From: Nanobdellota archaeon
GTDB taxonomy: Archaea; Nanobdellota; Nanobdellia; Woesearchaeales; CAZJJJ01
Length of the DNA: 31,611 nt
Assembly: GCA_048624455.1 (NCBI GenBank)
Contig: JBMCSP010000001.1
Span: 1-31,611 of the forward strand
Direction of reading: 5' to 3'
In this document: one piece after another, positions 1 through 31,611 of the stretch
Numbering within the stretch: the first letter of the stretch is position 1
How the letters are laid out: each line of letters starts with the position of its first letter
Program-made: the position numbers and the translations under genes
Notes under the pieces: generated by a model
Databases searched by the model: none
Told to the model about the DNA's origin: nothing
Seen by the model: only the letters and a program-made list of their open reading frames with translations

Positions 1-8085: not shown

Positions 8086-8442
8086 ATGGTACAACACAAA
8101 AAGCATCGCGGGTTAAAGGCGCTCCTTTTTGGCGCCTCGCTGCTGTCGGCAAGCTACGCAGCAGATAGGTACAACTTCAACGATACATTCGTCTATCCGC
8201 TTGTCTATCACGATGTAGAGGCGGCCGAAGGTTTTGCGCGCGATCCGTTCAGCCTTGAGAAAAAGATCGTGCTCAATCCGGACAACAAGCTCGAGGTCTA
8301 TTTCGGCAACAGGAGAACAGAAGAATATTTCAGGGTCAAAGAGAACAACCACACCGCTACCGGTCTTGACAATGTGCTTGAGAGCATTGAGTCTGCCTAC
8401 GACCAGGTCCGTGATTATCTGCGGCGGGAATTCAGCGAATAA
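8086..8442 (+). CDS. Hypothetical protein with N-terminal signal-like segment
   Basis: Basic N-terminus, then hydrophobic ALLFGASLLSASYA; codon usage looks like the flanking genes. Confidence 0.6.
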   Translation: MVQHKKHRGLKALLFGASLLSASYAADRYNFNDTFVYPLVYHDVEAAEGFARDPFSLEKKIVLNPDNKLEVYFGNRRTEEYFRVKENNHTATGLDNVLESIESAYDQVRDYLRREFSE

Positions 8443-8486
8443 GATAAGTACTGCTGTTTTTCATCACTTTTGCGCAGGAGTCCACA

Positions 8487-8498
8487 CTATTTAAATAG
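8487..8498 (+). promoter_or_regulatory. TATA box (palindromic CTATTTAAATAG) of the trxA-trxB-HTH operon
   Basis: Located upstream of trxA; a GGAGTGA RBS precedes ATG 8570. Confidence 0.55.
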
Positions 8499-8569
8499 TA
8501 AATAGTACTTCTGCTTTTTAGAAGTCGCGTTATAGAGCCCGACGTGAAAAAATAATGGAGTGATGAGAA

Positions 8570-8899
8570 ATGGCATTAGTTCACATAACACATGATAATT
8601 TTGATAAAGAGATACAGCAGTCAGACGTCCCTGTCATCGTCGATTTTTGGGCAGAATGGTGCGGTCCCTGCCAGATGATGGGTCCTGTCTTTGAAGAATT
8701 GAGCAAAGACTATGAAGGAAAGCTCAAATTCGCAAAAGTGAATACCGAAGAGCATCCTGACCTTGCAAATCAGTTCGGTATCCAAGGTATCCCAAGCCTA
8801 GTTGTCACAAAGGATGGCAAGGAGGTCAACAGGATCGTCGGTTTCGCACCGAAGCCTCTTCTGAAGCAGAAGATCGAACAGGTACTTGCAGAGCTCTAA
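8570..8899 (+). CDS. trxA: Thioredoxin
   Basis: DFWAEWCGPC active site and cis-Pro motif GIPSL; 109 aa. Confidence 0.97.
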   Translation: MALVHITHDNFDKEIQQSDVPVIVDFWAEWCGPCQMMGPVFEELSKDYEGKLKFAKVNTEEHPDLANQFGIQGIPSLVVTKDGKEVNRIVGFAPKPLLKQKIEQVLAEL

Positions 8900-8931
8900 G
8901 CTCAGTCTTTTTTCTTTGGAGGTAATGCTCT

Positions 8932-9837
8932 ATGCATGATATCATCATTGTCGGAGGAGGGCCTGCGGGCATGACTGCTGCGATCTATGCGGCCCGCTAC
9001 AGGCTTGATACGATCGTCATATCAGGAGATATCGGAGGCCAGATCGCGAAATCCCACAAGATCTGCAATTTCCCCTCTTATCCTGACATAGACGGCATGA
9101 CGCTCTCGCAGAACATGTACAAGCATGTCCAGTCGCTCGATGTCCCTTTCATCTTCGATTTCGTCACTGGTATAGAAAAGAAAGAGGATGCGTTCACCGT
9201 GACGACACAATCCGGGAAAAGCTATGAAGGAAAGAAAGTCATCTTCACCGGAGGGACTGAGCATAGACATCTTGATGTTCCGGGTGAAAAAGAATTCTCC
9301 GGCAAAGGCGTCAGCTACTGCGCCACCTGCGATGCCGCATTCTTCAAAGACAAGAAAGTGGCTGTCATCGGCGGCGGTGATGCTGCAGCGAAGGCTGCTT
9401 TGCTGCTCTCTGAATATGCTATCGATGTCTATATCATCTACAGGCGCGAGAAATTCTTTCGGGCTGAGCCTGCCTGGATCGATCTGATCGAGAAGACCAT
9501 GAACATCCATACGATGTTCAACGAGGAGATAATGGCGATCGAAGGAGATGCCTTCGTGAACAGCATAACTCTCAAGAATGCAGGAAAAAAACTTCCTGTC
9601 GACGGTGTCTTTGTCGAGATCGGCTCTGTCCCAAAGCTTGAGTTCATTGAGAATCTTTGCCTTGAGAAGGAAGGAGCATACCTGAAGACGAACAATATGC
9701 AGGAGACAAATATTAAAGGATTCTTCGCTGCAGGAGATGTGACCAGTGCACCACTGCGCCAGATCATCACCGCTGCTGCACAGGGTTCCGTCGCTGCGTT
9801 CGCTGCATATACAGAACTGACACGTGAATCACCATGA
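8932..9837 (+). CDS. trxB: Thioredoxin reductase (low-Mr, NADPH-dependent type)
   Basis: FAD site GGGPAG, redox motif CATCD, VIGGGDAA and FAAGDV. Confidence 0.95.
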   Translation: MHDIIIVGGGPAGMTAAIYAARYRLDTIVISGDIGGQIAKSHKICNFPSYPDIDGMTLSQNMYKHVQSLDVPFIFDFVTGIEKKEDAFTVTTQSGKSYEGKKVIFTGGTEHRHLDVPGEKEFSGKGVSYCATCDAAFFKDKKVAVIGGGDAAAKAALLLSEYAIDVYIIYRREKFFRAEPAWIDLIEKTMNIHTMFNEEIMAIEGDAFVNSITLKNAGKKLPVDGVFVEIGSVPKLEFIENLCLEKEGAYLKTNNMQETNIKGFFAAGDVTSAPLRQIITAAAQGSVAAFAAYTELTRESP

Positions 9838-10181
9838 TAGATTTTGCATGCAAACGGTTCAAGCTTGATGAGGTGATCAAGTGTGGATTAAGTCTCACCA
9901 AAGCTGAGTACAAGGTATTCGAAGAATTCGTCCAGGAGCATCTGGAAGAGGTCACGACAGACGAGCTTGTAGAGAAGACAGGGCTTGACATCACGACTAT
10001 CCAGCGTGCTGTCAAGAAGCTGCATGAGAACAATATACTTCTTCGAAAACAGATCAATCTTGAGGGGGGCGGCTACACATATATCTATTCAGTCAAGCCG
10101 AAAAAAGAGCTTCGAAAGACGATCCTGAACATCATCCATAACTGGGTGCATACCGTCGATGAAGCTTTGCAGAAATGGTAA
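9834..10181 (+). CDS. Archaeal HTH transcriptional regulator (TrmB-like wHTH) with two N-terminal Cys
   Basis: CGLSLTKAEYKVF...TTDELVEKTGLDITTIQRAVKKL...GGYTYIY; ATGA overlap with trxB. Confidence 0.85.
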   Translation: MIDFACKRFKLDEVIKCGLSLTKAEYKVFEEFVQEHLEEVTTDELVEKTGLDITTIQRAVKKLHENNILLRKQINLEGGGYTYIYSVKPKKELRKTILNIIHNWVHTVDEALQKW

Positions 10182-10201
10182 GAAAAAAATAAACTGCCGC
10201 T

Positions 10202-10945
10202 TTAGTCGTTCTCTACCCGTGGAGCCAGGATGAATCCGAGGTAGACCTTGTCCATCTCGAGGAACTCAAGCTTCAGCGGATAATCTGTATTGAAATAGAG
10301 CGAGACGTTGCTTGTCAGCTTGGAGCCCTGGACCATCTTCTTGAGGTATTCGATAGAATACTTTGCCTTGACCGGACTCTCGAGCTCGGAATTGATGGTC
10401 GTGTTCTCATCCTTCTTGATCTCGATCTTTGCACGGCTGAGATCGCCTTCTGCAGCGACCATTATCTTGTCTGAGTCCGCTATGAACGCGACCGACTCGC
10501 CGACGATGTCAACGTCATCGATAGCATCGGAGAGTATTCCTGCAGATGTAGTTATCTTGACAGGGAATTTCAGTTCAGGAACCTTCTGCTGTCTCTCATC
10601 CATGTCAAGGATGGGGATGCTGAATGTTCTGGTAGAAGCTCCCAGAATCTTGACATTGAGCTTGTTGTCTGCGACCTCGACCTCCATTGAATCGCTCGAT
10701 CCGACACGCCTGAGGATCTGCTTGAGATTGCTCAGGTTGACGCCGATTTCGGCTTCTTCGCTGACTTCGTATGTCGTGAACGAGCTTGAGAAGAGCTTAT
10801 AGATGACCATGGCGACATTTGCGGGATCCATGGCGACAAGCTCCATCATGTCTTCTGAGAAGCGGAATCGCGCCTCGGTGACAAGATCTGCTATGATGGT
10901 GATGCTGTCCTTGAAATATTTTGGTTCTGATAGACTGAATTTCAT
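10202..10945 (-). CDS. pcn: DNA polymerase sliding clamp PCNA
   Basis: AMDPANVAMV, KAKYSIEYLKKM, DYPLKLEF and FILAPRVE; 247 aa. Confidence 0.97.
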   Translation of the reverse strand: MKFSLSEPKYFKDSITIIADLVTEARFRFSEDMMELVAMDPANVAMVIYKLFSSSFTTYEVSEEAEIGVNLSNLKQILRRVGSSDSMEVEVADNKLNVKILGASTRTFSIPILDMDERQQKVPELKFPVKITTSAGILSDAIDDVDIVGESVAFIADSDKIMVAAEGDLSRAKIEIKKDENTTINSELESPVKAKYSIEYLKKMVQGSKLTSNVSLYFNTDYPLKLEFLEMDKVYLGFILAPRVEND

Positions 10946-11000
10946 GATTACCCCTCATCCTGGAGAAGAATTGTCTCTTTATATATTTTGTCGTGGCGGA

Positions 11001-12320
11001 TCAATCAAGTTTCACGGTCTCGCCGTTCTTGATGAGATGGAGCTGCTCATCGGTGTATCCCATGCTTTTGGCGAGCTCTCTGAATGATTCCATCATCTCC
11101 CGGTGGCCATGCGCTGGGATGAGATCCTTTGGCTTGAGCATGTTGAGAAGGTCGCGAAGCTCTTCACGTGCAGCATGGCCGCTTGCATGGATATCTTTGA
11201 AGATCCTGACATGTTTCTCCTTGAGCTTGAGCTCAAGCTCTTCTCTGTTCTTGATGTTCTCATCATTAGGGATGACGCTGCAGGAGAAGATGACCTGGTC
11301 TTCTTTGCGGAACGGAAACTTCAGGTTGCCGTAGACCATGTTCGCAAGGATCGCTTCCGGCTCTCCTTGGTGGCCCGTGACGATGAGAAGATAGTCCTGC
11401 GGTCGCTGCATGACGACCTTGAGTTTCTTTCGGATCTTGTCGCGGAACTTGACCCGCTCTATATCCGAAAAATCGATGACTTCAGCTGCCTCTCCTGCAC
11501 TAACATATTTGTCGAGGCTTCTTCCGAGCATGACAACTTTTCGGCCAAGCTGCTTACCCATCTCGATTATGGTCTTGAGCCGTGCCAGATGTGACGCGAA
11601 GGTCGTGACGACGACAAGCTTGCCGCCTGAATCCACGCCGAGCAAGACATCGCGGAGCATCTCCTTGACGACAGTCTCTGATGGTGTCTTCTTTTCGTCC
11701 CATGCTCGCGTGCAGTCAACGATGAGCCCTCTTACATAGTCGATGCTCTTGAGGCGTTCGAAGTTCGGTCTCGCTCCGAGTACCGGCTGGGAATCGAACT
11801 TAAAATCGTTCGCATAGACGATCGTCCCGTATGGTGTATGGAGTGCGATCATCGCGGTCTGCGGAGTCGAATGCGTGACATGGATAAATTCTGCTGTGAT
11901 ATTGTCTGATATCTTGTAGTTTGCATTCGGATTGATCGGCTTGATCTTGTTCTTCAGTTTGATCCTCTTGTCGCTTGAGATGGCTTTGATGACCTCTGCT
12001 GTGAATGGTGTGCAGAGGATCTCAGCATCAAACTTGCTTGCTATATGGGGTATGGCGCCGACATGGTCAAGATGCGCATGCGTCGGGATGATCGCCTTGA
12101 CGTCTTTCTTCCAGTCGTCGATGAGTGGAAAGTAGGGGATGGCGTTTTCTTGGAGAAGGCGTTTTGTACTGATCTTATCGCCGTCTTCATCTCCCTGCAA
12201 CCTGATATAGTTCTCCATGTGCAGGCCCATATCGATGATGACAACCTCATCGTCAACGCGTACTGCTGTCATGTTGCGGCCGAACTCAGAATAGCCGCCG
12301 ACAGCCTTTATCTTGATCAT
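11001..12320 (-). CDS. rnj: Archaeal ribonuclease J (metallo-beta-lactamase / beta-CASP)
   Basis: GGYSEFGRNM, HAHLDH, HSTP, DFKFD, HASGH and PAHG. Start placed at ATG 12320 after a GGGGTAGG RBS-like site. Confidence 0.92.
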   Translation of the reverse strand: MIKIKAVGGYSEFGRNMTAVRVDDEVVIIDMGLHMENYIRLQGDEDGDKISTKRLLQENAIPYFPLIDDWKKDVKAIIPTHAHLDHVGAIPHIASKFDAEILCTPFTAEVIKAISSDKRIKLKNKIKPINPNANYKISDNITAEFIHVTHSTPQTAMIALHTPYGTIVYANDFKFDSQPVLGARPNFERLKSIDYVRGLIVDCTRAWDEKKTPSETVVKEMLRDVLLGVDSGGKLVVVTTFASHLARLKTIIEMGKQLGRKVVMLGRSLDKYVSAGEAAEVIDFSDIERVKFRDKIRKKLKVVMQRPQDYLLIVTGHQGEPEAILANMVYGNLKFPFRKEDQVIFSCSVIPNDENIKNREELELKLKEKHVRIFKDIHASGHAAREELRDLLNMLKPKDLIPAHGHREMMESFRELAKSMGYTDEQLHLIKNGETVKLD

Positions 12321-12339
12321 CCTACCCCAAAACAAGGCT

Positions 12340-13020
12340 CTATTTAAATAGTTTTTCGGATGATGCCTGTTCTCTTAAGCTGCAGAATGTTTCGCCGATG
12401 ATGACATGATCTATCAGCGGTATGCCGACAAGCTTCCCAGCCGTTATCAATTCTTTCGTGACGGCCAGATCCTCATCACTAGGTTCGGGGTTGCCTGATG
12501 GGTGATTATGGGCAACGATGAGACTTGTCGCGTTGTCCTCGATCGCTTTCCTGAAGATGTCGCGGGGATGGATGAGGTTGGAATCGGCAGTCCCTATGTG
12601 GATGATGTGCTTTCTGATGAGCGTGTTCCTTACAGTGAGGGTGAGCGCGACAAGATGCTCCTGTTTCTCTGCCTTGAGGTCATCAAGAAGCTCTGCGACA
12701 TCCTCTGCATGCCTGATGGCTGGGAGCGTTCTCTTCTTCTTGAGCCCTCTCTTGTAGAGCTCAAAGCAGGCGATGATCTTTGTCGCCTTCGCCGTACTGA
12801 TCCCGTTGAAGCGCTGGAGCTGACCGACCGTCGCAAGGGACAGTCTATCAGCAGGAAATGTCTTCAGGATCTTGTGGGACAAGGAGATGGCATCGCACCC
12901 TCTTGATCCTGTACCTATGATGATGGCCAGAAGCTCTGCAGTGCTCAGGTGTCCTGGCCCGTATCTTTGCAGCTTCTCTCTCGGGCGTTCTTCTTCAGCG
13001 ATCTCCTTGAGCATGAGCAT
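12340..13020 (-). CDS. radC: RadC / UPF0758 family JAB-domain protein
   Basis: ERPREKL...LSTAELLAII, HPRDIF and JAB motif AHNHPSG...SDED...DHVII. Confidence 0.93.
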   Translation of the reverse strand: MLMLKEIAEEERPREKLQRYGPGHLSTAELLAIIIGTGSRGCDAISLSHKILKTFPADRLSLATVGQLQRFNGISTAKATKIIACFELYKRGLKKKRTLPAIRHAEDVAELLDDLKAEKQEHLVALTLTVRNTLIRKHIIHIGTADSNLIHPRDIFRKAIEDNATSLIVAHNHPSGNPEPSDEDLAVTKELITAGKLVGIPLIDHVIIGETFCSLREQASSEKLFK

Positions 13021-13177
13021 AGCAATGCGATGTTCCTGCGCTTAATAAGCGTTCTTCGCTCCTGTCCACTGGCCTGTGATTTTGTCCGAAGAATATGAAA
13101 GAATTTCAATCTTTATGCGAGGCAAGTAGCATAAGTTATTTATATGAATAATTTTTCATATGCTGTGGTGATTACGC

Positions 13178-13804
13178 ATGATGAAGAAGATACTGATGAC
13201 TATAGTCCTGGTTGTTTTTCTTGCCGGCTGCACGCAAGTGCCTGATGATGTTGCGCAGGCGGAGTTTACAGGAAACAGCAACCAGCAAAACCAGGGCGGA
13301 CAGTCCTCTGATGGAATGCAGGAGACTGAACAGATGCAAGGTGATGAGTCCATGCCTGAGAATGCTGTTCGCATCGATACTGAGGCGAGCAAATTCGAGT
13401 TCGAAGGTTACGCTCCTGGAAAATCCCATGTCGGTACCCTGAATGAATGGGAGGGCTATATGGTCATGGACGGCGATGCTATAAAGAAGATCGTCGCGAC
13501 ATTCGACATGACCTCTGTCGACACCGGGATCGGTGCGCTTGATAATCACCTCATGAGCGAGGATTTCTACTACACCGAGATGCATCCGACATCTACGGTC
13601 GAGACGATTGAGATCGGTCCGCAGCAGACGACTGCACTCATGGACTTTCGCGGCGTCCAGCAGGAGATCATCATCCCGACCGAAGAGCTCAGCGAAAATG
13701 CATTTGCATCAGAGTTTCTTTTGAACATGTCAAACTACGGCATCGACAACCCTGCGGCTGATGAGATGGTCAGGATGCAGTTTAGGTTTGTCGCTGAAGA
13801 TTAA
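13178..13804 (+). CDS. YceI-like lipid/polyisoprenoid-binding lipoprotein
   Basis: Lipobox FLAG-C, Gln-rich linker, and YceI-type SVDTGIGALDNHLMSEDFY (compare S.DT....RD.HL.S.DFF) and MDFRGVQQEI. Confidence 0.78.
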   Translation: MMKKILMTIVLVVFLAGCTQVPDDVAQAEFTGNSNQQNQGGQSSDGMQETEQMQGDESMPENAVRIDTEASKFEFEGYAPGKSHVGTLNEWEGYMVMDGDAIKKIVATFDMTSVDTGIGALDNHLMSEDFYYTEMHPTSTVETIEIGPQQTTALMDFRGVQQEIIIPTEELSENAFASEFLLNMSNYGIDNPAADEMVRMQFRFVAED

Positions 13805-14366
13805 AGAAGAAGTTTGTCAATAGGCAATGCTGCGATCATCACTGCTTCGAAAAGAAGATGGAGGTTGATGGTCGCAGCATTTGTCTCCACCAATCAAGAA
13901 AGTTTAGAAGAGGAAGGATGCCCGCGAGACTGAGAGCGGCACGTCGATATAAGAGAGTGCAAGAAAAGCGATGTAGACAGGTACGGACTTTTTCTTTCCG
14001 AGAATCACGACAAGCGTCTTCTTGTTCGCTTTCTTGTCAGCTTCCCTGTCCGGAAACTCGTTGAGCAGGATGATGATGTTCGTGACAAGAAATGCTATGA
14101 GAGCGAGATGAGGATACTCTCTGTTGGCAGGGTTCCTGTCTGTGCGGCGAATGCGAAGAGGACAGTGAGGATGCCAAACGACAATACGATGACGAGCTCT
14201 CCGAGGTGGACGAGCGAGATTTTCAAAGGACGAGCAGGAATGCTTACCCAGCCTATCGATGTTCCCTTTTACAAGAAGAAAAGCGTCCCGAGATGGCAGG
14301 GACGAGCACTGCTGTCAGGAACGGTGCGCGTCTTGCAAACAGCACAGTCCTCAGCGATAGAGCCAT
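13801..14366 (-). pseudogene. menA: menA-like UbiA-superfamily prenyltransferase pseudogene (three frameshifts, large internal deletions)
   Basis: Manual translation gives four colinear fragments: ARRAPFLTAVLVPAISG; GWVSIPARPLKISLVHLGELVIVLSFG; LLNEFPDREADKKANKKTLVVILG; TINLHLLFEAVMIA*. The first Asp-rich motif is missing. Confidence 0.8.
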
Positions 14367-14956
14367 GCGATCCCCTTCCTCACTTTCTTGCGGATAGTCT
14401 TCTTTTTCTTCTCGTCAAGCGCTTTTGCCGCTTGTGAGATTGTATAGAACTTTGTCTTGATGCCGCAGAAGGCTAGTGTGTCTTTCGCGACGATCTTTGG
14501 TCCCCTGTTCTTGAGGATGCAGTTGTAGTACAATGCCGGGCCTCCCTGCGTGACGAATGTCACTGCCCTTTTCCCTTTCAAGTGTTGGATAGGGATGCCG
14601 TGCGGTCCGAAATTGAAAGAAAAGCCCGAGACAAAGACGCGGTCGAAGAATCCTTTAAGGATGGCGGGCATCGAGTCCCACCAGAGGGGATAGATGAAGA
14701 TGAGGTGGGTCGCATCCTTGATCTTGTTTTGGATCTTCTTGTTCTGGTCCGAGACATTCCTGTTCCCTGCGGTGTAGTGCTCTTTCTCGTGGAGGACAGG
14801 GTCGTACTTCATCTCGTAGAGGTCCAGGACCTCATAGTCCTTGTCAAGCGCCTCGAGCTTCTTTTTGACATTGCCGAGAATCGTTGCGTTATGGCCGGGT
14901 GTTTTTGGATGAGCGTAGACGACGAGCGTTTCCATGAAGTATGAAACACTGTTCAT
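14351..14956 (-). CDS. NAD(P)H dehydrogenase (quinone), flavodoxin-like fold (MdaB/KefF-like)
   Basis: VVYAHP, DLYEMKYDPVL and FIYPLWWDSMPAILKGFFDRVF. Start may be ATG 14935. Confidence 0.92.
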   Translation of the reverse strand: MNSVSYFMETLVVYAHPKTPGHNATILGNVKKKLEALDKDYEVLDLYEMKYDPVLHEKEHYTAGNRNVSDQNKKIQNKIKDATHLIFIYPLWWDSMPAILKGFFDRVFVSGFSFNFGPHGIPIQHLKGKRAVTFVTQGGPALYYNCILKNRGPKIVAKDTLAFCGIKTKFYTISQAAKALDEKKKKTIRKKVRKGIAWLYR

Positions 14957-15021
14957 CCTTTAAATAACTTCTGCAAATGACTTGTGGAAACCTTTATCAA
15001 TGCGCCGTTCTTGAGATTGAT

Positions 15022-15591
15022 ATGTTCAAGAATCAGATTCTCAAACGCTACGAGACGACGCCTGAAGGCTCGTACTTAGTCAATATCTCAGTCGATACGA
15101 TCAATCATCTTTTTGAAAGCTTTGATGCGACGACAGATTTTTCTATCCGTGATCTGAATGCCAGTTTTGCGCAGTATCTCTTCGAATGCGTCCATGAGGT
15201 CCGCAAGCATGACTTCCTGGTGCAGCTACGGGTGACGAAGGGAAAGAAGGATGAGGAGCGCGAGGCTTCGGTCAGGAAGGCGCTGAAGAACTACTTCACC
15301 TACCGCATGAACAAGGCGACCATAGCGATGCGCGAGATCGCGACAAAGGCGCTGTTCCATTTTCTCTTGTCTTTGATCCTTTTGATCGGGGTGCTTGTCT
15401 TGCACACCCGGATTGAAGGAGAGACCCTTCCCTATCTTATGTTTGTCGAGGGTCTGACGATAGCTGTCTGGGTCTTCATGTGGCCTATCTTCTCAGAGTT
15501 CTTGTATGACTTTCTTCGAAACAGGCAAAACCATCGTGTCTATAGACGGATACGGGATTGTGATGTTGTGTTCAAGTACAGCAAGAGATAG
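15022..15591 (+). CDS. Hypothetical membrane protein (soluble N-domain, two C-terminal TM helices)
   Basis: LFESFDATTDFSIRDLNASFAQYL followed by two hydrophobic segments; start placed at ATG 15022. Confidence 0.65.
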   Translation: MFKNQILKRYETTPEGSYLVNISVDTINHLFESFDATTDFSIRDLNASFAQYLFECVHEVRKHDFLVQLRVTKGKKDEEREASVRKALKNYFTYRMNKATIAMREIATKALFHFLLSLILLIGVLVLHTRIEGETLPYLMFVEGLTIAVWVFMWPIFSEFLYDFLRNRQNHRVYRRIRDCDVVFKYSKR

Positions 15592-15624
15592 AACTTTTCA
15601 TACCGCTTCGCTCAAAAAAAGAGT

Positions 15625-15981
15625 ATGCCAAAGAAGAAAGAAAAGGCAAAGGATATCAAGATGTACGAGGCAAAAAATCTCTTAGTGAAGAGAAGAAAAT
15701 CTCGCGGATCTTTGTGATCGCCCTGTCTCTGATCAGCATCCATGGCTTCTTTTCCATCATCTCTGAGAGTAGGAGCTGTACCAGCAAATCAGGTACAATC
15801 TGACGATAAGAATTTCAACAGGATCACTACTTTGGTGATTGTTTTGGTTGCGTTCTTCTCCTGATTTTTGACCGTACCTCTCTTTCAGATCGATCACTTC
15901 ATCTTTTCTGCGATGAAATGGTTGGTCAGCTTTGTTGCGATCATCTTCATAGCGATAGAGACATGGGTCTTGCGACAGTAA
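15625..15981 (+). pseudogene. Decayed small multi-TM membrane protein gene
   Basis: Fragments MPKKKEK / ISRIFVIALSLISIHGFFSIISES / NFNRITTLVIVLVAFFS*FLTVPLFQID...LVSFVAIIFIAIETWVLRQ* lie across frameshifts and an in-frame TGA at 15862. Confidence 0.55.
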
Positions 15982-16002
15982 GAACTTCTAAGGTAAATAA
16001 AA

Positions 16003-16152
16003 TGTGGGGGGAGGGATTCGAACCCTCGAACCCACTAAGGGACTGGATTCCTCATCAGTGGGAAATGTCAATTTCCGAATCATCGCCGAAAAAAACGGCT
16101 CATCACTCAATAATCTTGAGTCCAGCGGATTTGACCACTTTCCTACCCCCAC
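16003..16152 (-). tRNA. trnL: tRNA-Leu(CAA) with 66-nt intron (16049-16114) at canonical position 37/38
   Basis: Acceptor GTGGGGG/CCCCCAC, discriminator A, D-arm GGA/TCC, anticodon stem CTGGA/TCCAG around CT-CAA-G|A, long variable arm, T-arm GAGGG-TTCGAAT-CCCTC. BHB: CTCA/TGAG central helix with AG|A and GA|A bulges. Confidence 0.95.
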
Positions 16153-16182
16153 AAGAAGGTATTGTTCTCACAAACTAGAGTT

Positions 16183-16193
16183 AATTTATAAAG
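16183..16193 (-). promoter_or_regulatory. TATA box of tRNA-Leu
   Basis: CTTTATAAATT on the minus strand, 31-41 nt upstream of the tRNA 5' end. Confidence 0.65.
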
Positions 16194-16262
16194 ATTGTTA
16201 TGGGTGTAACTTTTATTGTCATAACACGCTAGAATATAAAGAAATAAACAAAGTCTGAGTCA

Positions 16263-16733
16263 TCACTCAAACTTCTGCAGCCTGTTCTCAAGCTCTTTGA
16301 GCTGATCCTCAAGCTTGTCCATCTCGCTCTGAGCCTTCTCTTCGTTCTTGCTCTCTTTTGGAGTGGGCTTGTTCTTGGAGACTGTCTTTCTCGACTGCGA
16401 CTGCTTCGTACTAAGCTTTGAGTCTCCTTCCTTCTTCTTGAGCCCGATGCCCAGGATCTCTTCCTCGACAGAGACCTCTTCTTTGCTGAGCCTCCTATGG
16501 ATCTCAGATTCCGGAAGCTGCTTCTTGAGCTGATTGACCATGCTCGTAATCTCTTTCACAGTCTTTTTCAGCAACGTGATCGCCTCATTCTTCTCCTTTC
16601 TGATCTTGAGGAAATTCTCATACTTTTGCAGGAAGACGACTGAGTCCCTTGTTGCCTCTATGATCGCTCGCTTCAGGTCTTTCGTCTCCTGTATCCCAAC
16701 AAAAAAGACGTTGGGGTTCTTTGGTGTAGCCAT
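16263..16733 (-). CDS. Uncharacterised coiled-coil protein (module paralog 3)
   Basis: GGAGG RBS and TGATG overlap with the upstream gene. N-terminal FFVGIQETKDL plus long helix, basic linker, C-terminal DKLEDQLKELENRL helix. Confidence 0.85.
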   Translation of the reverse strand: MATPKNPNVFFVGIQETKDLKRAIIEATRDSVVFLQKYENFLKIRKEKNEAITLLKKTVKEITSMVNQLKKQLPESEIHRRLSKEEVSVEEEILGIGLKKKEGDSKLSTKQSQSRKTVSKNKPTPKESKNEEKAQSEMDKLEDQLKELENRLQKFE

Positions 16734-16966
16734 CAAATATCCTCCGGTTCGAATAGAGTACGATCAATATAAGATATTTTCCTCTCGATGTCCTCGAGAT
16801 TGCTGTTCCAGAGCTCAAGTTCAGCATCCTCTTCAGCCTTGAGGCGCCGAATCTTTTCAAGAACTCCGTTCGCTTCCATGATCTTGTTCTTGATAAGTTC
16901 CATAACATCGATTACATCCTTGTAATCGTCAACCTTTATGAATACAGGTACTTCCTTTGCCATCAT
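16733..16966 (-). CDS. Uncharacterised 77-aa coiled-coil protein (module paralog 2, stand-alone)
   Basis: GGGTGA RBS; PVFIKVDDYK...W...IDRTLFE. Confidence 0.85.
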   Translation of the reverse strand: MMAKEVPVFIKVDDYKDVIDVMELIKNKIMEANGVLEKIRRLKAEEDAELELWNSNLEDIERKISYIDRTLFEPEDI

Positions 16967-16976
16967 CAGTCACCCA

Positions 16977-18071
16977 TCACTTCGATTCTTCGAACAGCGT
17001 CTTGTCGACAAAGTGGAGCTTCGTCTGGATGTATTCGAATGCCTTCTTCCACTTATCGAACTCGCCGTGTTTCTTGTCGTTGAACTCGTCCAGTTTTAGT
17101 ATGAACTCCTGTGACTCATTGAGATCACGCTTGATCTCATCGACAGAATTCAAAACCCTCTTGTAATTATTGATCTCGACGAATAGCGGTCCTTGCTGCT
17201 TGCTGATCCGCTTCTTGATATTGCGCTCGACGTTTCCCATCATTGAGGAATCCGTCCCGATCTCTTCGCTCGGCTTGTGAAGCTTGTGCTTGAGATCGTT
17301 GAGGTGCTCTTCGTCTTGTGATAAGTAGCTGTTGCGCGACCATGGGGCCGGCTGTGATTGCTCGGACTGTCTTTGTTCCTGCTGTTGCGGAGCCTGCTGC
17401 TCTTCGCCCTGCGGTTGCTGTGCCGGTCCTGATTGTCCGATCTCTGGAACATGTTCATCTTCACCCTGCTGCTGCACGGGAGGAAATGCTGGTCCCTGAG
17501 GTGCCTGGTCAGGCTGTGAAGCCGCTTGTGATCCCTGATCGAATGCAGGTGGCTGCTGCGGTGCAAATCCGGTTGGATTTTGTGGTGCATCGGCATCCTG
17601 CTTTTCTGAAGGTCCCTGCTCTGGCTTCTCCTCATTATTCTGGCTAGGAGACTCCTGCCCGTTGAATGTAGGGATCTGCATATCCTGGTTTGTCTTAGCG
17701 CCGGGAAATGTAGGAAGATCAAGTTTTGGGAAATCCATGTTCTCTGCTCCAGGAGGAACTGCCGGCGGCTGTCCTGGGGCCTGTGGTCCTTGCTGGTTCA
17801 TGGAATTAGGGTCCTTCGGTGCAGGTCCCTGAGGCACTTCAGGATTCTTATCATCTTGCTTATTTTCCTGGTTTCCATCAGCCTTTGGTGGCTGTGGTGC
17901 TGGAGGTTGCGGTCCTTGGGGAGCATCTCCTGGTCCTGGAGCTTTTTTATCGTCATCTTTCTTATCTGCGTCTGGTCCTTTCGGCACTCCTTCTTTTCCT
18001 GGTCCTGGAGCAGGCGGCGGCAGAGAAGTGTCTTTCTTCTTTTTATTATGTAAAAGGCCTAAAAAACCCAT
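16977..18071 (-). CDS. Pro/Gln-rich disordered protein with N-terminal amphipathic-basic segment and C-terminal coiled-coil module (paralog 1)
   Basis: MGFLGLLHNKKKKD, ~280-aa P/Q/G-rich linker, then PLFVEINNYK...W...VDKTLFE. Confidence 0.85.
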   Translation of the reverse strand: MGFLGLLHNKKKKDTSLPPPAPGPGKEGVPKGPDADKKDDDKKAPGPGDAPQGPQPPAPQPPKADGNQENKQDDKNPEVPQGPAPKDPNSMNQQGPQAPGQPPAVPPGAENMDFPKLDLPTFPGAKTNQDMQIPTFNGQESPSQNNEEKPEQGPSEKQDADAPQNPTGFAPQQPPAFDQGSQAASQPDQAPQGPAFPPVQQQGEDEHVPEIGQSGPAQQPQGEEQQAPQQQEQRQSEQSQPAPWSRNSYLSQDEEHLNDLKHKLHKPSEEIGTDSSMMGNVERNIKKRISKQQGPLFVEINNYKRVLNSVDEIKRDLNESQEFILKLDEFNDKKHGEFDKWKKAFEYIQTKLHFVDKTLFEESK

Positions 18072-18216
18072 AGATTCATCCCCAATCAGTTATGATTATA
18101 GGTATTCATCAAGCAGATTCTTATTAAAACTTTTCCAACCATCACATAGTGGTATCTGCGTCTGTTCTCCTCATGTAACAAAGGATTAAAGAACTTCGCA
18201 GGTTCTTCATTTGGAT

Positions 18217-19110
18217 ATGGGTGAGATTGCCAAGGAACAGGTGCTCCATGTATCAATCAGAGCTGGTTGCAATAACTATTGTGTATTTTGTAATGACCCA
18301 CGAGAATCGTTCGATCAGGAGCAGAACTCTTTTGAACAGTATGCATCAGTTCTTCGTGAATCTGCAGGTTCCTTTAAGAGGGTATGCTTCACTGCCGGCG
18401 AGCCAACGATCTATCCTCGTTTCCTTGAACTCATACGGTATGCAAAGAAGTTAGGCTATCCAGATATATTTCTAATAACCAACGGAAAGATGCTCAGTTC
18501 TAAAAAATTTTTTGCAAAGCTGATAAGAAACGGTCTAAACATGCTCGCGGTCTCAGTACATGGACATGCGCCAGGACTTCATGATGGGCTGACGCGTTCA
18601 CCCGGCTCCTTTTCACTCGTAAAAGATGCTTTGCTCAACGCGGGAGCTTACAGAGAAAAAGGCGAGCTGAAGTCTTTTTCGATAAATTCAACATTGATAC
18701 GTCAGAATCTTGAAAGTCTTCCTGAGATGAACACTTTTTTTCATACATTCTCCATAGATGAGCACATTATCAATTATTTCAACCCTCTGTGCACATCTAC
18801 ATCAGATGTACGCAGGTTTATGCCTCAGTATTCCGACGCTGTAACTGTCTTTAAACAGATGTACTTGGTCGGTCAGAAATTTCTTGTGCTCGATATTCCT
18901 TATTGCACTTGCAGAGACTTGCTTGCTGTAACTGGGGCGGTAGAAGACAATTATATGAAGATTGATGATATTGAATATGCCCATAACACAATATCCAAAG
19001 ATAGGATAAAACCCCATTTTTGTTCCCGCTGCCGACTGGAAGCTCAATGCGACGGGATTCCTTTGAACTATGCGAACCTTTTTGGTCTTGGTGAATTCCG
19101 TCCTCTCTGA
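18217..19110 (+). CDS. Radical SAM protein with C-terminal Cys-rich (SPASM/twitch-like) extension
   Basis: GCNNYCVFC (CxxxCxxC), FTAGEPT, ITNGKML, VSVHG and C-terminal CSRCRLEAQCDG. Confidence 0.88.
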   Translation: MGEIAKEQVLHVSIRAGCNNYCVFCNDPRESFDQEQNSFEQYASVLRESAGSFKRVCFTAGEPTIYPRFLELIRYAKKLGYPDIFLITNGKMLSSKKFFAKLIRNGLNMLAVSVHGHAPGLHDGLTRSPGSFSLVKDALLNAGAYREKGELKSFSINSTLIRQNLESLPEMNTFFHTFSIDEHIINYFNPLCTSTSDVRRFMPQYSDAVTVFKQMYLVGQKFLVLDIPYCTCRDLLAVTGAVEDNYMKIDDIEYAHNTISKDRIKPHFCSRCRLEAQCDGIPLNYANLFGLGEFRPL

Positions 19111-19114
19111 TGAT

Positions 19115-19840
19115 TTAGAATTCTTCGACGATATCGAACTCCTTGAGGAACTCGCCGTCTTTTTGATATCTGTGGATGTTGAAAAAGCTGATCCTGTCCC
19201 TGTTGAGCAGCACTGTCTTGATAAAATGAGGTATCTCAGGATAGCATCGGTGCTTGTCGATCTCGTCCACAAAGATCCATCGGTTCTCTCCCTCGCGCGT
19301 CCTCTTCTTCAGGGACCCTCTCGAGTCAGAGCAGAGGTAGGTGTAGGAGATGACGTGGTGCAAAAGCTTTCTGCTTGTGATGTCTTCTGTTGTGTAGTTT
19401 GACATTGCGACGAGCTTCAGCGGTCCTGTAAGGCCGGTCTCTTCGAGAAACTCCTCGCGCGCCGTCTGCATGGGTGATGTACCCATCTCTATCTTCCCTC
19501 CTGGGATGCCAAGATAATCATAGAAGGGCTCTTTCCTGCGAATGTTGACAAGGACTTTTTCCTCACCTGCATCATAACCGATCACGAATGAGCAGACGAC
19601 TGGCTTCTCTTTTCTTTTTCCTGTCGCACCGTCCAGATAAGTGACATAGGAGACTCCTTTTGCTGAGAGCCGATATGCATCACCATGCTTTTCGACAAGG
19701 CCCTGATCCACCAAGGTCTTCAAGTGATAGGCAAACCTGTTGCTCTCGCTTTCCTTGGCCCAGAGTCGGTTGAACCCCTGGTCGGGCTCATGCATGAGCT
19801 TCTTCAGGATCGACCGCTGAATCTCCTGCTCAATTTCCAT
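19115..19840 (-). CDS. N-terminal wHTH fused to C-terminal Nudix hydrolase
   Basis: ESNRFAYHLKTLVDQGLVEK (wHTH) and an intact Nudix box GGKIEMGTSPMQTAREEFLEETGL. Confidence 0.85.
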   Translation of the reverse strand: MEIEQEIQRSILKKLMHEPDQGFNRLWAKESESNRFAYHLKTLVDQGLVEKHGDAYRLSAKGVSYVTYLDGATGKRKEKPVVCSFVIGYDAGEEKVLVNIRRKEPFYDYLGIPGGKIEMGTSPMQTAREEFLEETGLTGPLKLVAMSNYTTEDITSRKLLHHVISYTYLCSDSRGSLKKRTREGENRWIFVDEIDKHRCYPEIPHFIKTVLLNRDRISFFNIHRYQKDGEFLKEFDIVEEF

Positions 19841-19978
19841 AATCTGAGGAAATCATCCTGATTATTTAAAAGGGCATCTCAAATCATCTTGAGCTGCAAG
19901 AAACCCTTCATCTCTGTCCGAAATTTCTGCAGCTCAAGCAGCGCAATCCATTTTGAAGGAGGCATCCTCCTATTTTTC

Positions 19979-21436
19979 ATGAGATCGGCAGTGTTCCTTT
20001 TGCTCATCCTCCTCCCTACAGCATCAGCGCTATCCATAACTGAGGTCTTCTTTAATCCAAACGGCTCAGACAACAACAGAGAATTTGTAGAATTACGTCT
20101 TGATGCACCTCTCAATCTCTCGCAATTCACGCTCTATGATGCAAGCAGTTCTGATGATCTATCGCTTCTGCAAGAAAAGAATAGCAATTATACCCTCATT
20201 ACAGAGGAGGGTTTCAATCTGACCGGCATCAACTGCAGCGTCTACAGTGCAGGAAGCACGATAGGCAACAATCTGAACAATGATGCCGACAGCATACTGA
20301 TCACGAACGGATCGATGAATGCATCCTTTTCCTACAACACTTCTCTCTTCTTGTATCAATCAGGTTTCTCCGTCACCGAAAAGAACGGCACGATCCATGC
20401 CCAGGAACCGTCTCCTTGTTTTGAGAGGAAGATATCTGAAACTGGCCCTCCAACGACCGACCGAACAAATGGGATGAACACGACAGAAGAAGATCTCTGC
20501 GCCCATAATCTCACCATCCATGCTCCGATGTTTGTCGAGGATGATACAATAGAGTTCACGTTCCATATCTTTCCTGAAGAACCCGATAATTACAGCATAA
20601 CCTACTGGGTCGAGGAATACTTCGGCACCATTGTGAAAGATCCATATACGACAGCGAATACTGATCAGAAACGATATACTCCCTCGCCTGCATCGCCTTA
20701 TGCCATCTATCGCATCAAGGCAAAACTCAAGACAGGATGCAATGCATCGGTGCAGGCGTCGCACCTGGTCGCGTATGCAAAGAAAGTCGTTGACAGCAAC
20801 AGCCAAGCTGAAGCGGACGATGAGCGGGAAACACAAGGCGAGGAGTCAGCGGAACCTTCCTCTTATGCAGATATCATCTATATCTACAGGAAGGACAGCA
20901 TAGCGTTCGGATCGATTCTCAGGGCCAAACTCTCACTTTTCAACCGCAAAAGCCCCTCAGATGCCACCCTCGCTGTGCTCGATGAGATGAATGAGTCCAT
21001 CACAGAGGTCAGCTTTTCCTTCTTCAGGGGATCTGCGGGCATCATCTCTCTTGAGATCCCTCTTCCTGAACGATGCACAAAGACCATAGAAGGGACCCTT
21101 CTCCTCAAAGCCTTCGATCTTGCAGACGAGAAGAACATCACTATCATGTGCGACGAACCGTATGAGACAGAAGATAATGAAGACGAATATGATGAAAAAA
21201 ACGTTGTGGAAACCAGCACTGAAAAACCAACGGAGCAGGCTGGCTTAGGCACTAGCGAAAGCGAGGATTCATCTCGTCCAAAAAGCCCAGCAACAGGAAA
21301 CATCGTGTATATGAACTCCTCGCCAATTCTTTACAAAAACTCCGCTGCGAAATCACGCGATCTTGTCCCGTATGGCATCTTTTTCGTCTGCATTCTCACA
21401 ACTCTCTTTGTTTTTAGGAAGAAGAGTATCATATAG
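19979..21436 (+). CDS. Lamin-tail-domain cell-surface glycoprotein with C-terminal TM anchor
   Basis: Signal peptide MRSAVFLLLILLPTASA, LTD motif ITEVFFNPNGSDNNREFVEL, about 16 N-x-S/T sequons, terminal TM helix plus RKK. Confidence 0.8.
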   Translation: MRSAVFLLLILLPTASALSITEVFFNPNGSDNNREFVELRLDAPLNLSQFTLYDASSSDDLSLLQEKNSNYTLITEEGFNLTGINCSVYSAGSTIGNNLNNDADSILITNGSMNASFSYNTSLFLYQSGFSVTEKNGTIHAQEPSPCFERKISETGPPTTDRTNGMNTTEEDLCAHNLTIHAPMFVEDDTIEFTFHIFPEEPDNYSITYWVEEYFGTIVKDPYTTANTDQKRYTPSPASPYAIYRIKAKLKTGCNASVQASHLVAYAKKVVDSNSQAEADDERETQGEESAEPSSYADIIYIYRKDSIAFGSILRAKLSLFNRKSPSDATLAVLDEMNESITEVSFSFFRGSAGIISLEIPLPERCTKTIEGTLLLKAFDLADEKNITIMCDEPYETEDNEDEYDEKNVVETSTEKPTEQAGLGTSESEDSSRPKSPATGNIVYMNSSPILYKNSAAKSRDLVPYGIFFVCILTTLFVFRKKSII

Positions 21437-21515
21437 GGTCTGGTCTTCTGCAGAATCGTTGCACAAGGCTGCGCAAACGGGTAAATTTATAAAGAAAATA
21501 CGATTCCGATGCCTC

Positions 21516-22118
21516 ATGGAACAGCGCGAGATCAAGGAGAAAGTCTCTGATGGCCATATATATTTTTCAGCTATCCTCGAGATGGTCGGAAAGCCAAAAG
21601 AGCATGTCAACGGGACGATCAGAGATTATGTCGCACGGCTCAAGAACAGTGAGAACATCATCATCGCAAAAGAAGAGTATCACGATCCTAAACAGCTTGA
21701 GGAAAGTGAAATGTTCAGCGCATTCGTCGAGCTTGAGCTTCTCGCGAAGAGCACCGAGCACGTCGTCTGGTTCTGCTTTGATTACATGCCCTCCTCTATC
21801 GAGATCTTTGAGCCGGAAAGCTTGTCCTACAAGACCCAGGAATTCACGAACTTTCTCAACGACCTGCAGGCGCGCCTTCACCATATCGACATGAACTTCA
21901 AGAAAGTCAATGTGACCAACCAGGCGCTTAATAGGAACACGGAAAATCTTCTCAAGAACAGCATCCGTGTCGCGATCAGTGCAGGTCATACAAAGGTGAA
22001 CGACATCTCAAAAGTTCTTGGTATCGCTGAAGAGAATCTTGCAAAGATCCTGGACAACCTTGTTGAGAATGCCGTCCTGAGAAAGTCGGGCGATGAGTAC
22101 GCTATCACGAAGAAATGA
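21516..22118 (+). CDS. Conserved archaeal hypothetical protein with C-terminal wHTH-like segment
   Basis: ILEMVGKPKEHV and FCFDYMPSSIEIFEP, a coiled coil, then VNDISKVLGIAEENLAKILDNLVENAVL. Start placed at ATG 21516. Confidence 0.7.
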   Translation: MEQREIKEKVSDGHIYFSAILEMVGKPKEHVNGTIRDYVARLKNSENIIIAKEEYHDPKQLEESEMFSAFVELELLAKSTEHVVWFCFDYMPSSIEIFEPESLSYKTQEFTNFLNDLQARLHHIDMNFKKVNVTNQALNRNTENLLKNSIRVAISAGHTKVNDISKVLGIAEENLAKILDNLVENAVLRKSGDEYAITKK

Positions 22119-22205
22119 TCTGCTGCTCACTTCTTTTTCTCACTTTTTCATTCTCTTTCCTGAATTTTCAATAAATATTTAAACCTGAATCATCCATTCC
22201 TGACC

Positions 22206-23123
22206 ATGGTCGTCGATAATCTTATCGAGAAACTAGAGGCTGTCCTGTTCGCGTCAGGCAAGTACATGGACCTTGATGTCCTGAAGGATCTTGTCGACGA
22301 GCAGAGCACGAGAAGCGTCAAGAATGCGCTCAAAAAGCTTAAAGAATCATACAGCAACCGCAAGAGTCCGCTCATGCTTGTCGAGCAGGACAATCAATGG
22401 AAGCTCACCGTCAGAGAGGCATACCTGCCGCTTGTCCGAAAGATCGTCGCCGATACCGAACTCCCAAAAAGTGTCCTTGAGACGCTTGCTGTCATCGCAT
22501 GGAAATCACCTGTGCTACAATCGACCGTCATCAAGGTCAGGACGAACAAGGCGTATGAGCATATCGATCAGCTGGAACGTCTTGGCTTCATCACGAGAAA
22601 GAAGGAAGGACGCTCATTCCGGCTGTCGCTCTCAGAAAAATTCTATGAGTATTTCGACGTACAGAATGGTGATATCCGAAAGATGTTCAAGGATGCCAAA
22701 GGCATCGAAAAAGAGCTGAGAGAGGAAGAACGCAAGCACCACGAACAGAACGCCGGCATCAAGGGCGAAGATGAAGGCGAACAGATAAAGGAAGAAATCT
22801 CCAAGGAAGACGCTATTGAGCAGGCTGTCGAGGCTGAAGGTCCGCATCTTGGGAAACTCGAGGTCGTCGACGTTGTCGGTGAGAACAAGGAGCAGGGGTT
22901 CCAGGTCGTCGACACCATTTCTGGTGATGCATCAGCCGAAAACGGCGACGGCACTGATGAAAACGACATTCCTGCAGCAGATCCTGATTCGCAGCACAAG
23001 CAAGAGCTCATCGATGAGCATGAGATCGATGAGATCGTCGAGGAGCTGGATGAGGAGAAGAAGGCCCAAGACGATATCGAAGAAGTCCTTGAAGACGTAG
23101 AGGGTTCTGCAAAAGAGCAGTAG
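22206..23123 (+). CDS. scpB: SMC-Scp complex subunit ScpB with long acidic C-terminal tail
   Basis: LEAVLFASG, LETLAVIAWKSPVLQSTVIKVR, HIDQLERLGFI and KFYEYF. Confidence 0.9.
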   Translation: MVVDNLIEKLEAVLFASGKYMDLDVLKDLVDEQSTRSVKNALKKLKESYSNRKSPLMLVEQDNQWKLTVREAYLPLVRKIVADTELPKSVLETLAVIAWKSPVLQSTVIKVRTNKAYEHIDQLERLGFITRKKEGRSFRLSLSEKFYEYFDVQNGDIRKMFKDAKGIEKELREEERKHHEQNAGIKGEDEGEQIKEEISKEDAIEQAVEAEGPHLGKLEVVDVVGENKEQGFQVVDTISGDASAENGDGTDENDIPAADPDSQHKQELIDEHEIDEIVEELDEEKKAQDDIEEVLEDVEGSAKEQ

Positions 23124-23174
23124 CACTGGACATCTGCTTGTGAGATTTATAAATGTTCTAAGCAAGCATATCCT

Positions 23175-23450
23175 ATGCTCTTCAACATGATCCCAAACAA
23201 GCTCTTTATCCTCAGATGCCCGAACTGCAAGAAAGAGATGAAATACAAAGAAAACCTCAATTCTCCCTGTAAGCATTCCGACATCATGAAGAAGTCGAAA
23301 CGCTGCGTCTTCTGCGGAACAAGCTTTAAGGTGAGGCCAGCAATCCTCTGCGCATATGAGCCCCAAGATGAAGCTCTTGCCAGATCTTCGAAATGTGGCA
23401 TTACAGAGCCTGAAATGTCTGAATTCTCTGTTCCCAAACCAAAAGTTTAA
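23175..23450 (+). CDS. Small zinc-ribbon protein (CxxC...CxxC)
   Basis: LRCPNCKKEMKY...KRCVFCGTSFKV. Confidence 0.7.
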   Translation: MLFNMIPNKLFILRCPNCKKEMKYKENLNSPCKHSDIMKKSKRCVFCGTSFKVRPAILCAYEPQDEALARSSKCGITEPEMSEFSVPKPKV

Positions 23451-23552
23451 TAAATAGACAACGTCTCCGATATCCTAGGAAAAAGCATATTTATTGACGG
23501 AAAAAGAACAACAATTCTGCTGTTTTTTGACATACATTTTAGTTGATGATTC

Positions 23553-26087
23553 ATGGATGAAGAACCGATACCAGAAGAAGAAGCAACGCCTGAATTAATC
23601 TCTCAGCATAAGGTCCTCTCTCAGGAGATTGAGTGCGAGATGAAGGACGCTTTCCTAGATTATGCTATGTCGGTCATCATCTCACGAGCCCTTCCTGATG
23701 TTCGCGACGGTCTGAAACCCGTCCATCGAAGGATCCTTTATTCGATGCACGAATCCGGCTTCCATTACAATAAGCCCTACAAGAAAAGTGCGCGTATCGT
23801 CGGTGATGTCCTCGGACGCTATCACCCGCACGGCGACAGTGCTGTCTATGATTCTCTTGTAAGGATGGCCCAGTATTTCTCCATGCGCTATACGCTCATC
23901 GATGGCCAGGGTAACTTTGGAAGCGTCGACGGCGATTCTGCCGCAGCGATGCGTTACACTGAAGCGCGTCTTGCAAAAATATCAAGCGAGATCCTGCAGG
24001 ATATCGAGAAGGAGACTGTCGATTTTGTTCCTAATTTTGATGGTTCTTTGAGCGAGCCCTCTGTCCTTCCGGCAAAACTGCCAAGCCTTCTTCTCAATGG
24101 TTCCTCCGGTATCGCTGTCGGTATGGCTACAAACATTCCTCCTCACAATCTCAAGGAGCTTTGCTCCGCCATCATCGCGTTCGTCAACGATCCTGAGCTC
24201 ACTCCTGAAGGAGTTCTTGAGCACATGCCTGCGCCGGATTTCCCCACAGGCGGAACGATCATCGGAAAGAGCGGCATCCTTAGCGCGTACAAGCATGGCC
24301 GCGGCATCATCAAGGTCAGATCCAAGCACGAGATTGAACGCAAGGGAGAGACAGAGCGCATCATCATCAATGAGATACCCTATATGGTCAACAAGGCGCA
24401 TCTCATCGAGCAGATCGCTGAACTTGTCAAGAACAAGAAAGTCAACGAGATCCGTGATCTCCGCGACGAATCTGACAAGAGGGGTATCCGCGTCGTCATC
24501 GAGCTCAAGAGGGGAGCGAGCGCAGAGGTTCTCCTGAACCAGCTCTATAAGCATTCACGGCTTGAGGTCAGCTTCGGCATGAACTTTGTCGCTCTGGTGG
24601 GCAACAGGCCGCGGACGCTCAATATCGTCGAGATCATCGACGAATTCGTCAAGCACCGGATCGAGGTCATCAGGCGAAGGACGCAGTATGATCTTACAAA
24701 GGCAGAGAAGCGAAAGCATATCCTTGAAGGTCTTCTGGTAGCCCTTGAAAATATCGATGCGGTCGTCAAGCTCATCCGCGGATCGAGCTCTATCCAGGAA
24801 GCACAGTCAGGCTTGATGGAGAAGTTTGAGCTTACTGAGGCCCAGGCGAACGCCATCCTTGATATGCGTCTGCAAAAGCTTACATCGCTTGAGACCGAAA
24901 AGGTAAAATCTGAACATGATGGCCTTCTCGAGCAGATCAAGGAGCTCAAGGCCATCCTTGAATCCGATGAGAGGGTCAAGCAGATCATCATCGATGAGAT
25001 GCAGGAGCTTATCGAGAAGTACGGCGATGACCGCCAGTCCGAGGTATCCGACCTTGCTCTTGATGATGCTGACATCGACATGGAAGATCTCATCGAAGAG
25101 CATGATGTCGTCGTCACGGTATCCCACGCCGGATACATCAAACGCATACCGCTTGCGATGTACCGCCAGCAGAACAGAGGTGGGAAAGGCATCATCGCAT
25201 CGACCATGAAGGAAGATGACTTCATCGAATACCTCTTCGTCACGAGCACGCATAATTACATGCTCTTCTTCACCGACAAAGGAAAAGTCCATTGGCAGAA
25301 GGTCTACAGGATACCTGAAGGAACACGGCAGTCAAGGGGCCAGCCGATCGTCAACATGATCGATCTTGAGGCAGACGAGCATGTCACGACGTTCATCCCT
25401 GTCAAAGAGTTCGTCAGGGACAAGTATCTTGCCCTTATCACAAAGAAAGGCACGATCAAGAAGACGACGCTTGAAGCATATTCACGACCGCGGAAAGGCG
25501 GCATCATCGCAATCAATCTTGATGATGATGATTTCCTGGTCAACGCTCTTCTCACGGACGGCAACCATAAGCTTCTTGTCGCTACGAAGAACGGCATGGC
25601 TGTCAAGTTCCATGAGAACGATGCCCGCGCCATCGGAAGGACAGCACGCGGTGTCCGTGCCATCAATCTCAAGGGTGATGACGAGGTCATCGGCATGATC
25701 CACGCAGATGATGCAAAGACAGTCCTCACGATCACCGAAAATGGCTATGGGAAGCGGACATCCATCGCTGATTACCGTCTCATCTCCAGAGGAGGAGTCG
25801 GCGTCAGGAATATCGTCTGCTCAGAACGCAACGGTCCTGTCGTCAATATCAAGTCTGTAGAAGATGAGGATGACATCATGGTCATCAGCAGGAAAGGAAT
25901 CATCATCCGCGTCCCTGTGCGGGGCATCTCTACAATCGGACGAAATACTCAAGGCGTCAGGATCATGTCTATGAAATCTGATGATGACCAGGTCATCTCT
26001 GTGGCGAGGGTCGTGCATGAAGGGGAGGTCGATGAAGAGATAGACGGAGAGGCTATCGATACTGATATCGATGTGGATGCTTCATGA
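23553..26087 (+). CDS. gyrA: DNA gyrase subunit A
   Basis: [22 protein letters not shown], catalytic AAMRYTE, GyrA-box QNRGGKG, beta-pinwheel repeats and acidic tail. Confidence 0.97.
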
Positions 26088-26755
26088 ATGCAGAAAACAT
26101 CATCCTCGGAGTCGATATAGACAACACGCTTCTTAAGCAGGTGCATCATTTTCTCTCCTACATCAAAGAGCATATAGATCCAAGCTTCACGTATGAGCGA
26201 TGGAACAAATGGGATGTGCTTGACCATTTTCCTGAACACCATGAAAAGCTCATCGGTTTTCTGAAAAGCTATTTCTCTCCTGAAAACAGGCCCAACATGG
26301 TGATCATGGATCATGCCGCTGAATTTCTCTCTCATTTCAACAAAGAAAATATCTATTATATCACGGCGCGAAGCACATTCCTCTTCAAAGATCCTGTCGG
26401 AGAGACTGAAGAGCTTCTTGAGCTTCTTGGCGCTCCGCTCGCAGACGATCATCTCCTCCTGCAGAGGAACCCTGCCTCGGGTGTAAAAAAATGCAAATCG
26501 ATCATCGCAAAAGAGAACCATGTCGATCTTTTCCTTGAAGACAATCCCGAGAATGCAAAAAAGATTGCGACATACTGTCCTGTCCTTCTCATAGATTATC
26601 CATTCAACAGGCATATGAAGGAAAGCAACATCATCCGGATAGGAGCATTTGATGACACTACAGGCGAATGGAAAAAGAATCCTTGGAAGGATGCTCTTGA
26701 GATGCTTGATTCGGGAAAACTGCAAAGGATCATCGGCAGTGCACGATTGGGATGA
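26084..26755 (+). CDS. HAD-superfamily hydrolase, 5'(3')-deoxyribonucleotidase-like
   Basis: Motif I GVDIDNTL, motif II YITAR and motif [10 protein letters not shown]; ATGA overlap with gyrA. Confidence 0.75.
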
Positions 26756-26802
26756 CTTTGCTTGAATAAGATTTATATACCCATAGGCTGTAAAGACAAC
26801 CG

Positions 26803-29589
26803 ATGGCGCTCGATAAGATTCTCACGCTCGAAGACGATTCGAAACTGCATAAGGTATCGTACAAAGAACTCTTCTCACAACTCGGTTCTGACGACCAAGG
26901 CCTTCCTGACAAGGAGGTAAGGGAACGCTTGAAACAGTGCGGGCCAAACAAGCTCTCTGAAGAGGAGAAGACACCCTACATCATCCAATTCCTGCTCCAG
27001 TTCAAGAATTTCTTCTCCATCCTTCTCCTGATAGGTTCTGCTCTCTCGTTCATCAGCGAATGGGTCTATCCTGACCAGGGCTCCATCTATATCGCATGGG
27101 CGCTTCTCGGCGTCACGCTGCTGAACGCTATCTTTACGTTCCTGCAGGAGTTCAAGGCAGAGCAGGCGATGGAATCGTTCAAGAATCTCATGACCACAAA
27201 AGTCATCGTGATACGCGACAGGAAAGAAGTCGAGATAGATTCAGAGAATCTGGTTCCCGGCGACATCGTCGTGCTCAATGAGGGAGACAAGATATCTACG
27301 GACGCGCGGCTCCTTGAGGTCAATAACCTGAAGGTCGACCATTCTTCGCTTACTGGAGAGAGCGAACCCCAGCTCAGGTCGCTTGATCCGACAAACGAGA
27401 AACCGATATTGAGCAGGAACATGGTCTTCAGCGGGACGCTTGTGCAGAGCGGTTCGGGAAAAGCGGTCGTCATCACGACAGGAGATAACACAAGGATCGG
27501 AAAGATCGCCAAGCTCACGAGAGACTATGAGAATACAGAGTCCCATATGCAAAAGGAGATCACCCATTTCATCAAGGTCATCTCATACATCGCTATTGCT
27601 CTGGGCATCTCGTTCTTCGGCCTTGGCTTCCTTGTCGGAAACACCGTCTGGATCAATCTTGTCTTTGCGATAGGTATCATCGTAGCGAACGTGCCAGAAG
27701 GTCTTCTTCCGACGGTCACGCTCACCTTGTCAATCGCTGCGCAGAAGATGGCGAAGAAGAATGCGCTCGTCAAGAACATGGACGCCATAGAGACACTTGG
27801 AAGCCTCACCGTCATCTGCTCTGATAAGACAGGGACACTCACACAGAACAAGCTCAGCGTCAATTCATTCTATATGAACGATACGCTCTACCATTTCGAT
27901 GACTCCACCAAGTCAGTCCTCATCGACGGCAGGAAGCAGACGCCTGAAACGATCAGAGGATTTGAGGAAATGGCGCAGATCCTCTCTGCCTGCAACAATA
28001 GCGTGTTTGACCACAAGACAAAGAAGTCCCATGGCGATCCGACCGAGATCAGCCTGCACCAGTTCTTCAGCAATTTCATAAGATCAAAGTTCACGTTTGT
28101 CGATCTGAAACGAAATCATGAGATACCGTTCGACTCTTCAAAAAAATACATGGTCACCGCGAATGTCGTCAATAAGAAGCAGAAGGCATTCCTCAAGGGA
28201 GCTCCTGAAGCGGTCGTGCTCCATAAATGCTCAAAGGTCTTCAAGAACGGACGCATCGTGAAGATGACGCCCAAACTTAAGAAAGAGATCCTGCAGAAGA
28301 ACAAGGAGTTCTCCTCAAAAGGGTTCAGGGTCCTCGCCTACGCTGCGAAAGATATCAGCTCAAAGTCTAAAGCTCAGTATGAGAAGGATCTTGAGAAGGG
28401 AGACTATGTGTACTATGGTCTTATTATCCTCTATGATCCTCCGCGGCCGGAGGTCAAGGAAGCTGTCCGGCAATGCCATGAGGCCGGCATCAGGATCGTC
28501 GTCATCTCGGGAGACCAGGGCAATACCGTCCAGAATATCGCTGAAGAGGTCGGCATCGTTCAGACAGGAAATCCGAAAGTTGTCACAAGCGACGAGCTCA
28601 AGAAGATGACCGACAAGCAGCTCAGAAAACTCGTCAAGGAGAAAGAGCTTATCTTTGCGCGTTCCCTTCCAGAAGACAAGCTTAGGATCGTCAAGGCGCT
28701 GCAGGATGAGAAAGAGATCGTCGCTGTCACTGGTGATGGTGTCAACGATGCTCCTGCGCTCAAGCGTGCAGATGTCGGTGTCTCGATGGGGAAGGTAGGA
28801 ACAGAGGTCGCCAAGGAGGCGTCTGACGTTGTCCTGCTCGATGATAATTTCGCGACGATCGTCGAAGCGATCAAGCAAGGGCGTACTGTCTATGATAATA
28901 TCCAGAGCTTCATCATCTATATCCTGACAAGCAACATTCCCGAAATCGTTCCATTTCTCTTATTCGTCTTACTTGCTCCGATCAACTGGCCGCTGGCGTT
29001 GCCGGTGTTATTGATCCTTGCGATCGACCTCGGTACCGACATGCTTCCGGCAATCTCGCTCGGCCAGGAGCCTCCTGCTCCTGATGTCATGACACGCCCA
29101 CCCCGTAATCCTAAAGCCAAGCTCTGCAATACAAGGATGGTGCTTCGTTCCTACGGATTCCAGGGACCGCTCGAGACGATCTTTGGTTATGTCGTGTTCT
29201 TCGCGATACTTTTCCAAGGCGGTTGGAGCTTTGCACAGGCAGTCCCTGCTGCACGTGATCCGCTGTACATGAGCGCAGTTGCGGGATTCTTCTCGACAAT
29301 CGTCGTGTTCCAGATCTTCAACCTTTTCGCCTGCAGGACAGCGAATGAGTCCATCTTCAAGGCAGGTCTCTTCAAGAACAAGACAGCGATCATAGGCATC
29401 TGCACCGAAGTTGCTCTGCTGCTTGCCATTGTCTTGTTCCCTCCCGCTGAAATGGTCTTTGGCACGGCGCCGTTCCCGCTCGAGTATGTCCCTCTGATGG
29501 TCGTCGGCGGCTTTGCGTTGCTGATGCTGGAAGAGCTCAGAAAGTACCTGTACAGGAAGTATGGCATCCTCAAGATCAGGAGCGAATGA
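26803..29589 (+). CDS. P-type ATPase, type IIC (Na,K/H,K-ATPase alpha-like)
   Basis: DKTGTLT, TGES, KGAPE and GDGVNDAP; P2C-type TM4 GIIVANVPEGLLPTVT, TM5 YILTSNIPEI and TM6 ILAIDLGTDMLPAISL. Confidence 0.9.
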   Translation: MALDKILTLEDDSKLHKVSYKELFSQLGSDDQGLPDKEVRERLKQCGPNKLSEEEKTPYIIQFLLQFKNFFSILLLIGSALSFISEWVYPDQGSIYIAWALLGVTLLNAIFTFLQEFKAEQAMESFKNLMTTKVIVIRDRKEVEIDSENLVPGDIVVLNEGDKISTDARLLEVNNLKVDHSSLTGESEPQLRSLDPTNEKPILSRNMVFSGTLVQSGSGKAVVITTGDNTRIGKIAKLTRDYENTESHMQKEITHFIKVISYIAIALGISFFGLGFLVGNTVWINLVFAIGIIVANVPEGLLPTVTLTLSIAAQKMAKKNALVKNMDAIETLGSLTVICSDKTGTLTQNKLSVNSFYMNDTLYHFDDSTKSVLIDGRKQTPETIRGFEEMAQILSACNNSVFDHKTKKSHGDPTEISLHQFFSNFIRSKFTFVDLKRNHEIPFDSSKKYMVTANVVNKKQKAFLKGAPEAVVLHKCSKVFKNGRIVKMTPKLKKEILQKNKEFSSKGFRVLAYAAKDISSKSKAQYEKDLEKGDYVYYGLIILYDPPRPEVKEAVRQCHEAGIRIVVISGDQGNTVQNIAEEVGIVQTGNPKVVTSDELKKMTDKQLRKLVKEKELIFARSLPEDKLRIVKALQDEKEIVAVTGDGVNDAPALKRADVGVSMGKVGTEVAKEASDVVLLDDNFATIVEAIKQGRTVYDNIQSFIIYILTSNIPEIVPFLLFVLLAPINWPLALPVLLILAIDLGTDMLPAISLGQEPPAPDVMTRPPRNPKAKLCNTRMVLRSYGFQGPLETIFGYVVFFAILFQGGWSFAQAVPAARDPLYMSAVAGFFSTIVVFQIFNLFACRTANESIFKAGLFKNKTAIIGICTEVALLLAIVLFPPAEMVFGTAPFPLEYVPLMVVGGFALLMLEELRKYLYRKYGILKIRSE

Positions 29590-29715
29590 TGATGAGAAAA
29601 CTCGTCATTGTTGTTTTGTTTCTTTTTTATTTTTCTTTAGTGTCCTGCATCGTAAGTGATTGTTGCAAGAAGTTATGATTATGTCTTGGACAAGAAGTGA
29701 GAATAACGCGCGATG

Positions 29716-29740
29716 GCTATGAAATAGCCCTGCTCGGATT
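29716..29740 (-). repeat. Degenerate direct repeat of the tRNA-Gln 3' end (att-like)
   Basis: gctatgaaatagccctgctcggatt versus gctatgaagtagccccgcgcggatt (29810-29834): 22 of 25 identical, covering the T-loop to beyond the discriminator. Confidence 0.75.
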
Positions 29741-29818
29741 ATTTTACTTGCAGAGGGAAATTCCCGAGAAAGCTCGCTTTCGACACGGACGTTCGAAGAC
29801 AAGCGAGGTGCTATGAAG

Positions 29819-29891
29819 TAGCCCCGCGCGGATTCGAACCGCGGTCCCCGGATCCAGAGTCCGAGATGATTGGCCACTACACTACGGGGCT
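29819..29891 (-). tRNA. trnQ: tRNA-Gln(CTG), no intron, CCA not encoded
   Basis: Acceptor AGCCCCG/CGGGGCT (A1-U72), anticodon arm TCGGA-CTCTGGA-TCCGG, T-arm CGCGG-TTCGAAT-CCGCG. Confidence 0.96.
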
Positions 29892-29969
29892 GTTTTGTTT
29901 ATGCAAAGATTCCCTTGGGCTTGACCGAAGGGAAACCCAGTCGGTGCGAATGGACGAAACCACTCCTAG

Positions 29970-29981
29970 CACTACGGGCTG
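29970..29981 (-). repeat. Partial copy of the tRNA-Gln 5' end
   Basis: Minus strand CAGCCCGTAGTG(CTAGGA)GTGG versus the tRNA start CAGCCCCGTAGTG(TA)GTGG. Confidence 0.6.
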
Positions 29982-30216
29982 TATTGTCTAACCAAATTGG
30001 TTGTTTTTAACCAACTGAAAGAATTCTGTCTTCTTTTTAAAGGTTTTCACTTCTTGTCGAGCATCTTCTGACCTTTGTGCATATATCTTTTCTAAGGTTG
30101 CTGTATTCCCGAGGCCCGAAGGGTCATCCCTTGCGACCTGGGAAACCCCGGCGAAGACTTTCATGTGCTTCTTAAGAACGTCAGACTGATGATGCTCGTC
30201 AAGTCGAATATGTCAA

Positions 30217-30723
30217 TCATTCAATCTTGGTGGTGTTGAGGTACTGGCGGATATGGTTGTAGAGCTCGGTGATGTGATTGTTGAGCTCTTTTGTATACTT
30301 GTCGAAGATAAACTTAAAGACGAACTTGTCCATTATAGTCCTGATAAAGAACCAGTGCGCTTTATTCTCCCATCGCCCCCAATAGTCGCTCAGGATGAAT
30401 CCTGTAAAATTGATCTCCAGGTCTCCCTCATCAACCTCCACCTTCTTTCCTTTGTACTCGATTTTTGTCTTCTTGAGATTCATGTAGGTGATATTCATTC
30501 CCAGCTGCAGTTCCAAATAATCAGAGACCTTAGCCTTAGGCAGATAGTCTATCTCGACCTGCTTGCTGGTCTTGGTGTTCTTCTCAGTATGATTCCTCTC
30601 GATCCAGTCATCGTAGCCATGGTCCATTACCCATTCCTTGATGAGCTTGTAGAGCTCCTTGCCGTCAAAAAGGCCAGAGTAGCTCAATGTCCTCTCCGGA
30701 ACCACTGTCCTTCTTTCTGCCAT
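30217..30723 (-). CDS. Uncharacterised protein, tandem paralog B
   Basis: YSGLFDGKELYKLIKEWVMDHGYDDWIERNH; colinear with the upstream ORF. Confidence 0.85.
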   Translation of the reverse strand: MAERRTVVPERTLSYSGLFDGKELYKLIKEWVMDHGYDDWIERNHTEKNTKTSKQVEIDYLPKAKVSDYLELQLGMNITYMNLKKTKIEYKGKKVEVDEGDLEINFTGFILSDYWGRWENKAHWFFIRTIMDKFVFKFIFDKYTKELNNHITELYNHIRQYLNTTKIE

Positions 30724-30729
30724 CGTCTA

Positions 30730-31209
30730 TCAGTATGCGGCAACCATGCCGAGGTAGGAATTGGTCTTGTCGCGCAGTTCTGCAACTTCTCCTATCAATG
30801 TACCTGCATGCTTGACCATCCATTCTTTCTTTGTTACTGTCTCATAGAACGTTTTGAGCTTCGCCTGCACTTTGCTTTTCTTCGTATCCCATACGCCCTG
30901 GAAATCCCTTTTGACGTCTCCGTCGAAGACGATAGTGAACCGTCCTTCAGTCATCTTGCGTCCATCTACCTCTATCTGCTTGAGATCATAGAAATGAAAC
31001 TCGAGCTTGATGTCGTATCGCTCGTAGGGTGTGACTTTCTTCTCTCCCTTCCATTTGAGCTCCAGTTCAGGGACTTTCGCCTTGTGCGTCGTTTCAAAGA
31101 AATCGTAGCCTCTGTCGACGATGTATGCGTGCATCATCCGAAGCATCCCTTGAAGGTCGAATGTGCCCTTGAACTTGATGATGCCTACCTCGTCAGCGAT
31201 CAATCCCAT
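30730..31209 (-). CDS. Uncharacterised protein, tandem paralog A
   Basis: FKGTFDLQGMLRMMHAYIVDRGYDFFETTH; shares the G-x-F-D...D-x-G-Y-D...E...H pattern with 30217..30723. Confidence 0.85.
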   Translation of the reverse strand: MGLIADEVGIIKFKGTFDLQGMLRMMHAYIVDRGYDFFETTHKAKVPELELKWKGEKKVTPYERYDIKLEFHFYDLKQIEVDGRKMTEGRFTIVFDGDVKRDFQGVWDTKKSKVQAKLKTFYETVTKKEWMVKHAGTLIGEVAELRDKTNSYLGMVAAY

Positions 31210-31244
31210 AGAGCTGAAAAGGTTTGGGAGATATTTAATAGTTT

Positions 31245-31611
31245 CTATGGCAGATCCTCGATCTGCATGAGGTGGATGCCCTTGTACAGGTTTTCCAGAT
31301 ACGTGGTCTCAGCATAGATAGGAGAGAGCGTGATGTTGCGCTGCGTCCGGGCGATGACATCGGCGAAGAGCACGCTTGTCGGGATGAAGAGTATGTCAAG
31401 ATCAGCTTCTATGATGCGCTCTTTCTTCTCTTCAGAAAGCTTGATGGAATCAGTCAGGATGATCCTGTCGATGATACCTTCATCATGGGCCGTTTTCAGC
31501 CTCTCTATGGCTGGATCGTTCAGGTATCCGTGGGTGGCAAAGACATCGATGCCTGTCGCACCGCGTTCTTTCATGACCCTTGCAGATTTGATGAGCGTGC
31601 CTGCCGTGTAG
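31245..31611 (-). CDS. prs: Ribose-phosphate pyrophosphokinase-like (PRPP synthetase), C-terminal part, 5'-truncated by the window edge
   Basis: The frame is open to the window end: YTAGTLIKSARVMKERGATGIDVFATHG...IILTDSI...LFADVI. Confidence 0.8.
   Translation of the reverse strand, partial: YTAGTLIKSARVMKERGATGIDVFATHGYLNDPAIERLKTAHDEGIIDRIILTDSIKLSEEKKERIIEADLDILFIPTSVLFADVIARTQRNITLSPIYAETTYLENLYKGIHLMQIEDLP

What the first reader, a model, noticed from the sequence alone, without database searches (positions are those of the whole stretch)
16263..18071. Three-gene operon built from one repeated ~67-aa strand-plus-coiled-coil module: candidate membrane-tethered scaffold
Seen: the C-terminus of the 364-aa protein aligns without gaps to the 77-aa protein (19 of 67 identical by my count; P-x-F...YK.V...IK...W...I..K...D.TLFE). 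The N-terminus of the 156-aa protein aligns gap-free to the same pattern (FVGIQETKDL vs FIKVDDYKDV). All three have RBS sites and tight coupling (TGATG overlap). The largest adds an amphipathic-basic N-terminus (MGFLGLLHNKKKK) and a ~280-aa Pro/Gln linker. Known: anchor / PQ-linker / domain is the architecture of the divisome tether ZipA, and ~65-aa paralogous helices forming heteromeric bundles is the SNARE principle. Both are analogies, not homology claims. Inference: a heteromeric coiled-coil complex or filament held at the membrane, possibly for division, cell shape or host attachment.
Basis: partly seen in the sequence, partly recalled or inferred. Interest (0 to 1): 0.75.

Follow-up and report, generated by a model that had tools for sequence, protein, structure and literature searches.

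The report
Conserved membrane-tethered coiled-coil operon, DPANN archaea
Three tightly packed genes of a tiny DPANN (Woesearchaeota-type) archaeon encode long single-helix proteins of an undescribed family, found in nearly every genome of its class; they probably form a complex hung from the inside of the cell membrane, but its job is unknown.

Summary
The three genes are real: minus strand, 364, 77 and 156 aa.

**What holds**
- The 77-aa protein is a true paralogue of the last 77 residues of the 364-aa protein (BLASTP 19/67, E 3e-12; profile-profile 99.7%).
- The order long, short, third is kept in 87 of 87 loci of the window's order where all positions can be seen.
- A two-gene core (anchor protein plus third protein) is kept in 15 of 15 loci from other orders of the class, including a 0.5-Mb genome.
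- No Pfam, NCBIfam, PDB or Atlas family matches any of the three.
- The long protein has a conserved N-terminal hydrophobic-plus-basic motif, a proline motif, an acidic Pro/Gln linker and the C-terminal heptad helix.
- The short copy is acidic. The third protein is basic.

**What does not hold**
- The third protein is not shown to be a copy of the module. Its weak profile score is matched by its own reversed sequence, so it reflects heptad periodicity.

**Reading**
- Best reading: a membrane-tethered acid-base coiled-coil scaffold, possibly part of the division machinery.
- Binding, membrane attachment and function are all inferred.
- It is not SepF, ZipA, CdpC or ESCRT-III.

This scan has already reported the same operon on at least 15 other windows, with the same outcome.

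The parts
18121..18135 (-). Promoter-like element: purine-rich BRE-like stretch plus TTTTAATAA TATA-like box
   Evidence: Read. It is conserved in the upstream regions of four close relatives (GAAA..TTTAATAA columns). Promoter function is inferred from the archaeal BRE/TATA consensus and was not tested.
18076..18100 (-). Conserved leader (TATAATCATAAC) and RBS-like GGGGATGA before the first start codon
   Evidence: Invariant or nearly invariant columns in the 5-sequence upstream alignment; sequence.
16977..18071 (-). Gene 1: anchor-linker-module protein, 364 aa, pI 4.9, no Cys
   Evidence: ORF and translation. Orthologues of 239-385 aa and 108-390 aa further out. No Pfam or NCBIfam family.
18033..18071 (-). 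N-terminal hydrophobic-plus-basic motif MGFLGLLHNKKKK (residues 1-13): candidate membrane-binding tip
   Evidence: Family consensus is MG(F/L)(F/L)x(F/L)(L/F)KKxK. A hydrophobic pair followed by a basic pair occurs in the first 30 aa of 95 of 100 orthologues, against 203 of 634 neighbour ORFs. The helical hydrophobic moment is only modest: 0.22 here and 0.34 at the family median. Membrane binding is inferred.
17994..18026 (-). Proline motif SLPPPAPGPGK (residues 16-26)
   Evidence: PPP is invariant in the close family. A hydrophobic-P-x-hydrophobic-P motif occurs before the module in 73 of 82 orthologues, mostly within residues 13-50. In other orders it reads LPPLxFPELP.
17700..17735 (-). Second short linear motif DFPKLDLPTFPG (residues 113-124) inside the disordered linker, followed by a QIPTF repeat (17664-17678)
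   Evidence: K116, L117, L119, P120, F122 and P123 are invariant among 13 orthologues, while the surrounding linker is not alignable.
17211..17993 (-). Acidic Pro/Gln-rich, low-complexity linker. The range runs from residue 27 to 287; the composition figures were computed on residues 14-285.
   Evidence: Composition is 19% P and 15% Q. Length is highly variable among orthologues (family median 129 aa), and the median net charge is -12.
16980..17210 (-). C-terminal module (residues 288-364): short PLFVEI segment, then about 60 residues of heptad helix ending in TLFEE
   Evidence: Profile match at these coordinates. Paralogy to gene 2. Hydrophobic period 3.50.
16733..16966 (-). Gene 2: free-standing copy of the module, 77 aa, pI 4.5, net charge -8
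   Evidence: The AF2 model is one helix over residues 12-72, pLDDT 86. It is the most conserved of the three: mean pairwise identity 0.52, against 0.29 for the long module and 0.37 for the third protein's helix. It is present as a separate gene only in the window's order.
16263..16733 (-). Gene 3: basic coiled-coil partner ('T'), 156 aa, pI 9.4
   Evidence: The AF2 model has helices 17-72, 75-114 and 131-155. It sits adjacent to the module gene in every locus examined.
16512..16709 (-). T protein residues 9-74: VFFVGI segment plus a heptad helix ending at LP (Pro74, the same residue number as Pro74 of the 77-aa protein)
   Evidence: Median net charge of the first 80 residues across the family is +6.
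16266..16328 (-). T protein C-terminal amphipathic helix (residues 136-156); family consensus L-E-x-E-L-x-x-I-E-x-K-L-x-x-L at the very C-terminus
   Evidence: Conserved across the class, although the K-rich stretch before it is not.
16231..16252 (-). T-rich tract after the last stop codon: candidate archaeal terminator
   Evidence: Sequence. Inferred from the known oligo-T termination signal of archaeal RNA polymerase; not tested.

Best explanation
This is a core operon of class Nanoarchaeia/Nanobdellia (DPANN) for a membrane-tethered, heteromeric coiled-coil scaffold. It belongs to a protein family that has not been described.

**The ancestral unit has two genes.**
1. An anchor protein. It carries a short N-terminal hydrophobic-plus-basic tip, a proline motif, an acidic disordered arm of very variable length, and a C-terminal heptad helix of about 65 residues.
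2. A basic partner ('T'). Its heptad helix has the same length, and it adds a lysine-rich stretch and a conserved C-terminal amphipathic helix.

In the window's order the helix module was duplicated in tandem. This gave a free 77-aa acidic copy between the two genes.

**Proposed mechanism (inferred).** The acidic module helices of the anchor and the free copy bundle with the basic T helix. The tip holds the bundle at the inner face of the membrane. The proline motifs and the T tail recruit other proteins.

**Proposed role.** The system is kept even in 0.5-Mb genomes that divide with two FtsZ proteins and SepF. The most likely role is therefore a housekeeping one at the membrane, with cell division the leading guess. 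I put that guess at about one in four within this explanation.

**Shown:** gene structure, paralogy of two of the three proteins, coiled-coil periodicity, motif conservation, co-conservation, and absence from known families.

**Inferred:** complex formation, membrane binding, function.
For: - **Paralogy of genes 1 and 2:**
- **Coiled coil:** single long helices in AF2 models. The hydrophobic period is 3.50, 3.50 and 3.45, with power 14-22 times the median and far above the power at 3.6.
- **Triad conservation:** kept in order and orientation in 84 of 84 loci, 80 of them distinct GTDB species; one locus is cut at its contig end. It is also kept in three divergent genomes that the first profile had missed.
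- **Dyad conservation:** the anchor plus T pair is kept in 15 of 15 loci from other orders.
- **Breadth:** the module is found in 271 of 301 genomes of the phylum sample with the narrow profile. The broader profile found it in all 5 of the missed genomes on which it was run, and the T-family profile led to the module next to T in 3 more.
- **Motifs:** N-terminal motif in 95 of 100 orthologues against 32% of controls. Proline motif in 73 of 82.
- **Charge complementarity:** short copy -8, anchor linker -12, T helix region +6, T middle +5.
- **Equal helix length:** both the 77-aa protein and T have Pro at residue 74.
- **No known family:**
- **Division genes in this genome:** two FtsZ and one SepF.
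Against: - No experiment or model shows that the proteins touch.
- Charge complementarity and equal helix length are circumstantial.
- The N-terminal tip is short. Its helical hydrophobic moment is unremarkable (0.22 here, family median 0.34, linker control median 0.23), so membrane binding is plausible but unproven.
- Gene neighbourhood gives no functional pointer. FtsZ and SepF are never adjacent in the loci examined. The recurrent neighbours (ScpB, RNase J, PCNA, two unknown families) are absent around the operon in this window.
- Because the operon and FtsZ are both universal in the class, phyletic profiles cannot link them.
Confidence: 0.5

Rival explanations
1. Specific form of the division reading. 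The anchor protein is the membrane tether or organiser of one of the two FtsZ rings in Nanoarchaeia. It would be a non-homologous functional analogue of haloarchaeal CdpC and bacterial ZipA, with the coiled-coil bundle or the proline motifs binding FtsZ or SepF.
For: - It has the same three-part layout as CdpC: amphipathic N-terminus, long disordered linker, C-terminal binding domain.
- In that paper, SepF anchors only FtsZ2 and the FtsZ1 anchor outside Halobacteria is open.
- This genome and all relatives tested have two FtsZ genes and a SepF.
- The operon is universal in the class, as a divisome part would be.
Against: - There is no homology to CdpC: no Cys at all, so no zinc ribbons.
- It is not next to ftsZ or sepF in any locus examined.
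- The FtsZ C-terminus of this genome does not resemble the linker motifs.
- The CdpC paper reports distant multi-zinc-ribbon CdpC relatives in Nanobdellota, so that niche may already be filled.
Confidence: 0.18
2. A membrane-nucleoid tether. The basic, lysine-rich T protein binds DNA or RNA, and the anchor protein holds it at the membrane for chromosome segregation or organisation. This would be analogous to RacA-DivIVA or MatP-ZapB-ZapA linkages.
For: - T is basic (pI 9.4). Its middle region is 35% K/R across the family, with net charge up to +21.
- Many T orthologues in other orders begin with a K/R-rich N-terminus.
- ScpB lies a few kb away in 35 of 80 loci, and PCNA in 19.
Against: - No DNA-binding fold or motif was detected.
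- The K-rich stretch is poorly conserved in sequence and length. It could equally bind the acidic anchor linker or acidic lipids.
- The ScpB and PCNA synteny is on the opposite strand or kilobases away, and it is absent in this window.
Confidence: 0.1
3. The three proteins are co-transcribed but do not form one complex. Each would be a separate homo-oligomeric coiled coil, for example the free 77-aa copy acting only as a competitor that caps the anchor protein.
For: - Outside the window's order the module exists only on the anchor protein, so it must be able to function without the free copy. Homo-oligomerisation of the module is therefore likely.
Against: - Strict adjacency of the anchor and T genes across the whole class.
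- Translational coupling.
- Matched helix length and opposite charge are what a hetero-complex predicts.
Confidence: 0.12
4. An ESCRT-III/Vps4-like membrane-remodelling set. The proline motif would act like a MIM2 and the T C-terminal helix like a MIM1, recruiting a MIT-domain ATPase.
For: - The proline motifs (LPELP, LPPLxFPELP) and the extreme C-terminal L-x-x-(R/K)-L-x-x-L helix of T resemble the published MIM2 and MIM1 consensus patterns. Those consensus patterns are recalled from memory and were not tested here.
Against: - No Snf7 match in the genome or in the three proteins.
- No MIT domain above the cut-off in this genome or in 61 genomes of the class.
- The only Vps4_C-like hit is the tail of a truncated Cdc48-type ATPase.
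Confidence: 0.03
5. A host-attachment or cell-surface structure of an episymbiotic DPANN cell.
For: - The operon is restricted, as far as seen, to a DPANN lineage thought to live attached to hosts.
- In this window a large secreted-looking protein is encoded about 2 kb upstream.
Against: - None of the three proteins has a signal peptide or a transmembrane segment.
- The basic cluster follows the hydrophobic tip instead of preceding it, so these are cytoplasmic proteins.
- The flanking genes differ between lineages.
Confidence: 0.05

Closest known systems
CdpC (HVO_0399), membrane anchor of FtsZ1 in Halobacteria (bioRxiv 10.64898/2026.07.16.738847)
   Same: It has the same three-part layout: an N-terminal membrane-binding amphipathic segment, a long, fast-evolving disordered linker and a conserved C-terminal interaction domain. 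It is lineage-wide, vertically inherited and fast-evolving.
   Different: - CdpC needs a zinc ribbon in both terminal domains; the proteins here have no cysteine.
- The C-terminal domain here is a heptad helix with a co-encoded partner, not a zinc ribbon.
- There is no sequence relation.
- No FtsZ link has been shown here.
SepF (Pfam PF04472), FtsZ anchor of archaea and Gram-positive bacteria
   Same: - An N-terminal membrane-targeting segment is followed by a flexible linker and a C-terminal self-associating domain.
- The start of the module (a hydrophobic strand-like segment followed by a helix) looks superficially like the first strand and helix of the SepF core.
   Different: - No SepF Pfam match.
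- The module is modelled as one continuous helix, not an alpha/beta domain.
- The genome has its own bona fide SepF with its own N-terminal tip on another contig.
ZipA (E. coli divisome tether)
   Same: It also has a Pro/Gln-rich extended linker between a membrane anchor and a C-terminal binding domain.
   Different: - ZipA is anchored by a transmembrane helix; there is none here.
- ZipA ends in a globular FtsZ-binding domain; this protein ends in a coiled coil.
- No Pfam match.
- ZipA is bacterial, found in gammaproteobacteria.
Acid-base heteromeric coiled coils (Fos/Jun-type zippers, SNARE bundles, ZapB-type division coiled coils)
   Same: - Helices of about 60 residues with strict heptad periodicity.
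- Paralogous helices are encoded together.
- One set is acidic and one basic.
   Different: - No homology to any of these.
- Stoichiometry and orientation are unknown.
- The third helix is not demonstrably a paralogue.

Membership tests
SepF (PF04472) | C-terminal SepF alpha/beta core recognisable by the Pfam model | tested here: not met
   None of the three proteins matches SepF even at E up to 10. The same model finds the genome's real SepF on contig C9 at 38.6 bits.
SepF (PF04472) | N-terminal membrane-targeting amphipathic segment | tested here: inconclusive
   A conserved hydrophobic-plus-basic tip is present in 95 of 100 orthologues, but its hydrophobic moment is modest.
SepF (PF04472) | Binds the FtsZ C-terminal peptide | not testable with these tools
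ZipA | N-terminal transmembrane anchor | tested here: not met
   The only hydrophobic stretch is FLGLL, five residues, which is too short to span a membrane.
ZipA | Globular C-terminal FtsZ-binding domain (Pfam ZipA_C) | tested here: not met
   No such Pfam match. The C-terminus is a single heptad helix.
ZipA | Pro/Gln-rich extended linker | tested here: met
   Residues 14-285 are 19% Pro and 15% Gln. This is a compositional analogy only.
CdpC (haloarchaeal FtsZ1 anchor) | Zinc-ribbon motifs in the N- and C-terminal domains, essential for function | tested here: not met
   There are no cysteines in any of the three proteins.
CdpC (haloarchaeal FtsZ1 anchor) | Amphipathic N-terminus, long disordered linker and C-terminal domain | tested here: met
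   This is the same layout, not the same family.
ESCRT-III / Snf7 (PF03357) with a MIT-domain ATPase | Snf7-type helical hairpin core recognisable by Pfam | tested here: not met
   No Snf7 match in the proteins or anywhere in the genome (the genome is 86% complete).
ESCRT-III / Snf7 (PF03357) with a MIT-domain ATPase | A MIT-domain partner (Vps4/CdvC) encoded in the genome | tested here: not met
   No MIT match in this genome. None is above the cut-off in 61 genomes of the class. The Vps4_C-like hit is a truncated Cdc48-type tail.
Dip/Arco divisome-positioning system (DipA GTPase, DipB DUF2073, DipC zinc ribbon) | Ras-like GTPase, SepF-like DUF2073 protein and zinc-ribbon protein in one operon | tested here: not met
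   The three proteins have no GTPase, DUF2073 or zinc-ribbon match and no Cys.
SNARE | SNARE motif recognisable by Pfam and a membrane anchor at the C-terminus | tested here: not met
   Only sub-threshold Syntaxin noise appears, in two distant homologues (E 0.026 and 0.058, cut-off 26.7 bits). The anchor-like motif here is N-terminal.
Undescribed Nanoarchaeia anchor-module family (this operon) | C-terminal module: P-hydrophobic-F-V-x-I-x-x-Y-K ... W ... D-K-T-L-F | tested here: met
   Y, K, W, D, L and F are invariant in alignments A1 and A4. There are 1039 library representatives at E <= 1e-10.
Undescribed Nanoarchaeia anchor-module family (this operon) | Adjacent same-strand gene for the basic T protein | tested here: met
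   True for every locus examined: 102 loci fetched from other genomes and metagenomes, and also this window.

The most novel reading that the evidence does not exclude
The operon encodes the missing membrane organiser of an FtsZ ring in Nanoarchaeia. It would be a heteromeric acid-base coiled-coil hub on a long flexible arm, invented independently of FtsA, ZipA, SepF and CdpC. Its proline motifs and the T tail would be docking sites for FtsZ, SepF or other divisome parts. That would be a further independent solution to the problem of tying a tubulin-like ring to a membrane. It would also be the first divisome component specific to DPANN archaea.
Probability: 0.15. Interest if true: 0.8.

Novelty: new variant of a known kind. 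Interest (0 to 1): 0.55.

Why it matters
DPANN archaea have some of the smallest cellular genomes known, so a gene set kept in essentially every genome of a whole class, down to 0.5 Mb, is very likely needed for basic cell function. Yet this one has no name, no Pfam family and no structure. How these cells organise their membrane and divide is almost unstudied.

A lineage-wide, membrane-tethered coiled-coil system is a concrete candidate to test. The parts are small and soluble, and they would be easy to express. If it proves to be a divisome or cytoskeletal element, it adds an independent solution to membrane tethering in archaea. If not, it still removes three "hypothetical proteins" from the core of a major uncultured lineage.

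Tried and rejected
- **Complex prediction.** The anchor module, the 77-aa protein and the T N-terminal helix, with T as partner, returned "no answer" (score 0.11, mark 0.32). I use it neither for nor against binding.
- **Expression.** No RNA holder is listed for the operon. The DNA holders are microbial-mat metagenomes.
- **Fold searches.** Not run, because both AF2 models are bare long helices that would match any coiled coil.
- **Known families.** Pfam, NCBIfam, PDB sequence profiles and the ESM Atlas gave only scattered sub-threshold coiled-coil noise. Among 60 long-form homologues, the only domain fusion is one probable chimeric ORF with an SBP_bac_5 fragment.
- **Third-protein homology.** Tested with BLASTP, hhalign at two alignment depths and a shuffle/reverse control. 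It is not supported.
- **ESCRT/MIT idea.** Rejected.
- **FtsZ C-terminal peptide mimicry by DLPTF/QIPTF.** Rejected, because this genome's FtsZ ends in a different motif.
- **Dip/Arco and CdpC membership.** Rejected on their defining domains.
- **Phyletic profile against FtsZ.** Uninformative, since both are universal in the class.
- **Gene neighbourhood.** Recurrent neighbours in relatives (ScpB, RNase J, PCNA, two unknown families) give no clear pointer and are not near the operon here.
- **Literature.** Searches found no description of the family.
Full report
**1. What is there**

On the minus strand, three ORFs occupy exactly the stated interval:
- 16977-18071, 364 aa (P0001)
- 16733-16966, 77 aa (P0002)
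- 16263-16733, 156 aa (P0003)

Each start is preceded by an RBS-like purine run. Genes 1 and 2 are 10 nt apart, and genes 2 and 3 overlap in TGATG. A BRE/TATA-like element and a conserved leader lie upstream, and a T-rich tract follows the last stop. An intron-containing tRNA lies just downstream at 16003-16152.

The window belongs to an 870-kb, 86%-complete genome. Its relatives carry Woesearchaeota, Nanoarchaeota or Nanobdellota labels. The DNA is held by microbial-mat metagenomes.

**2. The observation**

The paralogy between the C-terminus of the long protein and the 77-aa protein is real.
- BLASTP gives 19/67 identities without gaps, E 3e-12.
- With 83-sequence alignments of each family, hhalign gives 99.7% probability, E 5e-26.

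The claimed third copy is not established.
- BLASTP finds nothing.
- I ran a control. The long-protein module scored 20.8 against the third protein's N-terminal helix. 150 column shuffles of that helix scored 10.6 +/- 2.2, with none reaching 20.8. The reversed helix scored 22.8.
- A reversed profile keeps heptad periodicity and composition but not ancestry. The signal is therefore what two coiled coils give, not evidence of a shared origin.
- The two proteins do share a layout. Each has a short hydrophobic segment (PVFIKV against VFFVGI), then one helix of about 60 residues ending at a proline that is residue 74 in both.

**3. Anatomy**

All three helices show a sharp hydrophobic period of 3.45-3.50 residues. 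Its power is 14-22 times the median and well above the power at 3.6, which is the signature of a left-handed coiled coil rather than a lone amphipathic helix. AF2 models each as a long single helix.

The long protein has four conserved elements separated by unalignable, length-variable linker:
- **N-terminal tip.** Consensus MG(F/L)(F/L)x(F/L)(L/F)KKxK. It is present in 95 of 100 orthologues, against 32% of neighbouring ORFs.
- **Proline motif.** It follows within about 15-50 residues of the N-terminus. It reads SLPPPAPGP here and LPPLxFPELP in other orders. A hydrophobic-P-x-hydrophobic-P pattern occurs in 73 of 82 orthologues.
- **Second linear motif.** DFPKLDLPTFPG in the window's close relatives.
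- **C-terminal module.**

The linker is acidic (median -12) and Pro-rich. In this window it is 19% Pro and 15% Gln.

The 77-aa copy is acidic (-8, pI 4.5). It is the most conserved of the three: mean pairwise identity 0.52, against 0.29 for the long module and 0.37 for the third protein's helix.

The third protein (T) is basic (pI 9.4). Its helix region has median charge +6, and it adds a K/R-rich stretch and a conserved amphipathic helix at the very C-terminus.

None of the three has a cysteine, a signal peptide or a transmembrane segment.

**4. Distribution and evolution**

- A profile of the module finds 3230 representatives at E <= 1e-3 and 1039 at E <= 1e-10 in a library of 1.8 billion cluster representatives. 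They come in two forms: about 75 aa stand-alone, and 108-390 aa with the module at the C-terminus.
- In 84 of 84 loci fetched by the module, 80 of them distinct GTDB species, the genes stand in the order long, short, T on one strand, packed tightly. One locus is cut at its contig end. Flanking genes differ between loci.
- In a 301-genome sample of the phylum, the narrow profile finds the module in 271 genomes. It usually hits twice in the window's order and once in other orders.
- I looked at ten loci from six families of other orders. They hold a two-gene unit, anchor protein plus T, with no free copy.
- I re-examined eight of the 30 genomes that the narrow profile had missed, and all eight have the system. 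Three hold a divergent triad. Five hold the dyad, among them a 0.5-Mb single-contig genome.
- The unit is therefore essentially universal in the class. The ancestral form is anchor plus T. The free 77-aa copy arose by tandem duplication of the module in the window's order.
- I could not steer a search outside the phylum, so the outer range is unknown.

**5. What it is not**

- **No known family.** No Pfam, NCBIfam, PDB-sequence or Atlas family matches any of the three or their relatives. Sixty long-form homologues show no domain fusion apart from one probable chimera.
- **SepF.** The SepF model does not match, and the genome has its own SepF.
- **ZipA.** There is no transmembrane anchor and no ZipA C-terminal domain.
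- **CdpC.** The newly described haloarchaeal FtsZ1 anchor has the same amphipathic-tip, linker and C-terminal-domain layout, but it depends on two zinc ribbons. There is no cysteine here.
- **Dip/Arco.** That oscillator needs a GTPase, a DUF2073 protein and a zinc-ribbon protein.
- **ESCRT-like idea.** I also considered that the proline motif and the T C-terminal helix mimic ESCRT-III MIM2 and MIM1 motifs. The genome has no Snf7 and no MIT domain. 61 genomes of the class have no MIT domain above the cut-off. The one Vps4_C-like hit is the tail of a truncated Cdc48-type ATPase.

**6. Most likely mechanism**

What is shown: a duplicated heptad-helix module, a co-inherited basic heptad-helix partner of equal length, a conserved N-terminal hydrophobic-plus-basic tip, conserved proline motifs on an acidic flexible arm, and class-wide retention.

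What I infer:
- The acidic module helices and the basic T helix form a heteromeric bundle. Opposite charge, matched length, translational coupling and strict adjacency all point this way.
- The tip holds the bundle at the cytoplasmic face of the membrane.
- The proline motifs and the T tail recruit clients.

The system is kept in the smallest genomes of a lineage that divides with two FtsZ proteins and SepF. A housekeeping role at the membrane is therefore likely, and division is the leading guess, though weakly supported.

The rivals are listed with their tests: a nucleoid-membrane tether through the lysine-rich T protein, separate homo-oligomers, an ESCRT-like system, and a host-contact structure.

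**7. Limits**

- The single complex-prediction job gave no verdict and is not used as evidence.
- No RNA run holds the locus.
- The hydrophobic moment of the tip is unremarkable, so "amphipathic helix" is better stated as "hydrophobic-plus-polybasic motif".
- Neighbourhood and phyletic profiles do not point to a function.

**8. Relation to earlier scan notes**

The same operon has been reported by this scan on at least 15 other windows of other genomes. Where a follow-up was done, it gave the same verdict: observation partly confirmed, an undescribed membrane-tethered coiled-coil trio, closest known SepF or CdpC. I reached CdpC and the main conclusions before reading those notes, and they agree with mine.

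- the reversed-profile control on the third protein;
- the two-gene ancestral core in other orders, and its presence in eight re-examined genomes that the narrow profile had missed;
- the acid-base charge pattern;
- the class-wide LPPLxFPELP-type motif and the T C-terminal helix;
- the explicit rejection of the MIT/ESCRT reading.

**9. Verdict**

This is a real, undescribed, class-wide operon. Interest is 0.55. I rate the novelty as a new variant of a known kind: a membrane tether with a flexible arm and an oligomerising end, built from an unrelated family.

Noticed in passing
window 16003-16152 (- strand): Rfam finds a 150-nt tRNA (46.3 bits), evidently with a long intron, directly downstream of the operon. 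ARAGORN did not report it. Other scan notes also mention an intron-containing tRNA-Leu next to this operon in other genomes.
   Followed up: no
L011-L090 (relatives); not in this window: In relatives the triad often sits in a conserved neighbourhood. RNase J is downstream in 44 of 80 loci, PCNA is present in 19, ScpB is upstream in 35, and two unknown families (about 453 aa with a hydrophobic N-terminus, and about 203 aa) are present in 45 and 44. In this window the flanks are different: a radical SAM protein, a NUDIX-wHTH protein, an unknown 515-aa protein and the tRNA. The locus has therefore been rearranged here.
   Followed up: partly
G000 contig C9 (L005:1363-1854, -), C19 (L004:1369-2499, +), C119 (L003:1-840, -): The genome encodes one SepF with its own N-terminal tip (MRDFFSNVKNRLGL) and two FtsZ genes, one of them cut by a contig end. 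No Snf7 or MIT domain was found in this 86%-complete genome.
   Followed up: partly
G000 contig C111 (L107:3-740, +): This is a truncated AAA ATPase at a contig start. It has a marginal Vps4_C match (22.2 bits, cut-off 21.3). Its tail looks like the D2 end of a Cdc48-type protein rather than Vps4.
   Followed up: partly
L011-L014 and many other loci: Many MAG records titled 'uncultured Methanosarcinales archaeon' carry this operon at up to 96% identity to the window's protein. They sit among Woesearchaeota and Nanoarchaeota records, so the titles look like placeholder or wrong taxonomy.
   Followed up: no
P0088 (204 aa): One library protein joins a fragment of a bacterial solute-binding protein (SBP_bac_5, E 2.4e-8) to the module. 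It is probably a chimeric contig or a mis-called ORF, not a true fusion.
   Followed up: no
window 18076-18135 and L012-L015 upstream regions: Two conserved AT-rich elements precede the operon in close relatives: GAAA-N2-TTTAATAA, and TATAAT(C/T)ATAAC just before the RBS. An earlier scan note on another genome reported a palindromic control site in this promoter. I did not test for one here, because the inverted-repeat call failed on a strand argument.
   Followed up: partly
L009:5626-5901 (-): A 91-aa gene with a weak PRC-barrel hit lies about 4 kb from the triad in one metagenomic locus. PRC-barrel proteins are archaeal division factors in Haloferax (listing). This is a single observation and was not pursued.
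   Followed up: no
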